Shown: piece after piece, positions 1-57,195 of the stretch | Numbering within the stretch: position 1 is the stretch's first letter | Layout: the number at the start of each line of letters is the position of its first letter | Virus record (IMG/VR): IMGVR_UViG_3300045988_171585 | Coordinates: 1-57,195 of that record | Length of the DNA stretch: 57,195 bases | Direction: 5' to 3' (one strand) | Origin: a virus | Made by a program: the position numbers and the translations under genes | Notes under the pieces: model-generated | Seen by the model: only the letters and a program-made list of their open reading frames with translations | What the model was told of the DNA's origin: nothing | Databases searched by the model: none

Positions 1-89
1 CACGTTCCTAAGTCTTTTAAACATTCCTATATTACCCTCCTTATCATAATTATACACAAAATATCTAATTTATGCAATAAAAAAAAAAC
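1..89. repeat. Terminal direct repeat; 1-89 is identical to 57107-57195 (circular closure or terminal redundancy)
   Basis: Exact 89-bp identity of the two window ends, read directly. Confidence 0.9.
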
Positions 90-115
90 AAACCCCTAAT
101 TAGTAGGGGTTCTAA
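90..115 (-). terminator. Rho-independent terminator (minus strand)
   Basis: Hairpin aacccctaattagtaggggtt preceded by an A10 run on plus, which is a U-tract on minus; lies downstream of the 2763->485 operon. Confidence 0.6.
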
Positions 116-484
116 AAATGAAATAAATAGTTACATAGGTTAATAGGAGTGCAAAGCGTTTTGTTATCATGGTTAAAATCGTAATTCCACAATCATAGTA
201 TTTCATAACATTATTAGTGTTAATTTTGGTTAAAGTTCAAGTATCATAGTATAATTAAAGTATAAATATTATCTAGCATACACATTCGTATGCAAAAGGA
301 GTCATGCACTCATATCAACCAATTTAATAATAACATATTTCGCCACAAGTGTCAATATTATTTTAATTTTTTTACAAGAGTTTTAACCTTTTCTAATCTA
401 ACTGTATATTCTTCTTCACAAAGTGGTATTTTATATAAAACATCTATTACGTCTTTCATCGATTTTAAATCATATTCTACAGTA

Positions 485-781
485 TCATTCTTCTTCGTCA
501 CCACTAGCCTGTACATTCTCTTCTTCACCTTCAAGTTTTGTTTTTAATTCAAAATCACTATCTGCTAACCTAAACAATTCAAATCTGTAACCATATGGTG
601 TTTTAATCGCAGATACTTCTACATCATCATTAAACACAGTATGAAAACAATATTTCGTTTTATGATCTGACATAAGTCCCATATCCATGATAGTATATAC
701 TTTTCTCATCGCCTGCATATTTGATAGTGTTGTTCTATTTGTAATGATTATCTTATCAACTCTAATCTCTTCCGGATTCAT
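485..781 (-). CDS. hypothetical protein
   Basis: ORF in minus-strand operon, overlaps the next gene. Confidence 0.5.
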   Translation of the reverse strand: MNPEEIRVDKIIITNRTTLSNMQAMRKVYTIMDMGLMSDHKTKYCFHTVFNDDVEVSAIKTPYGYRFELFRLADSDFELKTKLEGEEENVQASGDEEE

Positions 782-1127
782 CCGTTACCCCTTCTATCTT
801 TAATTTGTTTGCAATTCTATCTATTTCCCTATCAGCTTTCTTATAAACCGTATCCATAATATTATCTTCATTTAAATCATAATAATATATAAACTGATTT
901 AAAAGAACTAAAGCGTCCGCTATTTCTTCTTCTAAGTGTTCTCTTTCATGTTTTGTATGAGTCTCACCACATCCACATTCGCAGCAAGCTAAAATCTGAT
1001 CTTCTAGGTCCATAACAGCTTCTATCACTTCAAATGATTCTTCATTAAACTTTTTTAACTGATTTCTATATCCATAATATTCTATTATATGTTTTAATTT
1101 TTCATTTAAATCCGCATTTATATCCAT
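762..1127 (-). CDS. MazG-like nucleotide pyrophosphohydrolase
   Basis: EExxE...EEIADALVLL helix pair typical of the MazG/HisE-like all-alpha NTP-PPase fold. Confidence 0.6.
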   Translation of the reverse strand: MDINADLNEKLKHIIEYYGYRNQLKKFNEESFEVIEAVMDLEDQILACCECGCGETHTKHEREHLEEEIADALVLLNQFIYYYDLNEDNIMDTVYKKADREIDRIANKLKIEGVTDESGRD

Positions 1128-1453
1128 TACTTTTCTCCTTTGCTTTCTAAATAACTTTGTAGTATAAACTTATCTCTTGTGTTCCATTGCTTTGCTTGTT
1201 TTTTATTACTAGGAATATTATTTAATCTATCAACTTCTTGTTGTGCTTCTTCAAATGTTTTAAATTTTTCTAATTCATACATATACGTTTTTTCATCTCT
1301 GCCCATAAAATCTTTAACATCTAAATAATACTGTAATTCTTCATCACCAGCAAAACCACCAAATCCAATTATATGAGTAGGTTGAACATAATATATAAAA
1401 TCTTTGCATTTAATTATATAAAATTCCTTTTTTAATAATTCATCTAATTTCAT
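1127..1453 (-). CDS. hypothetical protein
   Basis: ORF, start/stop coupled to neighbours. Confidence 0.5.
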   Translation of the reverse strand: MKLDELLKKEFYIIKCKDFIYYVQPTHIIGFGGFAGDEELQYYLDVKDFMGRDEKTYMYELEKFKTFEEAQQEVDRLNNIPSNKKQAKQWNTRDKFILQSYLESKGEK

Positions 1454-1593
1454 ACTTATTCTCCTATTTCATTTATTAGTTCATCCTATCTAGATAGTAA
1501 ACCAATTATGATATATGGCAAAATAATCAACACACACATTAATACAAATAATAAACAATATAATAACATTCCTTTAGTTTCATCTTTCATTTA

Positions 1594-1815
1594 TTACTTC
1601 CCCCATTCTATATATGGTTTTATATCTTCCATGCTTCTTAAGAAGTACCCTATAACTATATATTTACCAGTTTTATCTATAAAATCTCCCATAGAACTAT
1701 CTTCATCATAATATTTCTGTAGTTTTTCATGTACTTTTCTATAATTACTAAAAAATGGTATTTTAAAATAAATGTATAACCTTCTTCCAACTTTTTTAAT
1801 TTTACTTGGCTTCAT
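1594..1815 (-). CDS. hypothetical protein
   Basis: ORF in operon. Confidence 0.45.
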   Translation of the reverse strand: MKPSKIKKVGRRLYIYFKIPFFSNYRKVHEKLQKYYDEDSSMGDFIDKTGKYIVIGYFLRSMEDIKPYIEWGK

Positions 1816-2132
1816 TCTGACACCTCTTTATCTTCTAATATTTGTAATAAATCATTTAATCTATCAGCAACTACTCTAATTTCTATATTATTTCTGTGAA
1901 CTATACTATTTTTATTAGCAAGATACAACAAATCTCCATTTTTAATAAAATCTATCGATTTATCAATAACTTCTTTTTGTCTTTTACATTGCTCTTCTGC
2001 TTCATTTAATAATTTGATACATTTGTGATAGCCATAAATTAACCAATCGTAAGTTTCTTTATCTTCTCCCGTTAGTTTATTTTCTAACTCATCGATTCTT
2101 TTTAAATATTCTTCAATTTCTTTTTTATTCAT
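1812..2132 (-). CDS. hypothetical protein (coiled-coil)
   Basis: ORF, overlapping stop/start with neighbours. Confidence 0.5.
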   Translation of the reverse strand: MNKKEIEEYLKRIDELENKLTGEDKETYDWLIYGYHKCIKLLNEAEEQCKRQKEVIDKSIDFIKNGDLLYLANKNSIVHRNNIEIRVVADRLNDLLQILEDKEVSE

Positions 2133-2344
2133 CTTTCCACCTCTTCCATAGGAAGTATCTTTAAATATTCTATTTCATTCATATCTAAAAGTGTTCTCCA
2201 ATATTGTTCTTTATAACCATAATTAGTTTGAATAATATCTACTCCCAATAATCTTATATAATTATCAAAAAAATCAATTGTTTCTAAATTATGTCCACCG
2301 ACTTTGCAACCATTTTTTTCTTTATATTCATAATAATATTTCAT
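2129..2344 (-). CDS. hypothetical protein
   Basis: ORF in operon. Confidence 0.45.
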   Translation of the reverse strand: MKYYYEYKEKNGCKVGGHNLETIDFFDNYIRLLGVDIIQTNYGYKEQYWRTLLDMNEIEYLKILPMEEVER

Positions 2345-2466
2345 TTTATTTATTCCACTCCTTTATCATTAGAATTAATCCAATAATCGCTCCTATACCA
2401 ATTAACCCCCAAAATATTAATGGTATATATAATATAAACATTTAATCCTCCTTTTTATTCCACTTC

Positions 2467-2763
2467 TTACTTTTCCGGCATCTCATAAACAGCCGTTGTA
2501 TTAAAAGTTTTCGCGATATTGTCTTTACTAATACCGTTAAATAAAGCTGAATTATTACCATAGATATCTATCATGCGTCTTGCTATTAATACATCTTCAA
2601 TCGCATTTAACACTTCAAGTGCTCTTTCTTTCGATTCATAAACACCTAAAGTAATCATGTGCGAACCAATTCCATGCTCATTTTCTTTATCGTCATAAAA
2701 ATAATGTATATAATCATCTAGTTTTATTAAACATTCTTTATTCTGACTTCTAATCCACATCAT
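2467..2763 (-). CDS. hypothetical protein
   Basis: First gene of the minus operon, GGAGG RBS upstream. Confidence 0.5.
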   Translation of the reverse strand: MMWIRSQNKECLIKLDDYIHYFYDDKENEHGIGSHMITLGVYESKERALEVLNAIEDVLIARRMIDIYGNNSALFNGISKDNIAKTFNTTAVYEMPEK

Positions 2764-2817
2764 ATTACTTCCACCTTTCTATTAGGATTCTTTGAATAAT
2801 CATTCCTTCCTATGCTT

Positions 2818-2846
2818 ATTATACATAATTATTCAAAATAAGTCAA
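2818..2846 (-). promoter_or_regulatory. sigmaA-type promoter TTGACTT-N17-TATAAT (minus)
   Basis: Reverse complement reads ttgacttattttgaataattatgtataat. Confidence 0.6.
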
Positions 2847-3005
2847 TGATTTTCATAAAAAAAAGTGTACTCTTTTAAAGAATACACAAAGCATTATTCA
2901 TAATCCATTCTCATAAGTACAAGGCACATACTCACTACAACATAATTTTAAAAAAATTTAATGTGGAGAATAAACCATCGATGCAGATTTTCTGCACCCA
3001 TATAC

Positions 3006-3034
3006 ATAATAGCATACTATTTATAATAAGTCAA
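3006..3034 (-). promoter_or_regulatory. sigmaA-type promoter (minus)
   Basis: Reverse complement: ttgact-N17-tattat. Confidence 0.5.
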
Positions 3035-3044
3035 GAGTTTATTG

Positions 3045-3076
3045 GAAAAAAATACACCCATCAACTAAGATGGGTG
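3045..3076. terminator. Bidirectional rho-independent terminator
   Basis: Hairpin acacccatc/gatgggtgt flanked by an A-run and a T-run. Confidence 0.55.
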
Positions 3077-3186
3077 TTTTATCAAAAAAATGATTAAATT
3101 GGACTGAGAAAACACCAACTTTTAAAGCAAGTGTTTTTCAGCACAAACCAAGCAGATGAGTATTCCTTGGTCGGAATACAATTAGT

Positions 3187-3215
3187 ATTATAGCAGATGA
3201 TTAGTGTTTTGTCAA
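3187..3215 (-). promoter_or_regulatory. Consensus sigmaA promoter TTGACA-N17-TATAAT (minus)
   Basis: Reverse complement reads ttgacaaaacactaatcatctgctataat. Confidence 0.65.
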
Positions 3216-3255
3216 TATGTTTTTGGTTGATTTGTAGGATAGTGTAGAATAGGGT

Positions 3256-3350
3256 TTTGAGAATTTTAATTTTGCTAGAGCCCTTGCCCCGGGCTGGGGG
3301 GCGTGTTTTGGTATATACCCCAGCCCCACGCCTAAGTTAGATCTTTTTTT
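3256..3350 (+). ncRNA. Candidate small RNA with GC-rich 8-bp stem (ggctgggg/ccccagcc) and U-tract
   Basis: Upstream -10 tagaat (3244-3249) with ttggtt -35; GC-rich hairpin in an AT-rich genome followed by tcttttttt; no ORF. Confidence 0.35.
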
Positions 3351-3369
3351 CTTTGTTGTAAAAAAACTA

Positions 3370-3398
3370 TTGACTTTTATTTTAAAAAGTAGTATAAT
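3370..3398 (+). promoter_or_regulatory. sigmaA promoter TTGACTTTTAT-N-TATAAT
   Basis: ttgact 3370-3375, 17-bp spacer, tataat 3393-3398. Confidence 0.7.
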
Positions 3399-3431
3399 TA
3401 ATACATACAAAGGAAAGGAAGAAAAAAAGAA

Positions 3432-3659
3432 ATGAAAACAACAAAAAAACAATTGGTCGACTTTGCCACTTCAGTAAATGCGATCGACTTAACAAATGCC
3501 GACAGTGAAGAAGTCAACAACATTAGAAAAAGCGACGATATAAAAGAGGTTAGTTATGCGGTCGGTGTTTATGGTGTGATTGCGTGGCTAGGTGTTGGTA
3601 AGAGTGGCAAATATTACTACATACACGCTAGAAACACTAATTTATTTATTGTTATGTAG
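3432..3659 (+). CDS. hypothetical protein
   Basis: ORF with aggaaaggaag RBS. Confidence 0.5.
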   Translation: MKTTKKQLVDFATSVNAIDLTNADSEEVNNIRKSDDIKEVSYAVGVYGVIAWLGVGKSGKYYYIHARNTNLFIVM

Positions 3660-3666
3660 GTAAAAC

Positions 3667-3882
3667 ATGTATACAATTAACATATATAAATTCACACTAT
3701 TAAAAGTCGGCAAAAGAAAAAAGAAATATTTCGAGTTAATAGATAGTTATAAACATATTAATACTAAAGAGTTAAGTAAACAAGCCATTGAAGTTAAAAA
3801 AATATATTATGACAATCATTATTACATTGATATAGTAGATGAAAAGACTAAAAATGAAATGATAAAGAAAGGGATGAAGTGA
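3667..3882 (+). CDS. hypothetical protein
   Basis: ORF. Confidence 0.4.
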   Translation: MYTINIYKFTLLKVGKRKKKYFELIDSYKHINTKELSKQAIEVKKIYYDNHYYIDIVDEKTKNEMIKKGMK

Positions 3883-3884
3883 AA

Positions 3885-4010
3885 TGATAAGAGCATTTAT
3901 TAATATTAATAAGGTTTTAATCGTATTACCGATAAGACTAGCAATAGCAACAATAAAAGCTGTTGTTTTGCTACCTTTGGCGGTTATCAAAAGTTTTGGG
4001 GGTGCTAAAT
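3885..4010 (+). CDS. small membrane peptide (41 aa)
   Basis: ATG after gaaaggga; hydrophobic product MIRAFININKVLIVLPIRLAIATIKAVVLLPLAVIKSFGGAK. Confidence 0.35.
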
Positions 4011-4011
4011 A

Positions 4012-4236
4012 ATGGACGATAAAAAAGTAAAAAAGCTATATGAAAGAATAAGAAAAGGGGAAAACATTAAAGAGATAGAGGGAAAACGCGTGCAAGTGTA
4101 CGCCTACACCTACATATATTTACATAAGAGATATACCAAAGAAATGATAAGAGCATTAAAAATATGGTGTAATACACCGTTAACGGAACAAAAAGAGGTT
4201 GAAGAGTTAATACTAAAAGTGATTGAAAATGATTAA
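4012..4236 (+). CDS. hypothetical protein
   Basis: ORF followed by terminator hairpin 4244-4275. Confidence 0.45.
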   Translation: MDDKKVKKLYERIRKGENIKEIEGKRVQVYAYTYIYLHKRYTKEMIRALKIWCNTPLTEQKEVEELILKVIEND

Positions 4237-4243
4237 AAAATAA

Positions 4244-4275
4244 AAGGTATAAAAAACAAATATACCTCTTTTCGC
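4244..4275 (+). terminator. Rho-independent terminator
   Basis: aggtata...tatacct stem followed by cttttc. Confidence 0.45.
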
Positions 4276-4747
4276 CGTGGTGTTCTGTTTTACAATAGCT
4301 TTACACTAAGAAGATGTAAACTAAATGTAAAGTGATGTAAACTTTACACAATTATTATATAGTGATCTGTTTTTTAGTGATAGCTTAACAGATGCGTTCT
4401 AACGCCCTTTTTTTTGACTTCTAAGCGACTTTTCTTTTTTCTGCTATTGTTACACTATTTTACTTTTAACCGCTTACTATGAATAAGTAAATAAGGGAAG
4501 AAAAAGGATAACAAAGTCTCTTCATATTTTTTTATACCATTTTTCATACGATTATTTTAACAACCAAAAGGGAACGTGTCTTTATAGTAAAATTTTTTAA
4601 AATTTTTTCCAATAACTCGGACATTTTTTTGAAAAATTGATTTTTTATTTTTTAGAAATTAATAGCGAACATGGTAGCGAACAATCGTTTGTGTTTTATA
4701 TCAAACATCTGTTCGTTTTTTAGGTATAAAAAAAGGCGAACATCTGT

Positions 4748-5500
4748 TCACTTTTTATCTTCTAAAAGTAGTTGCTCTTCTATGACTTTTATACTATCAC
4801 TCTCGCAAACCCTTGAATTTAAAGGGATTGAGAGTTCTAATTTTGTAGGATTATCGTGATCGAACCACGATCTTCCTAATAAGGCAAACAGGTTAGTTGA
4901 CACTGTACCGTCCATTGCAGCCATTAAAGTCGTATCATGACAAAGCTCATAAAAGTTACAAACAATTGTATGATATTTACTATCAGGATTGTTCTTATAA
5001 CCGGCAAGTGTCTTAACTGTAACACCAGTATAAGCAGCCAATCCGGTTGGTGTCGGTATCTGTTTACACAATTGTGTCAACTTAAGGTACTCTACCATTT
5101 CCATTTTAAGTTCTTCTTCACTGATCGCAGTGTAATTATTCATCAAAATATTATTAATAGTTTTTTCATACAAAATATCTTCATAAGCTTTTACATTTTC
5201 ATCAGATAGAAATTTAGATACCTTACTAACAGAATAACCCTTAGTATTACCACTTGCTAATTTACTAAGTGTATTTCTAACTCTATCCTCTTTAGTTGTA
5301 TTAAGTCTAACAGTATTGTTTAGACTACTCTTATCATCAAAATTATTCTTCTTTAATTGTTCTACATATAGCATACCGTTTTCTTCAAAATTATTTACAA
5401 TCTTATCTTTTTCAATTTCAATATCTTTCTCACTAACATTTTTCCTACCGAATTTATCAAAATCAACATCTTTAAATATTTCAGGTTTCATATAAACCAC
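4748..5500 (-). CDS. HTH DNA-binding protein, terminase-small-subunit-like
   Basis: Motif PTPTGLAAYTGVTVKTLAGY resembles the HTH of small terminase/P27-type proteins; isolated minus-strand gene flanked by CGAACAGATGT repeats. Confidence 0.35.
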   Translation of the reverse strand: MVYMKPEIFKDVDFDKFGRKNVSEKDIEIEKDKIVNNFEENGMLYVEQLKKNNFDDKSSLNNTVRLNTTKEDRVRNTLSKLASGNTKGYSVSKVSKFLSDENVKAYEDILYEKTINNILMNNYTAISEEELKMEMVEYLKLTQLCKQIPTPTGLAAYTGVTVKTLAGYKNNPDSKYHTIVCNFYELCHDTTLMAAMDGTVSTNLFALLGRSWFDHDNPTKLELSIPLNSRVCESDSIKVIEEQLLLEDKK

Positions 5501-5589
5501 CTATAACTATTATAACATAAAAATAATCTCTGTCAAGTACTATAGTAAAAAATTAAAAAATACTTATACTTATAAATTATGCTTAAAAA

Positions 5590-6000
5590 CGAACAGATGT
5601 ATGCTAAAATCCTTTGGTAACACTTATAAAATAAGGTTTTACAAAAATTAAAACTCTTTGGTTACACTTTGGTTACACTTTGGTTACATCTCTAAACCCT
5701 TATAAAATAAGCATCTATTCTATATTCTTCTATTTTGTTACCATGTTACCAAGTATATAAAGTCAGAAAAAGCATATAGTACAATATAATGACAAGTATA
5801 ATAATAAAAAATAAGTGTATTTTTATGTATGTGTAATTTTCCGCCTATATAGGAAATTTAAATTTTTGGTTACAACTAGCACAAACCCTTATAAATAAAG
5901 GGTTACCAAGAGGTTACCAAAGTATGTACCATGTTACCAAAAAGGTTACAAAGTAGGTTAATATTGAATAATATTGAATAATATTGAATAATTACAAAAA
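5590..6000. repeat. Iteron-rich region with GTTAC-core repeats (candidate origin/regulatory hub)
   Basis: 3x ctttggttaca direct repeats, at least 6 gttacc/ggtaac copies, 3x tandem atattgaataat, inverted aaacccttataaataaagggtt. Confidence 0.6.
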
Positions 6001-6105
6001 CGGTGCCATTTTTTTGACATGCCATTATTTTGTACATATTATGACTTTTTTTGAATAATATTATCGAAAAAACAAAGACATTTTTTTGACACCTTATTAA
6101 AAAAT

Positions 6106-6135
6106 CTTGACATAATATTGTCATTATGATATTAT
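6106..6135 (+). promoter_or_regulatory. sigmaA promoter TTGACA-N18-TATTAT
   Basis: Read directly; a second upstream candidate lies at 6014-6043. Confidence 0.5.
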
Positions 6136-6159
6136 ATCTTACGAAAGGAGAGATGTGTT

Positions 6160-6483
6160 ATGCCATTTATTATGATTGGAAAAGAAAAATATAACATTGA
6201 TTATACATTATATAGCAACGACATGCGACTTATACTTTTTAAATATAATTCAAGAAAAAGATTAAAAAAAGAGTTAAGAAGTGTATTTAATACGAATAGT
6301 TTTGTTGTTTTAGAAAAACGACTTGATAAATATAATTTAAAATTAGAATTGATTATGAAAACAAGAGCTTTTGATTATTATGAGATAACAACGAAAAATA
6401 TTTATGGTGGTCGTGTTAAAATGAATAATGACGGTATAAAAATTAAATTTAATTTAAGTAGTGCGAAAGGAAACGAAGAATAA
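6160..6483 (+). CDS. hypothetical early protein
   Basis: RBS aaaggagag, ATG. Confidence 0.55.
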   Translation: MPFIMIGKEKYNIDYTLYSNDMRLILFKYNSRKRLKKELRSVFNTNSFVVLEKRLDKYNLKLELIMKTRAFDYYEITTKNIYGGRVKMNNDGIKIKFNLSSAKGNEE

Positions 6484-6836
6484 TGACAAAAATAAATAGA
6501 AATATTAATTATCCTGAAATTGATGAGGGTATGGTTATTCAATTTGATTTTATTAATATGGATAATGAAGACAATTTTAGACTTTATTATGTTGCAACAC
6601 CTTTTAATGGTTTTCTACCTATGATTAGACCTATTATAATGGGGCTTGATAGTTATAATAAAACGCTTGAGGATATTAATAAAGAATTAGAAGAGATTAA
6701 GACGACATGTTTTTTAATGGAAGTACATGAAACTTATAATTATTATGAGATATACTCAAATAGTAGAATTACGAAAGATGTTACCAAAAGAGCAATAGCT
6801 CCAAAAATAGATATTATGAATATTAAAAGGAATTAA
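6483..6836 (+). CDS. hypothetical early protein
   Basis: Translationally coupled (taATGa). Confidence 0.55.
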   Translation: MTKINRNINYPEIDEGMVIQFDFINMDNEDNFRLYYVATPFNGFLPMIRPIIMGLDSYNKTLEDINKELEEIKTTCFLMEVHETYNYYEIYSNSRITKDVTKRAIAPKIDIMNIKRN

Positions 6837-6867
6837 AGTATATAAAAATATATACTTTTTTTCTTTG

Positions 6868-6897
6868 TAAACCCTTTATTTATAAGGGTTTTTAAAA
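6868..6897 (+). terminator. Rho-independent terminator
   Basis: aaacccttt atttata agggttt followed by a T-run. Confidence 0.6.
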
Positions 6898-6923
6898 AAG
6901 TTTTAAAAATAGTAAAAAAAGTA

Positions 6924-6952
6924 TTGACTTTTATTTTAATATATAGTATACT
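6924..6952 (+). promoter_or_regulatory. sigmaA promoter TTGACTTTTAT-N-TATACT
   Basis: Same -35 cassette as 3370, 15061 and 17861. Confidence 0.65.
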
Positions 6953-6984
6953 TATATCAAGCAACGGGAAATAATGCAAGTTGG

Positions 6985-7239
6985 TTGAAGAAAGAAAGGA
7001 CTGATTTTATGGAAGATGTTTATGTTGATATAAGAGGACTTGATATTTACGATTTATTTAATAATAAAGACTTTGTTAGCATTGAAGAATTAGTTGATAT
7101 GTTAAGTGGTATCTATATTGATAATAAAAATAAAGAGCATGAAATTGATGAGTTGAGAACTTTTAAAAACAACATATGTAATGAGGTTATGAAAAACCCA
7201 TATAGTTATTATGGTATTAGTGAGAGCGATTTTCATTAG
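6985..7239 (+). CDS. hypothetical early protein (acidic)
   Basis: ORF after promoter. Confidence 0.5.
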   Translation: MKKERTDFMEDVYVDIRGLDIYDLFNNKDFVSIEELVDMLSGIYIDNKNKEHEIDELRTFKNNICNEVMKNPYSYYGISESDFH

Positions 7240-7248
7240 AGAGGATAG

Positions 7249-7554
7249 GTGTGTAAAATGATAAAAAATATTGATTTAGATTATTTAGATAGTTGTATTA
7301 GTAATTTTGATATCACAGATAGTATTAATTATAACTTTGAAAATTATATTAATTTAAATAATTTTATTGATTATTTAAAGAAAGAAAATTTATACGATGA
7401 TATTAAGGATACTTTAAATATGTATTTATTTATGTGTCATAACGAAGATAAAAAGGAAATTGAAAATTACAGTAATGAATTACAAGAGGACGTTGTTAAT
7501 TTTATGAAATGTACGATAGATGAATGTCTTATTGATGATGAGGAGAATAAATAG
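7249..7554 (+). CDS. hypothetical early protein (highly acidic)
   Basis: ORF. Confidence 0.5.
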   Translation: MCKMIKNIDLDYLDSCISNFDITDSINYNFENYINLNNFIDYLKKENLYDDIKDTLNMYLFMCHNEDKKEIENYSNELQEDVVNFMKCTIDECLIDDEENK

Positions 7555-7556
7555 TT

Positions 7557-7760
7557 ATGGAAATTAAGTTTAATAAAGAAGAAATATTAAAGTCAATTGG
7601 TATTGAGTGTAGCTGTGATATTGATTATATTACATATATGCAACAATTAATTGATGATTTATATAGACATAATAAAAATTATAATAATAAGCAATATTAT
7701 ATGATTAATGATTTAAAAGAAATATTAGATAATATAGAAGTTAAGGAGAGTGAATTATAA
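7557..7760 (+). CDS. hypothetical early protein
   Basis: ORF. Confidence 0.5.
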   Translation: MEIKFNKEEILKSIGIECSCDIDYITYMQQLIDDLYRHNKNYNNKQYYMINDLKEILDNIEVKESEL

Positions 7761-8062
7761 TGAAAAATGGAAAAATGTTTGATTTAAAAAGTGAATATGA
7801 TAGTGCAAAAAGTTTTGGTGGTAAGGCGAAAATTATAGAGGTTAAAAATAGAAATATAACTGATTTACAATTATATAGCTATAATACCTTTGTAGCAAGA
7901 ATTACTATGGTACATGGTATAAAAACATATTATTGTTTTGGTAAGTATTCGTCTACTACAACAAGACATCAAAAAGAGTTTTTTAGACAAAATGGCTTGA
8001 GTGAAGTAGAGATATCAGAACTATTTAAAAATGGTAAATTAGAAGTTAAGGATAGTGAATAA
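7760..8062 (+). CDS. hypothetical early protein
   Basis: Conserved junction aaggagagtgaattataATG. Confidence 0.55.
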   Translation: MKNGKMFDLKSEYDSAKSFGGKAKIIEVKNRNITDLQLYSYNTFVARITMVHGIKTYYCFGKYSSTTTRHQKEFFRQNGLSEVEISELFKNGKLEVKDSE

Positions 8063-8092
8063 TTATGGTAAGTAAAATTATATTGAGAGATA

Positions 8093-8284
8093 GTGGTAGT
8101 GTGTTATGTGATGATTTGGTTATTTTTGATGACTATGTATCGCTTATTGACATTGAGAAAAAAAATTGAAGAAGTTAAAGATAATAACGAAAACTACACA
8201 AATGAAGACATTTACGATGCACTAGATGAATTATCATCATGTGAAATAATATGGATTGGTAAATGTGATATCGTTGAATATTAG
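8093..8284 (+). CDS. hypothetical protein (start uncertain)
   Basis: ORF; N-terminus hydrophobic. Confidence 0.35.
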   Translation: MVVCYVMIWLFLMTMYRLLTLRKKIEEVKDNNENYTNEDIYDALDELSSCEIIWIGKCDIVEY

Positions 8285-8303
8285 AAAAGGAGAGTGAATA
8301 ATT

Positions 8304-8549
8304 ATGATGAATAATAGTTTATATGATAGTGGAGAGTGTTTATTAGGACAAGTAAGTGTAATAAAAAAATATATTTACGAAAACTTTAAAGATTATGAAG
8401 ATTATGAAGATTTATTAAAAGAATTAAATAACTATGATGAGGATAGTATAGTGGTTATTGATTACGACCACATGGGGTATTTAGGTTATAGCATAGATGA
8501 GTTTACTAGCAGTGATATTATATATGTTGAAAGTAAGGAGCGTGATTAA
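8304..8549 (+). CDS. hypothetical early protein (acidic)
   Basis: Junction motif aaggagagtgaataattATG. Confidence 0.55.
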   Translation: MMNNSLYDSGECLLGQVSVIKKYIYENFKDYEDYEDLLKELNNYDEDSIVVIDYDHMGYLGYSIDEFTSSDIIYVESKERD

Positions 8550-8550
8550 A

Positions 8551-8916
8551 ATGACCGATAAAGAAATATTAGCAGAGTTAAAAAGAAGTTATGAATATTT
8601 AGTAGATATTAGAGAAAATGGCTCAATAGACCATTGTTCGGGGCAAATGAAATATAACCTTGATAAATTATATGAGAGTATTAATAATATTGCAGATATT
8701 TATAGTGATTTTTATAAAACTCTTGATTTAGAAAGTTTAAGAATAGAGCAGTTAGAAGATAGCAAAGAAAAAGTTTATATTTCTAGTGATGTTATTGTAG
8801 ATTATGTTTCATTTAATTTTGACACGGGAGAGAGTAATTATTTTACTTGTGAAGATATTGGTTATTATTGGTATGATGATTACACATTTTTGAATAAGGT
8901 TAAGGAGAGCAATTAA
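8551..8916 (+). CDS. hypothetical early protein
   Basis: Start refined to the ATG at 8551 after aaggagcgtgattaaa. Confidence 0.55.
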   Translation: MTDKEILAELKRSYEYLVDIRENGSIDHCSGQMKYNLDKLYESINNIADIYSDFYKTLDLESLRIEQLEDSKEKVYISSDVIVDYVSFNFDTGESNYFTCEDIGYYWYDDYTFLNKVKESN

Positions 8917-8917
8917 G

Positions 8918-9106
8918 ATGTTGCAAGACATGACTTTTGAAGAATTAATAGATTATATTTTAATCTTAGAAAAAGAAAATGACTTTTTAAAAGAAGAATT
9001 AAGAAAAGAACGAAAGAAACTAACTAATAAGATAAATAAAGATTATGAAGATAATAGAAATATGATTGTAAATATATTTAAAAATGTTATTGAGGAGAGT
9101 GAATAG
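8918..9106 (+). CDS. hypothetical early protein
   Basis: Junction motif. Confidence 0.5.
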   Translation: MLQDMTFEELIDYILILEKENDFLKEELRKERKKLTNKINKDYEDNRNMIVNIFKNVIEESE

Positions 9107-9108
9107 TT

Positions 9109-9336
9109 ATGAAAAAAGAAGTATTAAATATTATGGAAGAATTAGAGAGGTTAAGTGTTAGTAAAGATTATAGGACTTTTGAATTAGCACTTGCATTGTT
9201 CTTAAGAAGTGATAGAGATGTAGTAAAATCATTATCAAATGAAGAATTAGAAGATTTGGATAATACAATTTATGATAGTGATTACTTTATGAGTGATGAT
9301 TTAAGAGATTATATTGATAGTGTGGTGGAGGAATAG
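9109..9336 (+). CDS. hypothetical early protein (very acidic C-terminus)
   Basis: Junction motif gaggagagtgaatagttATG. Confidence 0.55.
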   Translation: MKKEVLNIMEELERLSVSKDYRTFELALALFLRSDRDVVKSLSNEELEDLDNTIYDSDYFMSDDLRDYIDSVVEE

Positions 9337-9338
9337 TT

Positions 9339-9539
9339 ATGGAAGATAAAATAATTGATATTATATATGATTTGATAAAAGATAAAAATCTATATAATTA
9401 TGATAATGACGATGATTTAAAAAATGTTAAAATTGAAGCTTTCACAAATATTTTAGGAAACAAGGTAATGTCTCTTAGAATAGGAAATACTGAGTACCTA
9501 GTTAGTTGTGAAGCAATATGGAGGGGTAGCAATGTTTAG
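9339..9539 (+). CDS. hypothetical early protein
   Basis: Junction motif. Confidence 0.5.
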   Translation: MEDKIIDIIYDLIKDKNLYNYDNDDDLKNVKIEAFTNILGNKVMSLRIGNTEYLVSCEAIWRGSNV

Positions 9540-9747
9540 AAAAGGTTTAGAAGAAGAGTTTAATACTTGGCTTGATAATACCGAGTTTAGTAGTGAAATA
9601 TTTGATAAAGTTAATGATTTAACTGATGCAGATAAAAATTATATTATAAATGCTGTGTTAGATGATGAACAGTTGACACAAGAGATGTTTAATTGTTTTG
9701 AGTGGTATTTAAATAGATATTTAGAGATATACAAGGAGAGTGATTAG
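9532..9747 (+). CDS. hypothetical early protein
   Basis: Start refined to the ATG at 9532 (ggaggggtagcaATG). Confidence 0.5.
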   Translation: MFRKGLEEEFNTWLDNTEFSSEIFDKVNDLTDADKNYIINAVLDDEQLTQEMFNCFEWYLNRYLEIYKESD

Positions 9748-9749
9748 TT

Positions 9750-9956
9750 ATGAATAATATTTATATAAAAGGTTTAGGTATTTATATCGGTGCTTTTGAT
9801 GAGGACGAATTAAAAAAAGGCATTGATAAAGAAGTTTTAAAAAAATATCAAGAAGAGTATCCGGAATATAAGTATGTAAATACAAAAATAGTAAAAATAC
9901 ACGGTATCAGAAAATTAGCAATATATATTTGTAATGCAAATGATTTTAAAATATAA
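9750..9956 (+). CDS. hypothetical early protein
   Basis: Junction motif aaggagagtgattagttATG. Confidence 0.55.
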   Translation: MNNIYIKGLGIYIGAFDEDELKKGIDKEVLKKYQEEYPEYKYVNTKIVKIHGIRKLAIYICNANDFKI

Positions 9957-9961
9957 GGAGA

Positions 9962-10312
9962 GTGATTAGTATGGAAAAGAAATATATTCATTATAAAAAA
10001 GTAGAGGGTAATTTTGGTATAGAAATAGATAAGGATATAGCTAAAAAATATATAAAATTAAAAAAAGAAATAGCACGCCTTGAGAAAGAGCTTGCTCCTA
10101 TCGAAAGTAAATTAAAAGAGGATAGTATTAATGTATTATCAAAATTAGAAGAGAAGAAGTTTACATCAAATGATATTGATATTACTTATATAAAACCGTA
10201 TATTAAAAATAGCTTTGATACAACTAGATTTAAAAGTGAAAAACCTACTCTATACAAGAAATATATAAAAGAAACAAATGTACGTGCAAGTGTTAAAATC
10301 GAGGTGATATAA
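9962..10312 (+). CDS. hypothetical protein (Lys-rich, coiled-coil)
   Basis: Junction motif. Confidence 0.5.
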   Translation: MISMEKKYIHYKKVEGNFGIEIDKDIAKKYIKLKKEIARLEKELAPIESKLKEDSINVLSKLEEKKFTSNDIDITYIKPYIKNSFDTTRFKSEKPTLYKKYIKETNVRASVKIEVI

Positions 10313-10734
10313 TGCTTTATACAATTAAAGATCTAGAAGAATTATTCTCATCTTTAAATAAAAACTGTAGAGTTTTTAAAGATGATGGATCCCTTACGAA
10401 GCAGGGACGTATCGGATATGAAATAGCGAAAAAAGCAATGTATGTATTAGGTATGTCCTCTGGACTTATGGGAGAAGAATATTACAAACATGTTATAGAT
10501 AGAATAGATGAAATGCTTAAAGATAACATAATTGATTTAACCCCTTTCATTGGTTTTGCGGGTAAGAGAAAAAATATATCAGAAGAAACAAAAAATAAAA
10601 TTTATGAAAAATATAAGACCGGTAAACTATCACAGATAGAGTTGGCGAGGGTATATGGTATATCCCAGCAGAGGGTATCGGCAATAATACGTGAAGAAAT
10701 AAAAAAAGAAATTGAAAAGAATAAAAATAAATGA
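10312..10734 (+). CDS. HTH DNA-binding protein (sigma-70 region-4-like)
   Basis: C-terminal LSQIELARVYGISQQRVSAIIRE helix-turn-helix. Confidence 0.5.
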   Translation: MLYTIKDLEELFSSLNKNCRVFKDDGSLTKQGRIGYEIAKKAMYVLGMSSGLMGEEYYKHVIDRIDEMLKDNIIDLTPFIGFAGKRKNISEETKNKIYEKYKTGKLSQIELARVYGISQQRVSAIIREEIKKEIEKNKNK

Positions 10735-10761
10735 TATAATAAATTATAAGGATGTGTAAGC

Positions 10762-12198
10762 ATGAAAATAATAGTATCAAATGTAATAAAAATAGAAAAA
10801 CCGACAAAAGAAATGAAAGATTTCTGCATAAAAGAACTTACATTTAAAAACCCAGAGTATCAGAAAAAATTAAAAATGGGCTTTTATGCTTATGGAACAC
10901 CAAAAGATATAAAACTATATGATATTTATGAAAATGATATTTATGTTCCGGTCGGTTTCTTTAATGAGATATGGAAAAAATATCCTATTGTCAATGATTA
11001 TGTTGACTACACTGTAACAGTACCCATTGATGTTTCTAGTAAAATAGTATTAAGAGAATATCAAAAACCGTGTCTTAGAGCTGTTGAAGAAAATTATACC
11101 GGTATATTAAATTTACCATGTGGTACCGGCAAGACTGTAGTTGCGACCGAGTGTATTTGTCATTTAAAACAAAAAACTTTGTGGCTAACACATACGATAG
11201 ACTTAGTTAATCAAGCGAAAGATACCGCAGAAGAATTAACAACAATTAAAACAAGTTTAATAACTGATGGAAAATGTGATACATCTGGAGATGTTGTTTA
11301 TGGGACAGTACAGAGCGTGCTTAAATTTGTTGAAAATGGCGTGTTAAAACCTAATATGTTTGGTATGATTGTTCATGATGAGTGTCAGCATTTATCAGCT
11401 AATCCTAAAAGTATACAAATGTTTAGGAAATGTATTGAACATTTTGCGGCAAGATACCGCATCGGACTTAGTGCCACTGTTTGGCGAGCAGATGGTTTAG
11501 ATCCATGTATTTTAAAAATAATAGGCGATGTTATTTATAAAATGGAACAATATAAAAAAGTTTATAGATGTATATATAATGATGAAGTATTACTTGAAAT
11601 ACCTGTTGATAAATTTCAAGTACCAGCAAAGATAAAAGTTATAGAGACTAATTACGATATTTTAGATAAACCTGTTTATGATAAAAATGGCGGAACATTA
11701 CAATTTGCTACACTAGTTAGTAATTTGGCTGAAGATAAAGAACGAAATGATTTAATTGTTACAACATTAAAAACCGTAAAAGGAAGCACAATTGTATTGT
11801 CTGATAGAATATCACAATTAGAATACCTAGCAAGTAAATTTAACGATAGTGTGTTAGTAACTGGAAGTACACCTAAAAAGCTTAGAGAACAAAATTTAAA
11901 TGATGTTAGAAATGGTAAGGTAAAGTATTTATTCGCTAGCTACCAATTGGCAAAAGAGGGGCTAAACTGTACTATACTTGAAAACTTAGTTATGGCAACA
12001 CCAGTTAAGACATTTTCAACTGTGGTGCAATCTATAGGTAGAATACAAAGACCACATGGTAATAAACAAGTAGCATGTGTATATGACTTTGTAGACAATG
12101 TTGGAATGCTATACGGATTTTATAATAAAAGACGAAGTATTTATAGAAAGAATAATTGGGAAATTGAAAATATATACTTAGGAGGTGGAAATAAATGA
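10762..12198 (+). CDS. SF2 DEAD/DEAH-box DNA helicase
   Basis: Walker A LPCGTGKT, motif II HDECQH, SAT-like LSAT, C-terminal helicase motifs. Confidence 0.75.
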   Translation: MKIIVSNVIKIEKPTKEMKDFCIKELTFKNPEYQKKLKMGFYAYGTPKDIKLYDIYENDIYVPVGFFNEIWKKYPIVNDYVDYTVTVPIDVSSKIVLREYQKPCLRAVEENYTGILNLPCGTGKTVVATECICHLKQKTLWLTHTIDLVNQAKDTAEELTTIKTSLITDGKCDTSGDVVYGTVQSVLKFVENGVLKPNMFGMIVHDECQHLSANPKSIQMFRKCIEHFAARYRIGLSATVWRADGLDPCILKIIGDVIYKMEQYKKVYRCIYNDEVLLEIPVDKFQVPAKIKVIETNYDILDKPVYDKNGGTLQFATLVSNLAEDKERNDLIVTTLKTVKGSTIVLSDRISQLEYLASKFNDSVLVTGSTPKKLREQNLNDVRNGKVKYLFASYQLAKEGLNCTILENLVMATPVKTFSTVVQSIGRIQRPHGNKQVACVYDFVDNVGMLYGFYNKRRSIYRKNNWEIENIYLGGGNK

Positions 12199-12247
12199 TA
12201 TTATTAATATTTATTGTCGGGTTATTCTTAATATTAATTGATGCCTA

Positions 12248-12469
12248 ATGAGTTTTTCACAAAAAATAATATATGAGTGTATATGCAAGTATTATAAAGA
12301 AAAAGGCATCTCTCCTAGCGTGCGTGATTTATGTAGAATGGCAAGTTTAAGCTCATCAGAAACAGTACATAAACATCTTAAAAATCTAGAACGCTTAGGA
12401 TATATTTATATTGAAAAAAATAAACCTAGAGGTATTATTATCATAAAAGGAGATGGTGTAAATGACTAA
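12248..12469 (+). CDS. LexA-like N-terminal winged-helix DNA-binding protein (no peptidase domain)
   Basis: Pattern GISPSVRDL...LSSSETVHKHLKNLERLGYIYIEKNKPRGI matches the LexA DNA-binding domain; ORF ends after this domain. Confidence 0.55.
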   Translation: MSFSQKIIYECICKYYKEKGISPSVRDLCRMASLSSSETVHKHLKNLERLGYIYIEKNKPRGIIIIKGDGVND

Positions 12470-12791
12470 ATTAGTTGATACAGATGTAGGCACTTTTTTT
12501 CGTGATAGCAAAGATACTGTATACAGATTATGGAAATATAAAAAAATATATACTCCATACGAGTTAGACAAAAGATTTAAAGATGAAAGCATTTATGAAG
12601 ACGATACATGCACGTTTGTTAAAATAATCGATATCATGGAAATACCAAACGATATATTAATAAAATTTAGAGTTATGTTTGATGATTGTTTATATGATGA
12701 TGAAAAAAATTTTACAGATAGTGGTTGCTATATATTTGAAAGACTATCTGATATAAAATTGTCGGAGTATGATTATGATAACAAAAGATGA
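12462..12791 (+). CDS. hypothetical protein
   Basis: ORF with overlapping coupling. Confidence 0.45.
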   Translation: MTKLVDTDVGTFFRDSKDTVYRLWKYKKIYTPYELDKRFKDESIYEDDTCTFVKIIDIMEIPNDILIKFRVMFDDCLYDDEKNFTDSGCYIFERLSDIKLSEYDYDNKR

Positions 12792-12969
12792 TTATAATAA
12801 AGTGTTAAGAGCTTACAAAATAGCAAAAGAAAAGTTTAGAAAATTAGAGGAACATTATTATAATCATATGATAGAATGCTCTAAAAGAGAAGCACATATT
12901 AAATATTTAGAGTGGAAAGTTAAAGATTTGGAGGAAAGATTAAATTATGATGACAGAAAAAGATTATAA
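12769..12969 (+). CDS. hypothetical protein
   Basis: ORF. Confidence 0.4.
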   Translation: MIMITKDDYNKVLRAYKIAKEKFRKLEEHYYNHMIECSKREAHIKYLEWKVKDLEERLNYDDRKRL

Positions 12970-13282
12970 TGCAATTGCACTTGAACTTGTAAAAATGAGT
13001 ATTGAGAATAATGAATACCCAGAATTATGCAGAGTATACATGGACGGTCATAAAGACATACTCGACATGGCTTTTTTATATAATTATTATTACGAAAAAA
13101 TAACAGAAAAAATTTTAAAAAAAAGGGAACAGGCTTCTATAGTAAAAAATAATGAAAAAAGTTCTAATAACTCTGAGTTTTTGCAAAGACTTAGAGAAAA
13201 AATTGCTGAAAATTCAGGAGACATGGAACCCCGAGTTAATACATTATTATTAAATATGATCGACGCAGAACTTAAAAAATAA
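12947..13282 (+). CDS. hypothetical protein
   Basis: ORF. Confidence 0.45.
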   Translation: MMTEKDYNAIALELVKMSIENNEYPELCRVYMDGHKDILDMAFLYNYYYEKITEKILKKREQASIVKNNEKSSNNSEFLQRLREKIAENSGDMEPRVNTLLLNMIDAELKK

Positions 13283-13307
13283 TTTTATAAAATTTCATGA
13301 AAATAAG

Positions 13308-13336
13308 TTGACATCTGAGACAATTTATAGTATGAT
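13308..13336 (+). promoter_or_regulatory. sigmaA promoter TTGACA-N17-TATGAT
   Basis: Read directly upstream of 13370. Confidence 0.6.
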
Positions 13337-13369
13337 TTAATCACAGAGTAACGATGTGAGGTAGATGCT

Positions 13370-13636
13370 ATGAAAAACTCAAAAAGAAAATATCTGTTAA
13401 GAGAAAAATATAATCATCAAGACTTACTTGATGGTAGAGCTATAAAATATTTATCTAGCAAAATCGATTTCAATAGAGAGTACACATCTCTTATTTTAAG
13501 AGGTAAAAGACGTTGCACTTATGAGATTGCTGATAAAATTATAAAGGCTTTATCTTTGCAAGGAAGTGTTGATGATTATTTTTACATCGTTGAGTATAAG
13601 GAGTGTGAACCATGGAAAAAGACACAACAGAATTAA
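13370..13636 (+). CDS. XRE-like HTH protein
   Basis: HTH-like segment upstream of the VirE gene. Confidence 0.45.
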   Translation: MKNSKRKYLLREKYNHQDLLDGRAIKYLSSKIDFNREYTSLILRGKRRCTYEIADKIIKALSLQGSVDDYFYIVEYKECEPWKKTQQN

Positions 13637-15015
13637 CAAAAGAAGAACTACTTAATCCTGATTTCATTCCGAGTATATTTAAGCACTATAAAGATCCACA
13701 AGAAAGAGAAGAAGTGCTCACTGAAATAATGGAAGTTGGTAAAAGTTATAAAATCGGTGGGAAGTTAAAAGATGCTATTGGACGATGCACACAATTAGAA
13801 CAAAGTATAAATGGACAAGTTTTTAACTTTTTGATTTTCAATAAGTCAGGTAATCCTGAAGTAACTACACAAAACTTTTTAAATATTTTTGAAAATGATC
13901 CTAGTATATCCAATACCGTTAGGTATGATGAATTTTCAGGTATAGTTAGTAGACTTAAGAATGGTAAATGGGTACCATGGACGGATTCGGATGATTCTGA
14001 TTTAATGTGTGCTATTGAAAAGGAATATAAAATATATAACTCTGATAAATATTATAAAGCGTTTGATAAATTTATAAAAGATCGTGCAGAAAACCCACTA
14101 AAAGAATTAATAGAAAGAGAACCTTGGGATGGTGTTCCGAGACTAGATAGATTTTTGATAGATATATTTCATTGTGATGATGAAAGATACACGGAAGAGG
14201 TATCTCGCATGATATTTTATGGAGGTATTAGTCGTTTATACGACCCTGGATGTAAATTTGATTATATGCCAATATTTATAGGGGCTCAAGGAACTTATAA
14301 AAGTACCCTTGTTAAATGGCTTGCTTTAGAAGAAAAATATTTTAGAGAGATATCAACAATTGAAGGTAAAGACGCTATGGAAATACTTGAAGGTGCTTGG
14401 ATATGTGAGTTTGCAGAACTACTTGCAATGGTACGAACTAGAGAAGTTGAAGCAATGAAAGGCTATATAAGTAGGACAACAGACACCTTTAGAAGAAGTT
14501 ATGATAGAAGAGTATCACATGTTCCTAGAAGTTGTATTTTTATCGGAACAACAAACGAAGAAGAGTTTTTAGTAGATAAAACAGGTAATAGAAGATATCT
14601 ACCCATTAAGATAAGAACAAAAATGGGTGAGTTTTATGGAAGAGAAGAAGAGATAAAAAATTATATATTAGCCTGTTGGCGAGAAGCTCTTTATTTATAT
14701 AATCATGGAAAGACATATTTATCACTACCTCTTGATGTATATGAAATTGCTGTTAGAAAACAAGAAGGTGCTGTTGAAGATGATCCTAAAGTTGGTTTAA
14801 TTAGAGAATATCTTGATAATCAAGAAGTTGGTTACAAAGTATGTTGTCTAGAGTTATTTACAAAATGTTTAAATGGAATAAAAAAGAACTATGATAGAAG
14901 TGCTTCTCGTGATATTGGTAGAATACTAAATAATATATCTGGTTGGGAACGAGGAGAGAAACCAGCAAGACTACAAGACTATGGTGTTCAGAAGTATTGG
15001 GAGAAAATGGAGTGA
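13612..15015 (+). CDS. VirE-family (phage/plasmid primase-associated) P-loop NTPase
   Basis: GAQGTYKST Walker A within a VirE-like core; sits adjacent to the prim-pol gene. Confidence 0.6.
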   Translation: MEKDTTELTKEELLNPDFIPSIFKHYKDPQEREEVLTEIMEVGKSYKIGGKLKDAIGRCTQLEQSINGQVFNFLIFNKSGNPEVTTQNFLNIFENDPSISNTVRYDEFSGIVSRLKNGKWVPWTDSDDSDLMCAIEKEYKIYNSDKYYKAFDKFIKDRAENPLKELIEREPWDGVPRLDRFLIDIFHCDDERYTEEVSRMIFYGGISRLYDPGCKFDYMPIFIGAQGTYKSTLVKWLALEEKYFREISTIEGKDAMEILEGAWICEFAELLAMVRTREVEAMKGYISRTTDTFRRSYDRRVSHVPRSCIFIGTTNEEEFLVDKTGNRRYLPIKIRTKMGEFYGREEEIKNYILACWREALYLYNHGKTYLSLPLDVYEIAVRKQEGAVEDDPKVGLIREYLDNQEVGYKVCCLELFTKCLNGIKKNYDRSASRDIGRILNNISGWERGEKPARLQDYGVQKYWEKME

Positions 15016-15026
15016 TTTAGATTAAA

Positions 15027-15055
15027 AAGTAATTTTATATTACTTTTTTTAATTT
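15027..15055 (+). terminator. Rho-independent terminator
   Basis: aaagtaa ttttata ttacttt followed by a T-run. Confidence 0.45.
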
Positions 15056-15060
15056 TCCTA

Positions 15061-15089
15061 TTGACTTTTATTGTAGAATAGTGTAGAAT
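15061..15089 (+). promoter_or_regulatory. sigmaA promoter TTGACTTTTAT-N-TAGAAT
   Basis: Cassette shared with 3370, 6924 and 17861; contains the tagtgtagaat motif also found at 3240. Confidence 0.65.
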
Positions 15090-15110
15090 TAAATTAAGAA
15101 AGGAGATAAC

Positions 15111-16088
15111 ATGAAAACATATTATAAAAATAAAAGAAATAAAGCGGGATTATCACAAAGTGATATGGCTAAGGAACTTGGTATTCCTTGTGTGAAATAC
15201 GAACAAATAGAGAGAGGAGAAATAAAAATGCCAAAAAGATTAATTGATAAGTTTAATGAAATAATTAGTCGTGGTAATAATATTCATTCGCTTGAAAAAT
15301 TAGAACACGAAAGAGAAGTAAATGAATATATCGATTGGTTAAGTAAAAATGATCATTTAAAATTAGAAATGGACAGATTTAATATATCAACTCGAAATGA
15401 ATTAGGACAACTGTTAGGATATACGGACGGTTCAATAATTAGTAAATTATTTTCGGGAAAATTCGCAGATGCTTATGATTTAAAAAATAAAATATATTTA
15501 TTTTTTCACGACGAATTAAATATGCAACCGAAAAAATCAAAAAAACAAATATTAAATAAACAAATATCAGATAAACAAAAATTACTTACTAGTAAGTTAA
15601 AAAAATATTGTGAATGTTATGAATTAACACAGCGTGAGTTGTCTAAACAGTTGTGTATGAGTCAGCCAACTATTAATAGAATTTTAATGGAAACACAAAC
15701 AGTAAGTAATTCGACTTTGAATAAAATAGATACTTTTTTAAAGAGCAAAAGTTTTAATAAGAATCGTGTAGAGTCAACAGCAGAGGAAGAATCCGTACCA
15801 CAAGTTATGTTTTTAGCACCAACACCAAACGAAGATATAGATATGCTTTTCCCAGAGTTGCCAAGTAATGATTCTAATGTAACCGTTATAGATTTTGACT
15901 TAAATGGTTCTGAAAAAACTACTGATGTAACTGTTCCTGATGAAACAGATTCAAAAGAACTATATAGTATTAAAAAGATATATAATGAAAATCACGAAAA
16001 GATACAAAAATTAACCGAAGAAATTAATAAATTAACACAAAGAGAAGATGTATTACTAGATATATTAAAAGAAATTGAGAGGTTATAA
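15111..16088 (+). CDS. Transcriptional regulator with two XRE-type HTH domains
   Basis: LSQSDMAKELGIPCVKYEQIERGE and LTQRELSKQLCMSQPTINRIL. Confidence 0.55.
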   Translation: MKTYYKNKRNKAGLSQSDMAKELGIPCVKYEQIERGEIKMPKRLIDKFNEIISRGNNIHSLEKLEHEREVNEYIDWLSKNDHLKLEMDRFNISTRNELGQLLGYTDGSIISKLFSGKFADAYDLKNKIYLFFHDELNMQPKKSKKQILNKQISDKQKLLTSKLKKYCECYELTQRELSKQLCMSQPTINRILMETQTVSNSTLNKIDTFLKSKSFNKNRVESTAEEESVPQVMFLAPTPNEDIDMLFPELPSNDSNVTVIDFDLNGSEKTTDVTVPDETDSKELYSIKKIYNENHEKIQKLTEEINKLTQREDVLLDILKEIERL

Positions 16089-16090
16089 TT

Positions 16091-16792
16091 ATGGATTTAG
16101 CGATTAAAGTTTACGACATTGATTATTCGTTTTTATTAAAGAATTATCTAAACCCTGAGTATTGGAATAAATCGTGGCATTTATTTGTATATAAGGATTT
16201 TGTATTTGATTTGTCAATGAGTAGTATTGATTGTGAATATAAAAAGGTTTGTTTCAAAATTAAAGGAACACACGGTGAAGATAACAGGATAAATTATGTT
16301 TATTGTTACCTTAATAACACAACAATAACTGTGCTTAAAAAACAAATAAATGGTGCAATAATAGGTATTATGGAAAGTCTTGAAAAATGTGAAATTCGTG
16401 AGCAAAACGGATATGCTCGTCTTTGTAAATTAGAAACTGAAGAAGATGAACAATTAGAAAGCTTAGCTGTTGATTTCTTAGATGAGCACGGAATTGACAA
16501 TAAAAAATTAAGAGAGTTATTTATAGATGACTACAAAAGTGCTTATAGTACAATGTATGAAAAAAAAGAGGCATATATCGAAAATAACTTATATACTGTG
16601 TTTACAGATATGTATGTTACTTTTACAAGTATCACTAAAGATGAAACAAGACTTAATAAAATACTCGCTAAAACAAGAAGTATTATTGATTTGAATAAGA
16701 TTAATAAAGAACTTGAAGAGTATGGTTGCACTTTAACTTCAAAAGAACATTTAGAATATTTGAAAGATGGTTTAGAGGAGATTGAAATATAA
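16091..16792 (+). CDS. hypothetical protein
   Basis: ORF. Confidence 0.5.
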   Translation: MDLAIKVYDIDYSFLLKNYLNPEYWNKSWHLFVYKDFVFDLSMSSIDCEYKKVCFKIKGTHGEDNRINYVYCYLNNTTITVLKKQINGAIIGIMESLEKCEIREQNGYARLCKLETEEDEQLESLAVDFLDEHGIDNKKLRELFIDDYKSAYSTMYEKKEAYIENNLYTVFTDMYVTFTSITKDETRLNKILAKTRSIIDLNKINKELEEYGCTLTSKEHLEYLKDGLEEIEI

Positions 16793-17598
16793 TGAAAGGC
16801 ATTTGGGAAAAACTAAACATCCTATATGTGAACAAAGGTCTTAGAATATTTCCTGTAATGGAAAATGGAAAATTACCAATATTAAAGAGTTGGCAAACAG
16901 AATGTTCAGCATCATTTACACAAATTTTGTATTGGATCGAGAATACCCAAAATTGTAATTGGGGACTTCCAGCAACACCAAATAATCTATTCGTTATAGA
17001 TTTAGATGTACACGATGAAAGTAAGAATGGGATAGAAAACTTTGCGAAGTTACTTTCTGATATCGGATTATCATGTGAAGAAGTAAACACTCTTATTCAA
17101 GTTACACCATCTGGTGGTAAACACTTGATATATTTATCGGACGATGACTTAAAAGAAGTTGCAAATACTTCACAAAGTTTTGATAAATATCCAGGTATTG
17201 ATGTACGTACAAGCGGTTATATTGTAGTTGAGCCATCAGTGATAAATGGAAAAGAATACAAGTTTATAACAGATATCGAGCCACAACCTATGCCAGAAAA
17301 ATTAAAAGAGTTCATATTGAATAACTCTGAAAAAAAAGGCAAAGAAAAAACTCCTTATGTCAAACCTAAGGAGCAGGTTGAGGTTGGAAACCGTGATAAT
17401 TCGTTATTCCAATATATAAATCATTTATACTACAAAACAGATTTAGACTTTGACGAAATATTACTACTAGCCGAAGTGTTCAATGAGAGTTTTGAAGAAC
17501 CATATCCAAATCGAGATGTTGAGTATAAAGTTAAAAAAGCTTTTGAAAAATCTCGTGGTAATAGAATAATAATTAATTTGGGAGATAACAATGAATGA
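16792..17598 (+). CDS. Bifunctional DNA primase-polymerase (Prim-Pol N-terminal domain)
   Basis: Motifs LFVIDLDVHD, TPSGGKHLIY, GYIVVEPS. Confidence 0.7.
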   Translation: MKGIWEKLNILYVNKGLRIFPVMENGKLPILKSWQTECSASFTQILYWIENTQNCNWGLPATPNNLFVIDLDVHDESKNGIENFAKLLSDIGLSCEEVNTLIQVTPSGGKHLIYLSDDDLKEVANTSQSFDKYPGIDVRTSGYIVVEPSVINGKEYKFITDIEPQPMPEKLKEFILNNSEKKGKEKTPYVKPKEQVEVGNRDNSLFQYINHLYYKTDLDFDEILLLAEVFNESFEEPYPNRDVEYKVKKAFEKSRGNRIIINLGDNNE

Positions 17599-17756
17599 TA
17601 AAATTAGATTAGGTATATCAATTATCTTAATAGGTGTTATAAACATATTAATTTGTTTGTCAAATATTTTTTGGTATCACGATAGATTTATTGCTTGTAT
17701 TGGTGTGTGCTTGAATGGGATTATGATAATGCTTATCTACATCGAATCCAAATTAT
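17592..17756 (+). CDS. small two-TM membrane protein (54 aa)
   Basis: ATG overlapping the prim-pol stop; product has two hydrophobic helices. Confidence 0.35.
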
Positions 17757-17860
17757 AAAAAAATTGAGGAGGATTCCTCAATTAAGAAATGAACAAAGTG
17801 CTAAAAGTTAATTTAACACTATAATATTATAACATAAAGAAGTAATTTAGTAAAATTCAT

Positions 17861-17889
17861 TGACTTTTATGGACTAATATCGTATAATA
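17861..17889 (+). promoter_or_regulatory. sigmaA promoter TTGACTTTTAT-N-TATAAT
   Basis: ttgact 17861-17866, tataat 17884-17889. Confidence 0.65.
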
Positions 17890-17907
17890 ATAGATAGGAG
17901 GTATTGT

Positions 17908-18138
17908 ATGAAGTTTGTAGAACTTATGGAATCAAAAAAAAGAGAACTAGCAATGAGCAATACACAATTCGCTGAATACATTGGAAAACATCGTTCGTGG
18001 GTAGTAGCATTATTTAATCCAAAGGCTATTCAAAGACCTTTAAGAGAAAGTACAATGTGTTTACTATACGAAAAATTAGATATTCCGTTTGAAGTAATGG
18101 AAGAGTATAATAGAGAAGTTTTGGAAAGTAGAGGTTAA
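17908..18138 (+). CDS. XRE-like HTH protein
   Basis: MSNTQFAEYIGKHRSWVVALFN. Confidence 0.45.
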   Translation: MKFVELMESKKRELAMSNTQFAEYIGKHRSWVVALFNPKAIQRPLRESTMCLLYEKLDIPFEVMEEYNREVLESRG

Positions 18139-18141
18139 TGT

Positions 18142-18531
18142 ATGGGTCTTAAACAACAAGTTGTAGGAAAAACATGGGAACAGGAAATAATTGATGCTTA
18201 TTATGATAAAGGTTGGCAACCTTTTAAAATACCGACAGAAATAAAAGGAACCTGCTTTGATATTATTTTGATTAAAAACTCTAGTTGTATGTGTATCGAA
18301 GCGAAACATATACAGGGTGATAAGTTGTATTTTAAAGGTAGCGGACTTTCAAAAAAACAAGATGAGTTAAATCATTTTGTAAGTCATTGTAGAACTAATG
18401 TTTATATTTTTGTTAAGTCAGACAAAACAGGATGTTTTTGGACAAGTTGGGTAGAGGCTAAAAACCATTTTCTAAAAAAAGGTTATATTTGTAAAGAAGA
18501 TTGTATAGATATGGGGGGCATGTTAGAGTGA
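18142..18531 (+). CDS. Hjc-like Holliday junction resolvase (PD-(D/E)xK)
   Basis: G-x3-E-x9-GW ... DIILIK ... CIEAKH layout matches the archaeal-Hjc/phage resolvase fold. Confidence 0.55.
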   Translation: MGLKQQVVGKTWEQEIIDAYYDKGWQPFKIPTEIKGTCFDIILIKNSSCMCIEAKHIQGDKLYFKGSGLSKKQDELNHFVSHCRTNVYIFVKSDKTGCFWTSWVEAKNHFLKKGYICKEDCIDMGGMLE

Positions 18532-19238
18532 TATATAACTTTGGTGATAAGTTAGAATGTTATAGTTCTAGTGGTAAAACAGTTTGTACGATTTCAACAG
18601 ACGGTATAAACTTCGAGGGATTGGATTGGGGTGATTATGATTACATTTTTGATAACTCATATTATTTAGCTGATAATGACTCAGTTACACTAGAAACAAG
18701 TGGTATAACCTGTAATGGTAAAACAATTAGAAGTTATATAGATTCGCTCGACTCGCAATTTTATATTGATGAGCGATTACGAGAAATGTTTAAAAATAAG
18801 GAGGAAAAAGAAATGAATAAAGTTTTAGAATTATATTATGAAAGAAGAATAAAAAAATTAGGAGAGTTTTATAAAGAACTTAAAGAACAAAAATACAATG
18901 AATTAGAAGTTGTTAAAGAATTTAACGAGGTTGTTGAAGAATATAATAACAAAATGCAAGAATTAATGGGGAAATATAGAGAAGAAGATGAAAATATGTC
19001 TTTGATACATAAAACAGGCTACAATGAATATCCTTATGTACTTAGTCACGCCGTTAAAGATGATATTGTTCAATCTTTAGGTAAATCTTATGAGGAAAAT
19101 AAAAAAGCATTGCTTGAAGAAAAAGAAACAATTGCAGCTATTTTATCACTAAGTGAAGATAAAGATTATCAAGTTGAAGTATTGAAAAACTATGGAATAC
19201 TTGATAAAAAAGGTATGATGGTAGAGGATGACGAATAA
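18501..19238 (+). CDS. hypothetical protein
   Basis: ORF. Confidence 0.5.
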   Translation: MYRYGGHVRVIYNFGDKLECYSSSGKTVCTISTDGINFEGLDWGDYDYIFDNSYYLADNDSVTLETSGITCNGKTIRSYIDSLDSQFYIDERLREMFKNKEEKEMNKVLELYYERRIKKLGEFYKELKEQKYNELEVVKEFNEVVEEYNNKMQELMGKYREEDENMSLIHKTGYNEYPYVLSHAVKDDIVQSLGKSYEENKKALLEEKETIAAILSLSEDKDYQVEVLKNYGILDKKGMMVEDDE

Positions 19239-19432
19239 TGGATGAACCTATTTTTAAAAACTATAAAGAAAAACAAGCATATTATAGAGAGAAATATAAA
19301 AATAGGGGAGCTATTGTTCATATAAGTAAGGTAATTGATAGATACGGAAAAGTGAAACAGTCTGGAAAAACTTATCACAGTGAAAAAGGTGAAGAGCGTA
19401 CTATCAAAAGAAGAGCAAAAGAAGAAAAATAA
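19238..19432 (+). CDS. hypothetical basic protein
   Basis: ORF; terminator hairpin at 19452-19498 follows. Confidence 0.4.
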   Translation: MDEPIFKNYKEKQAYYREKYKNRGAIVHISKVIDRYGKVKQSGKTYHSEKGEERTIKRRAKEEK

Positions 19433-19506
19433 AAAAATAAGAAAGGAGAAGAAACTTAATTATTATTTAAATAAGCAGGTTTCTTCTTTTTATATTTGGA
19501 GGAATT

Positions 19507-19728
19507 ATGGTTAAGTGTACAAAATTTGAATTAATTGAACGAATATTAACTGGGCTAATGTTCGATGGTAGCTATTGGTTAATTGACAATGTACTTTGTA
19601 AATGGGATGATGAAGATAAACGCTTTCTTCCAATAATGCACCCAAATACAATCACCGGTTTTGAATTTAATGGGTTAAATGATGTTGTATATGAACTTGC
19701 AGATTATGAGGTGGAAAGCAATGAATGA
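19507..19728 (+). CDS. hypothetical protein
   Basis: ORF. Confidence 0.4.
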   Translation: MVKCTKFELIERILTGLMFDGSYWLIDNVLCKWDDEDKRFLPIMHPNTITGFEFNGLNDVVYELADYEVESNE

Positions 19729-20002
19729 TGAGGAAATACAAGAGATTTTAGATGAATTACAACTAGTTAGAGCCGAGGTGTTAAAACCTAAAGCGAAAAG
19801 ATTATTTGATGCAATAATGTGTATTGCTGATGATAGAGATAAATATCTGAAAGAAAATCAAAAATTAAAAGAAGATATAAATTTTTGTTTACATTCGATT
19901 AAACAAGAAATGGAAATGTCAAAAGACGAAAGAACAAGAAAAGAAATGTCTACTTGTTATTATATACTAAGAGGTGGAATAAATGAAAGTAGATATTTAT
20001 AA
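19721..20002 (+). CDS. hypothetical protein
   Basis: Start refined to the ATG at 19721 after gaggtggaaagca. Confidence 0.45.
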   Translation: MNDEEIQEILDELQLVRAEVLKPKAKRLFDAIMCIADDRDKYLKENQKLKEDINFCLHSIKQEMEMSKDERTRKEMSTCYYILRGGINESRYL

Positions 20003-20528
20003 TACAGATAAGAAATACAATATCATTTATGCAGATCCACCATGGAGTTATAAAGATAAAGCATTAGCAGGAGATCGGGGGGCTTGTTGTAAATATGATG
20101 TCATGACAATAGAAGATATAGAAAATCTACCTATAAAAGATATTTCTGCTAATGATTGTGTATTATTCATGTGGGTTACAATGCCTAAATTAAATGAATG
20201 TTTTGATGTGATTAAAAAATGGGGGTTTGAATATAAAACTTGTGCTTTCACTTGGATTAAGCAAAATAAAAAAAGCAATAGTTTATTTTGGGGTATGGGT
20301 AGTTGGACTAGAGCAAATGCTGAATTATGTTTAATTGCTACTAAAGGAAAACCTAAAAGACAATCTGCAAAAGTACATAGTGTAATAATGAGTAAGATAA
20401 GAGAACATTCAAGAAAACCTGATGAAACTAGAGATAGAATAGTAGAATTGTGTGGTGATATACCTAGAATAGAATTATTTGCGAGACAATCAGTTGATGG
20501 CTGGGATTGTTGGGGTAATGAAGTATAA
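19983..20528 (+). CDS. MT-A70 family DNA N6-adenine methyltransferase
   Basis: IIYADPPWSY (DPPW) motif. Confidence 0.75.
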   Translation: MKVDIYNTDKKYNIIYADPPWSYKDKALAGDRGACCKYDVMTIEDIENLPIKDISANDCVLFMWVTMPKLNECFDVIKKWGFEYKTCAFTWIKQNKKSNSLFWGMGSWTRANAELCLIATKGKPKRQSAKVHSVIMSKIREHSRKPDETRDRIVELCGDIPRIELFARQSVDGWDCWGNEV

Positions 20529-20566
20529 ATTTTACAAAAATATAAAGAAATAATAGGAGATAAATA

Positions 20567-21295
20567 ATGATAGATTTAAGACAAGGCGATTGTTTAGAAA
20601 TAATGAAGGATATACCTGACAAATCAATAGATATGATACTATGCGATTTGCCCTATGGCACCACTGCTTGTAAATGGGATGTGGTTATTCCTTTTGAATC
20701 ATTATGGGAACAATATAATAGAATAATAAAAGATAATGGTGCAATAGTTTTATTTAGTAAACAACCTTTTACAACTGAATTAATACATAGTAATTTAAAG
20801 AATTTTAAATATAGTTTAGTATGGAAAAAAGATAATCACGACAATCCACTAATGGCTAAAAAAAGATTTCTAAATATAACAGAAGATATAAATATATTTT
20901 ATAAAAAACAATGTGTTTATAACCCACAAGGAATTATAAAAGTAAATAAAATTACAAAACAGGGCAGAGGAGAAAGTTTGTCACAAAAAAATACGAGAAA
21001 AATGGAATATTTACAAGAATATACTAATTACCCTAGAAATATTTTAGAGTTTAAAAGAGATTTGCCAAATATTCACCCAACCCAGAAGCCAGTTGCACTT
21101 CTTGAATATTTAATTAAAACATATACAAATGAAAATGAAACAGTATTAGATAATTGTATGGGGTCTGGAAGTACAGGAGTAGCTTGTATGAATACTAATA
21201 GAAATTTTATAGGAATAGAGTTAGATGAAAAATACTTTGAAATAGCAAAAGAACGAATAGAAAAAGAACAAAATAAATGGGAGGATTTAAACTAA
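20567..21295 (+). CDS. DNA methyltransferase (N6-adenine/N4-cytosine, beta class)
   Basis: DLPYG motif IV, HPTQKP, C-terminal NCMGSGSTG SAM-binding motif. Confidence 0.7.
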   Translation: MIDLRQGDCLEIMKDIPDKSIDMILCDLPYGTTACKWDVVIPFESLWEQYNRIIKDNGAIVLFSKQPFTTELIHSNLKNFKYSLVWKKDNHDNPLMAKKRFLNITEDINIFYKKQCVYNPQGIIKVNKITKQGRGESLSQKNTRKMEYLQEYTNYPRNILEFKRDLPNIHPTQKPVALLEYLIKTYTNENETVLDNCMGSGSTGVACMNTNRNFIGIELDEKYFEIAKERIEKEQNKWEDLN

Positions 21296-21813
21296 TGCCT
21301 CAACAGATAAAAACATGCAAAAGAAAAACACACGACGATGAGTTCTTTACAATGTATAAAGATTGTGTTAGAGAACTTCATAAGTACGATTTAAGAAATA
21401 AAAAGATAATTTGTCCTTGTGATAATAAAGATAGTAATATTTATAAATATTTAAAAGATTGTTACTATGATGTAAAATATGATAACAAAGAATGGAGAAA
21501 TATTGATTATTCAAAATACGATTTAGTAATAACCAATCCCCCATTTAGCCAAGTAAGAGAATTTATAAGACATTTAGTTAATAAAAAAATAGATTTTATA
21601 ATAGTTGTTAGTGATGTTTTGAGGTATAGTATCGCAAAAGGTAAAACTGATTTTGGGATAGTATTGTACAAAGGTTGGGATGCTCAAAAGTTTTATAGAC
21701 CGGATGGTAGTATACAAGCGGTACATTGTGGATGGATTTCTACCATTCCTGATGATTGGGGTGAAAACAAAATAATGAAAGAAGTTGACGATAATGGAAT
21801 TTTGGATAAATAA
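21295..21813 (+). CDS. putative small DNA methyltransferase (NPPF motif)
   Basis: LVITNPPFSQ; start refined to the ATG at 21295 after gggaggat. Confidence 0.4.
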   Translation: MPQQIKTCKRKTHDDEFFTMYKDCVRELHKYDLRNKKIICPCDNKDSNIYKYLKDCYYDVKYDNKEWRNIDYSKYDLVITNPPFSQVREFIRHLVNKKIDFIIVVSDVLRYSIAKGKTDFGIVLYKGWDAQKFYRPDGSIQAVHCGWISTIPDDWGENKIMKEVDDNGILDK

Positions 21814-22135
21814 TAGGCGATGGACCATAGAAGAGGTCAACAGTAATTGGTTATTAACAGAATATAAAAAAGAAAACGATAAAGGTGTGTATTGTTTTGG
21901 TTTAACGAAATATAATGAGCAAGCTATCTATATAAACACTGAGGTACATAAAGATGTTAAAAAGCAAACTTTGTATCACGAGTTAATGCATTGTTATTTA
22001 TGGAACTATGCTCAAAACTTTGATGAAGTAAGTGAGGAATTATTATGTGATATATCAGCAAATAGTCACGATATCATACATAAAATTGTAGAAGCATACT
22101 TTGAGTTGAAAGAGAGTAATAATAATGGATTTTAA
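21785..22135 (+). CDS. ImmA/IrrE-family zinc metallopeptidase (standalone)
   Basis: AIYINTEV...QTLYHELMHC HEXXH-like core typical of DUF955/ImmA. Confidence 0.55.
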   Translation: MTIMEFWINNRRWTIEEVNSNWLLTEYKKENDKGVYCFGLTKYNEQAIYINTEVHKDVKKQTLYHELMHCYLWNYAQNFDEVSEELLCDISANSHDIIHKIVEAYFELKESNNNGF

Positions 22136-24899
22136 TGAACTAATAAACAATCGTTTATGGGGATTTGATTTTGAGGTAACAAAGTATGATTGGCTACTTG
22201 TATTAATAAAATATTCAGATAAAACAAAAATAACTTTCCATAATGATTGTGCAGATGATATATTTAGTTTTATTGAAAAATATGATCCCATTTTAATAGG
22301 ACATAATGCACGTTATTATGACCAGTATATTTTAAAAGGTATTGAATCGGGTTTTTCAGTAGAAGAAGTTAAAAACATTAATGACTATATTATTAATGGT
22401 GGACAAGGCTTTGAATTACAATATGATTATGTACAACTCCCCCCGATATGGGATACTATACAAGATGTAGTTCCCCCAAAAAGTTTAAAAGAAATAGAAG
22501 CGAATCTTTTAATGGATATTACCGAATCTACGGTTAGTTTCGATATAGACCACCCATGGAACGAGCAAGAATATAATGAAATGCTATATTATTGTACAAA
22601 AGATGTTGAAGCACTGTTTCCTTTATTTGAAGCGAGAAAAGGTTATTTTAAAACCAAGTACGATTTATGTGTGTTATCGAGCATCGACCCCGCATATAAT
22701 ATCGGTCTTACCAATGCAAAACTTTGTGCGAAGTTTTTAGAAGCAAAAAAAGTAGACCGAGATGATGAAAGGGAATATATTATACCATCTACAATTGATA
22801 TAAATTATGTTCCTAAAGAGATATTAAAATTTTTTGAGAGAGTACATGATAAAACAATTTCAGATGAAGAACTATTTACTAGTAAATTAGAATTTGATTT
22901 TCATGGTATGCCATCTGTGTTTGCGTCAGGTGGGGCTCATGGTGCGTTGCCTAACTACAGATATGATGAAAAATTAAATCCTAATATAGTGGTCATTAAT
23001 GTAGACTATTCTAGTCTGTATCCTCATCTACTTGCTCTCCCAGAATACAATTTTATTTCTCGAAATATTAAAGATAAAAATAAATACTATAATACTCTTC
23101 AACGAAGATTACAATTAAAACATGAAGGTAAAAAAGAAGAACAGTTACCACTTAAGCTTATACTTAACACTACTTATGGTTGTCAGAATAACAAATATAA
23201 TGATTTATACGATCCTAAAGGAGCAAGAAATACTTGTTGGACGGGTCAGTTGTTATTAGCATCTATGACTGAAGAAGTATTTCAAATAGGTGGAGTAAAA
23301 TTAATCCAAATAAACACAGATGGTTTGATGATTGAATTACCACGAGAGAAGTTACCAGAGTATTATGAGGTTTGTAATAAGTTCTCTGAGAGAGTAAAGA
23401 TAGGTGTTGAGTATGATATAATTCATAAAATAATACAACGTGACGTGAATAACTACATTATGGTTTACGGAGAAGAAGGACATTTAAGTATTAAAGCGAA
23501 AGGTGGATGTTTTGCTAGTTTACCTAAATTAACTATAGAAGAGGATGGAAGTGTTTCTAGTAAATATAAACCTGACTTTAAAGCTAATTCTTTAGCAATA
23601 GTTTCGGAAGCACTTGCAAAATATTTATTATTTGATACGCCCATAGAGGAAACGATATTAAACGATGATACAACACACAAGTATCAACTCGTGTCTCATC
23701 TTGGCTCAACCTATGAAAAATGTGTTCAAGAAAGTGCGAACGGAGACATCCTATTACAAAAAAATAATAGAATATATGCTGGGCTAACACCTAGTGGGAA
23801 GATAGTAAAAGTGAAACCAGATGGAAGAAGAGATTCATTGGCTAACCAGCCACCAAATCCAATAATAGATAATGGTAATAAATGCACCATTGACCAAATT
23901 AATAAACAGTGGTATATTAAACTTGCTACCCAATGGGCTAATGATTTCCTAGGAATCAAGAGATTAACAGAATATAAAAAAGATGAACTACTAACCATGG
24001 CTAAAGACCTAGGTTTAGAAGTAGATAAAAAGACTAAAAAGGATGAACTAATAAAAATGATAGAAGAAAGAAATGAGGTAAAAGAAATGGCTACAAAAAA
24101 AGTAGAAACAAATGAAGAAACAAAAACTATGACTATTTATGAAAAAATAGCGAAAATGACAAAAGAAATTAGAGAACACGATTTTGTAATGGATTGTGTA
24201 AACCCCGGTAATCTTGGTGGAAAAGAATATGCATCAATAGGTCAGTACTACAATCTATTACATAACTTATGTGATAAATATCATTTATTATTTAGATGGG
24301 ATGTTACGAACCTGGAGTATTTTGAAAAGGACGTATTCAAACCTACCGGTAAAATGCCTTCTAATGTGGCTGTGGTATGTTGTAAAGCAACATTTATTGA
24401 TATTGACGCCACACAATATGATAGAATTAAAAGCGATGAAAACTTTGCTTATGCTGTAAATAGTATATATAGCATGACTTATAGTGCTATGGCAGGTGGT
24501 AGTGATATTGCTGACAAATCAGTTTCGGGAGCTAGTACTTTAGCATTTAGAAATTGGTTTGATAAAAACTTCACACCAAAATATATGAATGCTATAGAAG
24601 AAGAAATAACAGAGTCATCTGAAGAAAAAACTGAAGCTCCTAAAATACCAGCGTATATTCCACCACAAAAGAAAGAAGAAATAAAAGAAGAAGTTGTAAG
24701 TACTAAACAAAATAGCACAGATGAAGATATTAAAAGAGTTATTGATACTATTATGAAAATAAGAGATATGAGTAATAACCCTGAATATGGTAAATCAACA
24801 TTAAATACGATCATGACAACAGAGATAACAGCAGCAGATTTACTTTCAATAGAATTAAAATTAAATAATAAGTTAGATGAGTTAGGAGGTAATAAATAA
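22125..24899 (+). CDS. Family B DNA polymerase with 3'-5' exonuclease domain
   Basis: Exo I FDFEV, Exo II HNARYYDQ, Exo III YCTKDV; Pol A VDYSSLYP, Pol B KLILNTTYG, Pol C-like INTDG. Confidence 0.8.
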   Translation: MDFNELINNRLWGFDFEVTKYDWLLVLIKYSDKTKITFHNDCADDIFSFIEKYDPILIGHNARYYDQYILKGIESGFSVEEVKNINDYIINGGQGFELQYDYVQLPPIWDTIQDVVPPKSLKEIEANLLMDITESTVSFDIDHPWNEQEYNEMLYYCTKDVEALFPLFEARKGYFKTKYDLCVLSSIDPAYNIGLTNAKLCAKFLEAKKVDRDDEREYIIPSTIDINYVPKEILKFFERVHDKTISDEELFTSKLEFDFHGMPSVFASGGAHGALPNYRYDEKLNPNIVVINVDYSSLYPHLLALPEYNFISRNIKDKNKYYNTLQRRLQLKHEGKKEEQLPLKLILNTTYGCQNNKYNDLYDPKGARNTCWTGQLLLASMTEEVFQIGGVKLIQINTDGLMIELPREKLPEYYEVCNKFSERVKIGVEYDIIHKIIQRDVNNYIMVYGEEGHLSIKAKGGCFASLPKLTIEEDGSVSSKYKPDFKANSLAIVSEALAKYLLFDTPIEETILNDDTTHKYQLVSHLGSTYEKCVQESANGDILLQKNNRIYAGLTPSGKIVKVKPDGRRDSLANQPPNPIIDNGNKCTIDQINKQWYIKLATQWANDFLGIKRLTEYKKDELLTMAKDLGLEVDKKTKKDELIKMIEERNEVKEMATKKVETNEETKTMTIYEKIAKMTKEIREHDFVMDCVNPGNLGGKEYASIGQYYNLLHNLCDKYHLLFRWDVTNLEYFEKDVFKPTGKMPSNVAVVCCKATFIDIDATQYDRIKSDENFAYAVNSIYSMTYSAMAGGSDIADKSVSGASTLAFRNWFDKNFTPKYMNAIEEEITESSEEKTEAPKIPAYIPPQKKEEIKEEVVSTKQNSTDEDIKRVIDTIMKIRDMSNNPEYGKSTLNTIMTTEITAADLLSIELKLNNKLDELGGNK

Positions 24900-25026
24900 T
24901 GAGTGCAGAATTATTATTAGCATTTATACTTGGTATCATAGGTGGTGTATTATTATCAGTAATAGTTTTTATAGGTGTTATTAAAAAGTTAGTTTGTATT
25001 AGCGATACACCAAAAGGTAAGAAATA
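24900..25026 (+). CDS. small TM peptide (42 aa)
   Basis: MSAELLLAFILGIIGGVLLSVIVFIGVIKK...; below the ORF-track cutoff. Confidence 0.3.
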
Positions 25027-25248
25027 ATGGATGATTCTAACAAAGTCGTTCTTCAATTCGATGAGAATGGTAAGTTTGTGAGAGAATGGAAAAATCTATC
25101 AGAGATTTATAAAGAATTAAGATATAACACGGCTTATATACGAAAATGCTGTGAATACCGAAGTGACTGGTATAAAGGTAGTAGATGGGTTTATAAGGAG
25201 GATTATTTGCTATGGAGTGGAAATACAGCGAAGACAGAAAAAGAATAA
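25027..25248 (+). CDS. NUMOD/IENR-like DNA-binding protein (homing-endonuclease-associated motif only)
   Basis: FDENGKFVREWKNLSEIYKELRYNTAYIRKC...GSRWVYKEDY. Confidence 0.4.
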   Translation: MDDSNKVVLQFDENGKFVREWKNLSEIYKELRYNTAYIRKCCEYRSDWYKGSRWVYKEDYLLWSGNTAKTEKE

Positions 25249-26270
25249 TATTAGATACCCCACCAAAACAACTTTTGAGAATTAGTGGGCATCGTATGGC
25301 GACTGTACTCGGGTTAAATCATTTTGCGACGCCATTTCAAGCGTGGGCAGAAATAACCAAGTTATTAAAAGTACCGTTTGAAGAGAATAAATATCTGATT
25401 ATGGGTAGAGTAGCTGAACCAAAAATAATAGATTATGTTAGAGATAAGTTTCCTAATGTAATGAGTATGGAAGAATACTATGGTAATGCTATTGATGATT
25501 ATCGTTATAATAATTTTAAATACGATAGCAAAATCTTTGGTGGAATGTTTGACTTTGTTTGTACAAAAAATGATAAGAAGACAATAACGCTTATTGGGGA
25601 AATAAAAACAAGTGGAAAACCAGAATTATTCCAAAACAATAACATTCCTCAAGAGTACCTTTTACAAGCTGCTTTATATGCTAAACTAAAAGGTTTGGAT
25701 AAAGTGTTGTTTGTTATTTCTATAGTAAACGAGGAAGATTATATGCACCCCGAGATGTTTGTTCCAACTGATGAAAATACGACGTTGATTGTAAAAAAAT
25801 TAGACGATTTGTTTTTTGAAATAGACGGTGAATATTGTGGTATTGATGATTGTATGAGAAAAGCTGAAGAATTTTGGAACAACTATGTCTTAACCGGAAT
25901 ATCACCGGAGTTCGATGAAAAACTAGATAAAGATTATTTAGATATAATAAGAGCAAGTAAACCATCAAATGATAACGATTTATCAACACTTTGTCTTGAA
26001 GGTATAAGGCTTGCAAGAGAAATAAATGAACTTAAAACAACGTCAGGTTTGTCAGCAAAAGAAAAAGAACTTAAAACAATTGAAAAAGCTATAAAAGAAG
26101 TTATGATAAATTCAAATTTGGATTGTTGTGAGGGATACACATTAAAAAGAAATAGCAAACAAGTGTTCGATGAAGAGAGATTTTCTAAAGAACATCCGAA
26201 ATCATATGAAGGATATTTAATAGATAAAATTGAAGTAAAACTTAGTAAAAATATAAAGGAGGATAATTAG
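25212..26270 (+). CDS. PD-(D/E)xK exonuclease (YqaJ/RecB-like)
   Basis: aaggagg RBS; D...E-x-K core FDFVCT...LIGEIKTSGK; N-terminal YqaJ-like segment. Confidence 0.5.
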   Translation: MEWKYSEDRKRIILDTPPKQLLRISGHRMATVLGLNHFATPFQAWAEITKLLKVPFEENKYLIMGRVAEPKIIDYVRDKFPNVMSMEEYYGNAIDDYRYNNFKYDSKIFGGMFDFVCTKNDKKTITLIGEIKTSGKPELFQNNNIPQEYLLQAALYAKLKGLDKVLFVISIVNEEDYMHPEMFVPTDENTTLIVKKLDDLFFEIDGEYCGIDDCMRKAEEFWNNYVLTGISPEFDEKLDKDYLDIIRASKPSNDNDLSTLCLEGIRLAREINELKTTSGLSAKEKELKTIEKAIKEVMINSNLDCCEGYTLKRNSKQVFDEERFSKEHPKSYEGYLIDKIEVKLSKNIKEDN

Positions 26271-26272
26271 TT

Positions 26273-26506
26273 ATGTTTTATGATACAAAAATAGTAATAA
26301 AAGCAAATATTAAAGATTACAATTTTGACGGAGCTGGAATCAAATATATGAGTAAAATGAAAGGTTTGGACCCATATCTATTAGATTTATTGGCTGTAAA
26401 TTTTTTAGACTTAGCAATAGATAATGGATTATCAAAAAAAGATGTATTAGACCATTTTAAAAAGAATTATGAATTAATGTTAGAAGAAAAGGAGAGCAGA
26501 AAATAA
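26273..26506 (+). CDS. hypothetical protein
   Basis: ORF. Confidence 0.45.
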   Translation: MFYDTKIVIKANIKDYNFDGAGIKYMSKMKGLDPYLLDLLAVNFLDLAIDNGLSKKDVLDHFKKNYELMLEEKESRK

Positions 26507-26979
26507 TGAAAATAAAATTTAATTTAAATAATTATGAACCAATACCAGAAGGAGAACAAGTTTTAGAGATAACTAAAGCTGAATGTAAACCATCTGGAAA
26601 ACCTACAGGTTGTAGTGTTACATTTAAAGACGGAAAGGGAAGAATGCTTACAAACAAGTATGACTTTAATAATCCAACAGGACTTACTATATTTGCTATT
26701 CTTTGTAGACATGCTCTTGGTATGCAAGATATGGAAGAATTTGATACAACCATTGATACACCAAAACTTGTTGGAAAAAAAGTAGTTTGTGAAATAGTAC
26801 ATAATCAAGGCACACAAGCTAGAGAAGATGGTACTTATCCAATATTTGCAAATATTAAAAAAATAATAAGCGGTGTTGAAGAAATTAAACCTAATGAAAT
26901 GTCCGAAGATGATTTACTTCCTAAAAATATGCAAACACCTAGAGCACAAATAACGAATAATATCGGCGATGATTTATAA
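26506..26979 (+). CDS. DUF669-like putative ssDNA-binding protein
   Basis: N-terminal IPEGEQVLEITKAE pattern and size; sits next to the exonuclease. Confidence 0.4.
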   Translation: MKIKFNLNNYEPIPEGEQVLEITKAECKPSGKPTGCSVTFKDGKGRMLTNKYDFNNPTGLTIFAILCRHALGMQDMEEFDTTIDTPKLVGKKVVCEIVHNQGTQAREDGTYPIFANIKKIISGVEEIKPNEMSEDDLLPKNMQTPRAQITNNIGDDL

Positions 26980-26983
26980 TTGA

Positions 26984-27008
26984 AAGACCAAGAGGTCTTT
27001 TTTCTAAT
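26984..27008 (+). terminator. Rho-independent terminator
   Basis: aagacc aagag ggtctt followed by a T-run. Confidence 0.65.
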
Positions 27009-27225
27009 TTATTTCTAATTAATTTAATACTTTATTATGTAAGTTTTAATATATACTTATTATAGACAGAGGTGATAAAGATGTATTGTAAAAGCAATAG
27101 TTTTAAAAACTGTGTTAAACAATCATTGATGGTTGCCTCTGTTTTTTGGTGTAAAAAAGTGGACTTCGACGATGAGATGTTAAATCAAAAAATTGAAGAA
27201 ATTGTAAAATATATAGAAAGGATAG

Positions 27226-27633
27226 ATGAAAATGTACAATAATTATAACCCGTACAATCCGTACTTTAATAATCAACAAATACAAAATAGATATCAACCT
27301 GTTGATCCACCTATTGGTCCTAAACCTATGGGACTTAATGGTAAAGTTGTAGACAGTGTTGACACCGTAAAAGGAATGGATATTAACCTTGATGGTACTA
27401 TTAGTTATTTTCCTTTAGCAGACGGTAGTAAAATTATTACCAAGCAACTAAATAGTGATGGGACTAGTAAAATAGTTATTTATTCTCAAACTAAAGAGGA
27501 TAATAAAGAGGTTAAATATGTTACTAGTGAAGAACTAGATAAAGCCATCAAGAAAATCGATTTGTCCGATATAAAAGATGATATTAAATCTTTGAAAAAA
27601 CAAATTAAAGAGTTGAGGGATACTGATGAATAA
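27226..27633 (+). CDS. hypothetical protein (YNPYNPY N-terminus, coiled-coil C-terminus)
   Basis: ORF in accessory cassette. Confidence 0.5.
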   Translation: MKMYNNYNPYNPYFNNQQIQNRYQPVDPPIGPKPMGLNGKVVDSVDTVKGMDINLDGTISYFPLADGSKIITKQLNSDGTSKIVIYSQTKEDNKEVKYVTSEELDKAIKKIDLSDIKDDIKSLKKQIKELRDTDE

Positions 27634-27853
27634 TCCAATAAATATGATAAAGATGATGATGGGGAAAATGTCCCCAAAAGATATGGCGATGAAAATGATA
27701 GAAAATAATTCTAATCCTGTATTTGCTAATTTAATAGATATGGCAAATAAAGGAGATACTAAAGGTGTTGAGGACTTTGCTAGGAATATTTGTAAAGAAA
27801 AAAACATCGACTTCGATAAAGATTTCACCAACTTTATGAATAATTTTAAATAG
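27626..27853 (+). CDS. hypothetical Met-rich small protein
   Basis: ORF. Confidence 0.45.
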   Translation: MNNPINMIKMMMGKMSPKDMAMKMIENNSNPVFANLIDMANKGDTKGVEDFARNICKEKNIDFDKDFTNFMNNFK

Positions 27854-27922
27854 GTATCTACCATTTCGTTATTAGCAACGAAAAGGATGATATAAAAAGA
27901 ATAAAGAGGGGAGGTGAAATAA

Positions 27923-28753
27923 ATGAGAGATACAGGTTTATCTGCATCAGACGTCGCACTATTATCTGGAAACAACGGAAGAAATAACGATGGTATGTTC
28001 GGTGACAACTGGGCATGGATAATTGTTCTATTTCTAATATTCGCTTTTGGCGGATGGGGTAATGGATTTGGCTTCAACGGAGGTAACGGCTCTAATGGAA
28101 GTGGAGCACTTGACAACTATGTTCTAGCCTCAGACTTTGCTACTATTCAAAGACAACTTAGTGATGGATTTAATGATTTAACTTCACAATCAAGATATAT
28201 CCAAAACGGATTATGTGATGGTTTCTATAATCAAGCACAATTAATCAATGGTGTTAATAGTAATATCGCTGGTTCAACAGCTGCTCTTCAGAACACATTG
28301 TGTCAAGGATTTAATGGTGTAAATCAAGGTATTACAATAAATGGCTATGAAAGTAGAAATGCTATCCAAGGTGTAAGTTCACAATTAGCAAGCTGTTGTT
28401 GTAATTTGAGAAGCGATATTCAAGGAGTTAATTACAATCTAGCAACTAATACTTGTGCTTTACAAAACACAATGAACACAAATACTAGAGATATAGTGGA
28501 CACTGTTAATGCAAATTATAGAGCACTTCATGACGAGATTGTTGCTAATAGAATTGAAGATAAGAATGCTCAAATCGCTGCTCAGCAAAATGAGATTAAT
28601 TCTCTTAGATTATCTGCAAGTCAAGCAAATCAAAATCAATATTTAATTAATCAATTAAAACCTTGTGCTTCACCAGCTTACATAGTTCCAAATCCAAATT
28701 GTTGCTACAATTATAATGTAACAGGTTGTTGTAATGGATGTGGAAATTATTAA
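27923..28753 (+). CDS. Membrane-anchored Gly/Asn/Cys-rich repeat protein
   Basis: GGAGG RBS; TM helix WAWIIVLFLIFAFGGW; internal LCxGF/NxxIQGV repeats; C-terminal CCYNYNVTGCCNGCGNY. Confidence 0.55.
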   Translation: MRDTGLSASDVALLSGNNGRNNDGMFGDNWAWIIVLFLIFAFGGWGNGFGFNGGNGSNGSGALDNYVLASDFATIQRQLSDGFNDLTSQSRYIQNGLCDGFYNQAQLINGVNSNIAGSTAALQNTLCQGFNGVNQGITINGYESRNAIQGVSSQLASCCCNLRSDIQGVNYNLATNTCALQNTMNTNTRDIVDTVNANYRALHDEIVANRIEDKNAQIAAQQNEINSLRLSASQANQNQYLINQLKPCASPAYIVPNPNCCYNYNVTGCCNGCGNY

Positions 28754-28820
28754 TGCGTAACCCTATTTAGGAAACTCGATTACGAGAACTCGCAATCCCG
28801 TGTAATAACACGGATTTAAA

Positions 28821-28848
28821 GATAGGGTAAAACCTATCTTTTTTAAAC
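28821..28848 (+). terminator. Terminator-like hairpin
   Basis: gatagg gtaaaa cctatc followed by tttttt. Confidence 0.45.
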
Positions 28849-28870
28849 CATAAAGAAAGGAAATGATAAA

Positions 28871-29317
28871 ATGATTCAAGGATACAATGAGAGTATTGTT
28901 AGTTTGCCTAGTAATTCCGCTCCGATTACATTAACAACAGATTGTATAAGAACTAGGAGTACTTATAATTGGTTGTGCCATTCACAAGGTTCACCAATAT
29001 ATAAAATAAAACAAGGTGGAAGATATAGAGTATCTTTTAACACAAATGCAACATCAGCAGCAACAGGTATAGTGGCTTTTGGTTTGTATGCTGATGGTGT
29101 TTTAGTACCAGGTACAACTGTTATTGCAGATGTAGCTACAGCGGGTAGTTATTACAATTTATCTTTTGATAAAGAAGTGCCTATATGTTGTGGGACATCT
29201 ACAACATTAACTGTTGCTTCTGTTCCAAGCGTACTTAGCGGTGCAACACCAGCTGCAACAGTAACGCAAGTACCTACTATTCAAAACACTAATTTGATTA
29301 TCACGAGAGAGTGTTAG
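28871..29317 (+). CDS. TNF/C1q-like beta-sandwich protein (BclA C-terminal/ExsF-like)
   Basis: Compositional and pattern similarity to exosporium BclA-CTD/BxpB-type proteins; Ala/Thr/Val-rich. Confidence 0.4.
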   Translation: MIQGYNESIVSLPSNSAPITLTTDCIRTRSTYNWLCHSQGSPIYKIKQGGRYRVSFNTNATSAATGIVAFGLYADGVLVPGTTVIADVATAGSYYNLSFDKEVPICCGTSTTLTVASVPSVLSGATPAATVTQVPTIQNTNLIITREC

Positions 29318-29325
29318 GTGATATT

Positions 29326-29769
29326 ATGGATAATATAAAAGAAAAAGTTGAAAAAATAATAGGTGATATGGGTGAAAGAGAACTAGAACCGAATGATATA
29401 GATATGCTTGGTAAATTAGTGGATATTCACAAGGATATCGCAAACGAAGAATACTGGAAGGAGAAGTTAGAAATGAGATACGGAAATTATAGAAGAGACT
29501 ATGATTACGATGATATGTCATACGGAAGAAGACGTAGAGATAGTCGTGGACGCTATATGAAATCAGGTAAAATGATGGATGACATGTATGATACATATAA
29601 TAAATATGACGAGTCAAGAAGTTATGGTGATAGAGGTGAAACCGCAAAATCTTTAGAATACATGATGCAATCGGCATATGATTTTATTTGTATGTTAGAG
29701 GACGAAGCAAATACTGATGAAGAAATGGACATTATAAGAAAATATGCCAGAAAAATCAGCGAGTTATAG
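29326..29769 (+). CDS. hypothetical Arg/Tyr/Asp-rich protein
   Basis: ORF. Confidence 0.45.
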   Translation: MDNIKEKVEKIIGDMGERELEPNDIDMLGKLVDIHKDIANEEYWKEKLEMRYGNYRRDYDYDDMSYGRRRRDSRGRYMKSGKMMDDMYDTYNKYDESRSYGDRGETAKSLEYMMQSAYDFICMLEDEANTDEEMDIIRKYARKISEL

Positions 29770-30118
29770 ATATTACAATAATAATCCGAAACACTTGCTG
29801 ACCGATGATTGTGTTTTGAGATCCTTATCTGTAGCTGAGGGTATAAGTTGGAATGAGTGTCAACGAAAATTAAGTTACTTATCGGCTACAGAAGGATTAA
29901 TATTAAACGACGTGGAATTTGTTGAAAATTATTTAGATGAACGATACCCAAGAAAATGTTATAGAGATATGACTATTGGAGAATTTGCCAGTGTTTGCCC
30001 AAAAGGAAACTTTGTTGTTACAACAGATGGTCATATAACGGCAATTATAAATAACATCATAGTAGATACTTGGGATTGTTCTAATAAAATAATGAAATGT
30101 TGCTGGCAAATAAAATAA
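29744..30118 (+). CDS. hypothetical Cys-containing protein
   Basis: ORF followed by terminator. Confidence 0.45.
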   Translation: MPEKSASYRYYNNNPKHLLTDDCVLRSLSVAEGISWNECQRKLSYLSATEGLILNDVEFVENYLDERYPRKCYRDMTIGEFASVCPKGNFVVTTDGHITAIINNIIVDTWDCSNKIMKCCWQIK

Positions 30119-30120
30119 AT

Positions 30121-30150
30121 AAGCCCCCTTATTTAAGGGGCTTTTCTTTC
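30121..30150. terminator. Bidirectional rho-independent terminator
   Basis: agcccc ttatttaa ggggct flanked by A and T runs. Confidence 0.65.
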
Positions 30151-30251
30151 GATTTAAGAGACTTTAATCTTTTCGGCTATAACTATACTATTTTTATATT
30201 TTCATTAAGCCTCGCTTACAGGATTAAACGAGACAACAAAAAAGAACTAGA

Positions 30252-30506
30252 TTAACTAGTTCTCTTTAAATAATCATACACTTTGGATAATACTTTTTTC
30301 ATATCGTACGTATACTTAAAATCAGATACCCCGAGTTGTAGTGAAGAATAAGTTCGTGTATAATCTTTATTTAAATAGAGTAATAAGTTGGTTTCATAAT
30401 CGCATAAGTGCATATCTTTGCATAACTCAACAACACTGTTATAGCAGATGCTTTTTATATATCGTTTTGTATAAAGATAATCCTTTTTATCCATAATATC
30501 CCTCAC
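30252..30506 (-). CDS. hypothetical protein
   Basis: ORF. Confidence 0.5.
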   Translation of the reverse strand: MRDIMDKKDYLYTKRYIKSICYNSVVELCKDMHLCDYETNLLLYLNKDYTRTYSSLQLGVSDFKYTYDMKKVLSKVYDYLKRTS

Positions 30507-30664
30507 AATCTTATTATATTACTTTTAAAACATAAATTAATTAGGAATAAATGTTAAAAAAGTTAGGAATATAATAGCATAATTTGTGTTAGTTTGAGTA
30601 TATATAAAATCGTAAATCTCGTAAATTTTCGTAGATATTCGTAATTATTGGTCGAAAATAAACA

Positions 30665-30886
30665 CTACAAAGTATTTTGTAATGTTAATTTTGCTCTTTC
30701 TTGAAGAGTCTTTTTTCTATTTCTAACAGTACCTTCAGAAATATTTAATTCTTTAGCAATATTACAATTATTTTCCCCAAGTCTCCATAACTCGAATATT
30801 CTTTTTTCACCTCGAGCGATATTAAAATACATGGAATTTAATAAAAATGTATATAATGTTTCGTTTTCAACAATCTTATTTCCCAT
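30665..30886 (-). CDS. Sigma-70 region-4/ArpU-like late transcription regulator
   Basis: RIFELWRLGENNCNIAKELNISEGTVRNRKKTL. Confidence 0.55.
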   Translation of the reverse strand: MGNKIVENETLYTFLLNSMYFNIARGEKRIFELWRLGENNCNIAKELNISEGTVRNRKKTLQERAKLTLQNTL

Positions 30887-30909
30887 AAATTCCTCCCTTT
30901 TCGCTAGGT

Positions 30910-30938
30910 ATTATATCAAAAGTTGACACGAATGTCAA
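30910..30938 (-). promoter_or_regulatory. Consensus sigmaA promoter with palindromic operator TTGACAttcgTGTCAA
   Basis: Reverse complement: cttgacattcgtgtcaacttttgatataat; the inverted repeat at 30923-30938 overlaps the -35. Confidence 0.6.
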
Positions 30939-30958
30939 GTATAAAAAAAGATGAGCAA

Positions 30959-31315
30959 TTACTCATCCTTTAGTTTATCATAGCATTCTCTAATAAAAGC
31001 TTCTTCACTTTCAAAAAGTCCGTTATGAACACCAAGTCTATCTACGGCTTCATCGTAATCTGATAAAAATACAAATATACTTGCATACTCGTGTCTAGTA
31101 TGAGGAACACCTCTCCTTAGATCGCCAGCAAATCTACATACTTCAAATCGCCACTGTTCCATATCTTTTTTTAAAGAAGCGAGTTCATTTTTATCTATTT
31201 TCTTTTCCAAAGGTTTTATTTTTCTGTCTATAAGCTTATTTACAATCGCTGAAAACGCACCCAGTACACTTGATATTGTAAGTAAGAGATTTAAATATTC
31301 TTTAATATTTTCCAT
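30959..31315 (-). CDS. Membrane protein with BhlA/UviB-like N-terminus (holin-like?)
   Basis: N-terminal TM LLLTISSVLGAFSAIV followed by a charged coiled-coil. Confidence 0.35.
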   Translation of the reverse strand: MENIKEYLNLLLTISSVLGAFSAIVNKLIDRKIKPLEKKIDKNELASLKKDMEQWRFEVCRFAGDLRRGVPHTRHEYASIFVFLSDYDEAVDRLGVHNGLFESEEAFIRECYDKLKDE

Positions 31316-32115
31316 TACGCTTTAATTAAATTTCCGTTTTTAAGTTTATTTAATAGTTCAGTATTTTGTTCAGCTGAACCATGATAATTGTTTATTCCGT
31401 TTACTTCAGCAAGTCTTGTACGATAGTTGTAAGAACTATCTATTCCTATTTCGTTTAAAGCATCCGCAATTGATACGCCGGTGTATGATGTATTTGATAA
31501 ATAATCGTGTTTTGGTTTTAATAATTCATTAACCCTAGCTTGAACTTCGCCATATCTATCACCAAGTGCTTTCTTTCTATCATCACCGTTGCCATAGATA
31601 CCACTTATAACCTCTTGTGCTAATTCATCAATTGATTTTTGAGGTATAACCTCTTTAGTATATCTTCTAACATCTTCTTTAGATACACCAAAATATGAGT
31701 ATGGGTCTGTCCAATATGAACTATTACCTCTTCCTTCGTCGCCTTTATATGTTCCGTTTTTTCTATTATCTAAATGAACATAATTACCATCAATATTAGC
31801 AATACCATTTAATTCACCCAAGTCGTTAGCAACACAGCAAACAATACCTGCCGGTATAACTTCGCCATTTTCATCATAATATACACAATCAGCCGCTAAC
31901 CCTTCTGAATGACGACCAGCAAAACCTCCGATTTGTATATCATATGATGGGCATCTATATCCACTAGATATAATACATTTACTAGCATTTAATTTTGAAA
32001 AAATATGTTCCATTTTTTCAACTAGTTCTCTTTCAATTTTAATATTTCCACAATGCTGACAGACAAATTCTGTACTATGAAAATGTTCAGTTATTTTAAT
32101 TGAGTCCGTTATCAT
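31315..32115 (-). CDS. Endolysin: Peptidase_M15 (L-Ala-D-Glu/D-Ala-D-Ala peptidase) + CW_7 cell-wall-binding repeat
   Basis: SGYRCPSYDIQIGGFAGRHSEGLAADC M15 signature; ISGIYGNGDDRKKALGDRYGEVQARVNELL CW_7 motif. Confidence 0.8.
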   Translation of the reverse strand: MITDSIKITEHFHSTEFVCQHCGNIKIERELVEKMEHIFSKLNASKCIISSGYRCPSYDIQIGGFAGRHSEGLAADCVYYDENGEVIPAGIVCCVANDLGELNGIANIDGNYVHLDNRKNGTYKGDEGRGNSSYWTDPYSYFGVSKEDVRRYTKEVIPQKSIDELAQEVISGIYGNGDDRKKALGDRYGEVQARVNELLKPKHDYLSNTSYTGVSIADALNEIGIDSSYNYRTRLAEVNGINNYHGSAEQNTELLNKLKNGNLIKA

Positions 32116-32290
32116 TATTATTTCCTCCTTCTTTTTTAACAGATTGGGCTCCTAGAAAGAACCCTATTACAGTTACTACCACTGATTGTAATTCTTGTGG
32201 CACTGACGATTTAACCACAATACAATAAGCAAACAATAGCATAGTAATAACTGTTATGAACGATTTAATATCATCCCAACATTTCTTCAT
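32096..32290 (-). CDS. Holin
   Basis: 64 aa, two TM helices, charged C-terminus, overlaps the endolysin start. Confidence 0.65.
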   Translation of the reverse strand: MKKCWDDIKSFITVITMLLFAYCIVVKSSVPQELQSVVVTVIGFFLGAQSVKKEGGNNNDNGLN

Positions 32291-32347
32291 TTGATATCCT
32301 CCTTTTTATTTCTATCTTACTATATTATATCATATTTAACTTTTTCT

Positions 32348-32376
32348 GTAAAAATAGTTGACTTATATTGTAGAAT
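32348..32376 (+). promoter_or_regulatory. sigmaA promoter TTGACTTATAT-N-TATTAT driving a noncoding region
   Basis: Nearly identical (25 bp) to the minus-strand promoter at 55501-55529. Confidence 0.55.
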
Positions 32377-32399
32377 ATGATATTATTGTTTTGTGAGGA

Positions 32400-32955
32400 G
32401 AAATCTTCGCAAGTTTACCATTACAAATGAAACTAATACTTGCTATCTATTTTATAGGTAGCATAGAGTAGATAATTATCATAACCTGTTCTATGAGGTT
32501 GACTATATAAATCAATAGAACAATGGGAAAATATAGTCCTTATCTATTCTATGGTACTTATGAGAGTAAGTATCGAACTTAAACATATTAATTTCATGAT
32601 AATGCTATCTATTTTATAGGTAGCATAGAGTAAATAATATAACTCAATTGGTAGAGTGTGGAGCGTACGCAATTCTTAAAAACCAGGACACGAGAGTTAC
32701 AGGTTCAAATCCTGTTGTTATTTACTCTATGGTGCTTATAAATACTAGTAGTCTATAAATGTGTTCCATAATGGAGTAAGTCAAGTTCCACTTGATGTAG
32801 AAATCATCTTTATAGACAATAAGCACGGTTAGTAGGTAACGTGTTGGTTATTTACCCAAACGGGAAATAAGTATGAGCTGGTGAGCTAATATTTAAAACT
32901 AGTTGTGATTGGTTCAAATCCAATCCGTATTTGTTTCCCTAAATATTTACATATT
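32400..32955 (+). ncRNA. Candidate large structured ncRNA with two tRNA T-arm-like elements
   Basis: No ORF; promoter upstream; terminator downstream; 33-bp direct repeat at 32444 and 32607; GGTTCAAATCC T-arm motifs at 32699-32715 and 32908-32924 with pairing acceptor-like ends but no canonical anticodon arm. Confidence 0.35.
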
Positions 32956-32957
32956 AA

Positions 32958-32995
32958 AAAATCAGGATTTAATTATCCTGATTTTATTTTATTTC
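32958..32995. terminator. Bidirectional terminator
   Basis: aatcagga tttaatta tcctgatt with A-run 5' and T-run 3'. Confidence 0.65.
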
Positions 32996-33184
32996 TTCTT
33001 CTACATATAGTTCATTTAGTTTGTTATCATCAAAATTATCTGCTAGAAATATTATAGATGTGTAATAAGGTTTATGTTCTTCTTCATTTTCAGAAGCAGG
33101 TATATATAAATCATTTATATCTCTTATTTGTTTATTTTCATCTGCAATTAATATTTTCTTTTCGCCATATTTTCTTATTTCCAT
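32984..33184 (-). CDS. hypothetical protein
   Basis: ORF. Confidence 0.45.
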   Translation of the reverse strand: MEIRKYGEKKILIADENKQIRDINDLYIPASENEEEHKPYYTSIIFLADNFDDNKLNELYVEEEIK

Positions 33185-33194
33185 GATACACCTC

Positions 33195-33983
33195 CTAACT
33201 TACTGTCCAACCTTTTGTTTGAGCATTACTCAAAGCAGTTTGTCCTTCTTCCGAAGTTAACTTTGCTAGATTAGTGCTTCCAAGTACAACTTGCTGAGGT
33301 TTGCAACCTTTTGTTTTTATATCATATAAATTATTTAATATGTTTATTAAACTTTGTTCTGATAAGTTTGTGCAAAAATGAAAATCCACTGAATAATTAG
33401 AATAATTTTCTGCTTGAGTATTTTCATACGCCATTCCTACATCTTTTAAACCCGCTACTTTTTCTAAACGCTGTGCAAAAAATGCCCAGGAACCTATCAA
33501 TTTTGCATTTTTAAAGTCTAATAGTGGTATTTCTGTTATATTAGACTCCCCATACAAGAAACTTGTAAATGATGTTACATTTGAAGTATCAATTTCTTTT
33601 ATAGTTGTTAACTTACAGTTATAAAACATATAATTTGCACTTGTAAGTTTTGAACTTTGTTCTAAATCAGGCATGTCAACTGGAAAAGGAAAATTAGCAA
33701 ACATATAATCTCCAATGTTATCATTCACAGTTAATGGAGTTCTCCATTTTAAAAGAGTTTTGGCTACCCCCGATTCATTAAAATTTGAATACCCTTTCCC
33801 CCTTCCGATGTTTTTATCGAAATAATCATTTATATCAACACCTCCCTGTATGTTAGCAACTTTTGGAACTAGGGATGTAAATGTTTCATCATTTGTAGCA
33901 TCTACACCTTTTGCTACCAAATTTGTTACTAATGTTGATTTATCTGTTTGAAGTTGAGCTAAATATTCTGCAGTTGTAGCCAT
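33195..33983 (-). CDS. BspA-type leucine-rich-repeat tail-fibre partner protein
   Basis: MFYNCKLTTI/FxxCxNL LRR units; paralogous to 35660-36292; GW(T/S)V(S/T) C-terminus. Confidence 0.45.
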   Translation of the reverse strand: MATTAEYLAQLQTDKSTLVTNLVAKGVDATNDETFTSLVPKVANIQGGVDINDYFDKNIGRGKGYSNFNESGVAKTLLKWRTPLTVNDNIGDYMFANFPFPVDMPDLEQSSKLTSANYMFYNCKLTTIKEIDTSNVTSFTSFLYGESNITEIPLLDFKNAKLIGSWAFFAQRLEKVAGLKDVGMAYENTQAENYSNYSVDFHFCTNLSEQSLINILNNLYDIKTKGCKPQQVVLGSTNLAKLTSEEGQTALSNAQTKGWTVS

Positions 33984-35641
33984 TATTTACTCACCTCACT
34001 AACCGTTGTTAAAGTTGCCAAAATATTATTAATGTTTCCAACTTGGTCATCAACATATTTTTTATTTACAAATTGATCATCTGTCGTTGGGACCAGTGTT
34101 GTTTTAGGTAGTGTAGTGTATGTATGTGTCCCACGAATTGTAGCATTTTGGTATGTTGTCAAAATATTCGGGATACTTTTTTCAACATACCCATATGCAA
34201 CACTACTAGTGCTACCATCGAAAAATGTTATTGTATTATTATAAAATAAATAACCTGTTTTTATGCCAAGGTAATCACTAACAAACATAAAACAATTCAT
34301 GTAACCAGCTGTATTATAAGTTTTATCTGTGGTATATTCTATATATTTTACAGATGAGGTTAATTTGTAAATCCCCACATTTAAATTTTTGAGTATGACT
34401 GTTTCATCTGTTAATTCTATAAAACCATTCACAGAAGAACTAATTACATTATCATCCGATATCTCAATATTATTACCCGCTGTGTATGTTTTAGCATTAT
34501 CATCCACGTATTTCTTCGTAGCTGGGTTATAATCGGATGTTGGTGTATATTCTGTTGTGTTATTCTTAGTAATAAATTGTTCTAAATAATAGACAGAGGG
34601 ACTTCTGTTTAAATTAAAAAGTTGTAACTGATTTTGCGTAAACATCATAGCTTGTTTATTATTATAGTTAATACTCACCAATAATAATCTACCTTTCATA
34701 GCAGTTGCATTAAAGCTACCCGTGCCATACTTAAAAGTTGTCATATTTGGGCAGTGATAAACCCCGGGATTTAAATCTGCTAAAGCAACAACTTCATCTG
34801 TTAATATTTGTATTGTATTACCAATAACATTTAATGTATTATCATCAGTAATTTCAATTGCATTACCCGGTATTAATTTATCTTGTTTTGCCAATAATTT
34901 TTCATCGCTTTCTTCTTTAGTGTAATAATCTGTCAAATCAACTGAAGTATCACCGATATGTTCCCACGCACCATTAGCATAGACATACTCATCATATAAG
35001 TTCTGTTCACCAGGATTGTCCTTTTTAACAAGATATATTGTATCAGTCTCACCTGTTTCAGGAAGAATATCTACAACTTGCATTTTAACAGCTCCGGGTT
35101 CACCCTGAGGACCCTGTGGTCCTGGAGCACCATCTTTTACTTCGGTTCTTGTTGTCACACCTTTTTTATCAGTAAGAACAATATCAACACCATCTTCTAC
35201 TCTTTCGGTGGTTATGTTGAGATTATCCATTTCTTTTATTTTTTCATTAGCAGCATCAATCCACTCGGGATACTCATCTGGTATTTCTGCTGTGGCATTA
35301 ATTGCTTCTTTTACTTCTAAGTAAAACTTATTACTTTTAAATACTGGAATACCCTCGAGAGTAGCATCTTCAGTTACCCTAAGTTGAAGATATATTCTTC
35401 CTTCTTTTGTAAGAAGGCTAGATTTTATTTCTAGTTGATATTCTTCTCCGACCTGATTCATCTGAAGGTATCCTTTTTCAGTACCTCTTTCGTATTCTAG
35501 GTATGCCGTTCCTTTTGGGAAAGTACCTAGAAACTTAAATATAATTTTTCCTTGTAAGTTTTCATAACTTATACCAAGGACAGTTTCTTGTTTATAGACC
35601 ATACTGTTTTGGTCTATTTTAATAATCACATCTTTCATCAT
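33983..35641 (-). CDS. Tail fibre protein with collagen-like G-X-Y segment
   Basis: GAPGPQGPQGEPG; YTPTSDYNPATKKYVDD motif shared with 36294-36953. Confidence 0.6.
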   Translation of the reverse strand: MMKDVIIKIDQNSMVYKQETVLGISYENLQGKIIFKFLGTFPKGTAYLEYERGTEKGYLQMNQVGEEYQLEIKSSLLTKEGRIYLQLRVTEDATLEGIPVFKSNKFYLEVKEAINATAEIPDEYPEWIDAANEKIKEMDNLNITTERVEDGVDIVLTDKKGVTTRTEVKDGAPGPQGPQGEPGAVKMQVVDILPETGETDTIYLVKKDNPGEQNLYDEYVYANGAWEHIGDTSVDLTDYYTKEESDEKLLAKQDKLIPGNAIEITDDNTLNVIGNTIQILTDEVVALADLNPGVYHCPNMTTFKYGTGSFNATAMKGRLLLVSINYNNKQAMMFTQNQLQLFNLNRSPSVYYLEQFITKNNTTEYTPTSDYNPATKKYVDDNAKTYTAGNNIEISDDNVISSSVNGFIELTDETVILKNLNVGIYKLTSSVKYIEYTTDKTYNTAGYMNCFMFVSDYLGIKTGYLFYNNTITFFDGSTSSVAYGYVEKSIPNILTTYQNATIRGTHTYTTLPKTTLVPTTDDQFVNKKYVDDQVGNINNILATLTTVSEVSK

Positions 35642-35659
35642 ATCATCTCCTTTTAATCG

Positions 35660-36292
35660 TTATTTAAAAGTCACAGACCAACCATATGCTTCAGCAGATT
35701 GAAGTTGTGCCATAAAATCCGAATTTGCAGTAAAAGTTGTTTCTAGACTTTTTGCGAAAATAACAGAAGGTCTACCATCGGTAAGTGAAGATACATTGGC
35801 TAAATGACTTAATATTTTGCAAGCACTATTAACCGTCAATAATGGTGAATATGATAAATCTAAATCACCATGTGTAGAATCAACATAAGCTGCACCAAGA
35901 TTATTGAACCCACCCACATCAGTTAGATTAGCACATAAATGAAAAGCATCGGTCAAAATTATAACTTTTGAAAAATCTAAAAGAGGAATTTTTTTAAGAG
36001 ATGTAAAATTATATACAAATCTATTCGCATTTTCTAGTTTTGATGTATCTAATACTGGTAATTCTAAAATACGGTCTATAACTAATAAATTTGAAAGCTC
36101 CGATTCAGACGCACCTTCTGGTATACCAAAATAAGGTTGTTGTGTACCAATTTGAATATTATCAACAAAACTACTATATTCCCCTATCTTCTCATCACTA
36201 ATTAAAGTTTGTGAACCAAGTTTATTGTTTATTGAAGTTTTAAGTGCTTCTTTCGCATCATTTATTCTAGTTATTTCACTTGCAATACTCAT
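35660..36292 (-). CDS. BspA-type LRR tail-fibre partner protein
   Basis: FHLCANLTDV LRR unit, ...YGWSVTFK C-terminus; paralogue of 33195-33983. Confidence 0.45.
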   Translation of the reverse strand: MSIASEITRINDAKEALKTSINNKLGSQTLISDEKIGEYSSFVDNIQIGTQQPYFGIPEGASESELSNLLVIDRILELPVLDTSKLENANRFVYNFTSLKKIPLLDFSKVIILTDAFHLCANLTDVGGFNNLGAAYVDSTHGDLDLSYSPLLTVNSACKILSHLANVSSLTDGRPSVIFAKSLETTFTANSDFMAQLQSAEAYGWSVTFK

Positions 36293-36293
36293 A

Positions 36294-36953
36294 TTATATC
36301 GCCTCCAATTGCGTTGTTATATCGCCAATTGTGTTATTTATGCTTGTAATTTGGTCATCTACATACTTCTTAGTTGCTGGATTGTAATCAGAGGTTGGTG
36401 TATATGATAAGGTATTTGTTTTGGTTAGTACGTCGTTTGACATAACTATTAAATTCGGCATACTAATATTTAGCGTATTGATAGTAATTGTACCATCACT
36501 ACTTCTATCAAATTGCATCCAGAAATGACCAATTCGTACACTATCGCTAGGACCGAAATAAATTGCAGTTGGGGTGCCTGTATAATTTTTACCTGGTTTA
36601 TCTGTTACTTTACTAAAACTAACACTGAAAAATAATAAATAGTTGTCTGACCCAATGTTCACTTTATTAGGGTCACGGATCACAATAAACAATGTTTCTC
36701 CAAGATGACTATTCGCTAATGTGTTTAATTTAGGTATTACATCTGCAAAATCTACGGTGTTAGCACCAATGTCTAATGTATTAGCAGTAGAATTTAATTC
36801 ATATATAGTATGTCCTTCATATCCTAATGATAAAAAATCTTTTAACGCTTCTAATTTTGTATTTTTTGTTTCATTCCCATTTACAATTGGTAATAAATCA
36901 TTTAACGTAAGTGATGTCGCTTCTGTCAACTCACTTATTTTTTTTGTAGCCAT
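36294..36953 (-). CDS. Tail fibre protein
   Basis: LSYTPTSDYNPATKKYVDDQITSINN C-terminal motif. Confidence 0.55.
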   Translation of the reverse strand: MATKKISELTEATSLTLNDLLPIVNGNETKNTKLEALKDFLSLGYEGHTIYELNSTANTLDIGANTVDFADVIPKLNTLANSHLGETLFIVIRDPNKVNIGSDNYLLFFSVSFSKVTDKPGKNYTGTPTAIYFGPSDSVRIGHFWMQFDRSSDGTITINTLNISMPNLIVMSNDVLTKTNTLSYTPTSDYNPATKKYVDDQITSINNTIGDITTQLEAI

Positions 36954-36955
36954 AA

Positions 36956-38749
36956 TTATTCCTCCCCTGTATCAGTTGTTTTTGTATAGTTTACAACAAC
37001 ATATATTTGCCAGTTGCTGATTGCCCAATTTGTTTGTACTAAAAATCGATAATTCTTTCTATCAACAGCAACACTAAGTTCATCGTGATTCGTATTAGTA
37101 TTATATTGAGTAACTGGTAATTGATAAGCTATTTGGTCCCCGTTTAAACTATGAGCAAATGCAAATTTTGTAAAAATCAAATCGACATTTTCAATATAAT
37201 GTTCGAATTGGTTCGTATCCGATGAAGAAATCGTGATGGAATTTTTAAGTACTTTTTGATATAGTGGTTTTCCATCGATCCATGTCCCAATTATTGTTTC
37301 CTCTTCTGAATATAGAAAAGGATTTTTTCCTTGAATACGCAATTCTCCTAATATATCTACAAAGTTCTCGCCCCACCAAAAGATAGGATAACCCCTTGGC
37401 AATTGACCTTGTACAGATGCTTCTGACAATTTATCTTGTACTAATATCATTATATCATATTGTTTTTTATAGTCAAATACCGATTTTATTGTTACCCGAC
37501 TACTAAATGTATTCTCTTTGATGGTTGGGGTAAACGTTCCGCCATCAACCCATTGGTTAGAACTTTTTTCTTTGTATTTCCACGTTACTGTTAATTCGTT
37601 TGGTGTGTTTTGTGAAAAATTGCCATTAAAGTAATCACCTTTATACTCAATGTCGATATCGCCTGTTGTCGGTTCGGTTCTCTTCAAACTAGTGATAGTT
37701 ATTGTTGGTAATATATAGTCTACATAATTGTTAGCAGAGATACCTGTCTCTGTTGTAAACGACCTACTATTAATCGCTTTTATTAAAAACGATTTTCCTT
37801 GTGGATTCTCAACATCAAATATTCTTTGGTTAACATTTGAAATTTGGTTGCCAGCAACATACAAATATGATAATTTTGCATTCTTATCATTTGGTGAAGT
37901 TATCTGAATTGAAGTTGTAATCTGCGGTTTACTCTTATATCTAACTATTGTTTTATTACTTCCCGTTAGAGCAATAGTGCTTTGATTTATATCTTTCACT
38001 GTTCCCGTTATTACAGGAGAACACCTACTTGCATTAGCATTTAATGTTAATGTTGATGTGGATGTTCCTATTAATGTTCCTGAAGAATATGTACGAACCT
38101 TTAATGTACCACTTCCACTCTTACCATCAAATCTATTATAAAAATCGCTTGTTGCATTAAAGTTCCAAGTTCTGACATTAGTAGAGTATATTTGCTCACT
38201 ATCACTTGGGTTTCCTCCAACTGTTAAATATTTTGTATAACCACCGAAACTAAATTGTACACTATGCGAAAAATTGGCATAAGGTGATAACGTGAATGAT
38301 GTAGAACTTTCAACATCACACATAACGTTTGGAGCAGGTGTTGCCCTTGGTATTGTACTTAATGTTACATATCCACCGTAGCTACCACCATAACTAAATG
38401 GTGCAAAATTACCCGAGTAACTAATACTTATATTAGGGGAATATGAACCATCAGAATTATGATAAGCTGTTGTGCTAACACTAGTTAAAAATAACCAATC
38501 TGTACCAATACCTGTTGGATATGTTATCGAACCGGAATAATTACTTCGCCATTCACCATCAACACGTAGCTGTCCGGAATAATTACCACCATTATATCCA
38601 TAATAACTCCTAGTTCTTCTAACATGCAAATTTAATGTGATGGGGGATGAATTACTAGCAATGTCGTAATCACCCTCGTACACATCAAAACATAATTGCC
38701 ATTGTCCTCCAATTTCATTAGAAGTAATTGTACCTCTATAAGTAGCCAT
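36956..38749 (-). CDS. Tail/baseplate structural protein (putative receptor-binding)
   Basis: Position in tail module; size. Confidence 0.5.
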   Translation of the reverse strand: MATYRGTITSNEIGGQWQLCFDVYEGDYDIASNSSPITLNLHVRRTRSYYGYNGGNYSGQLRVDGEWRSNYSGSITYPTGIGTDWLFLTSVSTTAYHNSDGSYSPNISISYSGNFAPFSYGGSYGGYVTLSTIPRATPAPNVMCDVESSTSFTLSPYANFSHSVQFSFGGYTKYLTVGGNPSDSEQIYSTNVRTWNFNATSDFYNRFDGKSGSGTLKVRTYSSGTLIGTSTSTLTLNANASRCSPVITGTVKDINQSTIALTGSNKTIVRYKSKPQITTSIQITSPNDKNAKLSYLYVAGNQISNVNQRIFDVENPQGKSFLIKAINSRSFTTETGISANNYVDYILPTITITSLKRTEPTTGDIDIEYKGDYFNGNFSQNTPNELTVTWKYKEKSSNQWVDGGTFTPTIKENTFSSRVTIKSVFDYKKQYDIMILVQDKLSEASVQGQLPRGYPIFWWGENFVDILGELRIQGKNPFLYSEEETIIGTWIDGKPLYQKVLKNSITISSSDTNQFEHYIENVDLIFTKFAFAHSLNGDQIAYQLPVTQYNTNTNHDELSVAVDRKNYRFLVQTNWAISNWQIYVVVNYTKTTDTGEE

Positions 38750-38751
38750 GT

Positions 38752-40473
38752 CTATTCACTTCCTATCCAAAATACACCTGTTCCATCAATATAATCGGGA
38801 CTTGTGTAATCCTCTATTCTTGAGTGTTGTCCAACATTTAAATATGTTTGTACTCTTATATTCTTTGCGATTACACCGTCCTTGTTTACGGTAAGTAACG
38901 CATCATTCATTCCACCTGTAGCATCGTATATAATCATACCGTTTGCGTTTATATTTGTTTTTGTATCAGCATCGCTTTGTTCAATCGTTAGCCCATTCAA
39001 ATCAAATGTTCCTGCTGCGGTTTTAACCGATGTTACAACAACGCCATTAACACCAACACCACTTACAATTTCTTGTACTTCGGTTCTAGTATAACTATCC
39101 GTTGTTATTGATGATACGCTTTTTTCTAATGATTTTAAACCATCGTCTAAAGCTGTAACACTTTTGTTTATAGTTTTTATTGTACCTTCTTGTTTATCTA
39201 ATATTATTTTAACATCTTTTAAATCTTTAAATAGCTTACGATTATATCCCAATCTTTCTTGTGTTTTAGTGTCAATGGTACTCGTAAATGTACTTCGTAT
39301 ATGACCACTATATTTAATTTCATTATTAAGTGGCAATGTATATTTTTTATTTCCGTCCATATCTTTTATACAAACTATCTTATGCCCTTTAAACCATGGG
39401 TGCCCTATTGTTTCTGTAGTAAGGGGTGTATATTCTAACCCAAATAATATAGAACCCGCACTGATAGCATTTGCTCTTAATATATCTGTATAAGTTATTG
39501 GATTATCAAAAATATCAATTTCATTGATACCATTTAACCTAATCGATTCGTCATCTGTAATCTGGACACCCTCACCCTCTACAGCAGATAAACCAATTAA
39601 CACTTTATTTAGTGGTCCATATGTATTTTTTTGAGATACCAATGAAAAGTATTCGTTATTATCTAAGGTATCTAAATCAGATATATTTTTCGTATCAAAG
39701 TCGATTATAGGTATATAACATTTATCATCCCAGTCAATGTATACCCATGAATAAGCAAGTTTTGCAATTGCCTTCATTACATCTCTACAACTATCACCAG
39801 ACACGAATTGATTACTTGTTATTTTAAAAGTTGCATTCGTAAATGACTTACTTCCAAATGAAACCCCGATTTGTTCACATGTATATTGTGCTAGTTCTAA
39901 TGCTGTAAAACTTCCGCCAGTTTTACAAGTAGCATCGAATGATAATGGGAATGTTTGTGAAACATAATTATAATTAAAGTCTTGATTGAATAAAATTGTT
40001 TTATCCAATGCTTCAAATTTAGTATTATCGGACACATCATCATTCTCTGGCTTTGTAACATAGAATGTTCCTAACGAATACCATGTTTCATTAGATCCAC
40101 TTGTTTCAGTTAAAAACTCGGAACCATCTTCAGTTGTAAGATAATCATTGTTCTCTGCGGTTATGAATGTATTTATTGAACCCATTCTCACAATAGCCAT
40201 TTGAAGTTCTATCATTCTATTCTCAATGTTAAAATCTTCTGATACATCTTGTAAATTACCGGAAAGGGTTCTAGCTACAAACTGACCTATAAATCCTTCA
40301 TCAGGGACTATTCTGTCATCATCGTATGTCCAATCTTTAACCGAATTTTCTTCAGTCAATATTATTGATTTTTCATGTTCCCCATCTGGCAAAACAATTA
40401 ATTTAGTTTTAATCGCACATGTGTTGTTTTTTAAAGCTTGTTTATCTATATCTAACATTTCAGTGTATATCAT
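38752..40473 (-). CDS. Tail-associated structural protein (Tal-like)
   Basis: Large protein immediately downstream of TMP/Dit position. Confidence 0.5.
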   Translation of the reverse strand: MIYTEMLDIDKQALKNNTCAIKTKLIVLPDGEHEKSIILTEENSVKDWTYDDDRIVPDEGFIGQFVARTLSGNLQDVSEDFNIENRMIELQMAIVRMGSINTFITAENNDYLTTEDGSEFLTETSGSNETWYSLGTFYVTKPENDDVSDNTKFEALDKTILFNQDFNYNYVSQTFPLSFDATCKTGGSFTALELAQYTCEQIGVSFGSKSFTNATFKITSNQFVSGDSCRDVMKAIAKLAYSWVYIDWDDKCYIPIIDFDTKNISDLDTLDNNEYFSLVSQKNTYGPLNKVLIGLSAVEGEGVQITDDESIRLNGINEIDIFDNPITYTDILRANAISAGSILFGLEYTPLTTETIGHPWFKGHKIVCIKDMDGNKKYTLPLNNEIKYSGHIRSTFTSTIDTKTQERLGYNRKLFKDLKDVKIILDKQEGTIKTINKSVTALDDGLKSLEKSVSSITTDSYTRTEVQEIVSGVGVNGVVVTSVKTAAGTFDLNGLTIEQSDADTKTNINANGMIIYDATGGMNDALLTVNKDGVIAKNIRVQTYLNVGQHSRIEDYTSPDYIDGTGVFWIGSE

Positions 40474-40484
40474 TTAATCACCGC

Positions 40485-40892
40485 CTAATGTCCTATTAAT
40501 TGAAAATCATCCATTACAACCATTCTTCTACCTTCATAATTAACATTTTTATATTGTAAATCATTATGGTAAAAAGTGTCTGTTATGTAAGAATTAGTAC
40601 TTTCATCCCATACTTCTACTGATAGATACATTCCAACACCTGATTGATCACCCAGTAATGCTTCCCAATATGTTCTAAACTGACTAGGTGTCATAGCTGG
40701 AAACCCCATCCATATTTTTGCTCTAGTGTGTGGAAGAACTTTTATATTAAGTCTTCCACTTGCTAGAACACCAGCGTCAGTTACTTGAACAAGTTTAGGA
40801 GCAAACTTGAAAACTTCTCTTTTAATTGATGGGCTTTGAAATGTGCATCCATTTATCTTTACATAATAACCTTTAAAATTATCTTGTTCCAT
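40485..40892 (-). CDS. Distal tail protein-like
   Basis: Immediately downstream of the tape measure gene. Confidence 0.4.
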   Translation of the reverse strand: MEQDNFKGYYVKINGCTFQSPSIKREVFKFAPKLVQVTDAGVLASGRLNIKVLPHTRAKIWMGFPAMTPSQFRTYWEALLGDQSGVGMYLSVEVWDESTNSYITDTFYHNDLQYKNVNYEGRRMVVMDDFQLIGH

Positions 40893-40902
40893 AGTCTACC
40901 TC

Positions 40903-43881
40903 CTAAACATTTATTGTTCCGTATTTGTTATTTTGAAGTTTGTTATATGCTTGTTGTTTTTTATATAAAGTTTCATTTCCAACATTTACAATATTTGTCA
41001 TTTCCATGTTTTCCATTAAATAGATTAGCGTATCTAATCGTTTATTAGTTTCTTCCGATCCATTATTTCCTATCGCCGGATTATATTTTTTAGGAACAAC
41101 AGCTTCACCCGGGTGTAAATGATATATGCCTTCTTTAGGAATTTCATTTGTGCCTGTTGATAATCTAGGTATTGATATAGTTCCCAATAGTCCTAAATTA
41201 AACCCTAATTTTTTTCCACCTACACCAGGTACCCAACTTGGAACACTGAATGATATTTTATTAATCTGTTTTATTAACCAATTCAAACCACCAATAATAG
41301 CATTAACAAATCCTTCTGCTAAGTTTATAACAAAATTTATAGAACTTTTCCAAACATCTTTAAATTTTTTTGCTACTGTTTGAATAGTGTCACCAATACT
41401 TTGAAATGCACCTTTAATATCCCCTTGGAATATTTTAACTATAAAATTAACGATACCACGTGCTACAGATAAAAATAAATCTAATTCTTTTAAGAGAAAT
41501 GTAAGTAACGGTCTCAATATTGTATCCCAAGCCCATAATAGAACTTTAAAAATAGTATTTAAAATAGGTTTGACATACTCCAATACATCTTTGACTATTT
41601 TTGTCAACTCCGTTAATATGCTTTGGACAATTTCTCCACCTTCACTATTCCACCAATCTGATACACGTTTGAATATTTTATCTAAGAAATCAAATATATC
41701 ACCAATAATATCCGAAACAAGTTGTATGACACTTTGAAATTCATCACTAATTATCCATTGCGTTAAGTAGTCTCCAATATCACCAACTAAACCAATTATT
41801 GTATCAAATATACCTTCGATACCAGCGAGTGTTTTTCCAGCTCCTGTACCCTCGCCTAAAGTTTCCATTATTGTTGTTCCAATTAGAACAATATTATTAA
41901 CTAAATCATTTATAGTATCGGATAGTGTAGAAAAAATTGTAGTACCAAATAAGTTATCAAAAAATGAACCTAAACCAGATACGGTTGTTTCAAATATATT
42001 AATAATCTCATTAAATATGCTTACCCAATCTATACTTAGTATCGCATCATGGATATACGATCCTAGTTGTCCCCATTCAATGCTATCTAAAATACCATAT
42101 ATTGAATCTAGTAATCCTAACGATATTTGAGAAAATGTGTTTGCCAACATTGATGGGTCTATATTAAATAACATTTCTTGAAGACCTTTTATTAAATTTA
42201 TTACGATGTCACCAAATTGAGTTATAATTTTTTGGAAATCGATAGCTTGCAATGATTCGTTAATTCTAGTTCCGATTTGTCCAAAATCAACTTGTGTTAT
42301 CAAAGAATTTAAAAATGTTGGTACAACCAATAATGACATCTCAATTGTTTTTGCTAAATCTTCGGCATTGATATTTTCAAACCATCCATTTATAACGTCC
42401 CCAATATTTGTTGCCATTTTAGTTATTTTTCCAAAAATCAAATCAGCATTTTCAATTAATCTGGCGTTGATATCATTTGCAAGATTGGCAAATTCTTTTC
42501 CAACACCTTTCCATTGACCAGTGTCGAAAGCTTCTTTAAATGCTTCTTTAATTCTGATAACAGCATCTACTAACCATTGTATAGGTGTTAAATCTATTTT
42601 GTCCATATCTATCAAGTCAGGTCCATCACCAGATGATTTTGGAAATTCAACAACATTTAAATCATCAAATTTTTGAAGATTTCCCAAAGCGTCTTTTGCT
42701 GATTTACTCCAACCTGCCATTGCTTTTGCATTCGCTCTTGCTATTAAATCAATACCTGTTATAGCATATACGAAGGAATATATAACTCTTACAAATTGTT
42801 TAAATAATCCCATGACATATTCTATCGCTGGAGCAAGCTGAGCACCAAGTGCTCGCCATATATTTGTACTAAATTTCGATAACTCTTGATCTAAAGCGAG
42901 ATATTCACTAACAGCTTTTCGAGTTAATGTAAATATGGTACGAGTACCAATCAATGCTAAAGTTAATTGTTTCGCTTTACTAGCTGCTTTTTTAAAAGAA
43001 CGAACAGCATGTCCACCTATTGAAGTAAGTGCTCCTTTGCCAACATTGAGCATACTTTTTCCAATATCGATTAAATTCTTTTTAAGTTTATTTAACGTGC
43101 TTATTGTATTTTGTGATTTTTCACGAACCTTGGTTATACCTATGCCGTATTTGTTAGCCATCTCAGAAAGACTACCAGCACCGGCAGATATATCTCTGAA
43201 CTTGTCAGCCACGGGTGTTAATGCACTAGCAAGTTGGGTACTTACTCTAGCAACATTTTCTAGCGTTGACGAATCAAATTTTTGCATAGCTTCCGGTATT
43301 CGTTCTAGGTTATTCACAACACTTGATAAACCTTTACCAACACTTATACTTTGCAACGATGATAATGGTGCCACCATACTAGGAAGCGTTTTTAAATCAT
43401 TTGAGACCTTCTCTAATTGTGGCGATATTTCAATTAATCGTTCTAAATTTTTTGTAATACTATTTATGCTGTTTGATCGTGGTATGTTTCCAAGCGTTGT
43501 TAAATTTTCACTTATTTTTGGTATACCACTTAATTTAGCATCTGTATCACCTAAGTTATCAGAAGCTATTTTTAAATCGTTTAATCCCTTAACAATTGCT
43601 TTGAATCCTGTTGGTGTTGGAATATTGCTAAGTTCTTGTAAAGTTAGTGTTACATTTTCCAATTTTGATATATTTGTACTAATATCACTCATTTGTTTGC
43701 TACTTGTAGCAAGTTCATTTAATGATGATGCTAATTTATTTAGACCATTGAATCCGCCTTTAATGGCTCCTCTCAATGCTGTTAACGATGTTGTTAATCT
43801 ATCTATATCTTGACTAGCTTGGGATGATGATGATTGTATTTCAATTGAGACTTTGTCTAATGTGACTCCTTGAGTCGCCAT
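40903..43881 (-). CDS. Tail tape measure protein
   Basis: 992 aa, highly helical/repetitive, position between chaperones and distal tail genes. Confidence 0.8.
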   Translation of the reverse strand: MATQGVTLDKVSIEIQSSSSQASQDIDRLTTSLTALRGAIKGGFNGLNKLASSLNELATSSKQMSDISTNISKLENVTLTLQELSNIPTPTGFKAIVKGLNDLKIASDNLGDTDAKLSGIPKISENLTTLGNIPRSNSINSITKNLERLIEISPQLEKVSNDLKTLPSMVAPLSSLQSISVGKGLSSVVNNLERIPEAMQKFDSSTLENVARVSTQLASALTPVADKFRDISAGAGSLSEMANKYGIGITKVREKSQNTISTLNKLKKNLIDIGKSMLNVGKGALTSIGGHAVRSFKKAASKAKQLTLALIGTRTIFTLTRKAVSEYLALDQELSKFSTNIWRALGAQLAPAIEYVMGLFKQFVRVIYSFVYAITGIDLIARANAKAMAGWSKSAKDALGNLQKFDDLNVVEFPKSSGDGPDLIDMDKIDLTPIQWLVDAVIRIKEAFKEAFDTGQWKGVGKEFANLANDINARLIENADLIFGKITKMATNIGDVINGWFENINAEDLAKTIEMSLLVVPTFLNSLITQVDFGQIGTRINESLQAIDFQKIITQFGDIVINLIKGLQEMLFNIDPSMLANTFSQISLGLLDSIYGILDSIEWGQLGSYIHDAILSIDWVSIFNEIINIFETTVSGLGSFFDNLFGTTIFSTLSDTINDLVNNIVLIGTTIMETLGEGTGAGKTLAGIEGIFDTIIGLVGDIGDYLTQWIISDEFQSVIQLVSDIIGDIFDFLDKIFKRVSDWWNSEGGEIVQSILTELTKIVKDVLEYVKPILNTIFKVLLWAWDTILRPLLTFLLKELDLFLSVARGIVNFIVKIFQGDIKGAFQSIGDTIQTVAKKFKDVWKSSINFVINLAEGFVNAIIGGLNWLIKQINKISFSVPSWVPGVGGKKLGFNLGLLGTISIPRLSTGTNEIPKEGIYHLHPGEAVVPKKYNPAIGNNGSEETNKRLDTLIYLMENMEMTNIVNVGNETLYKKQQAYNKLQNNKYGTINV

Positions 43882-43935
43882 AATCTCACCACCTTTATTC
43901 TTTCTATTAAAGAAATTATGTGCACCTTAATTTCT

Positions 43936-44397
43936 TTAGTTTTGTTTATTTTCAAACATTTTTTTCGTAGCCCTAAACCAGTTGTTAAATTGAATCTGTG
44001 CTTTTAATGTTTCAGCTTCAACTCGTTGTTCTTCCTCTTGTTGTTTTTGTTTTTCGGTTTTTATATCTTCCAGTAGTTTATCATAAAGGAATGGTTGTTC
44101 AGCATACGGTAGAGGCTTTGTACCTTTTTTAGAAAAAGGATGTAGTATAGGTGCTAATTTACCAATAGCATCGTATACATACATCCCCATTAGCCAATTG
44201 TTTTCATCTTGTTCTCTTAATTTCATTTTATGAGACTTTCTATAAAACATGACCATATAAGCGTCTCCATGCCAAAATTCATTATAACTCATACCATAAC
44301 TCATATAGATGGGACACAATTCCTCAAAGGTTTCGGTTAGAGAAGTATGCTCTACTTTTGAGTTGTCTTCTTCGGAGACAAGTCCACTACTTCCCAT
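43936..44397 (-). CDS. Tail assembly chaperone T-segment (frameshift product)
   Basis: Overlaps 44352-44708 in the -1 frame; classic G/GT arrangement between major tail and TMP. Confidence 0.55.
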   Translation of the reverse strand: MGSSGLVSEEDNSKVEHTSLTETFEELCPIYMSYGMSYNEFWHGDAYMVMFYRKSHKMKLREQDENNWLMGMYVYDAIGKLAPILHPFSKKGTKPLPYAEQPFLYDKLLEDIKTEKQKQQEEEQRVEAETLKAQIQFNNWFRATKKMFENKQN

Positions 44398-44708
44398 TCT
44401 GCGTTTCCCTCGTCACCTTCCGGTTCTTCAAAGAACGCTTCATAAGTTTCTTCTATCATAGTGACAAGTGCTGTTACCAGCTTGTCTTTATCCTTACATT
44501 GACTATAAATTTCCTCGGTCAATTCTGGTTTTATTTTTCTATGATTTTTAATAAATGCTCCTTGGAAAGCCATTTCAATATTTGAAAGAGGCTTTTCCAA
44601 AAATTCATTTACAGAAAATCCATTTTGTTCTAATAATTTGATAGACATTCTATCATATTCTAAGGTGTATGGAACACCTTTATATGTTAAATTAATTTTA
44701 GTATTCAT
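44352..44708 (-). CDS. Tail assembly chaperone G
   Basis: Position and size. Confidence 0.6.
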   Translation of the reverse strand: MNTKINLTYKGVPYTLEYDRMSIKLLEQNGFSVNEFLEKPLSNIEMAFQGAFIKNHRKIKPELTEEIYSQCKDKDKLVTALVTMIEETYEAFFEEPEGDEGNAEWEVVDLSPKKTTQK

Positions 44709-44724
44709 CTTTTATTGTCCTTTC

Positions 44725-45201
44725 TTATTCACCTGTTGGTTTAGCAGCTTTTTCTGGAGCACCAACTGGAGTTATGTAGTTAGTTATTTCTAGTACAGAA
44801 TTTACTGAAGTTTCAGGTAATCCCATTGCACTAGGGTTTCCTGGAAAATAGAACGCATCAGTAAGTCCAGGTACAACAATAGCAAACCAAGTTTTCTTTC
44901 CATCTGCTTTACCAGCTTCATAAGCAGTCATTAAAGCATCCCATTTGGTAACTAAATCTTGAGTTAGGTTAAATGTGAACTCTAAGGCACCACCTAAATC
45001 TTTAAGACCGTCTACATAAGTTTTGTACTCAAGCTCATCTAAAGTGGTAGTTTCTAGTGTATCTGGAGCAGGGTTTAGACTTGGTGTAGATTTAATTCCG
45101 TATATTCTAGTATAACCAGTTGTTGGTCTAGTACCAGCAGTTGTTTCAACACAGTAGTGTAATTGTACGCCAATTGTTGATAAGTCTATTCTTGTGTTCA
45201 T
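44725..45201 (-). CDS. Major tail (tube) protein
   Basis: 158 aa, position, Thr/Gly-rich beta protein. Confidence 0.65.
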   Translation of the reverse strand: MNTRIDLSTIGVQLHYCVETTAGTRPTTGYTRIYGIKSTPSLNPAPDTLETTTLDELEYKTYVDGLKDLGGALEFTFNLTQDLVTKWDALMTAYEAGKADGKKTWFAIVVPGLTDAFYFPGNPSAMGLPETSVNSVLEITNYITPVGAPEKAAKPTGE

Positions 45202-45202
45202 T

Positions 45203-45634
45203 TTAATACCTCCTATATATAGTATTCGTATCTCTCTCTATGCAACAATCATATCTGAGATAACCAATCATTACATTATCATCAGATTGTTTAGGTACTG
45301 TTACAGGAGAGCCTATTCTTCTAAGGCACCTATATTTAGGTCCTTTTAAATAGTTATCTATTATTCCTGCTATCTCTCTGACATTTTGTTTAGCAGTTTT
45401 AGTACGAGATTGTTCACATTGTATTGTAAACTGATATGAAAGGTCTGTGACTCTTTCTGTCTCGTCAAAATATTTAGCATTATCGCTATTTTCTATTTCT
45501 TCGATGGTGATACCTGGGTAACTAAGAGTAGGATATAACTCGTAAATGTCTTTAATAACAATATTCGAATATTCAGAATGTTTTGTAAATTCTTCTCTTA
45601 AATCATTAATTAATTGATCAATCAATGTTATCAC
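45203..45634 (-). CDS. Tail completion/neck protein
   Basis: Position. Confidence 0.45.
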   Translation of the reverse strand: MITLIDQLINDLREEFTKHSEYSNIVIKDIYELYPTLSYPGITIEEIENSDNAKYFDETERVTDLSYQFTIQCEQSRTKTAKQNVREIAGIIDNYLKGPKYRCLRRIGSPVTVPKQSDDNVMIGYLRYDCCIERDTNTIYRRY

Positions 45635-45646
45635 ATTATCACCTCT

Positions 45647-46192
45647 TTATTTTACAAATTTTATAGCGTCTTTTATTTTATTTTTTAATACATCATCTTT
45701 AATATCGTGTATATATAAAGATGTGTTGAACATTTGTTTTCCGCTAGGAACACCCTTTGTGTAACCACTTTTACTATCGAAATAAGGTTTTCCTTTCATT
45801 GGTCCATAAAACCAATAATGCTCTCCATTCGAATTAATATGTGAGCTAACAATGGGTCCACTGTTATAATCATTTAAACCAAAATTTCCTTTTAATGGAT
45901 GTGGATCTGAAGCACCTTCTTCACCAATACCAAACTCATCATAAATCGCATTTCTGCCAACGAGTGAAATTTCTCCAAAAGCACCCGTGTCAGTATTATC
46001 AAAATCGCCAATGATTTGACTTTTTTCAACACCTGTTTGAGGGGCAATATTGTTTAAATCGTTTGCTCGTTGAGAACCTTTTTCTATTAGTTCTGAAACA
46101 CTTTCTTGACCAGCAATAATAAGGTTGTCTTTAAGTGTTTCCATTTTTCCAATAGCAAGTCTTATTCCTTCTTGTGTAAAAGGTATTTTCAT
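45647..46192 (-). CDS. Neck/tail terminator-like protein
   Basis: Position. Confidence 0.4.
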   Translation of the reverse strand: MKIPFTQEGIRLAIGKMETLKDNLIIAGQESVSELIEKGSQRANDLNNIAPQTGVEKSQIIGDFDNTDTGAFGEISLVGRNAIYDEFGIGEEGASDPHPLKGNFGLNDYNSGPIVSSHINSNGEHYWFYGPMKGKPYFDSKSGYTKGVPSGKQMFNTSLYIHDIKDDVLKNKIKDAIKFVK

Positions 46193-46542
46193 TATTGCTT
46201 TGCACTCAATTTCTTTAATGTAACTTCAATACTATTAAGCGATATGATTGGCTCATTATCTACTTGATAATCCGCTTCTTTACATAATTCATCATATTTT
46301 TTAATAGATGTATTTATGAACACTCTATCACCAGTGTGGAACATATCTTTATATTCTAGGTCCGCTTTAATTCTAGCATACATAGGATATTCCATACCCA
46401 ATGCTATCAAATCACTATCGCTATTAGTAGACTGATAGTTTATCTCAATTGGTGTTGGTTTTGCAAAAAGTCTTATACCGTTTTCTTCATATTGTGTACA
46501 TAGATAAATATTTCGTTTGTTTCTTTGTAAGCAACGCATCAT
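46192..46542 (-). CDS. Head-tail joining protein
   Basis: Position. Confidence 0.45.
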   Translation of the reverse strand: MMRCLQRNKRNIYLCTQYEENGIRLFAKPTPIEINYQSTNSDSDLIALGMEYPMYARIKADLEYKDMFHTGDRVFINTSIKKYDELCKEADYQVDNEPIISLNSIEVTLKKLSAKQ

Positions 46543-46549
46543 ATCACCT

Positions 46550-46879
46550 CTATTTTATAAGTGGAATAATTTGTGATGTGTATTTTTTAGGATAATCACC
46601 ATCGGAACCATATGTTCTTACTATTCCGTTTTCTGTATGAGCAACTTGTCCTTCAGCTCCTATTTTAGCAATTGAACTTCTAACCATAGGAATTATAAGA
46701 TATTCATATTTGCTATCATACAATACTTTGTCTGTTGGTGTAAAATTTCTACAACGATTTATTTCTCCTATAGCAAGTTTTATCTCAGATAGTAAAAATT
46801 CGTCAGAGTATCTTTCAAACTTTCTTGCCTCTAAATCTACCACAAGTTGGTTAAGTAGAGAACTCATTGTATCATTCAT
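46550..46879 (-). CDS. gp6-like head-tail connector
   Basis: Size and position; N-terminal helical segment. Confidence 0.5.
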   Translation of the reverse strand: MNDTMSSLLNQLVVDLEARKFERYSDEFLLSEIKLAIGEINRCRNFTPTDKVLYDSKYEYLIIPMVRSSIAKIGAEGQVAHTENGIVRTYGSDGDYPKKYTSQIIPLIK

Positions 46880-46883
46880 ATTA

Positions 46884-47192
46884 TCACCACCTGTTTTTCT
46901 TAGATACGGCAGAAGAAGTTTTTGCTTCTGACGATTTCTTAAGTTGTTTTTTTAGGTTATCTTTTTCATCTCTGAAAACTATTTCCTTTATTTTTATATC
47001 GGAGTTTACTTCAATCTTATTGCCAATTGGTACTAGATTTAAGTCTTCCCCTTTTAATTCTAATTTGATTTCACTATATGTTAAAGGAGATATCTTGACA
47101 TAATATTTTCCATTTATTAAATAAATCATATTATTCCTCCTTTTTATTCTTCTTTTGTGAACCAACCTTTTCGTCTTTACTCTCTTTATCAA
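46884..47192 (-). CDS. hypothetical basic protein
   Basis: ORF. Confidence 0.45.
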   Translation of the reverse strand: MIKRVKTKRLVHKRRIKRRNNMIYLINGKYYVKISPLTYSEIKLELKGEDLNLVPIGNKIEVNSDIKIKEIVFRDEKDNLKKQLKKSSEAKTSSAVSKKNRW

Positions 47193-47334
47193 TCGTTTCT
47201 ATTTTTGGAATCTCTTTAGTAACTTCTTTTGCTGTAGCATCTTTAATAATTTTGTAACCAAGGGGTTCGAAAAAATTTTCAAACGCACCTTTAGTTACTT
47301 TTTTCATATCGTTATCTTTATGTATTAATATCAT
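47131..47334 (-). CDS. hypothetical protein
   Basis: ORF. Confidence 0.35.
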   Translation of the reverse strand: MILIHKDNDMKKVTKGAFENFFEPLGYKIIKDATAKEVTKEIPKIETIDKESKDEKVGSQKKNKKEE

Positions 47335-47336
47335 AA

Positions 47337-48377
47337 TTAAGCAGCTGTGTTAGTATCAACGATTACGATTTCATTTGCTCTTTCAAATGAAGGTAATGCT
47401 ACCATAGATACTTTAGTTTCAACATTAACTGGGTCTTCTGTTCCGTAAGTTGTAACAGCAACACCGTTGTCAACGATAGACACCTCAGCATTTAATGAGT
47501 TACTTAAATCACTCTCTTCAGGAGTTACACCAAAGTGAGTATTACCAAGAGTTCCTTCAGGCATTAATACTAAAGTGTTATCCGGTACATATTTAACAGC
47601 TTTTCCACTGTCATCAACATATACATTATCGTATACATAGATTGAAACACCTGTTTCGTTATAGATATAATCTAATGCTCTAGCAGTAGTTACATTTACA
47701 GTACCATTAGCGAATACATAGATTGCATTCTTAAGAGCAGTGTTAGTTCTAAAGTTTTTAGCAACACTTGAGTTACAAACAGCTCTAGTGATTACTACAC
47801 CTTTAGCCTTCATATCATCAACAAATTTAGTGATGTCTCCGATAATATCCGCACTTGGATCAGACCATACAGTTGTAACATCTACTTTTTGGTCAGCAGG
47901 AACACCGTAGTCGTAATTATATGCTTGACCATTACTAGCCATAGTGATTGTACCAGCAGTTAATGCTTCCATTCTCATTCTTTCAAGTGTTACTCTAGTA
48001 GCCTTAAGTAAAGTGATTTCGTCATCAAAAATCTTTGTTAAGATTTGATTAATCATTTGTTCATTGTTAGTTTGCATTAATGTGTTTAGGTTTTGTCTTA
48101 GTTCTTCATCAATATACATACTTTCTTTGAAGAAAGGCATTTTTGTTGAATACTCTTCGAAACCTTGTCTATCTCTTCTGATAGCCTTAGTGTCATAAGC
48201 AGCAAGTCTTAAACCAACTGGTTGGTTTTTAGCACCTTTAATCCATTCTAGTTTAATACCGATTTCTCTTACAGCAGGGAATAAAGTTTCACCTAGTAAT
48301 GGTTGCTCATTAACATTTTTTTCAATCCAGTATTGTGCTATATTTTTAGCAGTTACTAAGTCAAATATTGATTTCAT
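47337..48377 (-). CDS. Major capsid protein
   Basis: 346 aa downstream of scaffold and decoration genes. Confidence 0.7.
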   Translation of the reverse strand: MKSIFDLVTAKNIAQYWIEKNVNEQPLLGETLFPAVREIGIKLEWIKGAKNQPVGLRLAAYDTKAIRRDRQGFEEYSTKMPFFKESMYIDEELRQNLNTLMQTNNEQMINQILTKIFDDEITLLKATRVTLERMRMEALTAGTITMASNGQAYNYDYGVPADQKVDVTTVWSDPSADIIGDITKFVDDMKAKGVVITRAVCNSSVAKNFRTNTALKNAIYVFANGTVNVTTARALDYIYNETGVSIYVYDNVYVDDSGKAVKYVPDNTLVLMPEGTLGNTHFGVTPEESDLSNSLNAEVSIVDNGVAVTTYGTEDPVNVETKVSMVALPSFERANEIVIVDTNTAA

Positions 48378-48760
48378 TAATAAGCACTTCCTTTCACGAA
48401 TATAATTCTATCTACACCAGTTACATCAGGTATGATTGTTTGAATTGTAGAATCCAATTTAAGCATATCGATACAACCAGCAAGAATTAAAGTTCCATTT
48501 CCTTTTCCGTCTGAATCTAATACAACATCATGTAGTAATATACCGTTAGCGGCATATTTGTTGCTTGAACTATCTTTAGTAGAAGCAGTGAAAGCAGTGT
48601 CTCTAGCAGTGATGTCACCAACTAGTGGTTGTCCAGCAAGCATAGTTGCACCAGCAGTTCCTGATACTCTAACGGGTAATGCAATGTAATATGATTCTTG
48701 ACCGATTAAGATTTGTTTTTGATTTTTACTATAATCAGTAGTTTTGATCATGTTTGCCAT
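48377..48760 (-). CDS. Capsid decoration/DUF2190-like protein
   Basis: 127 aa Gly/Ala/Thr-rich protein between scaffold and capsid. Confidence 0.45.
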   Translation of the reverse strand: MANMIKTTDYSKNQKQILIGQESYYIALPVRVSGTAGATMLAGQPLVGDITARDTAFTASTKDSSSNKYAANGILLHDVVLDSDGKGNGTLILAGCIDMLKLDSTIQTIIPDVTGVDRIIFVKGSAY

Positions 48761-48780
48761 ATTTTATCTTCCTTCCTTTT

Positions 48781-49395
48781 TTATCTTTTAAAATAATCAA
48801 CAGTTTGTGTTTTAGGTGAGTTTAATTTTGCAAGTCTTGAACCCAAATCGTCTTCTTTAGACTTGGAAGCATCACCTTTTGTTTTCTTACCAAAGTCTCC
48901 CATAGAGTCTTTAGTAGCATCTTGCTTACCTTTTTCGTAAGCATCTTTAACAGCTTTGTTAAGGTATTTAGCAATCGCTGTTGTTTTAGCACCATCTTCT
49001 GAAACAATGTTATCAAGGAATGTAGCAAATTCAGTGTCGTCTTCTTCTATTTTAAGAATAGATTTGACATCAGCTGTGTTACCAATAGCCATACTCTTAT
49101 TAGAATTTAAACTATTTGTTTTTAATAATTCTGTTAATCTCTGAATTTCTTTGTCCTTATTTAGCTTTTCTTGTTGTGCTTTTTCATCATCAGTAAGTTT
49201 AGCATTCAAAGCATTTTGCTTTTCAGTGATAGTTGCTTGTAGAGATTGAACATCTCTTTCATATTTGTTTTTATCTACATATAGACCTGTAGATAGGTCA
49301 GTGAACTTTTTACCAGCAAAGAAATTATTGACATCTTCAGCTGTCATATCTGGTTTATATGCGTCACCCATCATATCTTTCAAATTCTCAAACAT
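48781..49395 (-). CDS. Scaffolding protein
   Basis: Helical, K/E/D-rich, between portal and capsid. Confidence 0.6.
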   Translation of the reverse strand: MFENLKDMMGDAYKPDMTAEDVNNFFAGKKFTDLSTGLYVDKNKYERDVQSLQATITEKQNALNAKLTDDEKAQQEKLNKDKEIQRLTELLKTNSLNSNKSMAIGNTADVKSILKIEEDDTEFATFLDNIVSEDGAKTTAIAKYLNKAVKDAYEKGKQDATKDSMGDFGKKTKGDASKSKEDDLGSRLAKLNSPKTQTVDYFKR

Positions 49396-49557
49396 TGAGT
49401 TCCTCCTTTTACAGTGTTTTTAACATCTTCTCTGATGTATGTAAGTGGTAATTTTATAAACGCTCTACCACTTGAGCGATATATAACAAAGAATGTGTCC
49501 TTTTGACTTCTAGATATCTTTAATTAGTCTTCCGAAGAAACTAACGGGACCATTTCT

Positions 49558-51069
49558 TTATTCCGTTGTTGTGGCTACATTAGTAACATCTTTATCTAAA
49601 TTTTCATCATCCTCAGGTAACTCTTCTGTGGTTTCCTCAGCGACACCTATTACTGTTTGTGCTCTTTCTTCTTTCTCTTTCTTTCCTCTCTCAACCATTT
49701 CATTAACACGATTTGTAAGTCCAGAAAGTTCAAGACAATCGACAATTGCAAGTTCTCCGGTCGCAACTAATGTGCTAAATACAGATGCTCTCGAAGATAA
49801 GTTATCCATAGAATGCCTATTTAATGTAACATCTATATCAAGTGCTGTTAAATCTTGTGGTACAATACCTAACTTTTTAAGTATTTCAATACCGATTTCA
49901 ACCTGTCTTTTCTTAGCTTTTTTGATAGATAGTTCTTTTAGTTTCGCAACTATCTCTAAATCTGTCCAACCATTTCTATTTAAAACGGCTGTTCCAGTAT
50001 CTCCACCACCATTGTTTGCATTTTCTCTATTAGGAATACCTGTTATAATATTTCTAACATCATCTAGGTATTTTCTAATATTTGCAACGCTAGTGCTATC
50101 TAATTGTGGTGAGATAAACTTAGCATCAACATTCCCACCATTTGGTGCGAATAATTGAAGTAATCTATTTTTCTTAACATTTGCAAGTGTTGTGTCGCTC
50201 TCATCGTCATCGAACTGAGCACCTAGTACAACCAGTAAAGCTCTAATTGTGCCTTCTATATCGTTTAAACTGTCGCTTGCAACGATATTACTAGCATTCA
50301 TAGCTGGTATAGCAAGTTCCCAGTCTCCTGTTAAAAATAACGAATTTTCAAGCATTGTTATAGGATCTTTTCCGATTGGATTTACAGTTGATTCTACTTT
50401 TTCTTTATTTGTTACTACCATAAAATAATTATTTGTATAACAGTTGTATATCTCATCGCCTGTATCCTCGTTTTTAAAGCGTGTAGCAGACATTATTTGA
50501 GGATTACCTATCTTATTACCCTGCACAACGAAAGTTGTTCTAGGGTCCAAATAATCAACTTTAAGAGGTACTAGCGGTGTGTTGTCTTGTGATATATCTT
50601 CACTAGGAAGTGTTATATAATAACCAACACCACAAACAGAAGCATATGTCTCAGCATTAATATCTGTTTGATACAATTCCTCATAATCGTAAGCGTCGTT
50701 TAAATCTTGTACAGCATCTTTTTTCTCAATCTTTTTTGCGATAAATTCAATTGGATTACCTAGTGTATAACCAACAATTTCTCTTGTTGTTGGATAAGCA
50801 TAATTTATTACAACTCTGTTATTAACATTTGATGTTTCAGATGCACTTCTATTTAAAATGTCTTGTTGACCTAGTACATAATTAATTAGGTATTCGCAGT
50901 CGCTTTCATTCTCGCTATGAACTTTTTCAGCTTTTTCTAAAACTTCTATAACATTTTGAGGTGTAACCTCATCATAATCTAAGATAATTCTCTGCCTACC
51001 GTAATGTAATGACGAACTAGACGAACTAGATGAACTAGTTGCGGTTGTTTCGTTCAATATACTCACCAA
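49558..51069 (-). CDS. Portal protein
   Basis: 503 aa immediately downstream of terminase large subunit. Confidence 0.75.
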   Translation of the reverse strand: MVSILNETTATSSSSSSSSSLHYGRQRIILDYDEVTPQNVIEVLEKAEKVHSENESDCEYLINYVLGQQDILNRSASETSNVNNRVVINYAYPTTREIVGYTLGNPIEFIAKKIEKKDAVQDLNDAYDYEELYQTDINAETYASVCGVGYYITLPSEDISQDNTPLVPLKVDYLDPRTTFVVQGNKIGNPQIMSATRFKNEDTGDEIYNCYTNNYFMVVTNKEKVESTVNPIGKDPITMLENSLFLTGDWELAIPAMNASNIVASDSLNDIEGTIRALLVVLGAQFDDDESDTTLANVKKNRLLQLFAPNGGNVDAKFISPQLDSTSVANIRKYLDDVRNIITGIPNRENANNGGGDTGTAVLNRNGWTDLEIVAKLKELSIKKAKKRQVEIGIEILKKLGIVPQDLTALDIDVTLNRHSMDNLSSRASVFSTLVATGELAIVDCLELSGLTNRVNEMVERGKKEKEERAQTVIGVAEETTEELPEDDENLDKDVTNVATTTE

Positions 51070-51116
51070 CCTTTCAAAAATAAAAGAGTCACACTAAAAA
51101 GTATGGCTCAGGGGCT

Positions 51117-51251
51117 CTATTTTGTAAATTCAATTTCTTTCTTACAGTATTTGCACCATAAGAATACTTTAATATAAACACTGTCCTTGTTTATTCTAAA
51201 AAGTCGTTTTCCGCAATATGGACAGCAAACATATGTTTTATCTTCTTCCAT
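51117..51251 (-). CDS. Small zinc-ribbon protein (44 aa)
   Basis: MEEDKTYVCCPYCGKRLF...WCKYCKKEIEFTK has CxxC-x17-CxxC; located between terminase and portal. Confidence 0.35.
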   Translation of the reverse strand: MEEDKTYVCCPYCGKRLFRINKDSVYIKVFLWCKYCKKEIEFTK

Positions 51252-51279
51252 TATATCACACTTTCGATTGTTTGTCAAA

Positions 51280-53031
51280 TTAAAGTCCTAATTTATCAAG
51301 GGATACTTTGATACTTGCTCTACCAACTAAACCATTACCAAGTAGGTTTATTATTAGACCTGCTAAACTATCGGGAGCATCGTCGTGCTGTGTTTTTTGT
51401 ATAGAGCCCAATTTCTGTGACCAGTTATATAGATTCTGCATAAAGTTATTATATTGCACATTGTCTTTTCGTTTCTCATAAGATTTAAAATATATTCTGA
51501 AGTTACCTTGTTCTGTTGCAACACCTTTTATCTCGCTTTGACAACTAAGTATTCTATCTAATTTACTTTTCGTTGTGGGTACTTTATGTGTTGTAATGTT
51601 ACATCTATAACCGTTTTGTTTAAGGTCTCTTTGCACCATATCAGCATATAATTTACCGCCATTATTCTCTTCAAAACCTGCTTTTGTAACATGGTGTTCC
51701 ATTATTTTATTAACGACAAGTGGTCTTGTCTTATCATCGTCTAGTCTATTTACGAAAAGAACATCTTCAACATAACAATCAACACCATACTGATATATGA
51801 TTGGCATTGAATAGTAGTCTTCACCACCATGAGCAACATCGGAATAACAAAGTATTCTGTCAGGTTTTTCATCTGGTAGTTCTTGATAGAATGTAAGTTG
51901 GTCCTCGCTAAATGGTCTACCTTCTCTTTCAATAGGTTGACCCAAGTATTTTGCGGAGAATATAACAGGGTCTTCTGCAAGTTGTAAATGATGGTAATAT
52001 TCTTTATCAAAACCTTTGCCATAATCGTATTCAAAATTACTCTCACCATTTTCATCATAGCATGGGATGTTAATTATTTTTATTCTTTCACTATCTATAT
52101 CTCCATAAATAGCAATTAATCGTCCAATAACATCATTAAGAGACCAACGGGTCGCTATATGTATTTCAGGACACCTATGATATTTTCCATCTTTACAAAG
52201 TCTTTGTATAGTTCTGTCTTGGATGGTACTAGTGTATGTATAAAATATTTTATCAAGCCTGTTTGGATTGTTTGCTTGTTCAATATCTTTTATAAGGTCA
52301 TCACAATATAATACGTTACTTGCCTCAACAAGACCTGTGGTACCACCATCAATTGACTTAAACGATAATGTGTGAAATCTTTTATTGTGATTCAAATCGA
52401 TCCAGGAATATTCGGCTGATTGATTTATAATAAAGTTTTTTGGAAATATTTCACTATATCTGTATTCCTCGCTAGTCATTAAGTTAAGCATTTCATTATA
52501 GAATGATTGCGTCAACGATGTCGAGTGACCGTTGGCTAATATAGAACGCTCAGGATATAAACCAGCCATAAATGACAAAAAGAATAAACCTAGTGTACTT
52601 TTCCCTATCCTCGGAGGAAGTGATACAAACAAGAAATCTAACTTATCATCAGCTACGTCTTGCATAGCCTGTATAAGACCGTGTTTTTCAAGTACTCTTT
52701 TTCTAGGTAGGAAGAATTGTTTTTCGAGTGGTCTATTCCATTCTAATGCGATACAATATGCCCTAAAATCCCCACGTCTTGCTCGTCTGTCATAACTATC
52801 TAATAAAATTGCATTCACTTGTTTTTTATCATCTGTGACAATTTTAAAATTAACTTTTTCAATTTCGTAGGCGATTTCCCAAAATTTCTTTTCGTTATCT
52901 AAAGAATCGTAATCAACCATTAAATTATATAATAGTTCCAAATATGCGAATTGTGTTCTATCTTTTGCTCTTGAGCGTAAATCTTCAAATTTTAAAGTTC
53001 TATTAAATATCTCTGTTAAATCTTTACTCAT
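51280..53031 (-). CDS. Terminase large subunit
   Basis: Walker A-like SLPPRIGKST, C-terminal nuclease-like region; position upstream of portal. Confidence 0.8.
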   Translation of the reverse strand: MSKDLTEIFNRTLKFEDLRSRAKDRTQFAYLELLYNLMVDYDSLDNEKKFWEIAYEIEKVNFKIVTDDKKQVNAILLDSYDRRARRGDFRAYCIALEWNRPLEKQFFLPRKRVLEKHGLIQAMQDVADDKLDFLFVSLPPRIGKSTLGLFFLSFMAGLYPERSILANGHSTSLTQSFYNEMLNLMTSEEYRYSEIFPKNFIINQSAEYSWIDLNHNKRFHTLSFKSIDGGTTGLVEASNVLYCDDLIKDIEQANNPNRLDKIFYTYTSTIQDRTIQRLCKDGKYHRCPEIHIATRWSLNDVIGRLIAIYGDIDSERIKIINIPCYDENGESNFEYDYGKGFDKEYYHHLQLAEDPVIFSAKYLGQPIEREGRPFSEDQLTFYQELPDEKPDRILCYSDVAHGGEDYYSMPIIYQYGVDCYVEDVLFVNRLDDDKTRPLVVNKIMEHHVTKAGFEENNGGKLYADMVQRDLKQNGYRCNITTHKVPTTKSKLDRILSCQSEIKGVATEQGNFRIYFKSYEKRKDNVQYNNFMQNLYNWSQKLGSIQKTQHDDAPDSLAGLIINLLGNGLVGRASIKVSLDKLGL

Positions 53032-53039
53032 TTAATCAC

Positions 53040-53288
53040 CTACGGTTTATATCGGAAGAGTTCTTTGTATAGTTGTTCGTCCTTTACAACGTGTTCTTCT
53101 TTATCTACAGCATTTAAATATTCCCAAATTACATCACATGTTCGTTCTCTTAGATAGCGTCTAGAATAAATATAATACTTATATATTTGACGTTCATTAG
53201 AAGATGACAAATTAAAAACTTTTTCAATAAGTTCCCGTTTTCTATAAAATTCTCTGTAGCCAAAAAATCTAAGTCTGTCGTCAAACAT
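53040..53288 (-). CDS. hypothetical basic protein (possible small terminase/DNA-binding)
   Basis: Immediately upstream of the terminase large subunit. Confidence 0.35.
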   Translation of the reverse strand: MFDDRLRFFGYREFYRKRELIEKVFNLSSSNERQIYKYYIYSRRYLRERTCDVIWEYLNAVDKEEHVVKDEQLYKELFRYKP

Positions 53289-53328
53289 GCCATCTACCTC
53301 ATATTCTTATCTAAGTACATTTTAGCAT

Positions 53329-53357
53329 ACAAATGTATTATTGTCAATATAAAAAAA
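53329..53357 (-). promoter_or_regulatory. sigmaA promoter TTGACA-N17-TAAAAT (late operon)
   Basis: Reverse complement: ttgacaataatacatttgtatgctaaaat. Confidence 0.5.
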
Positions 53358-53403
53358 AATACCAATATTATGGTATTCATTCAACTCGGAGAGATTTTCT
53401 ACT

Positions 53404-53478
53404 TGGAGGTGGTAGTAGGAATCGAACCTACAATAAAAGTTTTGCAGACTTTCGCCTTAACCCTTTGGCTATACCACC
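53404..53478 (-). tRNA. tRNA-Cys (GCA) with encoded CCA
   Basis: Reverse complement folds as a cloverleaf: acceptor GGTGGTA/TACCACC, anticodon stem AAAGT/ACTTT with loop CTGCAAA, T-arm GTAGG-TTCGATT-CCTAC, 3' TCCA. Confidence 0.8.
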
Positions 53479-53479
53479 A

Positions 53480-54310
53480 TATAGTTTTGGATGAGACTTA
53501 TTAAAAACCCATCCATAATACAAGTATACGTACCTAAAACCTGAAAAAAATAATAAAAGGAATCTTAGGTACATCAAGAAAGGAGCATTACTCGCCATCC
53601 ATGTCGGGGGTGAAATGGCTAATTAGCTATCTGAAATAATTACGTGAGATAGTCCTCCTATTAATTTTTATAAGACAATCGTTGTTCGGTCACTAGGGAG
53701 TATTAACCCAAAAACAAGTTGCGAACTTATTTCCTTAATACCCAGGGTGGTAACCGTCTTATACCTAGACTGGAATCATTACCAGCAATTCTTACACACG
53801 GTTGGGTCATAATTTATTACGTAAAATTATGTAAAAACCTTATTAATCTTTTTCATATTTCATATTTACCAAACATGCGGATTTGTGCAAGAATACCAAG
53901 TTCTAACCTTATAGAATATCACTATTCGTCAACCGCACGATTATCACTTAATTGGTAGTCTCATTTTTCCCTCACCCATACCAATAGGGGTAGTACTAAT
54001 GAGTTTTATAATTGCCCTATACATGAGCACGTTTTATAGTTGTGATCGGTTAGGCTTGTACGATACGACATTCATATAAAAACCACTATTTTCTCATTCC
54101 CTAGTTTCTAGGTCCCAGTATATATTTTACAATACACACCAACTCTATCCTCCATAAGTCTGCACTAATGGATAAAAAGCATTGAGAAAATATCCTTACT
54201 ATATTGTGTTATAGTCTTTCATAAGGTTCTCAAGTAATTATTTCAAATAGCTAATATGCGAGTAATCCTATATTGAGTGTTGTGTAATAGAAATATAATC
54301 CCTATCACAA
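53480..54310 (-). ncRNA. Candidate large noncoding RNA upstream of tRNA-Cys
   Basis: About 830 nt without ORFs on the transcribed strand; promoter at 54315-54343; locally GC-richer block 53560-53830. Confidence 0.3.
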
Positions 54311-54314
54311 TTCA

Positions 54315-54343
54315 ATAATAACATATAATACATAAAAAGTCAA
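54315..54343 (-). promoter_or_regulatory. sigmaA promoter TTGACTTTTTAT-N-TATTAT (minus)
   Basis: Reverse complement: ttgactttttatgtattatatgttattat. Confidence 0.5.
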
Positions 54344-54345
54344 TA

Positions 54346-55194
54346 TTATTTTTGCACTCTATTACCATTATCATCAACATACATCCAGTGATAACCACCA
54401 CAAGTTAAATCTTCAGGGCGATTGACAGCTTCATAGAAATATTTTAGTGTTCCACCCACTGTTTTTTCAAGCCATGCTTTAGCGGCGACAGCATTTTCAA
54501 ATATCATATTATTTTCTATACATTTTACTTTTAATCTTTCATCTTTTATCATTTTAGACACATTATAATTCTCGTCATTGTATAGTCTAAATGTATATCC
54601 ATGTGTTGAGAATCTTCCAGCATCCCCAGCCAAATAATGATTTACAATCTGAGGAGATAATCCAACATCTTTGGCACATTCCATTATGCTCCCATATAAC
54701 TTCCCTGTTTCGCAGCAAACAACTTTAATAGCACAATCCTTACCTTTATCAAGTTCTCCTTGTACTTTCTTAACTGTTTCTGCTTGTCTTTCGGCTTGTT
54801 TTTTAATAAGTTTATCTCTTTCTCTAACCCTACCTCTAGTTGGTTGTTGAACACCCTGAAGTATTTTTACAAATTTTATATCAAATTGAATTGTATCGGA
54901 TAGATAAGTAACAGTTAGCATATATTGTCTATTTCTACGAAGAGTAACTTGTATTTCTTGTGACGCACCTTCTTCAACATTATGCATAAGTTTTGTAGTC
55001 TCCGTACCAGCGTAAAATTCATCTAATATTGATCCGATTTCTAAAAACGTTAAATCTGCCGAGTTTGAGATATAGAATTTGTGATAGTTTTTTAATTTTT
55101 CAGCCTGCTGTTTGCCAAATATCTCAAGAGCCTCTTCATGTATTCTTTGTCTTTTACGTTCTCTTTTTTTAATTTCTGCTTTCGTTAAACCCAT
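54346..55194 (-). CDS. Homing-endonuclease-like DNA-binding protein (two NUMOD/IENR-type repeats, no recognisable nuclease core)
   Basis: Repeats VVCCETGKLYGSIMECAKDVGLSPQIVNHYLAG...GYTFRLY and VKCIENNMIFENAVAAKAWL...GGYHWMYVDD; start refined to the ATG at 55194 after tggagg. Confidence 0.5.
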   Translation of the reverse strand: MGLTKAEIKKRERKRQRIHEEALEIFGKQQAEKLKNYHKFYISNSADLTFLEIGSILDEFYAGTETTKLMHNVEEGASQEIQVTLRRNRQYMLTVTYLSDTIQFDIKFVKILQGVQQPTRGRVRERDKLIKKQAERQAETVKKVQGELDKGKDCAIKVVCCETGKLYGSIMECAKDVGLSPQIVNHYLAGDAGRFSTHGYTFRLYNDENYNVSKMIKDERLKVKCIENNMIFENAVAAKAWLEKTVGGTLKYFYEAVNRPEDLTCGGYHWMYVDDNGNRVQK

Positions 55195-55295
55195 ATACAA
55201 TCCTCCATATATAACAAAAGAAAAGGTATGATAACCTTTCCCCCTATCAATGAACAAAACAATGTGTAATGGAATAATCTTCCCAAACACAATTT

Positions 55296-55324
55296 TATTA
55301 TATCATATTATTCAAAATAAGTCA
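55296..55324 (-). promoter_or_regulatory. sigmaA promoter TTGACTTATTTTGAATAAT...TATAAT (minus)
   Basis: Reverse complement read directly; same cassette as 2818-2846. Confidence 0.6.
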
Positions 55325-55334
55325 AGAAAAAAAG

Positions 55335-55494
55335 AGCCCCATATGGGGCAAAATTGTAGCAAAAAGCTTTTCTCGATGTTTGTCGGAACACCTATCCGAA
55401 TAGTTTCTATCCCTTGAAACCATTAAAACATGGATGTTTCCCAATTACAATACTGCAGGGCTCCGAAACATCTAATGAACCTAATTCATGAATC
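55335..55494 (-). ncRNA. Candidate sRNA (about 160 nt) bounded by promoter and terminator
   Basis: Promoter 55501-55529 (minus), terminator hairpin gcccca tat ggggc with A-run at 55323-55349; no ORF. Confidence 0.4.
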
Positions 55495-55500
55495 AATATT

Positions 55501-55529
55501 AATATATCATATTCTACGATATAAGTCAA
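55501..55529 (-). promoter_or_regulatory. sigmaA promoter (minus), near-duplicate of plus promoter 32348-32376
   Basis: ttgacttatatcgtagaatatgatat versus ttgacttatattgtagaatatgatat. Confidence 0.55.
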
Positions 55530-55544
55530 GTGTTTTTGTTATAA

Positions 55545-55572
55545 TAAAAGAAAAAAGAAACCTCGGTTTCTC
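55545..55572 (-). terminator. Rho-independent terminator (minus)
   Basis: gaaacc tc ggtttc with upstream A-run on plus. Confidence 0.5.
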
Positions 55573-55609
55573 TTTCCCCCGTCAATAACGGAATGTATAT
55601 AAAATATAT

Positions 55610-55638
55610 TATACCATATAATTTAAAATAAGTCAACT
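55610..55638 (-). promoter_or_regulatory. sigmaA promoter TTGACT-N17-TATAAT (minus)
   Basis: Reverse complement read directly. Confidence 0.5.
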
Positions 55639-55822
55639 ATTTTTTATAAATAATCGAAAATACTTCCCCAACTTTTTTATTTGTAACATAAGTTTTCGTT
55701 ATATCACGATTCACCTCAACGATGGGTTCTATTCTAACCTCAATGTTTTTATCGTCTTCGACTAACTTTATCATTCTTTCCACATTATCCCTTATCAGGG
55801 CAATCTTCTCTTCTTTATTCAT
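55637..55822 (-). CDS. hypothetical protein
   Basis: ORF coupled to the upstream gene. Confidence 0.45.
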   Translation of the reverse strand: MNKEEKIALIRDNVERMIKLVEDDKNIEVRIEPIVEVNRDITKTYVTNKKVGEVFSIIYKK

Positions 55823-56760
55823 TATCTTCTCCTTATTAATTTCTTACCTTCAAATACTTCAAGTGTAGGTTCTATACTATAGATATTACCTTTATTATCA
55901 ACCTCGATATCAACCCAATAACAACTTTTTTCATTCTTAAATCCCATGCTTCTCGAAAATGGGGTATCATCCTCTAACGCACCGACCTGAAAGCAATGTT
56001 TTCCCATATAATACATGTACATCGCATTATGAAAATGTCCTTGCATTACAATATCAATCTTCTTATCCTGCGGAAGTGTTTCAACATAACGTTGAAGTTT
56101 ATAACTAAGACTATAGCTTCTACCCCCACCACCGTGGTGCATATGTATTCCAACTTTTCCGATTTTCAAATCTGCTGTATCCGGATTTAAATAAATCAAG
56201 TCTTCTCTTTCTCTTGATATTGCTTTACCCATATCCGAGCCACCATTTTTAAAATAAGTATCCATATGATTTCCACCAATAAAGAAAGTTTTACCACTAA
56301 AATGTGGGTACTTATTTACAACATAATCTAAATGTTCATCAAAGCCAACACACCTAAGTTCATAAATATGTTGAGGACGATTCATATAGATTCCGTCAAG
56401 CACGTCTCCACAATGCAAAACATATTTAATACCTTTACTTTCTGCTTTATCATAAATATAATTTAAGATATCAATGCGATCTGCTTTATTTGCAAGATGC
56501 GAATCACTTATCATAAGAAGCGACAAATGCTGTGTATTATCAGGGACTTCATACACTCCAAAGTTTTCGATAGGTTTTTTAAGTTTTACAATCTGTCCAT
56601 CGATATAATCAACTAAAAAACCTTTCTCTTTTAAAATCATCACAAGACCTATTATTTCTTCTTTTGATAATCCTACTTTTTCAGCCATTTCCTCAAGTGG
56701 TATACCTTTTTTTATAAGGAATTTCACCTTATCAATTATCTCTTTCTCCAACTCTATCAC
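55822..56760 (-). CDS. Calcineurin-like metallophosphoesterase with N-terminal HTH
   Basis: LMISDSHL, HCGDVLDG, FIGGNHMD, GHFH phosphoesterase motifs. Confidence 0.7.
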   Translation of the reverse strand: MIELEKEIIDKVKFLIKKGIPLEEMAEKVGLSKEEIIGLVMILKEKGFLVDYIDGQIVKLKKPIENFGVYEVPDNTQHLSLLMISDSHLANKADRIDILNYIYDKAESKGIKYVLHCGDVLDGIYMNRPQHIYELRCVGFDEHLDYVVNKYPHFSGKTFFIGGNHMDTYFKNGGSDMGKAISREREDLIYLNPDTADLKIGKVGIHMHHGGGGRSYSLSYKLQRYVETLPQDKKIDIVMQGHFHNAMYMYYMGKHCFQVGALEDDTPFSRSMGFKNEKSCYWVDIEVDNKGNIYSIEPTLEVFEGKKLIRRR

Positions 56761-56806
56761 CTAATCTTAGTATACCATACTACCTATAAATATGCAAGAT
56801 ATGTAT

Positions 56807-57163
56807 CTACCACCACATATTATAATAAACTAAATAAAACACTTCAAACACTTCATCAATTGCATTTGTAAATTCTTCTTTAAACTCTTCTTTAATCGAA
56901 TAATCATAATATACTTTTATAAGCCAATTTGTATCCTTAATAATAATATTAATAGCATCTTTTTGCGTAATAATCTTCCCCTTATAATCGTAGGTATAAT
57001 GTTCTAAATCAACAATATTACCAGCCTCTTTAAGATACATTTTAAAATGCTCATTTATCCAAAGTAAAAACGAGTAATCAATGTTCCAACATTCCTCTTT
57101 TAATTTCACGTTCCTAAGTCTTTTAAACATTCCTATATTACCCTCCTTATCATAATTATACAC
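56807..57163 (-). CDS. hypothetical protein
   Basis: ORF; start codon lies inside the terminal repeat. Confidence 0.45.
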   Translation of the reverse strand: MYNYDKEGNIGMFKRLRNVKLKEECWNIDYSFLLWINEHFKMYLKEAGNIVDLEHYTYDYKGKIITQKDAINIIIKDTNWLIKVYYDYSIKEEFKEEFTNAIDEVFEVFYLVYYNMWW

Positions 57164-57195
57164 AAAATATCTAATTTATGCAATAAAAAAAAAAC

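Follow-up and report, generated by a model that had tools for sequence, protein, structure and literature searches.

A conserved and mobile accessory operon of tailed gut viruses that encodes a membrane-anchored stalk protein and exchangeable partner proteins

What six small genes lying between the replication block and the lysis genes could do for a tailed, low-GC phage of about 57 kb is the question raised by the 57,195-nt stretch of viral DNA analyzed here, which is referred to as the window. An earlier note, made from the sequence alone, had described them as a terminator-bounded accessory cassette of six plus-strand genes without a standard phage function, and this layout was recovered by the ORF scan, which placed gp1 at 27226-27633, gp2 at 27626-27853, gp3 at 27923-28753, gp4 at 28871-29317, gp5 at 29311/29326-29769 and gp6 at 29744-30118, all on the + strand. 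The ORFs overlap or are closely spaced between two terminators. Upstream, an intrinsic-terminator-like hairpin (26982-27001, +; 8 bp stem with three G-C pairs, then a T-run) ends the replication/recombination block, which includes a DNA polymerase (22125-24899) and a RecE-like exonuclease (25212-26270). Downstream, a bidirectional terminator (30121-30143; 9 bp stem with five G-C pairs and T-runs on both strands) is common to the operon and a convergent minus-strand unit, and terminator-like sites in the module region numbered 11, compared with 2.2 expected. The operon is also convergent with the lysis genes, namely an endolysin carrying Peptidase_M15_3 and CW_7 domains (31315-32115, −) and an adjoining putative holin of 64 aa (32096-32290). 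A small leader ORF, g0 (53-56 aa; 27072/27081-27242, +), overlaps the gp1 start; it is called as a 53-aa protein in relatives and is conserved only within the same phage species. The six genes and this leader ORF are one transcription unit, which is an accessory, conserved and mobile element of tailed gut viruses.

Candidate regulatory elements were found around the operon and inside it. The 92-nt AT-rich gap at its 5′ side contains the 14-mer TTCTAATTAATTTA (27013-27026, +), a candidate operator or promoter element with a second exact copy at 30533-30546 (−); these are the only two exact copies in the whole window, each lies in an upstream gap, and the 14-mer was seen again only in the same phage species. 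The second copy precedes d1, a convergent neighbour encoding a Tyr/Lys/Asp-rich protein of 84 aa (30252-30506, −), which is possibly co-regulated with the operon. Homologues of d1 directly follow gp6 at two other loci (L023 and L028) and lie about 1 kb downstream of gp6 at a third (L046), and its membership of the module is uncertain. Within the operon, the 123-nt gap between gp3 and gp4 folds with −27.5 kcal/mol (z = −3.9 versus shuffles) and contains the hairpin GAUAGGG-UAAAA-CCUAUC followed by U6 (28820-28845, +), a possible partial terminator or attenuator.

The possibility of an assembly chimera, which the earlier note had raised, is ruled out by the finding of an identical gp3 with the same neighbours on 10 contigs from different samples, eight of which are 50-200 kb long; other module proteins were found again on up to 104 contigs. 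Searching related phages for the cassette, as the note had proposed, retrieved the order gp1-gp6 in about 25 other, independent phage-size contigs at 33-77% identity, and more than 30 loci showed gp2 in synteny with gp1 and gp3. From one relative to another the surroundings change completely: upstream stand endolysin/holin, RecE/DNA polymerase or portal/minor head genes, and downstream integrase, primase, scaffold/major capsid or endolysin genes. The pair of gp3 and its next gene is retained in much more distant phages, in which the arrangement is re-created with gp6 at the opposite end. It could be argued that the genes do not cooperate and are unrelated small accessory genes merely travelling together, as the early regions of Pakpunavirus and Bacillus phages contain solitary relatives of gp6 and gp4 is replaced in many loci; however, a five- or six-gene order kept on dozens of contigs with entirely different surroundings, and its re-creation in distant phages, render this explanation very unlikely.

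The hosts are equally diverse. The gp3 gene (phrog_16490) was identified in phages infecting C. perfringens, Butyrivibrio and Bacteroides, including those of the non-sporulating Butyrivibrio fibrisolvens and Bacteroides uniformis, and its homologues, with more than 7,900 significant matches in a search limited to 8,000 candidates, extend to crAss-like phages and to viruses assigned to Methanomassiliicoccales. The module is probably present in viruses of archaea as well as bacteria. The phage of Butyrivibrio fibrisolvens carries homologues of gp4, gp5 and gp6 besides gp3. The cytoplasmic membrane is the sole envelope layer common to these hosts. Synteny, variable location and very different hosts are therefore established properties of the module.

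The core protein gp3 (276 aa; phrog_16490, E 1e-37) is an integral membrane protein whose long stalk is helical, built from repeats and studded with Cys. The transmembrane helix, linker, internal repeats and Cys cluster that had been noticed in the letters were all confirmed. An acidic N-tail (residues 1-29) precedes a conserved Trp/Phe/Gly-rich transmembrane helix (residues 30-46, nt 28010-28060; WAWIIVLFLIFAFGGWG), which is followed by a Gly/Asn linker, a helical stalk (residues 66-245, nt 28118-28657) and a Pro/Cys-rich tail (residues 246-276, nt 28658-28750). Internal repeats were found at offsets of 11, 18, 29 and 58 residues, and the hydrophobic periodicity of 3.6 reached a power of 102, compared with 57 for the 95th percentile of shuffles. 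In an alignment of 53 close homologues (72-94% identical), the CCC at residues 158-160 (nt 28394-28402) as well as C98, C178 and C248 were invariant or nearly so, and across all viruses compared the transmembrane helix was kept in sequence, beyond mere hydrophobicity. The N-tail carries 0-2 positive and 2-5 negative charges in the family, usually with one Arg after the helix, and the large domain is almost uncharged (K+E 2.2%). The AF2 model contains the transmembrane helix and long helices only, at low confidence (pLDDT 46). Among relatives, homing endonucleases are present and gp3 is split in some.

Several known systems share this design in part. T4-type class III holin (gpT) and i-spanins (lambda Rz, P2 LysB) also place a single transmembrane helix between a short N-terminus and a large C-terminal domain, which in i-spanins is helical and Cys-containing, and their genes, like gp3, are often near lysis genes; nevertheless, they have no sequence relation to gp3, whose domain of about 230 residues is uncharged and repeat-built, and the module contains no lipoprotein partner. 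As a spanin, gp3 was rejected in spite of its transmembrane helix and helical domain, for no other hydrophobic N-terminus is present in the module, the operon stands apart from the holin/endolysin genes, and the endolysin bears the CW_7 wall-binding domain, from which the host of the window is probably Gram-positive. As a holin, it was rejected on its size of 276 aa, its almost uncharged C-terminal domain and the separate 64-aa candidate described above. A Gly-rich hydrophobic segment followed by a long helix (GMFG...GGW in gp3) is also seen in influenza HA2-type class I fusion subunits, and many HA2 chains appeared as weak, non-significant matches in the gp3 profile search (E 0.14-0.3). But gp3 has no C-terminal membrane anchor, as a sequence scan detected no C-terminal hydrophobic segment, so that it was rejected as a class I viral fusion protein; the likeness is one of design only, and is probably the source of the label ‘spike protein/glycoprotein’ on crAss-like homologues.

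The gene following gp3 in the window encodes gp4 (148 aa; 28871-29317, +), a stand-alone jelly roll of the BclA-CTD/C1q/TNF fold. This fold had been proposed from the letters as that of the BclA-CTD/ExsF type, and structure comparison agreed: the gp4 model is a compact ten-stranded jelly roll that superposes on BclA-CTD or C1q and is thereby placed in this group. In sequence, gp4 matches Pfam PF18573 with 23.8 bits (E 4.4e-5), under the 38-bit cutoff, and a few of its homologues have a precomputed PF18573 match. A CC pair at residues 106-107 is invariant. The top structural neighbours of gp4 are all trimers, and since the known relatives of the fold are trimers, gp4 is likewise inferred to trimerise. 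Across loci, the gene after gp3 encodes at least three unrelated types of small beta-rich proteins, which are exchanged between loci, and gp4 is far rarer than gp3, with 361 homologues compared with the number given above for gp3. The tail variants of gp3 show no correlation with the following protein (gp4 or g4b), which argues against a specific tail-to-knob fit.

The closest solved structures to gp4 are F-BclA, BclA and ExsFA, which are exosporium and spore-appendage proteins, and the earlier note had considered a spore or cell-surface modification module. The Cys-, Tyr- and Arg-rich module proteins are reminiscent of coat proteins, and gp1 hits Pfam YlbD_coat, although at an E value of only 0.097, which is no match. 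However, gp4 shares only 13-18% identity with BclA-CTD, F-BclA and ExsFA/BxpB (TNF/C1q-fold trimers, PF18573). In gp4, which is wholly a globular domain with no GXX repeats, the layout of a BclA-type glycoprotein is not found, as both the collagen-like region and the exosporium-targeting N-terminus are lacking. Moreover, BclA-type proteins belong to the Bacillus exosporium or spore appendage, whereas gp4 is phage-encoded and the module is also found in phages of non-sporulating hosts, with gp3 homologues in crAss-like phages and archaeal viruses as well; coat and exosporium genes are not mentioned in a survey of the sporulation genes that gut phages carry. The fold itself is a generic feature of trimeric fibre heads. 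Host range thus largely refutes the idea of a module that modifies the spore coat or exosporium, which we regard as extremely improbable.

The fold of gp4 is frequent at phage fibre tips, and many phage proteins in BFVD combine a collagen repeat with a BclA-type domain. In the fibres compared, namely the cyanophage A4 and A-1(L) tail fibres, the C-terminal domain of TM4 gp23, the lactococcal 1358 RBP and PRD1 P5, the knob fold is the same and follows the general design of a trimeric stalk with a distal knob. The module departs from these fibres: two distinct polypeptides would supply the stalk (gp3, alpha-helical, not collagen) and the knob (gp4), a membrane anchor is part of the stalk, and the tail block does not include these genes.

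The remaining four proteins differ in composition. Being Lys-rich, gp1 (133-135 aa; phrog_21718, E 1.4e-9) appears cytoplasmic; it has a Tyr/Asn/Pro/Gln-rich N-terminus, a small beta-rich conserved core (GKxVDSxDxVKxMDIxLDGxISYFPL..G..I.TKQL..DGTSK) and a C-terminal coiled coil, and a PDB profile search returned generic coiled coils only. Met/Asn/Lys-rich gp2 (75 aa), whose start overlaps the gp1 stop, contains no hydrophobic segment and is probably helical; it matched no family in Pfam or PHROGs searches. In gp5 (147 aa, or 152 aa from a GTG at 29311; phrog_28802, E 9e-8; no Pfam match), helical N- and C-terminal ends (DIHKDxxNEEYW and SLEYMxxS...EExxxIxKYxxKISEx) enclose a disordered Arg/Gly/Tyr/Asp-rich centre (YGRRxRDSRGRY).

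The last protein, gp6 (124 aa; phrog_3754, E 1.4e-17), is a probable cysteine peptidase of the papain-like type, as judged from its residue pattern. Its candidate catalytic residues are C23 (nt 29810-29812), H97 (nt 30032-30034) and D108 (nt 30065-30067), together with N12 and R26; N12, D22, C23, R26, H97 and D108 are invariant in 34/34 module copies, and among 104 distant representatives the D-C pair is invariant and N, P, R, H and D are at least 90% conserved. The papain-fold succession of Cys, His and then Asp/Asn is present, and the order and spacing Asn...Asp-Cys...His...Asp, with 74 residues from C23 to H97 and 11 from H97 to D108, correspond to those of papain-fold peptidases (C39, NlpC/P60, CHAP, transglutaminase-like); yet gp6 has no sequence match to any family in Pfam, NCBIfam or PDB. 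A few homologues in GenBank are labelled ‘peptidase’. The C39-like spacing of its Cys/His/Asp pattern, and the loose match of the gp3 N-terminus to LSxxELxxIxGG, would accord with a leader-processed exported peptide or bacteriocin-like toxin, in which gp6 as a C39-type peptidase cuts a double-glycine-like leader, LSASDVALLSG, off gp3. This we consider highly unlikely: the gp3 motif ends in GN or GR, with Asn or Arg at residue −1 rather than Gly, Ala or Ser; a second N-terminal variant of gp3 (IVPVMEV...) does not contain the motif and still co-occurs with gp6; no ABC exporter was found; hhalign of the gp6 profile with an annotated C39-like phage protein found nothing; and gp3 is a fibrous protein of 276 aa. 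No toxin or defence signature emerged for the toxin-like system that had also been suggested, and PADLOC returned only chance-level matches (ZorA, E 9.5e-4, with no stretch passing; Cas8b, E 0.004).

Searches of Pfam, NCBIfam, PHROGs and PADLOC gave no named phage function for any of the module proteins. ‘Previously undescribed’, as the cassette had been called, thus holds for function and not for the families, which are already catalogued without an assigned function (phrog_21718, 16490, 20016, 28802 and 3754). In composition, gp3 and gp4 are alike and set apart from the other four: both are extremely Lys-poor, Asn/Ser/Thr/Gly/Gln-rich and Cys-containing, and their Lys contents of 0.7% and 2.0% are the two lowest among the 85 proteins (median 9.4%), a poverty that holds across their families. 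No export signal or hydrophobic N-terminus was detected in gp1, gp2, gp4, gp5 or gp6.

We tentatively favour the reading that the module is a membrane-tethered trimeric stalk-and-knob complex acting at the cell membrane late in infection. In such a complex, gp3 would be the trimeric stalk, held in the cytoplasmic membrane by its well conserved Trp/Phe/Gly-rich helix, and the protein encoded beside it would bind the Cys/Pro-rich stalk end through disulfides or metal, the partner being the TNF-fold knob gp4 here and an unrelated small Cys-rich beta protein elsewhere. The lack of a signal peptide and the cytoplasmic composition of gp1, gp2 and gp5 suggest that they may be assembly or scaffold helpers, and gp6 would process one component. 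As only gp3 is membrane-capable and its N-tail is acidic and poor in positive charges, the complex would probably be built on the cytoplasmic face. It would have no role in sporulation and would act at the cell membrane in lytic growth, most likely at the last envelope or egress stage, which is the weakest step of the proposal. Supporting this reading are the single transcription unit with its conserved order, mobility and host breadth; the conserved gp3 helix, periodic stalk, long helices in the AF2 model and gp4 fold; and the shared composition of gp3 and gp4, the lack of export signals elsewhere, the gp3 charges and the location near lysis genes in the window and several relatives. It is weakened by the low pLDDT of the gp3 model and the weak charge bias, by the lack of homology linking any member to a function, by the rarity of gp4 relative to gp3 and the tail variants uncorrelated with the partner, and by the window having its own holin and endolysin cassette. 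Solitary gp6 relatives weaken it further, since gp6 need not serve gp3.

A doubtful but serious competitor is a set acting in the virion, either an accessory fibre or a membrane-penetration device, with gp3 as stalk, gp4 as an exchangeable receptor- or glycan-binding tip, gp1, gp2 and gp5 as assembly chaperones and gp6 as a maturation peptidase; the hydrophobic helix would be buried in the assembled fibre, removed, or inserted into the target membrane at infection. Lys-poor composition is otherwise typical of the virion proteins of this phage, with tail-block, portal and capsid proteins coming next in Lys poverty among those of assigned role, and the head-gene block of Dulem virus 35 contains the module, flanked there by the minor head protein gene and the scaffold/major capsid genes; both facts favour the virion set over the membrane complex. 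The gp3 gene of crAss-like and Methanomassiliicoccales viruses is near a gene annotated as tail protein, which in cr52_1 and vir215 is followed by a reverse transcriptase gene, suggesting a diversity-generating retroelement. Exchange of the downstream partner between unrelated types, as in fibre tips, and the homing endonucleases and split gp3 of relatives point the same way. On the other hand, a very hydrophobic and strongly conserved segment of 17 residues is unusual in a soluble virion fibre, the window operon is opposite in strand to the entire structural block and has its own terminators, the position is variable and includes one beside an integrase, and the module proteins have no similarity to those of the window's tail/head block.

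Less probable still is a moron-type surface or exclusion module, in which a membrane complex prevents superinfection, or hides the receptors that the infected (or lysogenic) cell or its debris would present. The layout is that of a classic moron, set off by an upstream gap of its own and by a terminator on either side; in temperate relatives, the module has lysis genes on one side and integrase on the other, and a membrane anchor is combined with a lectin-like TNF-fold partner. However, it is also present in apparently virulent phages, including that of the window, which encodes DNA polymerase, primase and helicase and shows no integrase among its scanned ORFs; six genes are many for exclusion, gp4 carries no export signal, and no PADLOC match was obtained.

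Beyond the window, the gp3 family is very large and is common to gut viruses of Gram-positives, Bacteroidota (crAss-like phages included) and probably methanogenic archaea. With its partners, it could, as a distinctly unlikely case, be a previously unrecognised membrane machine of tailed viruses that is independent of the host envelope and used alike in Firmicutes, Bacteroidota and Methanomassiliicoccales. Such a machine could be an egress or membrane-remodelling device, or alternatively a two-component membrane-insertion spike of class I fusion-protein-like design, with gp4 or its replacements as jelly-roll head, gp3 as stalk with a Gly-rich hydrophobic peptide and gp6 as priming cysteine peptidase. 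These findings correct labels now found on homologues, such as ‘spike glycoprotein’, ‘outer capsid protein’ and ‘BclA protein’, and the fixed partner set, in which a knob or its substitute is joined by three helper proteins and a probable cysteine peptidase, turns hypothetical proteins into a testable unit. Should the module form a virion fibre, it would become a candidate for gut-specific adhesion; should it act at the membrane, it would add to the lytic cycle an accessory step independent of cell-wall type.

The ~57 kb window genome has a G+C content of about 30% and carries plus-strand genes from about 6,000 to 30,118. Among their products are helicases and a primase-helicase, three DNA methyltransferases, a DNA polymerase of 924 aa and a RecE-like exonuclease. 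Minus-strand genes occupy the stretch between 30,252 and the right end and include those for terminase, portal and major head protein, a 992-aa ORF located where a tape-measure gene is expected, and the tail block, after which come a putative holin (32096-32290) and an endolysin (31315-32115). The replication enzymes are encoded by the phage itself, and no integrase was matched among the window ORFs scanned. All six plus-strand ORFs described in the earlier note are present, namely gp1 (27226-27633), gp2 (27626-27853), gp3 (27923-28753), gp4 (28871-29317), gp5 (29326-29769) and gp6 (29744-30118), and a seventh small ORF (27081-27242) overlaps the first of them. The proposed bracketing of this unit by terminators holds, with terminator-like hairpins at 26982-27001 and 30121-30143, and an additional stable hairpin with a U-run (28820-28845, z = -3.9) lies between gp3 and gp4. 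The cassette is real rather than an assembly chimera, as an identical 276-aa gp3 was found on 10 contigs from independent samples, eight of them at 50-200 kb, with unchanged neighbours; the remaining module proteins were found again on up to 104 contigs. In GenBank, the window module proteins are entered as DAL09008-DAL09012, each labelled 'hypothetical protein [Bacteriophage sp.]'. In line with the claim that none resembles a standard phage function, Pfam, NCBIfam and PADLOC matches were sub-threshold or at chance level for six of six proteins, and one-by-one Pfam scans of 34 gp6 members, 104 distant gp6 members and 90 members of gp1, gp2, gp5 and g4b (a small protein replacing gp4 in other phages) gave no recurrent family. 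Searching solved structures by sequence, whether the query was a single protein or a profile of gp1, gp3, gp4, gp6 or g4b, returned nothing significant; no match to known defence, toxin or lysis systems, no paralogue of the module proteins among the window structural genes and no paper describing the module were found. Taken as a whole, the earlier observation was confirmed.

Several features elsewhere in the window were also recorded. A 73-aa helix-turn-helix protein (30665-30886, minus strand) with weak GerE and sigma-70 region 4-like matches is preceded by a promoter (30938-30910) that matches TTGACA-17-TATAAT perfectly and has a TG extension, and the 14-mer TYCTAATTAATTTA has its second copy directly behind the gene of this protein, ahead of an 84-aa gene (30252-30506). 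This protein is a candidate regulator of the 84-aa gene and the module; the shared 14-mer showed no conservation beyond the same phage species. Directly after the endolysin, a 118-aa protein (30959-31315, minus strand) whose N-terminus forms a hydrophobic helix and whose helical tail is charged may be a further membrane protein of the lysis cassette. Rfam identified a tRNA-like element (32633-32723, plus strand; 43.4 bits, E 7e-8), in which a 33-nt stretch replaces the 15-nt anticodon region, within the 693-nt gap from the holin to the tail-fibre genes, and ARAGORN made no call there. A tRNA-Cys (GCA) gene is located at 53404-53478 (minus strand), and the module holds 26 of the 237 Cys codons of the genome in 5.6% of its codons, an enrichment of only twofold. 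The three methyltransferase genes lie side by side (19983-21813, plus strand; MT-A70, N6_N4_Mtase and a weak EcoRI_methylase match), where the relative L008 has a different gene set. In the DNA polymerase (22125-24899, plus strand), polymerase profiles cover residues 6-613 only and residues 612-687 match endonuclease VII-like families; since the L008 ORF at this position has 651 aa, the window copy appears to have an extra C-terminal part.

The features noted earlier in gp3, a TM helix, a Gly/Asn linker, internal repeats and a Cys cluster, were all seen. Following a short acidic N-tail, a hydrophobic helix occupies residues 30-46, and its sequence, WWIIIFLIFAFxGGWG, is conserved from Firmicutes phages through the viruses assigned to archaea. 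The helix is succeeded by the Gly/Asn linker, a conserved DNYVLASDFATxQRQ box, a helical region of about 180 residues in which CCC is almost invariant, and a Pro/Cys-rich tail terminating in GCGCG-like motifs. AF2 modelling with 53 homologues gave long helices only, at a pLDDT of 46. The hydrophobicity period of 3.6 residues, together with internal repeats at 11, 18, 29 and 58 residues, indicates a predicted non-heptad helical fibre; blocks of 11, 15 and 18 residues were gained or lost among gp3 relatives, and several xxNT motifs resemble what we take, from trimeric autotransporter work, to be the Asn-at-d layers of trimeric adhesin stalks. No hydrophobic segment was found in gp1, gp2 or gp5 and no export signal in the five proteins other than gp3, which by sequence would be the only module protein able to enter the membrane. 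Positive charges in the N-tail number 0-2 and negative ones 2-5, and the helix usually has one Arg behind it; this weakly indicates an N-out, C-in orientation, in which the stalk and the other five proteins would share the cytoplasm, while the opposite, C-out orientation is possible. A double-glycine leader at the gp3 N-terminus was rejected by the -1 residue, the alternative N-terminus and the absence of an exporter, and that the module makes a leader-processed toxin is very improbable. In layout, gp3 is like T4 holin T and the i-spanins, and it shares with HA2 a Gly-rich hydrophobic segment before a long helix; none of the profile matches was significant. The weak HA2 resemblance is the probable source of the misleading database labels given to homologues, 'spike protein/glycoprotein' and 'outer capsid protein/viral fiber'.

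Lysine contents of gp3 (0.7%) and gp4 (2.0%) are the lowest among the 85 predicted proteins (median 9.4%), and Asn, Ser, Thr, Gly and Gln are abundant in both. The next Lys-poorest proteins with an assigned role belong to the tail block, portal and capsid, and the depletion spans the gp3 family, the gp4 family and g4b, whereas gp1, gp2 and gp5 have the high Lys content of ordinary cytoplasmic proteins. This difference singles out gp3 and gp4 as a putative structural pair, with the others as likely helpers. Such a virion-like composition also speaks for the main rival explanation, in which gp3 and gp4 would belong to the virion as fibre or membrane-penetration parts, and which we consider possible yet rather doubtful: the conserved hydrophobic helix of gp3 and the position of the operon outside the structural block of the window count against it.

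The fold of gp4 (148 aa) was predicted at a pLDDT of 90.8, and the structure search with this model bore out the assignment to BclA/ExsF-type TNF/C1q-fold proteins, with F-BclA, BclA-CTD, EDA, C1q domains and ExsFA as the closest solved structures and phage fibre tips lower in the list; in a viral structure library, the nearest were stand-alone proteins of 130-150 aa from uncultured phages. A CC pair is invariant in gp4. Although it shares the fold of BclA, gp4 scores below the Pfam cutoff and has none of the other features of BclA, and ExsFA is nearest in architecture; judged from the model, its most apt description is that of a new, stand-alone representative of the BclA-CTD/C1q/TNF fold class. 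In 11 loci, including C. perfringens phage CPD1, gp3 is followed instead by g4b, an unrelated Cys-rich, beta-rich protein of ~140 aa with the motif MxCxNNCxLC...YCIVxAQxIP...ASQxRTRR in alignment A7 (L002 6947-7363; L004 6457-6831; also L015, L018, L020, L022, L027, L031, L041, L043 and L045), for which no relation to gp4 (hhalign), Pfam or PDB was detectable. A third beta-rich type occurs after gp3 in Bacteroides and crAss-like phages, likewise unrelated to gp4 by hhalign. The gene after gp3 is replaceable; gp3 tail types were compared with downstream protein types with zero match, that is, tail variants do not track the partner. Both the fibre-tip fold of gp4 and the exchangeability of the distal partner fit virion components.

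The gp6 family (124 aa in the window) comprises at least 610 cluster representatives. N12, D22-C23, R26, H97 and D108 are invariant or nearly so. The order and spacing of these residues fit a papain-like catalytic triad, making gp6 a predicted peptidase, and a few GenBank homologues carry the label 'peptidase'. By sequence, gp6 matched no curated family or solved structure, and hhalign found no relation of its profile to an annotated C39-like phage protein. A gp6-family gene stands solitary among early genes in Pakpunavirus and large Bacillus phages; examples in apparently early regions are Bacillus phage KoopaTroopa (L048, 3477-3881) and Pseudomonas phage vB_PaeM_B55 of Pakpunavirus (L049, 3462-3947). 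Its neighbours in the large Bacillus phages are a Ser/Thr kinase gene and one for an Ocr-like DNA mimic. One distant member is fused to an R2K-type ATP-grasp domain. gp1 combines a Tyr/Asn/Pro/Gln-rich N-terminus with a small, conserved, beta-rich core and a coiled coil. In gp5, a disordered centre rich in Arg, Gly, Tyr and Asp is enclosed by helical ends, and neither these two proteins nor gp2 had family matches.

Among 50,697 phage records, megablast found no DNA match to the cassette; tblastn with gp3 matched 41 phage records, and a one-genome-per-species scan yielded 38 loci, all on phage-size MAG contigs binned to unrelated taxa (isolates 0/38). By tblastn and family HMMs, the order gp1-gp2-gp3-gp4-gp5-gp6 was found in about 25 of the 38 at 33-77% identity, and the same families, with gp6 relocated to the front, were seen again in phages further away (Dulem virus 35, Butyrivibrio phage Ceridwen and a number of MAG contigs). 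That the genes merely travel together is improbable. Upstream flanks vary among endolysins with holins, RecE-like exonucleases, DNA polymerases, and portal with minor head proteins, and downstream flanks among integrases, primases, scaffold with major head proteins, and endolysins. Such unrelated flanks are the behaviour of an accessory module inserted at core-block boundaries, and the reading as an accessory cassette with a BclA/ExsF-type protein was right. In bajarodcaudo virus 5 and Ceridwen the module comes after the lysis genes, and in Dulem virus 35 the minor capsid protein gene is on one side of it and the scaffold/major capsid genes are on the other; its presence inside head or tail blocks in some viruses again favours virion components.

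Homing endonuclease genes invade the module in relatives, and the window copy is free of them. Between gp2 and gp3, L010, L014, L015, L023, L024, L026, L027, L029, L030, L032 and L033 contain ORFs of about 165-195 aa in either orientation, and the 42 non-family ORFs inside the module matched HNH_3 (11), NUMOD4 (7), NUMOD1 (3) and LAGLIDADG_2 (1). In three loci, gp3 occurs in two pieces 0.4-1.3 kb apart (L036 6001-7154, L042 4499-6459, L046 4270-6396), which suggests an intron or endonuclease insertion.

Homologues of gp3 (phrog_16490) occur in six C. perfringens phages, in Butyrivibrio phage Ceridwen, in Bacteroides uniformis phage C3_41T2LP and in many crAss-like phages, the last with in-frame TAG codons at conserved positions. 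Among cultured phages with the module, the entries are CPD1_036-040 for C. perfringens phage CPD1, QHJ73765-QHJ73771 for Ceridwen and C341T2LP_00036 for C3_41T2LP. In crAss-like phage cr52_1 (L047, 4575-5498), two in-frame TAG codons occupy positions at which relatives encode Gln, Glu or Arg, which would fit stop-codon recoding in that phage. In two Methanomassiliicoccales-assigned viruses, the gp3 gene has a gene with a tail-protein annotation in its vicinity, and in vir215 a reverse transcriptase gene comes after this tail gene; scan locus L045 was also binned with a Methanomassiliicoccales MAG. All sample sources named in the gp3-homologue records are gut or faecal. Butyrivibrio, Bacteroides and archaea are non-sporulating, and because the host range includes them, a spore-specific role is ruled out; the suggested spore module is not supported and scarcely credible, and a survey paper on sporulation genes in gut phages made no mention of coat or exosporium genes.

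Tentatively, we prefer a membrane-tethered stalk complex, in which gp3 would form a trimeric stalk tethered to the membrane, the small Cys-bearing protein encoded next to it would cap or join the stalk, gp1, gp2 and gp5 would aid assembly, and gp6 would process one component. During lytic growth, probably at a late stage, the complex would do its work at the cytoplasmic membrane. We lean this way because no part of gp3 is better conserved than the membrane helix, all hosts share just one envelope layer, the cytoplasmic membrane, and the module often adjoins lysis genes. A moron for exclusion or receptor masking is unlikely, less probable than either the tethered stalk or virion components. The module represents a very widespread, probably cross-domain viral gene set with a defined anatomy, and is of moderate interest.

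Follow-up and report, generated by a model that had tools for sequence, protein, structure and literature searches.

ROOL (RF03087) and GOLLD (RF01998) are highly structured, phage-encoded RNAs of rumen and gut Firmicute phages with folds of 500–800 nt; they lie near tRNA islands, and the linker of GOLLD may contain tRNAs (PMC12286853). The UG27 arrays of gut phages consist of ~150-nt tandem units with a variable central and a basal hairpin, which are gained and lost between close relatives, and adjoin the UG27 reverse transcriptase (RT) and two accessory ORFs (bioRxiv 10.64898/2026.09.22.753630). In the bacterial Y RNA YrlA, a Ro-binding stem occupies the anticodon position of a tRNA mimic whose acceptor is a closed stem-loop (PMC4201824). 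The RNase III signals of rRNA processing stalks are perfect duplexes that pair over long distances on either side of a functional RNA and leave hairpins on its flanks. The T7 R sites and the SP82 early-mRNA sites are likewise RNase III processing signals, situated between the cistrons of phage operons. In B. subtilis, RNase III cleaves duplexes of 10–36 bp that arise from long-range pairing over distances of as much as 505 nt, their distal box being enriched for U-G wobbles (PMC11780869).

The window analysed here, the whole 57,195-nt stretch of IMG/VR record IMGVR_UViG_3300045988_171585, contains at 32358–32995 (+) a promoter-to-terminator unit without credible ORFs, a predicted stand-alone RNA of ~600 nt that is composed of three modules belonging to an RNA family widespread in phages. 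Promoter, terminator and lack of credible ORFs bear out the autonomous noncoding plus-strand transcription unit proposed in a first-pass annotation, as well as its ~580 nt without ORFs (none over 50 aa in 32291–32983). A promoter was indeed predicted, although its best match lies slightly downstream of the 32348–32376 originally given; it agrees with the consensus at 10 of 12 positions with TG and is identical in the relative L006, and the RNA is expected from the sequence to start near 32393. A divergent minus-strand promoter, running from 32352 to 32324 with an 11/12 match and facing the holin gene, is also predicted. The terminator is bidirectional, as had been described, since an A-run precedes its stem and a T-run follows it. 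The unit is antisense to both neighbouring genes, as are the corresponding units of L006 and L011, and its own promoter and terminator indicate that the RNA itself is the product. The predicted fold has −179.5 kcal/mol (z −7.8) on the plus strand vs −133.6 kcal/mol (z −4.2) on the minus strand. Searches for antisense targets within the phage returned chance matches only (15 nt at most), and among 50,697 deposited phages no similarity was found for the region, the 10 kb around it or the scaffold arm.

Each module is an open three-way junction, the Y-scaffold, formed by helices P1, P2 and P3 with a cargo on the tip of P2. P1 (7–9 bp, GCUAUCU..AGGUAGC) and P3 (GGUGCUU..AAGCACU) are sequence-conserved hairpins, while P2 is an uninterrupted stem of ~15 bp whose sequence varies freely with pairing kept. 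The 33-bp direct repeat reported earlier proved to be longer, comprising 36 nt at 32441–32476 and 32603–32638 with 35/36 identical positions; its 35-mer pattern occurs twice, with zero occurrences expected in shuffles. This repeat covers P1 and the 5' strand of P2, i.e., the 5' arm of the conserved scaffold, and a second, weaker repeat (32529–32561/32707–32739), absent from the first-pass annotation, is the matching 3' arm. What that annotation had overlooked is that the repeat belongs to a three-helix scaffold which encloses every cargo and turns up again in hundreds of phage contigs. Within the window, the cargo of module 1 is pseudoknotted, that of module 2 tRNA-like and that of module 3 a mini tRNA-like element:

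32358–32386, plus strand: predicted sigma-70-type promoter, TTGACT at 32358–32363, 17 nt, TATTAT at 32381–32386, upstream TG
32390–32413, plus strand: 5' leader hairpin UUGUGAGGAG..CUUCGCAA, in MFE and centroid fold, 94% conserved in L006
32441–32575, plus strand: module 1, Y-scaffold; same fold in isolation, family covariation
32442–32450 with 32454–32462, plus strand: module 1 P1, paired hairpin
32462–32475 with 32540–32553, plus strand: module 1 P2, paired stem
32476–32539, plus strand: cargo K, hairpins 32483–32487/32496–32500 and 32501–32508/32531–32538
32553–32561 with 32566–32574, plus strand: module 1 P3, paired hairpin
32575–32602, plus strand: linker from module 1 to module 2, 85–100% conserved in L006, L011, L005, L078 and L155
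32603–32827, plus strand: module 2, Y-scaffold with P3 split by an inserted domain
32604–32612 with 32616–32624, plus strand: module 2 P1, paired hairpin
32624–32639 with 32716–32731, plus strand: module 2 P2, continuous 16-bp stem
32633–32723, plus strand: tRNA-like cargo, D-arm 32642–32657, T-arm 32699–32715, tip of P2 at the acceptor position
32732–32739 with 32819–32826, plus strand: module 2 P3, interrupted by the inserted domain
32740–32818, plus strand: structured domain in the P3 loop of module 2, MFE stem GUCUAUAAA/UUUAUAGAC and inner hairpins
32832–32939, plus strand: module 3, degenerate scaffold, fold z −5.6
32832–32840 with 32847–32855, plus strand: module 3 P1-like hairpin
32862–32875 with 32926–32939, plus strand: module 3 14-bp stem
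32876–32887 and 32907–32925, plus strand: mini tRNA-like cargo of module 3, hairpin AGCU-GGUG-AGCU and T-arm, respectively
32958–32995, bidirectional: intrinsic terminator, stem region 32958–32985, 11 bp

The domain inserted into P3 of module 2 is 90–96% identical in L006, L009, L071, L077 and L118. L048 carries the same scaffold with a simple P3. The homologue of module 3 in L111 (7108–7175) shows compensatory T-stem changes and a canonical P3.

The Y-scaffold is apparently an unannotated, widespread family of phage RNA scaffolds, each carrying a different folded cargo. A 19-mer of the repeat matches 27 IMG/VR contigs and an 18-mer matches more than 120 metagenome contigs, with different inserts in each; 6 of 20 genome matches (Plesiomonas, Spirochaetaceae, Eubacteriales, Flavobacteriaceae and Amphibacillus records) and the metagenome locus L069 were discarded as chance 18-mers without the scaffold. 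A covariance model of the scaffold (R1) failed across the variable cargo and mis-assigned the 3' strand, so the census was based on a descriptor search with a reversed-sequence control. The sources numbered 169 and amounted to 1.23 Mb of phage contigs from gut and rumen; this search recovered 291 modules vs 1 in the control, which reduce to 235 unique ones with 76 types of P2 sequence and 170 clusters of cargos. Modules measure ~110–230 nt, most cargos are not tRNA-like, and the same cargo class is found with different P2 types. No Rfam family matches the scaffold, nor were matches obtained for 14 related loci in gathering mode and 6 in E-value mode, and no described equivalent was found in the literature outside the supplement of PMC10690425, which lists a candidate RNA sometimes called tRNA-Arg.

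Covariation supports the fold. In the scaffold alignment, 98.2% of cells are paired, the choice of P1 and P3 columns for best pairing inflating the share of these two helices, 21/26 pairs have changed on both sides, and 0/500 shuffles did as well. All 12 scored P2 pairs covary, among members selected for 11/11 pairing over the first 11 bp. The three junction nucleotides also covary, and the scaffold has U at position −1 in 71% and A at +1 in 78%. P2 spans 13–18 bp with a mode of 15 and is contiguous over 14–16 bp in 187/235 modules; together with a 7-bp flanking hairpin it amounts to ~22 bp. At its seventh base pair from the junction, 26/76 P2 types have G·U, and the 5' strand carries a purine in 91%. 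The non-Watson-Crick pairs in P2 comprise 88 G·U vs 2 A·C, which points to an RNA structure on this strand but also fits single-stranded DNA. A rod conformer, in which the 3' strand of P1 pairs with the 5' strand of P3, is possible in the consensus; the hairpins are preferred because the rod loses pairs where P1 covaries (L014). Flank pairing that would close a fourth helix and yield a cloverleaf was no better than with shuffled partners, and a kissing contact of the P1 and P3 loops (UUAU/AUAA) showed no covariation by eye in L010 and L020.

The modules are intergenic, with none inside an ORF, and most run in the direction of both neighbours. Many occur singly inside mRNAs; others form tandem arrays of two to four modules by descriptor count, or five in L043 by a looser search, and these arrays of up to five contain no intervening ORF. 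Of the 291 modules, 48 have a tRNA gene no more than 500 nt away, vs ~5% of the sequence, and 47 of these 48 share the strand of that gene. Neighbouring genes encode terminase, portal, HNH, glycosyltransferase and lysin proteins; no linked protein partner emerged among these neighbours, which are ordinary packaging and lysis genes. Phages of unrelated types share the scaffold, a phi29-like podovirus contig among them. At the syntenic lysin/tail locus, module content turns over between the window and L006 on one side and L011, L155 and L078 on the other, and the segment between cargos behaves as a ~97-nt repeat.

The cargos are folded elements in their own right. Cargo K contains a 7-bp loop-loop pseudoknot (32488–32494 with 32515–32521); across seven distinct relative sequences, 100% of cells are paired, 8/20 pairs are compensatory and 0/500 shuffles are as good. 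The two T-arm motifs of the first-pass annotation were recovered as hairpin loops, with GGTTCAAATCC at 32702–32712 and 32911–32921, closed by the stems ACAGG/CCTGT (32699–32715) and GATTGG/CCAATC (32907–32925), both of which covary in relatives; the 11-mer by itself is not significant, at least two matches with at most one mismatch occurring in 21/100 shuffles. The tRNA-like structure suggested for the region also stands, as RF00005 scores 43.4 bits at 32633–32723. Both elbow arms are present, the D-arm as ACUC-AAUUGGUA-GAGU and the T-arm as ACAGG-UUCAAAU-CCUGU; 3/5 T-stem pairs covary among five relatives, and in L136 the D-loop G18 and the T-loop U55 have changed together. A ~40-nt domain (32658–32698) replaces the anticodon arm and includes the palindrome GCGUACGC (32663–32670), which becomes GGCUAGCC in relatives with its self-complementarity kept. 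The acceptor-like pairing AATAATA/TGTTATT drawn earlier is real, yet merely represents the distal 7 bp of the 16-bp stem 32624–32639/32716–32731. Both T-arms belong to tRNA-like cargos, in which P2 stands in for the acceptor stem and an anticodon arm capable of decoding is missing.

It is scarcely credible that these cargos represent tRNA genes, whether ordinary or in decay, or else an attP core with the 3' halves of tRNAs. The RF00005 score does exceed the gathering threshold of 29, with acceptor, D-arm and T-arm supplying it, and ARAGORN calls the L006 and L048 homologues tRNA-Arg(ACG) of 93 nt. However, two ordinary tRNAs are not what the locus contains: ARAGORN finds no tRNA here under default settings, and the tRNA-Leu and tRNA-Phe calls forced with low-threshold and intron settings are not credible. 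The absence of a canonical anticodon arm was confirmed, with 33 nt in place of the expected 15-nt arm. The anticodon stem of the ARAGORN model for L006, GGAGC/AUUCU, is mismatched and is lost in L063 and L136, position 37 would hold C instead of a purine, the variable arm of 21 nt would stay unpaired, the acceptor is buried in the continuous 16-bp stem and no CCA is encoded. Decay is further contradicted by the central 37 nt, which are invariant across three relatives while the stems change. The attP idea found no support either, both T-arms lying inside long covarying RNA stems and no integrase domain appearing in a scan of ~30 ORFs from the early, replication, lysis and end regions, a set consisting mainly of non-structural ORFs of ~130 aa or more. 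The phage has genes of its own for DNA polymerase, primase and helicase.

Like ROOL and GOLLD, the modules are phage-encoded, highly structured and located in rumen and gut Firmicute phages near tRNA islands. The same phage even carries a genuine ROOL at 53630–54250 (−; 150.1 bits in an E-value-mode scan), in a unit with tRNA-Cys; the gathering-mode Rfam scan missed it, and E-value scans alone were therefore relied on. The ROOL-like reading of the unit nevertheless fails, as 32200–33100 gave no match at E ≤ 10 to ROOL in the E-value-mode Rfam scan, nor to GOLLD. Unlike either RNA, the modules are short and autonomous, occur also singly within operons, and conserve just a small three-helix scaffold. 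With the UG27 arrays they share tandem units of similar size with variable central parts and gain and loss between close relatives (bioRxiv 10.64898/2026.09.22.753630), but no RT or accessory ORFs turned up at the loci examined and the boundary motifs are absent; sequence conservation extends to P1 and P3, and complex folds, some of them tRNA-like, serve as cargos. As in YrlA, a conserved stem of distant strands carries a D-/T-arm mimic without a decoding anticodon loop (PMC4201824); here, however, the long scaffold stem continues the acceptor position, most cargos are not tRNA-like and Rfam matches are lacking. No Ro60/TROVE protein was detected among the window proteins scanned or the genes most often adjoining modules. 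With the RNase III signals the scaffold shares a perfect duplex paired over a distance around its cargo, a place between the cistrons of phage operons and hairpins that would stay on the flanking RNAs. Its duplex length and wobble features fall within the range of B. subtilis RNase III (PMC11780869), although the three-way junction, the two sequence-conserved capping hairpins and the interchangeable cargos set it apart from RNase III sites as described, and scaffold cleavage is a prediction.

These observations have been weighed against several explanations. The reading favoured here, to which a probability of about 0.35 is assigned, takes the scaffold as a cassette by which small RNAs are processed and stabilised. 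P2 would be cut by a double-strand-specific endonuclease that measures from the junction, host RNase III being the most plausible one, and the cargo would be freed as a stable small RNA with a P2 stub. P1 would stay on the upstream RNA as a 3'-terminal cap and P3 on the downstream RNA as a 5'-terminal cap, the latter shielding it against RNase J-type 5' exonucleases of Firmicutes. The freed cargos would exert their effects in trans, those resembling tRNA as mimics or decoys of tRNA and the others as pseudoknotted binding modules. The near-fixed length of P2 and its positioned G·U fit such a ruler role, P2 being an uninterrupted long-range duplex of at least 10 bp as in RNase III substrates; the covariation of cargo K and of the tRNA-like cargo marks the cargos as functional RNAs; and the intergenic, co-oriented placement, the tRNA-gene enrichment, the arrays and the window unit's own promoter and terminator are consistent with it. 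Against this, P2 by itself, at 15 bp, is a short substrate for classical RNase III, and the reading has to assume coaxial stacking; the strand-specific G·U argument applies equally to single-stranded DNA. Pure punctuation, moreover, needs no conserved P1 and P3 sequence; conserved helices together with the triple junction covariation suggest a sequence-specific partner instead. Such a partner is the basis of an alternative that is unlikely on balance, in which P1, the junction and P3 would bind one shared host or phage protein and the cargo would provide specificity or a decoy target. The stem of Y RNA binds Ro60 and the CRISPR repeat binds Cas in an analogous manner. The conservation of P1 and P3 beyond structure, the preferred U and A at −1 and +1, the P2 ruler with its wobble pair, the covarying junction and the presence of the scaffold in unrelated phage types including the phi29-like podovirus contig would all agree with a common protein, but no candidate gene is linked to the modules and no TROVE or other RNA-binding domain appeared among the window proteins scanned.

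A less probable alternative is an assembly of RNA only, in which loop-loop contacts between copies would build a higher-order complex such as has been demonstrated for ROOL and GOLLD. The palindrome that remains self-complementary and can form no intramolecular hairpin, the 7-bp pairing of cargo K that could also form between molecules, the genomic niche shared with ROOL and GOLLD near tRNA islands (PMC12286853) and the ROOL of this very phage are compatible with it. Yet a single palindrome variant is present among five sequences, most cargos are mutually unrelated (170 clusters) and ill-suited to a regular lattice, and the many single modules reside inside mRNAs. Lower again ranks a purely cis-acting mRNA element, i.e., an intercistronic stabiliser, processive antiterminator or translation modulator with the cargo as a tolerated loop. 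Modules do lie between genes in sense orientation, often precede terminase and portal genes, and several end 10–30 nt before a ribosome-binding site (L012, L016, L017); such a role is difficult to reconcile with antisense units that have their own promoter and terminator (window, L006, L011), with conserved, covarying cargo classes and with arrays of up to five modules without an ORF between. Still less likely is a mobile or recombining DNA cassette, MITE-like, attC-like or a single-strand DNA element with P1 and P3 as end hairpins, in which case the apparent covariation would stem from matched inverted repeats. Module turnover at the lysin/tail locus, the sharing of a cargo class across P2 types, the ~97-nt repeat between cargos and the tolerance of G·T pairs in single-stranded DNA agree with this reading, whereas the G·U excess excludes neutrally drifting double-stranded inverted repeats, the mismatch symmetry of MITEs not being observed. 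The cargos, tRNA-like folds among them, show their own strand-specific covariation, the unit of the window comes with a promoter and a terminator of its own, and no transposase or integrase was seen nearby. Mobility and RNA function could both be true. Very improbable, finally, is a role as reverse-transcription template analogous to the UG27 ncRNA arrays, with the cargo hairpin copied into short cDNA. The parallels are phage arrays, ~150-nt units and conserved structure with diverse sequence (bioRxiv 10.64898/2026.09.22.753630). Conversely, neither an RT-size ORF nor an in-context RT motif C was found in the 57-kb window or, at the loci examined, in the ~5 kb around modules. The window has no ORF of 380–450 aa as expected for the UG27 RT; YxDD occurrences among ORFs of at least 250 aa in the window and the loci examined are chance matches, the best placed lying in a capsid protein, a terminase and a glycosyltransferase; and the UG27 motif AUCN7UANAG is present in 5/235 modules vs 3.5 expected.

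In a broader reading, which falls just short of even odds, the Y-scaffold would be a new class of modular phage RNA, a universal adaptor by which gut and rumen Firmicute phages express, process and exchange at least 170 cargo clusters, including tRNA mimics that perhaps dimerise via a palindromic loop, as decoys or effectors against host systems. If real, it would constitute an RNA architecture that is common among phages of gut and rumen and entirely missed by current annotation, and would explain many “empty” intergenic stretches and arrays beside phage tRNA genes. It would also offer a compact natural scaffold for displaying folded RNAs and a catalogue of uncharacterised small RNA folds numbering well above one hundred, among them mimics of tRNA; the targets of these folds would likely be host translation, RNA-processing or defence factors. 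Since the same phage carries both, the Y-scaffold would furthermore provide a simpler, more tractable neighbour to the unsolved problem of ROOL and GOLLD.

The first-pass annotation placed an independent noncoding transcription unit on the plus strand between the holin and the tail genes. This claim is borne out because a promoter and a terminator enclose an ORF-free span which folds preferentially on the plus strand, while the flanking genes lie on the minus strand. The roughly 600 nt between promoter and terminator contain no ORF longer than 50 aa, and their folding energy is -179.5 kcal/mol on the plus strand versus -133.6 kcal/mol on the minus strand (z -7.8 versus -4.2). The locus comprises the following features:

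31315-32115, minus strand: endolysin (M15/CW_7), flanking the unit
minus strand: putative holin of 64 aa, flanking the unit
within 32324-32386, minus strand: divergent promoter facing the holin and lysin genes (TTTACA, 17 nt, TATAAT; 11/12, with TG)
32358-32386, plus strand: sigma-70-type promoter, good match (TTGACT, 17 nt, TATTAT)
32958-32985: terminator, based on an 11-bp stem and a T-run
from 32984 upward, minus strand: tail genes, flanking the unit

The two promoters stand back to back at 32324-32386, the minus-strand one serving holin and lysin and the plus-strand one the RNA unit. Judged from these promoter and terminator consensus matches, the RNA would be expressed as its own unit in this phage.

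The direct repeat reported earlier proved slightly longer, covering 36 nt at 32441-32476 and 32603-32638 with 35/36 identical positions (0 expected by chance), and GGTTCAAATCC occurs at 32702 and 32911. The unit had also been suggested to hold tRNA-like structures or a ROOL-like RNA, of which the former stood and the latter did not. The region 32633-32723 reaches 43.4 bits with the Rfam tRNA model, yet 33 nt occupy the place of the 15-nt anticodon arm, and an E-value-mode Rfam scan of 32200-33100 returned no ROOL, GOLLD, Y RNA or any other family. Nor is the unit a pair of ordinary tRNAs, as ARAGORN finds tRNA-Cys at 53404-53478 as the sole tRNA of the window. A ROOL RNA does lie upstream of this tRNA, in what is presumably the “first” noncoding unit of the first-pass annotation, directly upstream of the terminase gene; it was detected in E-value mode and is absent from the whole-window gathering-mode scan:

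53630-54250, minus strand: ROOL RNA (RF03087; Rfam E-value mode, 150.1 bits, E 3e-33)
53350-54345, minus strand: ROOL-containing unit with a promoter-like site near 54342, ROOL, tRNA-Cys(GCA) at 53478-53404 and a terminator near 53390-53350

Adjoining ROOL, a 314-aa ORF (54346-55290, minus strand) shows weak similarity of the I-HmuI NUMOD type (E 4e-5, short of the Pfam cut-off) and may encode a homing endonuclease. Elsewhere on the plus strand, three consecutive short ORFs at 19983-21813 each match DNA methyltransferase families and may represent one methylase gene, split or frameshifted, or else multiple enzymes, and a 924-aa DNA polymerase ORF (22125-24899) carries, after the polymerase match, an endonuclease VII-like segment (residues 612-650) which may be an inserted nuclease domain.

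An inverted-repeat search revealed that each repeat copy is complementary to a second, weaker downstream repeat (arms of 22-25 nt, 64-80 nt apart). The 19-mer GGTAGCATAGAGTARATAA is present in 27 IMG/VR contigs, all of which share the 5' arm GCUAYCU-loop-AGGUAGC AUAGAGUAGAUA and the 3' arm UAUCUAUUCUAU GGUGCUU-loop-AAGCACU around unrelated inserts of 26-142 nt. Adjacent copies within these contigs differ wholly in stem sequence but keep their pairing, for example UGAUACUGAAUAAUAA/UUAUUAUUUAGUAUCA and CACCUAGAUAGUAGGU/ACUUAUUAUCUAGGUG. Since different stem sequences still pair, the module is, on comparative grounds, an open three-way junction:

P1: sequence-conserved hairpin, 7-9 bp
P2: long, sequence-variable stem with the cargo at its tip
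P3: sequence-conserved hairpin

A metagenome scan with the 18-mer matched at least 120 contigs, which come from assemblies of the rumen and the human gut. A descriptor that called for a loosely defined GGUAG-type anchor, 11/11 pairing together with the junction pair, and an anchor of the GGUGC type yielded 291 modules versus 1 on reversed sequences (169 sources, 1.23 Mb), corresponding to 235 unique modules, 76 distinct P2 12-mers and 170 similarity clusters of cargos. In a gap-free alignment of 50 distinct modules, 98.2% of cells are paired, 21/26 scaffold pairs show changes on both sides, and neither shuffles nor slid registers approach this pairing. Covariation extends to 12/12 scored P2 pairs, whose members had been selected for pairing beforehand. 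For P1 the 5' strand and for P3 the 3' strand were chosen by best pairing, a procedure which gives 7/7 pairing in 58/75 (P1) and 41/75 (P3) modules versus 3.7% and 2.4% at random positions. Three positions at the junction change in concert, namely the last base of GGUAG(C/U) and the first bases of P1 (G/A) and P3 (G/A). Outside the module, flanks do not pair with each other and conserve solely U at -1 (71%) and A at +1 (78%). Non-Watson-Crick pairs in P2 are G.U/U.G in 88 cases versus A.C/C.A in 2, a bias that neutral double-stranded inverted repeats cannot produce and that settles which strand is functional. Judged by such comparisons, the modules form a real, strand-specific and modular RNA structure family.

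The unit of the window carries three modules, all on the plus strand:

32441-32575: module 1, cargo of two hairpins with a 7-bp loop-loop pseudoknot
32603-32827: module 2, tRNA-like cargo
32832-32939: module 3, degenerate, with a P1-like hairpin, a 14-bp stem and a mini tRNA-like cargo

The pseudoknot of module 1 (32488-32494 with 32515-32521) belongs to a cargo that is 100% paired across seven distinct sequences, with 8 compensated pairs. Module 2 has a canonical, invariant D-arm, a T-stem covarying in 3/5 pairs and a central domain of about 40 nt, unchanged in three relatives; its “acceptor” is simply the P2 tip, and a conserved domain of 79 nt interrupts its P3. The tRNA-Arg(ACG) that ARAGORN calls in the homologous cargos of the related contigs L006 and L048 was rejected, as its mismatched stem is lost in L063 and L136. 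An 8-nt palindrome at 32663-32670 changes from GCGUACGC to GGCUAGCC in L136; because it stays self-complementary and cannot form within one molecule, it hints at dimerisation. The second T-arm of the unit lies in the cargo of module 3; in the homologue of this module from contig L111, the T-stem has changed in a compensatory manner and P3 is canonical. A cargo in contig L091 (~5695, plus strand) carries the T-arm GUAGG UUCGAAU CCUAC and is otherwise unrelated to the tRNA-like cargos of the window; cargos with a T-arm seem to have originated at least twice.

No module overlaps an ORF, and most share the orientation of the genes on either side. Of the 291 modules, 48 have a tRNA gene at a distance of up to 500 nt, versus about 5% of the sequence, and 47 of these 48 share its strand. 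More than half of the modules stand in arrays of two to four. Five occur in contig L043, where a 1.4-kb gene-free array (2967-4401) comprises tRNA-Met, tRNA-Gln, five modules with differing P2 stems and cargos, tRNA-Leu and a terminator. Between modules, L043 (3448-3560) and the unrelated contig L019 (~6470-6580) share a noncoding stretch, about 110 nt long and conserved (GGUAAAACAGC...CAGUAUUUCAUACUAAUAUGAAA), which may be another small RNA. Genes commonly found next to modules encode the large terminase, portal, HNH endonuclease, glycosyltransferase and lysin. Contig L040 (17 kb), from a phi29-like podovirus, has, within 562-2181, a module with a very short cargo, flanked by a 118-aa gene and, 94 nt downstream, by the phi29-like major capsid gene; the scaffold is thus also present in small podovirus-like genomes. 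True genome matches are gut or rumen MAG contigs, the majority labelled Bacilli, Tenericutes, Coprobacillus or Clostridia; the few labelled Methanobrevibacter or Paludibacteraceae are probably mis-binned phage contigs. Six matches in other taxa were dismissed as chance 18-mers, and the motif is absent from 50,697 deposited phage genomes. At the syntenic lysin/tail locus the module set varies among relatives, with pseudoknotted, tRNA-like and mini-tRNA-like cargos in the window and L006, and another cargo plus the pseudoknotted one in L011, L155 and L078.

As to function, we tentatively favour a processing and stabilising cassette (probability about 0.35), since P2 forms a continuous duplex whose length is fixed (14-16 contiguous bp in 187/235 modules) with a positioned wobble (the seventh pair counted from the junction is G.U in 26/76 types, with a 5'-strand purine in 91%) and falls within the range of mapped B. 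subtilis RNase III substrates, which are duplexes of 10-36 bp, enriched in wobble pairs, whose partners lie as far as 505 nt from each other (PMC11780869). Cleavage of P2 would free the cargo, and P1 and P3 would then cap the ends of the RNAs on either side; such a cassette accounts for modules between cistrons and in tRNA arrays as well as for the unit that stands alone. The long-range duplex is also common to RNase III processing stalks.

A handle for a shared protein is possible but unlikely. The tRNA-like domain on a stem recalls YrlA Y RNAs (PMC4201824), which differ in topology and in having a Ro60 gene nearby, and neither a TROVE protein nor another RNA-binding candidate is among the frequent module neighbours. 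Assembly from RNA only is rather improbable; ROOL and GOLLD occupy the same niche with a different fold (PMC12286853). A purely cis-acting role appears improbable too. A mobile DNA cassette is quite improbable. Templates for reverse transcription are very improbable, as the modules share the array logic of UG27 ncRNAs (bioRxiv 10.64898/2026.09.22.753630) but lack both the reverse transcriptase, which is not among the frequent module neighbours, and UG27 motifs. That the modules are ordinary or decayed tRNAs, or attP, is scarcely credible.

Beyond general resemblance, no testable defining feature of ROOL/GOLLD, UG27, YrlA or RNase III stalks is present, and no description of the scaffold was found in Rfam 15 or the searchable literature, where it may sit unnamed in large candidate lists (e.g., PMC10690425). 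We therefore regard the scaffold as a novel type of RNA element in phages.

Follow-up and report, generated by a model that had tools for sequence, protein, structure and literature searches.

Organization of the locus

The DNA considered here, referred to below as the window, is the whole 57,195-nucleotide stretch of IMG/VR virus record IMGVR_UViG_3300045988_171585. Its GC content is about 30% overall, and from about 30.9 kb to its end all of its genes are carried by the minus strand. Within that part a 314-aa ORF and an 82-aa ORF are separated by a noncoding stretch of 1,057 nt. Going 5′ to 3′ along the minus strand, the elements are a predicted promoter with an extended -10, a ROOL RNA, a spacer, a tRNA-Cys(GCA) with its CCA encoded, a hairpin with a U-run, the next predicted promoter, the 82-aa ORF, and then the terminase and portal genes. 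The individual features are:

55290-54346, minus strand: 314-aa ORF with a weak NUMOD-like DNA-binding match
54315-54343, minus strand: predicted sigma-70-type promoter with extended -10 (TTGACT, 17 nt including TG, TATTAT)
54256-54308, minus strand: leader of about 50 nt between the predicted transcription start and the closing helix
53622-54255, minus strand: ROOL RNA gene, about 634 nt (RF03087 match at 53630-54250 plus the ends of the closing helix)
53479-53621, minus strand: spacer of 143 nt between ROOL and tRNA, unconserved
53404-53478, minus strand: tRNA-Cys, anticodon GCA
53351-53378, minus strand: intrinsic-terminator-like hairpin (8 bp, 6-nt loop, 3′ arm running into nine U)
53319-53347, minus strand: next predicted promoter (TTGACA, 17 nt with TG, TAAAAT)
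53288-53040, minus strand: 82-aa ORF
53031-51280, minus strand: large terminase gene
51069-49558, minus strand: SPP1-type portal gene

The first-pass annotation, made from the letters of the DNA, had described a noncoding region with its own promoter, a GC-rich block and a tRNA-Cys at its 3′ end, and on each of these points it agrees with what was found. There is no minus-strand ORF of at least 60 aa between 54346 and 53288, the longest in the gap being one of 56 aa (53428-53598) that overlaps the tRNA; the plus strand has a 79-aa ORF (53719-53958), for which conservation in relatives is absent. The promoter at 54315-54343 has 10 of 12 consensus matches and the extended -10 TG in a consensus scan. 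The block at 53560-53830 has a GC content of 0.376 vs 0.302 for the window, which puts it at the 97.6th percentile of equal-sized windows. The tRNA-Cys(GCA) is recognized both by ARAGORN and by Rfam (68.6 bits vs 29), with CCA encoded at 53406-53404.

A full-length ROOL RNA

Scanning 1.3 kb (53200-54500) against Rfam with laxer filters and E values up to 10 gave a minus-strand match to the ROOL family, RF03087, at 53630-54250 (150.1 bits vs a gathering threshold of 99.1, E 4e-33). The match is 51 bits over the family threshold and, being untruncated, covers positions 1-574 of the 574 in the model. A large RNA of the GOLLD or ROOL kind, families that occur in Firmicutes phages beside tRNA genes, had been guessed at in the first-pass annotation, and the ROOL half of that guess is borne out at full length. 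The proposed extent of about 900 nt fared less well: a large structured RNA is present, but it accounts for only about 634 nt (53622-54255), the rest of the stretch being the leader of about 50 nt, the unconserved 143-nt spacer, the tRNA and the terminator. The match itself is 621 nt long, and it is because the closing helix outruns the Rfam model that the RNA is taken to span approximately 53622-54255, which gives about 634 nt once the full helix is counted. We consider it very probable that this stretch is a functional ROOL (RF03087) gene in a tailed phage of low-GC gut bacteria. The locus is a further copy of a known family, in a setting typical for it, in a phage and beside a tRNA.

The copy is easily overlooked. 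When the whole window was scanned at Rfam gathering settings only tRNAs were returned, the ROOL being missed by the HMM filters. The match carries a bias of 37.6 bits, and more distant relatives score higher (about 190 bits vs its 150). A filtered Rfam scan of seven related loci (66 kb in all, and described next) similarly missed three, L001, L002 and L004, which blastn and nhmmer recovered. Phage genomes probably contain more AT-rich ROOLs of this kind than their annotation shows, because the default Rfam filters let them slip by.

Relatives and likely host

A search with the terminase yielded seven IMG/VR phage contigs of 17.6-62 kb (L001 to L007), each of which has a ROOL upstream of its terminase gene. 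In L003, L005, L006 and L007 the ROOL sits at the same genomic position and is matched by Rfam at 156-196 bits. The remaining three were aligned to the window over the region by blastn, with identities of 98.7% for L001 and 75% for both L002 and L004. Motif scanning of viral contigs followed by nhmmer added 15 further ROOLs; the scan itself gave 120 loci, mostly chance matches, which is what the nhmmer step filtered. A tighter motif scan of GTDB genomes gave 36 further loci, nearly all of them full-length ROOLs.

Deposited phages are of little help in placing the lineage. Among 50,697 deposited phage genomes, blastn with the region as query found matches to the tRNA-Cys only; megablast of 12 kb gave just a 111-nt match to the capsid gene of Streptococcus thermophilus phages. 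No cultured relative was found. The large terminase had no relative among 185,579 GTDB genomes. The metagenome-assembled genomes (MAGs) that carry this ROOL subclade are mostly labeled as uncultured Bacilli, Tenericutes and Acholeplasmataceae with a few Clostridia, and come from the gut of rabbit, mouse, chicken, yak and human. Labels of the Bacilli and Tenericutes type agree with the 30% GC of the window, and the phage probably infects an uncultured lineage of gut Bacilli or Mollicutes-like bacteria, an assignment drawn loosely from the ROOL-bearing MAGs.

Secondary structure and covariation

The cmscan alignment had three helices shifted by one position, which left 17 non-canonical pairs; correction based on covariation reduced these to 8, so that 157 of 165 nested pairs are canonical in the window. 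The predicted minimum free energy of the window ROOL is -173.3 kcal/mol (z -5.24). Residues are numbered below such that residue r is window position 54251 - r, and the elements of the structure that are referred to are:

54229-54255, minus strand: 5′ strand of the closing helix P1, pairs with 53622-53648
54206-54207, minus strand: loop L2, AC, residues 44-45, pairs with residues 452-453
53979-53985, minus strand: loop L8, AUUGGUA, residues 266-272, 7-bp complement to residues 294-300
53951-53957, minus strand: junction J8/6, UACCAAU, residues 294-300, partner of L8
53933-53938, minus strand: 5′ strand of the pseudoknot, GUGCGG, residues 313-318, pairs with residues 371-376
53875-53880, minus strand: 3′ strand of the pseudoknot, CCGCAU, residues 371-376, at the 5′ edge of the variable linker
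53800-53874, minus strand: AU-rich internal linker, residues 377-451, about 74 nt, GC 0.22, weak fold
53798-53799, minus strand: partner of L2, GU, residues 452-453, at the 3′ flank of the linker
53622-53648, minus strand: 3′ strand of P1, pairs with 54229-54255

P1 is a helix of 27 bp with one mismatch, seen both as a 28-nt inverted repeat by blastn and in the minimum free energy fold. Covariation is present at 14 of its 16 model pairs, and the pairs that extend it beyond the model covary too.

Covariation in homologous phages had been put forward by the first-pass annotation as a check on its proposal, and it supports the structure in both sets of sequences that were compared. With the Rfam structure projected onto 23 sequences, 77.0% of cells are paired vs 40-46% when the partners are slid, and the covariation score is 0.451 vs at most 0.146. 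The larger set, aligned by MAFFT and so on sequence, has 55 distinct ROOLs, taken both from gut MAGs and from contigs of related phages. With the corrected structure 81.7% of its cells are paired vs 39.5-46.1% in slid controls, both sides have changed in 142 of 175 pairs, and the covariation score is 0.460 (vs at most 0.128), with none of 500 shuffles as high. P6-P8 and the inner 3′ hairpin do poorly on the MAFFT alignments, with 36-70% paired, and alifold on P6-P8 returned nothing; the low scores are tentatively attributed to misalignment, since alignments made on sequence align these parts poorly.

Closer comparisons point the same way. The window and L001 differ by 7 substitutions, 4 of which are at paired sites, and pairing is kept in all 4. 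With L002 the substitutions at paired sites keep the pair in 61 cases and break it in 17. Substitutions thus track RNA pairing rather than codons.

Pseudoknot, loop contacts and internal linker

Mutual information picked out several covarying contacts that lie outside the nested helices. The pseudoknot was found de novo by MI/APC; over the 55 ROOLs 97.6% of its cells are paired and 5 of its 6 pairs change on both sides. Complementarity between L8 and J8/6 is present in nearly every one of the 55, with sequences that are specific to the lineage (the variants being UGGU/ACCA, UAGU/ACUA, UGGC/GCCA, UUCGCA/UGCGAA and UUGACA/UGUCAA), and none of 5000 permutations matched it. The 7 bp of the window are among the longest in the set, and the sole difference from L001 in L8-J8/6 turns an A-U pair into G-U. 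The contact of L2 with the linker flank is 98.2% paired, its two pairs being canonical in 55/55 and 53/55 sequences, with the first pair GC in 23, AU in 21 and GU in 11. Residues 90-91 of loop L3a pair with residues 212-213 of J6/7 in 86%.

Two of these contacts have counterparts in ROOLs solved by cryo-EM. Contact between L8 and J6/8 is the intermolecular bridge B4 of the octameric env-120 ROOL cage, in which the kissing loop B1 is placed beside the disordered linker (Kretsch et al., PMC12286853). The same two contacts are named J11/9-L11′ and L2-L13′ in the Enterococcus faecalis and Ligilactobacillus salivarius structures (2026 review, PMC12990946). L8-J8/6 of the window corresponds to B4, a pairing that as far as sequence can tell may form between molecules or within one. 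The L2 contact with the linker flank is probably the intermolecular B1 (or L2-L13′), an assignment made by position alone. The window therefore appears to keep the sites that hold ROOL cages together, and comparison of the 55 shows what would be the cage-joining contacts to be under selection in an uncultured gut lineage. The internal linker is unconserved and unalignable among relatives; its counterpart in the solved ROOL structure is a disordered segment inside the cage (PMC12286853).

Transcription signals

The hexamers of the predicted ROOL promoter are TTGACT at 54343-54338 and TATTAT at 54320-54315, with transcription predicted to start near 54308. Both hexamers, the TG and the AATTGTG that follows are conserved in four related phage contigs, L001-L004. 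The leader at 54256-54308 has no Rfam match in the scan of 53200-54500, and its length in relatives is from about 40 to about 130 nt. Downstream of the ROOL, the spacer to the tRNA is a gap in the blastn alignments with L002 and L004, and among relatives it varies from 24 to 165 nt and is unconserved in sequence.

The hairpin at 53351-53378 (-10.1 kcal/mol, z -3.35) would serve as the terminator of the unit. It is a weak one, with 2 G-C pairs, and has too little GC to pass the rule applied in the consensus scan. At the same spot L002 has a hairpin of different sequence, also followed by a U-run. The promoter at 53319-53347 (11/12 consensus matches) is conserved in L001, L002 and L004, and a ribosome-binding site and then the 82-aa ORF lie downstream of it; its predicted assignment is to the 82-aa ORF and the large terminase and portal genes.

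Linkage of ROOLs to tRNA genes

In the window the tRNA-Cys is 143 nt downstream of the ROOL and on the same strand, and a tRNA-Cys also follows the ROOL in L001-L004 and L006. Across the 55, a same-strand tRNA is within 1 kb of P1 in 28, and the other 27 have none so placed; just one opposite-strand tRNA is within 1 kb of a ROOL. The tRNAs concerned are varied (Cys, Met, Gln, His, Glu, Ile, Lys, Leu and Pro) and may be on either side. Their spacing can be very tight. In 12 of the 55 only 2-4 nt separate the end of a tRNA (Met, Gln, His or Glu) from the start of the closing helix, and in 2 a tRNA begins 2-4 nt past it. Together with the same-strand bias, tRNAs at 2-4 nt from the closing helix fit the ends of ROOLs often being cut by tRNA-processing machinery.

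A separate observation concerns the linkers. Nine of the 55, the window's not among them, carry a hairpin that resembles a T arm, having a 5-bp stem and a UUCRANN loop. Shuffled linkers have a mean of 0.54 such hairpins and none of 2000 shuffles reaches nine. The nine linkers are partly related, so the independent count is about six.

Elsewhere in the window there is an odd tRNA-like element at 32633-32723, whose neighbors encode an endolysin and a BspA-like repeat protein. A bacterial Y RNA by a Ro/TROVE gene was considered for it and rejected, as there is neither a TROVE domain nor a YrlA match.

Alternative explanations

Could the window carry a decaying or non-functional ROOL relic, whose structure is no longer under selection in this phage? 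Its score of 150 bits vs 156-196 in relatives, its high compositional bias (37.6 bits) and its being missed by the default Rfam filters are what might be expected of one. The structure itself argues otherwise, as 157/165 pairs are canonical, the strands of the pseudoknot and the kissing partners are intact with their 7-bp L8-J8/6 complementarity, and changes at paired sites all keep pairing with respect to L001 and do so in 61 instances, with 17 broken, with respect to L002. The promoter is also conserved, and a relic is quite improbable. It is no easier to see the RNA as a cis-acting structured leader or processing scaffold that serves only the production or regulation of the downstream tRNA-Cys. 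Such a role would be in keeping with the tRNA-Cys that follows the ROOL in the window, L001-L004 and L006, and with the tRNAs situated 2-4 nt from the closing helix in 12/55 relatives. It is at odds with the 27/55 ROOLs that are without a same-strand tRNA within 1 kb of P1, with the linked tRNAs differing in kind and side, and with a ROOL-tRNA spacer that is unconserved in both sequence and length. Furthermore, purified ROOL RNAs assemble ordered cages unaided (PMC12286853, PMC12990946), and a purely cis-acting function is very unlikely.

Large size, high predicted structure and an adjacent tRNA gene are also what would be seen with a self-splicing intron, another ribozyme or another large RNA, and GOLLD, group I/II introns, RNase P and tmRNA had been among the candidates of the first-pass annotation. 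Even with permissive filtering and E values as high as 10, none of these gave a match in 53200-54500 (for the GOLLD covariance model, on either strand), and no tmRNA was found by ARAGORN; with ROOL the sole large-RNA match to E = 10, they are out. In addition no gene is interrupted and the flanking ORFs end and start cleanly, so an identity of this sort is scarcely credible. A coding or DNA-level element was also considered, since the 79-aa plus-strand ORF (53719-53958) does exist in the window, there are small minus-strand ORFs, and the region is directly upstream of the packaging genes, where a pac or cos site might be looked for. No ORF is conserved across the 55 homologous regions, 12 of which are without any ORF of at least 40 aa, and ORF positions and frames vary even between close relatives; the substitutions follow RNA pairing, not codons. 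A pac or cos site would leave the compensatory changes in more than 140 pairs unexplained, though the flanks could still host one. The chance that the stretch is an element of this coding or DNA-level type is very slight.

Comparison with other RNAs

ROOL was originally described, with its phage and tRNA context, by Weinberg et al. 2017 (PMC5737381). Three members, from env-120, E. faecalis and L. salivarius, have been solved by cryo-EM, and the purified RNAs alone form ordered, hollow RNA-only cages of six or eight chains (PMC12286853, PMC12990946). The role of ROOL is given as unknown in all three of these sources (PMC5737381, PMC12286853, PMC12990946). The window RNA resembles the characterized members in matching the full RF03087 model, in its size of about 600 nt, its long closing helix and its multiple junctions, in having the pseudoknot at the edge of the linker, the L8-J8/6 and L2-linker-flank contacts and an AU-rich, unconserved linker, and in being phage-borne with a same-strand tRNA adjacent. 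It differs in that its sequence is distantly related to theirs, its closing helix of 27 bp exceeds the Rfam model, and it has its own predicted promoter and terminator immediately 5′ of terminase genes. It is also known from sequence, whereas they are known from cryo-EM.

GOLLD is another large ornate RNA of phages and prophages that is found near tRNA genes, and it forms RNA-only cages with a disordered internal linker (PMC5737381, PMC12286853). In being a phage RNA near tRNA genes and in forming cages it is like the ROOL family, but its sequence and fold are unrelated and it is larger (more than 800 nt). GOLLD linkers sometimes hold whole tRNAs; the linker of the window ROOL holds none. A further natural comparison is with phi29 pRNA, which is about 170 nt, is encoded near packaging functions and forms a homo-oligomeric ring by intermolecular loop-loop pairing, binding the portal, or connector, as part of the packaging motor. 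No relation of the window ROOL to it was seen in either sequence or structure, and in this phage lineage ROOL is tied to packaging by gene position and nothing else. The pRNA has been cited as a precedent for ROOL (PMC12286853). Polycistronic tRNA precursors that are processed by RNase P and RNase Z provide a different kind of parallel, in the adjacent same-strand tRNA and, for 12/55 relatives, its placement 2-4 nt from the helix. The window differs in that its tRNA is 143 nt downstream and its ROOL is under its own promoter. With this arrangement only the 3′ side of the window ROOL could depend on RNase P.

Proposed mode of action

Transcription from the promoter at 54315-54343 would give a precursor of ROOL, spacer and tRNA-Cys that ends at the terminator-like hairpin. 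Co-transcription of ROOL and tRNA and their release by tRNA-processing enzymes are inferred from the layout of the unit; RNase P and 3′-end tRNA processing would free the tRNA and help to trim the ROOL, with the 27-bp closing helix shielding both of the RNA's ends. The RNA of about 634 nt may then fold into the flat, multi-junction architecture of ROOLs. If it behaves like the three ROOLs whose structures are known from cryo-EM, copies could then join to make a hollow cage with six or eight chains, a choice between numbers that sequence does not predict. Joining would be by the 7-bp L8-J8/6 kissing interaction, by the L2-linker-flank contact and by further bridges, with the AU-rich linker facing inward. 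That the window RNA forms a cage at all is suggested by the features of its sequence.

As for what such a cage might do, tight same-strand linkage to tRNAs recurs across the family, and our working guess, drawn from gene linkage alone, is a role in the translation or tRNA economy of the infected cell, by storage, sequestration or acting as a decoy. A role in DNA packaging seems less likely. A more specific version would, for this lineage of gut-phage ROOLs, tie the cage mechanistically to tRNA biology, with the cage presenting or hiding tRNA-like modules and so acting as a decoy that captures a host factor which binds T arms. The tRNAs 2-4 nt from the helix (12/55), the tRNA-Cys unit of the window and the T-arm mimics in linkers (9/55) are what lead to this version, which is speculative and on present evidence unlikely. 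Were it so, the captured factor might be a tRNA-processing or modification enzyme, or a defense nuclease that targets tRNA, and the cage would serve as a decoy compartment of RNA, produced both ahead of virion assembly and while it proceeds.

Few natural RNAs are known that form a closed cage with no help from protein, and ROOL is one of them. The window copy is no new kind of element and by itself does not make the question of ROOL's role more tractable; what it provides is a clean, compact unit of one promoter, ROOL, tRNA and terminator, which in a family of phages of 53-62 kb keeps a fixed place immediately before the packaging genes. From the set of 55 come two leads on biogenesis and function, the tRNAs that abut the closing helix and the T-arm-like hairpins in the linker that faces the inside of the cage.

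Detection and distribution of AT-rich ROOLs

The ROOL at 53630-54250 escaped detection with Rfam default filters when the entire 57-kb window was scanned, as did the ROOLs of the closest related phage contigs (L001, L002 and L004) in a 66-kb scan. With the full ROOL model the score of the window copy exceeds the threshold by 51 bits; AT-rich ROOLs are probably under-annotated. The subclade to which it belongs is also present in gut MAGs (GTDB MAG contigs L128-L163), most of which are labelled as uncultured Bacilli, Tenericutes, Acholeplasmataceae or Candidatus Ventrenecus. A few of the bins are Clostridia, Flavobacteriales and Muribaculaceae, and this last group may reflect misbinning or contigs of phage origin. 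No relative of the window's phage terminase was found in any GTDB genome.

Genes flanking the ROOL unit

Directly past the terminator of the tRNA-Cys that follows ROOL is a second predicted promoter, which drives a small ORF with the large terminase gene next:

53319-53347, minus strand: second predicted promoter, extended -10, nearly perfect
53040-53288, minus strand: 82-aa ORF, between this promoter and the large terminase

The product of the 82-aa ORF has no family match, and no recognisable small terminase was found. Upstream of ROOL, a 314-aa ORF has a weak NUMOD-like DNA-binding match that is below the Pfam cut-off.

A tRNA-like element

A gap of ~1.08 kb without long ORFs (32116-33194), flanked by genes for an endolysin and a BspA-like repeat protein, encloses a further element on the strand opposite to that of the adjoining genes:

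32615-32741 (core 32633-32723), plus strand: tRNA-like element, Rfam tRNA, 43.4 bits

In the Rfam tRNA alignment the acceptor, D and T arms of the core are good, and in the anticodon arm 33 nt replace 15 model positions elided by the alignment; ARAGORN makes no tRNA call there. A helix of ~24 bp prolongs the acceptor stem (MFE -43.9 kcal/mol, z -6.1). The element has no match to YrlA and there is no TROVE/Ro gene near it.

tRNAs and the ends of ROOL

Hairpins resembling the T arm of tRNA occur within the unconserved internal linker of ROOL, in the equivalent of window 53800-53874, in nine ROOLs (L089, L152, L162, L157, L129, L158, L149, L142 and L161) versus 0.54 expected from shuffles, an example being AAGGG-UUCGAAU-CCCUU; the linker of the window's own ROOL has none.

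tRNAs also abut the closing helix. At 12 of the 55 ROOL loci (L163, L139, L151, L072, L128, L110, L135, L136, L005, L133, L159 and L148) the 5′ strand of the helix is separated by 2-4 nt from the end of an upstream tRNA on the same strand, which is specific for Met, Gln, His or Glu. In the more distant phage relative L005, eight tRNA genes (Trp, Leu, Ile, Thr, Pro, Gln, Cys and His; 1576-2766) are directly upstream of ROOL, with tRNA-His ending 2 nt short of the closing helix. The window's own clade keeps tRNA-Cys only, downstream of ROOL. At two other loci, L153 and L155, tRNA-Gln begins 2-4 nt past the 3′ strand of the helix. This close spacing of tRNAs, upstream and downstream, suggests that the ends of ROOL are set by tRNA-processing nucleases.

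What the first reader, a model, noticed from the sequence alone, without database searches (positions are those of the whole stretch)
55323..55640. Two tandem promoter-terminator mini-units (candidate sRNAs) upstream of the homing-endonuclease-like gene
Reading the minus strand gives promoter 55610-55638, then a terminator (55545-55572), then promoter 55501-55529, then about 160 nt with no ORF and a strong GC hairpin terminator (55323-55349), then promoter 55296-55324 for the CDS. This implies discrete small transcripts of roughly 50 nt and 160 nt.
Basis: seen in the sequence. Interest (0 to 1): 0.55.

Follow-up and report, generated by a model that had tools for sequence, protein, structure and literature searches.

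The report
Phage small-RNA cassettes beside ROOL RNA

Summary
On the minus strand, three near-consensus extended -10 sigma-A promoters (P1 55636-55608, P2 55529-55501, P3 55325-55297) alternate with hairpin+U-tract terminators (T1 55578-55540, T2 55349-55326). This promoter type occurs 21 times in the window against 2.6 expected. The window is a complete ~57.1-kb phage genome. The cassettes lie in an RNA island between a metallophosphatase gene and the terminase genes, which also holds a ROOL RNA (53630-54250, 150 bits, missed by default filters) and tRNA-Cys.

U2 (~168 nt, P2 to T2) is present in all 18 related loci found. It has 1-nt indels and no conserved ORF, and diverges 4-7% against 16-21% at neighbouring four-fold sites. 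It shows no compensatory covariation, no Rfam match, no homolog outside this narrow clade and no significant antisense target in the phage.

U1 (~55 nt) is present in 12/18 loci, is flanked by a 24-nt direct repeat, and resembles a gene-less duplicate of the P3 leader module.

Best reading: autonomous small-RNA transcription units. U2 is a functional clade-specific phage sRNA with an unknown target; U1 is dispensable. Expression is untested. It is a new member of a known kind, of modest interest.

The parts
55637..55822 (-). 61-aa gene. Its stop codon abuts P1. In relatives that lack U1 it abuts P2, so T2 then also ends the upstream operon.
55608..55636 (-). P1: sigma-A-type promoter TTGACT-17-TATAAT with TG extended -10
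55540..55601 (-). U1 transcript (inferred, ~55-60 nt): small hairpin 55591-55579, then terminator T1 (stem-loop 55578-55549 + U-tract 55548-55540)
   Evidence: -18.6 kcal/mol, z -3.7. Present in 12/18 relatives. Two sequence versions keep both hairpins. Similar to the P3 leader.
55530..55553 (-). Degenerate second copy of the 24-nt direct repeat. The first copy (55637-55660) is the end of the 61-aa gene. The two copies bracket the U1 insertion.
55501..55529 (-). P2: TTGACT-17-TATATT with TG. Hexamers invariant in 18 loci. Two spacer alleles, one of them 91% identical to the promoter at 32358-32386(+).
   Evidence: (I6)
55327..55494 (-). U2 transcript (inferred, ~168 nt): 5' hairpin, conserved core, A/U-rich tail, terminator T2
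   Evidence: 93-96% identity in relatives. Slower than four-fold sites.
55326..55349 (-). T2: intrinsic terminator GCCCC-AUAU-GGGGC + UCUUUUUUUC. Stem invariant, loop varies (AUAU/ACAU).
55297..55325 (-). P3: TTGACT-17-TATAAT with TG. The -35 starts directly after the T2 U-tract.
55195..55291 (-). P3 leader: hairpin a (55291-55263, two sequence versions, fold kept); terminator-like hairpin b (55248-55211; 39 nt at 55258-55220 identical in 18/18 loci); RBS GGAGG at 55206-55202
54346..55194 (-). 282-aa gene with NUMOD-like DNA-binding repeats (sub-threshold). No nuclease domain detected. Highly divergent among relatives (62% nt identity).
54315..54343 (-). P4: promoter of the ROOL-tRNA unit (context)
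53630..54250 (-). ROOL RNA (RF03087), full-length match (context: same RNA island)
   Evidence: 150.1 bits, gathering score 99.1, E 3e-33
53404..53478 (-). tRNA-Cys(GCA), followed by an AT-rich terminator (53377-53351) and by P5 (53347-53319) for the terminase genes (context)

Best explanation
The segment holds two autonomous small non-coding transcription units on the minus strand of a complete ~57-kb gut-Firmicutes-type phage genome. They belong to an RNA-gene island, in this order: U1, U2, leader + NUMOD-like gene, ROOL RNA, tRNA-Cys. The island lies between a metallophosphatase operon and the terminase genes.

How it most likely works:
- Host sigma-A RNA polymerase starts at strong extended -10 promoters and stops at intrinsic terminators. 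This would give a ~55-nt RNA (U1) and a ~168-nt RNA (U2).
- U2 is a functional, clade-specific phage small RNA constrained mainly at the sequence level. It most likely acts in trans, by base pairing with a host transcript or by binding a protein.
- In genomes without U1, U2 also forms the 3' end of the upstream operon, like 3'-UTR sRNAs that carry their own promoter.
- U1 is a dispensable, gene-less duplicate of the promoter + terminator-hairpin leader module that precedes the NUMOD-like gene. It is gained and lost by recombination between the repeated promoter cassettes or the 24-nt repeats. Its only confident role is to insulate U2 from upstream read-through.

Shown: promoter and terminator anatomy, conservation, non-coding nature, presence/absence pattern, island context.
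Inferred: that the transcripts exist and are discrete, and that U2 acts in trans.
For: - Promoter class is strongly over-represented: 21 observed vs 2.6 expected. P1-P3 score 10-11/12 with TG.
- Hairpin energies: T1 -14.3, T2 -10.4, each followed by a U-tract.
- Across 18 related loci the hexamers, the 17-nt spacing and the T2 stem are kept, while spacers and the loop vary.
- U2 is present in 18/18 loci, with 10 distinct sequences and 1-nt indels, hence non-coding.
- U2 divergence is 4.2-6.6%, against 15.6-20.9% at four-fold sites of the adjacent gene in the L007-type relatives (Fisher p 4e-5 to 7e-3).
- U2 identity is 93-96%, against NUMOD gene 62%, ROOL 78%, tRNA-Cys 75-81% and terS 77%.
- U1 is present in 12/18 loci and flanked by the 24-nt repeat. 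Its two versions are 72% identical but keep both hairpins. The window's U1 is similar to the P3 leader: score 41, 0/2000 shuffles.
- Similar promoter-terminator units occupy the same slot in distant relatives: L010, L024, L003.
- ROOL and tRNA lie in the same island.
Against: - There are no expression data.
- No compensatory base-pair change in 51 predicted U2 pairs, and a few pairs are broken, so the internal fold is unsupported.
- No Rfam family.
- No antisense target in the phage better than shuffled controls.
- The host is unknown, so host targets could not be examined.
- U2 lies inside a block that is generally well conserved (metallophosphatase 92-97%, 61-aa gene 96-99%). Part of its conservation could therefore be hitch-hiking, and the four significant comparisons are not independent.
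- The T2 stem is only 5 bp, so some read-through into P3/NUMOD is possible.
Confidence: 0.55

Rival explanations
1. Regulatory promoter-terminator units rather than RNA genes. The short RNAs would be by-products, like lambda 6S RNA from PR'-tR'. T1, T2 and hairpin b would be conditional terminators that a phage antiterminator or an RNA-binding protein overrides, so that P1-P3 jointly feed the NUMOD-like gene and downstream units at the right time.
For: - Three tandem strong promoters are each followed by a terminator-type hairpin just upstream of the packaging module.
- Hairpin b sits inside the leader of a protein gene and is identical in 18/18 loci, which suggests a regulatory site.
- U1 is homologous to that leader.
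Against: - Every downstream unit has its own consensus promoter (P3, P4, and P5 directly before terS with no terminator in its leader), so read-through is not needed.
- No conserved antiterminator alternative to T2 is visible; the only upstream GCCC is variable.
- No Q/N-like or other antiterminator was found among the 16 proteins scanned.
- This model does not explain sequence constraint along the whole 168 nt of U2.
Confidence: 0.15
2. No RNA-level function. The cassettes would be products of promoter-cassette duplication and recombination. U2 would be retained because it hitch-hikes in a recently shared recombination block, or because the DNA serves another role such as protein binding sites.
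For: - Promoter cassettes are clearly duplicated and exchanged. P2 is ~91% identical to the promoter at 32358, and P2/P3 spacer alleles are swapped between relatives.
- U1 and unit B at 3034-2860 are presence/absence polymorphisms.
- U2 shows no covariation, and its flanking coding genes are equally conserved.
Against: - U2 is flanked by direct promoter repeats that should delete it as readily as U1, yet it is kept in 18/18 loci.
- It diverges 2-5 times more slowly than adjacent synonymous sites and more slowly than the neighbouring non-coding promoter spacers and hairpin a (79-86% identity).
- Its own promoter hexamers and terminator stem are maintained.
Confidence: 0.2
3. U2 is a functional companion of the ROOL/tRNA island, for example a cargo, assembly cofactor or regulator of the ROOL RNA nanocage, or an anti-defence decoy RNA expressed with it.
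For: - U2 and ROOL co-occur in every close relative that covers both positions.
- ROOL-bearing distant relatives L010 and L024 carry another conserved ~145-nt promoter-terminator RNA in the same island.
- The function and partners of ROOL are unknown, and cargo has been proposed (PMC12286853).
Against: - The small RNAs next to ROOL in L010/L024 are not homologous to U2.
- No k>=10 perfect complement to U2 lies in the ROOL unit.
- U2 is separated from ROOL by a protein gene and has its own promoter and terminator.
- Relative L003 has a promoter-terminator unit directly upstream of terS and no ROOL call at gathering threshold, though default filters can miss ROOL.
Confidence: 0.05

Closest known systems
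Phage/prophage-encoded small RNAs with their own sigma-70-type promoter and intrinsic terminator (e.g. lambda OOP, P22 Sar, P1/P7 C4, prophage DicF, S. aureus island Spr RNAs); from general knowledge
   Same: Compact promoter-to-terminator unit of 50-200 nt, non-coding, carried in an accessory region of a phage genome, and lineage-specific.
   Different: No sequence or structure match to any Rfam family. No cis-antisense partner and no predicted phage target. Expression and function untested.
Lambda PR'-tR' 6S RNA / Q antitermination unit (general knowledge)
   Same: A constitutive strong promoter gives a short terminated transcript just upstream of the late/packaging genes.
   Different: Here the downstream units carry their own promoters, no Q-like protein was found, and there are several tandem units, one of which is optional.
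ROOL RNA / phage tRNA islands (RF03087; PMC5737381, PMC12286853)
   Same: Same genomic island. ROOL at 53630-54250 and tRNA-Cys lie ~1.1 kb downstream. Relatives carry ROOL + tRNA arrays in the same slot.
   Different: U1/U2 are outside the ROOL model, far smaller, and have separate promoters and terminators.
3'-UTR-derived sRNAs with an internal promoter (type I, e.g. DapZ, MicL; general knowledge)
   Same: In U1-less relatives the stop codon of the 61-aa gene abuts the -35 of P2. U2 is then both the 3' end of the operon and an independently promoted RNA that shares its terminator.
   Different: Gram-positive-type phage context. No Hfq-type evidence. Not tested experimentally.
Plasmid countertranscripts (ctRNA_pND324, RF00238): best sub-threshold Rfam hit for U1
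   Same: A ~60-nt RNA with two hairpins and a U-tail.
   Different: 26.6 bits against a gathering score of 45, E 0.086. The 5' hairpin of the model is largely unaligned, and there is no replication gene or antisense target.

Membership tests
Sigma-A/sigma-70 extended -10 promoter | TTGACA-like -35, 17+/-1 nt spacer, TG at -15/-14, TATAAT-like -10 | tested here: met
   P1 11/12, P2 10/12, P3 11/12, all with 17-nt spacer and TG. The class is enriched, 21 vs 2.6. Hexamers conserved in relatives.
Intrinsic (Rho-independent) terminator | Stable stem-loop immediately followed by a U-tract | tested here: met
   T2: 5 G-C pairs + UCUUUUUUU. T1: 13-14 bp, -14.3 kcal/mol + UUUUAUUAU. Termination efficiency not testable here.
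Structured ncRNA (conserved secondary structure) | Compensatory base-pair substitutions across homologs | tested here: not met
   U2: 0 of 51 pairs with changes on both sides in 10 distinct sequences, and the score is no better than shuffles. Divergence is too low for a powerful test. U1 and hairpin a keep their hairpins between two sequence versions.
Any Rfam 15 family | Covariance-model score at or above the gathering threshold | tested here: not met
   Small-region permissive scan of 55170-55660: best hit 26.6 bits against 45. The same kind of scan recovered ROOL nearby.
ROOL RNA (RF03087) | Match to the 574-position ROOL model | tested here: not met
   The ROOL match covers 53630-54250 only. 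U1/U2 lie 1.1-1.4 kb upstream and do not match.
Trans-acting base-pairing sRNA | Conserved accessible seed with a complementary target mRNA | tested here: inconclusive
   Invariant 22-nt and 18-nt blocks exist. No phage target beats shuffles. Host unknown, and no U2 or host clue in GTDB genomes.
Lambda-type Q antitermination unit | Q-family protein; short terminated transcript; late genes dependent on read-through | tested here: not met
   Downstream units have their own consensus promoters P3, P4, P5. No antiterminator among the 16 proteins scanned. The proteome was not scanned exhaustively.
Riboswitch / attenuator leader of the downstream gene | Continuous leader ending in a conditional terminator with a mutually exclusive antiterminator | tested here: not met
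   For U2: P3 lies between T2 and the gene, and there is no conserved antiterminator. For the P3 leader (hairpin b) attenuation remains possible and untested.
Type I toxin-antitoxin | Small hydrophobic peptide ORF with an overlapping antisense RNA | tested here: not met
   No conserved ORF on either strand. Indels and T-run length changes break all candidates.
Nuclease-associated guide RNA (HEARO/omega RNA) or group I intron with homing endonuclease | IscB/TnpB-type or LAGLIDADG/GIY-YIG/HNH nuclease gene; matching RNA model | tested here: not met
   The downstream protein shows only sub-threshold NUMOD-like similarity (23.7 bits against 27) and no nuclease domain. No intron or HEARO hit.
RNA anti-CRISPR (repeat mimic) | Near-identity to a host CRISPR repeat | not testable with these tools
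   Only 15-bit chance-level hits to CRISPR-DR models. Host and its repeats unknown.

The most novel reading that the evidence does not exclude
U2, and the non-homologous small promoter-terminator RNAs that occupy the same slot in ROOL-bearing relatives, could be dedicated partners of the phage ROOL/tRNA island. Possible roles are cargo, assembly or targeting cofactor of the ROOL nanocage, or a co-expressed anti-defence decoy. If so, a small genetically tractable RNA would give an entry point to the unknown function of ROOL.
Probability: 0.06. Interest if true: 0.75.

Novelty: new member of a known kind. Interest (0 to 1): 0.3.

Why it matters
Very few small RNAs of gut Firmicutes phages have been described. 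This phage group appears common in human gut metagenomes: its metallophosphatase cluster has 241 member sequences, and one member is indexed in 49 blocks of the collection.

U2 is a clean candidate. It is conserved, non-coding, and has a consensus promoter and terminator. It sits in an island with ROOL, an abundant RNA of unknown function.

The locus also shows how promoter-terminator cassettes are duplicated, swapped and lost in phage genomes.

In addition, default Rfam filtering missed a full-length ROOL RNA here, which is useful for annotation practice. None of this overturns current understanding.

Tried and rejected
- **Known RNA family:** whole-window, 3-kb and 0.5-kb Rfam scans gave nothing for U1/U2/U3.
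- **Remote homologs of U2:** searched with a covariance model (R1) in 30+ loci of distant and intermediate relatives, by exact patterns in IMG/VR, and in GTDB genomes. None found. Three extra 18-mer hits were chance.
- **Covariation support for the U2 fold:** none.
- **Antisense targets inside the phage:** perfect complements are <=12 nt, at chance level. Duplex energies with 91 translation-initiation regions are no better than shuffled queries. One duplex scan timed out.
- **Coding potential:** rejected because of indels and the lack of an RBS or conserved ORF.
- **Riboswitch/attenuator reading of U2:** rejected (P3 intervenes, no antiterminator).
- **Group I intron, HEARO/omega RNA, type I TA, tRNA-like:** rejected.
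- **CRISPR-repeat mimic:** only chance-level hits, host unknown.
- **Homology of U2 to the small RNAs of L010/L024/L003:** rejected.
- **Host identification:** via GTDB genomes and an NCBI MAG, uninformative.
- **Phage regulators (antiterminator, sigma factor) in the window:** none found among the 16 proteins scanned.

Full report
**1. Observation**

Read on the minus strand, the region contains three sigma-A-type promoters with TG-extended -10 boxes and 17-nt spacers:
- P1, 55636-55608: TTGACT/TATAAT, 11 of 12.
- P2, 55529-55501: TTGACT/TATATT, 10 of 12.
- P3, 55325-55297: TTGACT/TATAAT, 11 of 12.

The composite pattern TTGACT-N14-TGN-TATAAT (<=2 mismatches) occurs 21 times in the window against 2.6 +/- 1.5 in dinucleotide shuffles, and no shuffle reached 21. 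These are therefore real members of this genome's promoter repertoire (aligned).

Between P1 and P2 lies a small hairpin plus a 13-14-bp stem-loop followed by UUUUAUUAU (T1). The whole unit folds at -18.6 kcal/mol, z -3.7, and T1 alone at -14.3.

Between P2 and P3 lie ~168 nt ending in GCCCC-AUAU-GGGGC + UCUUUUUUUC (T2), which the terminator scan called (-10.4 kcal/mol).

The second (55248-55211, -15.3 kcal/mol, z -4.8) is terminator-like and sits just before the RBS.

**2. Context**

The window is a complete, circularly permuted phage genome: bases 1-89 are identical to 57107-57195. It is AT-rich. The large terminase is 42% identical to that of Clostridium innocuum phage Maintenon, its best match among isolated phages.

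On the minus strand the order is:
- metallophosphatase gene (55822-56760; Pfam Metallophos_2);
- a 61-aa gene;
- U1;
- U2;
- P3 leader plus a 282-aa gene;
- P4 (54343-54315);
- an ~830-nt ORF-free stretch;
- tRNA-Cys (53478-53404);
- an AT-rich terminator;
- P5 (53347-53319);
- small and large terminase genes.

Two distant relatives carry ROOL RNA in this slot. I therefore rescanned 53380-54350 alone with permissive filters and found a full-length ROOL RNA at 53630-54250 (150.1 bits, gathering score 99.1, E 3e-33). The whole-window and 3-kb scans had missed it. ROOL is known to sit in phages near tRNA islands and to form RNA-only nanocages of unknown function (PMC5737381; PMC12286853).

The finding therefore lies in an RNA-gene island.

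The 282-aa 'homing-endonuclease-like' protein shows only sub-threshold NUMOD-like DNA-binding similarity (23.7 bits against 27; PHROG E 1e-3). It has no nuclease domain and no solved relative.

**3. Comparative evidence for U2**

I anchored searches on the metallophosphatase protein and retrieved loci from several sources:
- IMG/VR;
- metagenomes;
- the large protein collection.

Eighteen loci (window included) carry U2, with 10 distinct sequences.

- U2 is 93-96% identical to the window copy. For comparison, the NUMOD-like gene is 62%, ROOL 78%, tRNA-Cys 75-81%, terS 77% and terL ~85%.
- U2 divergence is 4.2-6.6%. Divergence at four-fold degenerate sites of the adjacent metallophosphatase gene is 7-21%. 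The one-sided Fisher p is 4e-5 to 7e-3 in the four L007-type comparisons, which are not independent, and is not significant for the two closest relatives.
- One-nucleotide indels and loss of the only short ATG frame show that U2 is non-coding.
- P2 keeps its hexamers and spacing while its spacer exists in two alleles. The T2 stem is invariant while its loop varies. This is the pattern expected for a working promoter and terminator.
- None of 51 predicted pairs shows a compensatory change, a few pairs are broken, and the covariation score does not exceed shuffles. The internal fold (MFE -46.1 kcal/mol, z -2.2) is therefore unsupported, and the constraint looks sequence-level.
- A covariance model of U2 finds nothing in intermediate relatives (72-86% metallophosphatase identity) or distant ones.
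- Exact-pattern scans find U2 only in three contigs of one IMG/VR sample and nowhere in GTDB species genomes.

U2 is thus a young, clade-restricted element.

**4. U1 and the P3 leader**

U1 is present in 12 of 18 loci and absent from 6, in both sub-lineages.
- Where U1 is absent, the stop codon of the 61-aa gene abuts the -35 of P2.
- Where it is present, it is bracketed by a 24-nt direct repeat (TTTTCGATTATTTATAAAAAATAG). The second copy of this repeat is degenerate in the window.
- The window's U1 is unique. It is only ~72% identical to the version in the other 11 loci, within genomes that are otherwise 96% identical. Both versions keep the small hairpin and the terminator hairpin.
- The transcribed part of the window's U1 is significantly similar to the P3 leader, including hairpin b (local score 41, 0 of 2000 shuffles).

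U1 therefore looks like a gene-less duplicate of the promoter-plus-hairpin leader module. It could be gained or lost by recombination between the repeated cassettes.

By contrast, 39 nt of the P3 leader around hairpin b are identical in 18/18 loci. This holds even though hairpin a exists in two versions with the fold kept and the coding sequence has diverged to 62%. This invariance is unexplained and suggests an attenuator or a protein-binding site.

**5. The slot in the wider family**

In more distant relatives the same position holds different cargo.
- L010 and L024 carry tRNA arrays, ROOL, and a mutually homologous ~145-nt promoter-terminator RNA that is unrelated to U2.
- L003 and L009 carry a different ~185-nt promoter-terminator unit directly before terS.
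- Others carry protein morons such as a glycosyltransferase, RusA, a methylase and SAM synthetase.

Within the window there are further cassettes:
- Two more tandem promoter-terminator units at 3215-2860(-), variably present in relatives.
- A ~600-nt ORF-free unit at 32387-32990(+) behind a promoter 91% identical to P2.

Small autonomous RNA cassettes are thus a recurrent, fast-turning-over feature of this phage lineage.

**6. Function tests**

- No Rfam family matches. The best hit is 26.6 bits against a gathering score of 45, for a ctRNA model aligned mostly through the terminator.
- No significant antisense target exists in the phage. The longest perfect complement of U2 outside its own locus is 12 nt, against typically 12-13 nt in shuffles.
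- Best duplex energies with 91 translation-initiation regions are no better than for shuffled queries, for U1, U2 and the P3 leader alike.
- The host is unknown, so host targets could not be examined.

**7. Interpretation**

The best-supported reading (confidence about 0.55) is that these are autonomous small-RNA transcription units.
- U2 is a functional, clade-specific phage sRNA, probably abundant given its promoter, acting in trans on an unknown host RNA or protein. In U1-less genomes it doubles as the 3' end of the upstream operon.
- U1 is a dispensable duplicate whose one confident role is transcriptional insulation.

Rivals:
- **Conditional terminators under antitermination control, with the short RNAs as by-products** (0.15). 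Weakened because every downstream unit has its own consensus promoter and no antiterminator was found.
- **No RNA function, cassette turnover plus hitch-hiking** (0.2). Weakened by retention of U2 in 18/18 loci despite flanking direct repeats, and by its slow evolution.
- **A functional link to ROOL** (0.05).

The existence of the transcripts and any trans action are inferred, not shown.

**8. Verdict**

U2 is a new family-level member of a known kind (phage-encoded small RNA gene), U1 is an accessory cassette, and the neighbouring ROOL RNA is a new instance of a known family. Interest is modest at 0.3. The ROOL-partner reading (probability ~0.06) is the only route to high interest.

Noticed in passing
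window 53630-54250 (-): Full-length ROOL RNA (RF03087, 150 bits, E 3e-33). It is driven by P4 (54343-54315) and followed by tRNA-Cys. Whole-window and 3-kb Rfam scans missed it; only a 1-kb permissive scan found it. About 78% identical in close relatives, so it is good material for covariation.
   Followed up: partly
window 55220-55258 (-): A 39-nt leader element with a terminator-like hairpin, just upstream of the RBS of the NUMOD-like gene. It is identical in 18/18 related loci while its flanks diverge to 62-80%. Possibly an attenuator or a protein-binding site.
   Followed up: partly
window 2860-3215 (-): Two more tandem promoter-terminator units without ORFs (about 140 and 150 nt), upstream of a 98-aa gene. 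Unit B is absent from relatives L002/L007, and the region is replaced in L001. No Rfam family (best hit RsaD, 26.8 bits against 50).
   Followed up: partly
window 32358-32990 (+): A ~600-nt ORF-free transcription unit behind a promoter 91% identical to P2. It contains a tRNA-like element with a 33-nt insert in the anticodon region (Rfam tRNA 43 bits; not called by ARAGORN), a 29-nt internal repeat (32442-32470 / 32604-32632), a second T-arm-like hairpin near 32905-32930, and a terminal terminator.
   Followed up: no
window 3278-3332: A GC-rich inverted repeat (GGGCTGGGG ... CCCCAGCCC) in an otherwise AT-rich genome. It lies between the divergent promoters at 3215(-) and 3370(+). It could be a cos/ori-type site or a bidirectional terminator.
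   Followed up: no
window 1-89 and 57107-57195: An exact 89-bp terminal redundancy. The window is a complete circular or circularly permuted ~57.1-kb phage genome.
   Followed up: yes
L010 6771-6950 and L024 1397-1575: A ~145-nt promoter-terminator RNA conserved between two rumen-type relatives, with apparent compensatory changes in its hairpins. It lies between a tRNA array and a tRNA+ROOL unit. It is unrelated to U2 and matches no Rfam family.
   Followed up: partly
L039-L041, ~3050-3605: Intermediate relatives (80% metallophosphatase identity) encode a sigma-70-like factor (Sigma70_r2/r4) ~400 nt upstream of the metallophosphatase gene. No such gene was found at that place in the window.
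   Followed up: no
window 4748-5500 (-): A 250-aa protein with sub-threshold similarity to the small-terminase DNA-binding domain (GP3_package), located far from terL. The 82-aa ORF directly upstream of terL has no family match.
   Followed up: no
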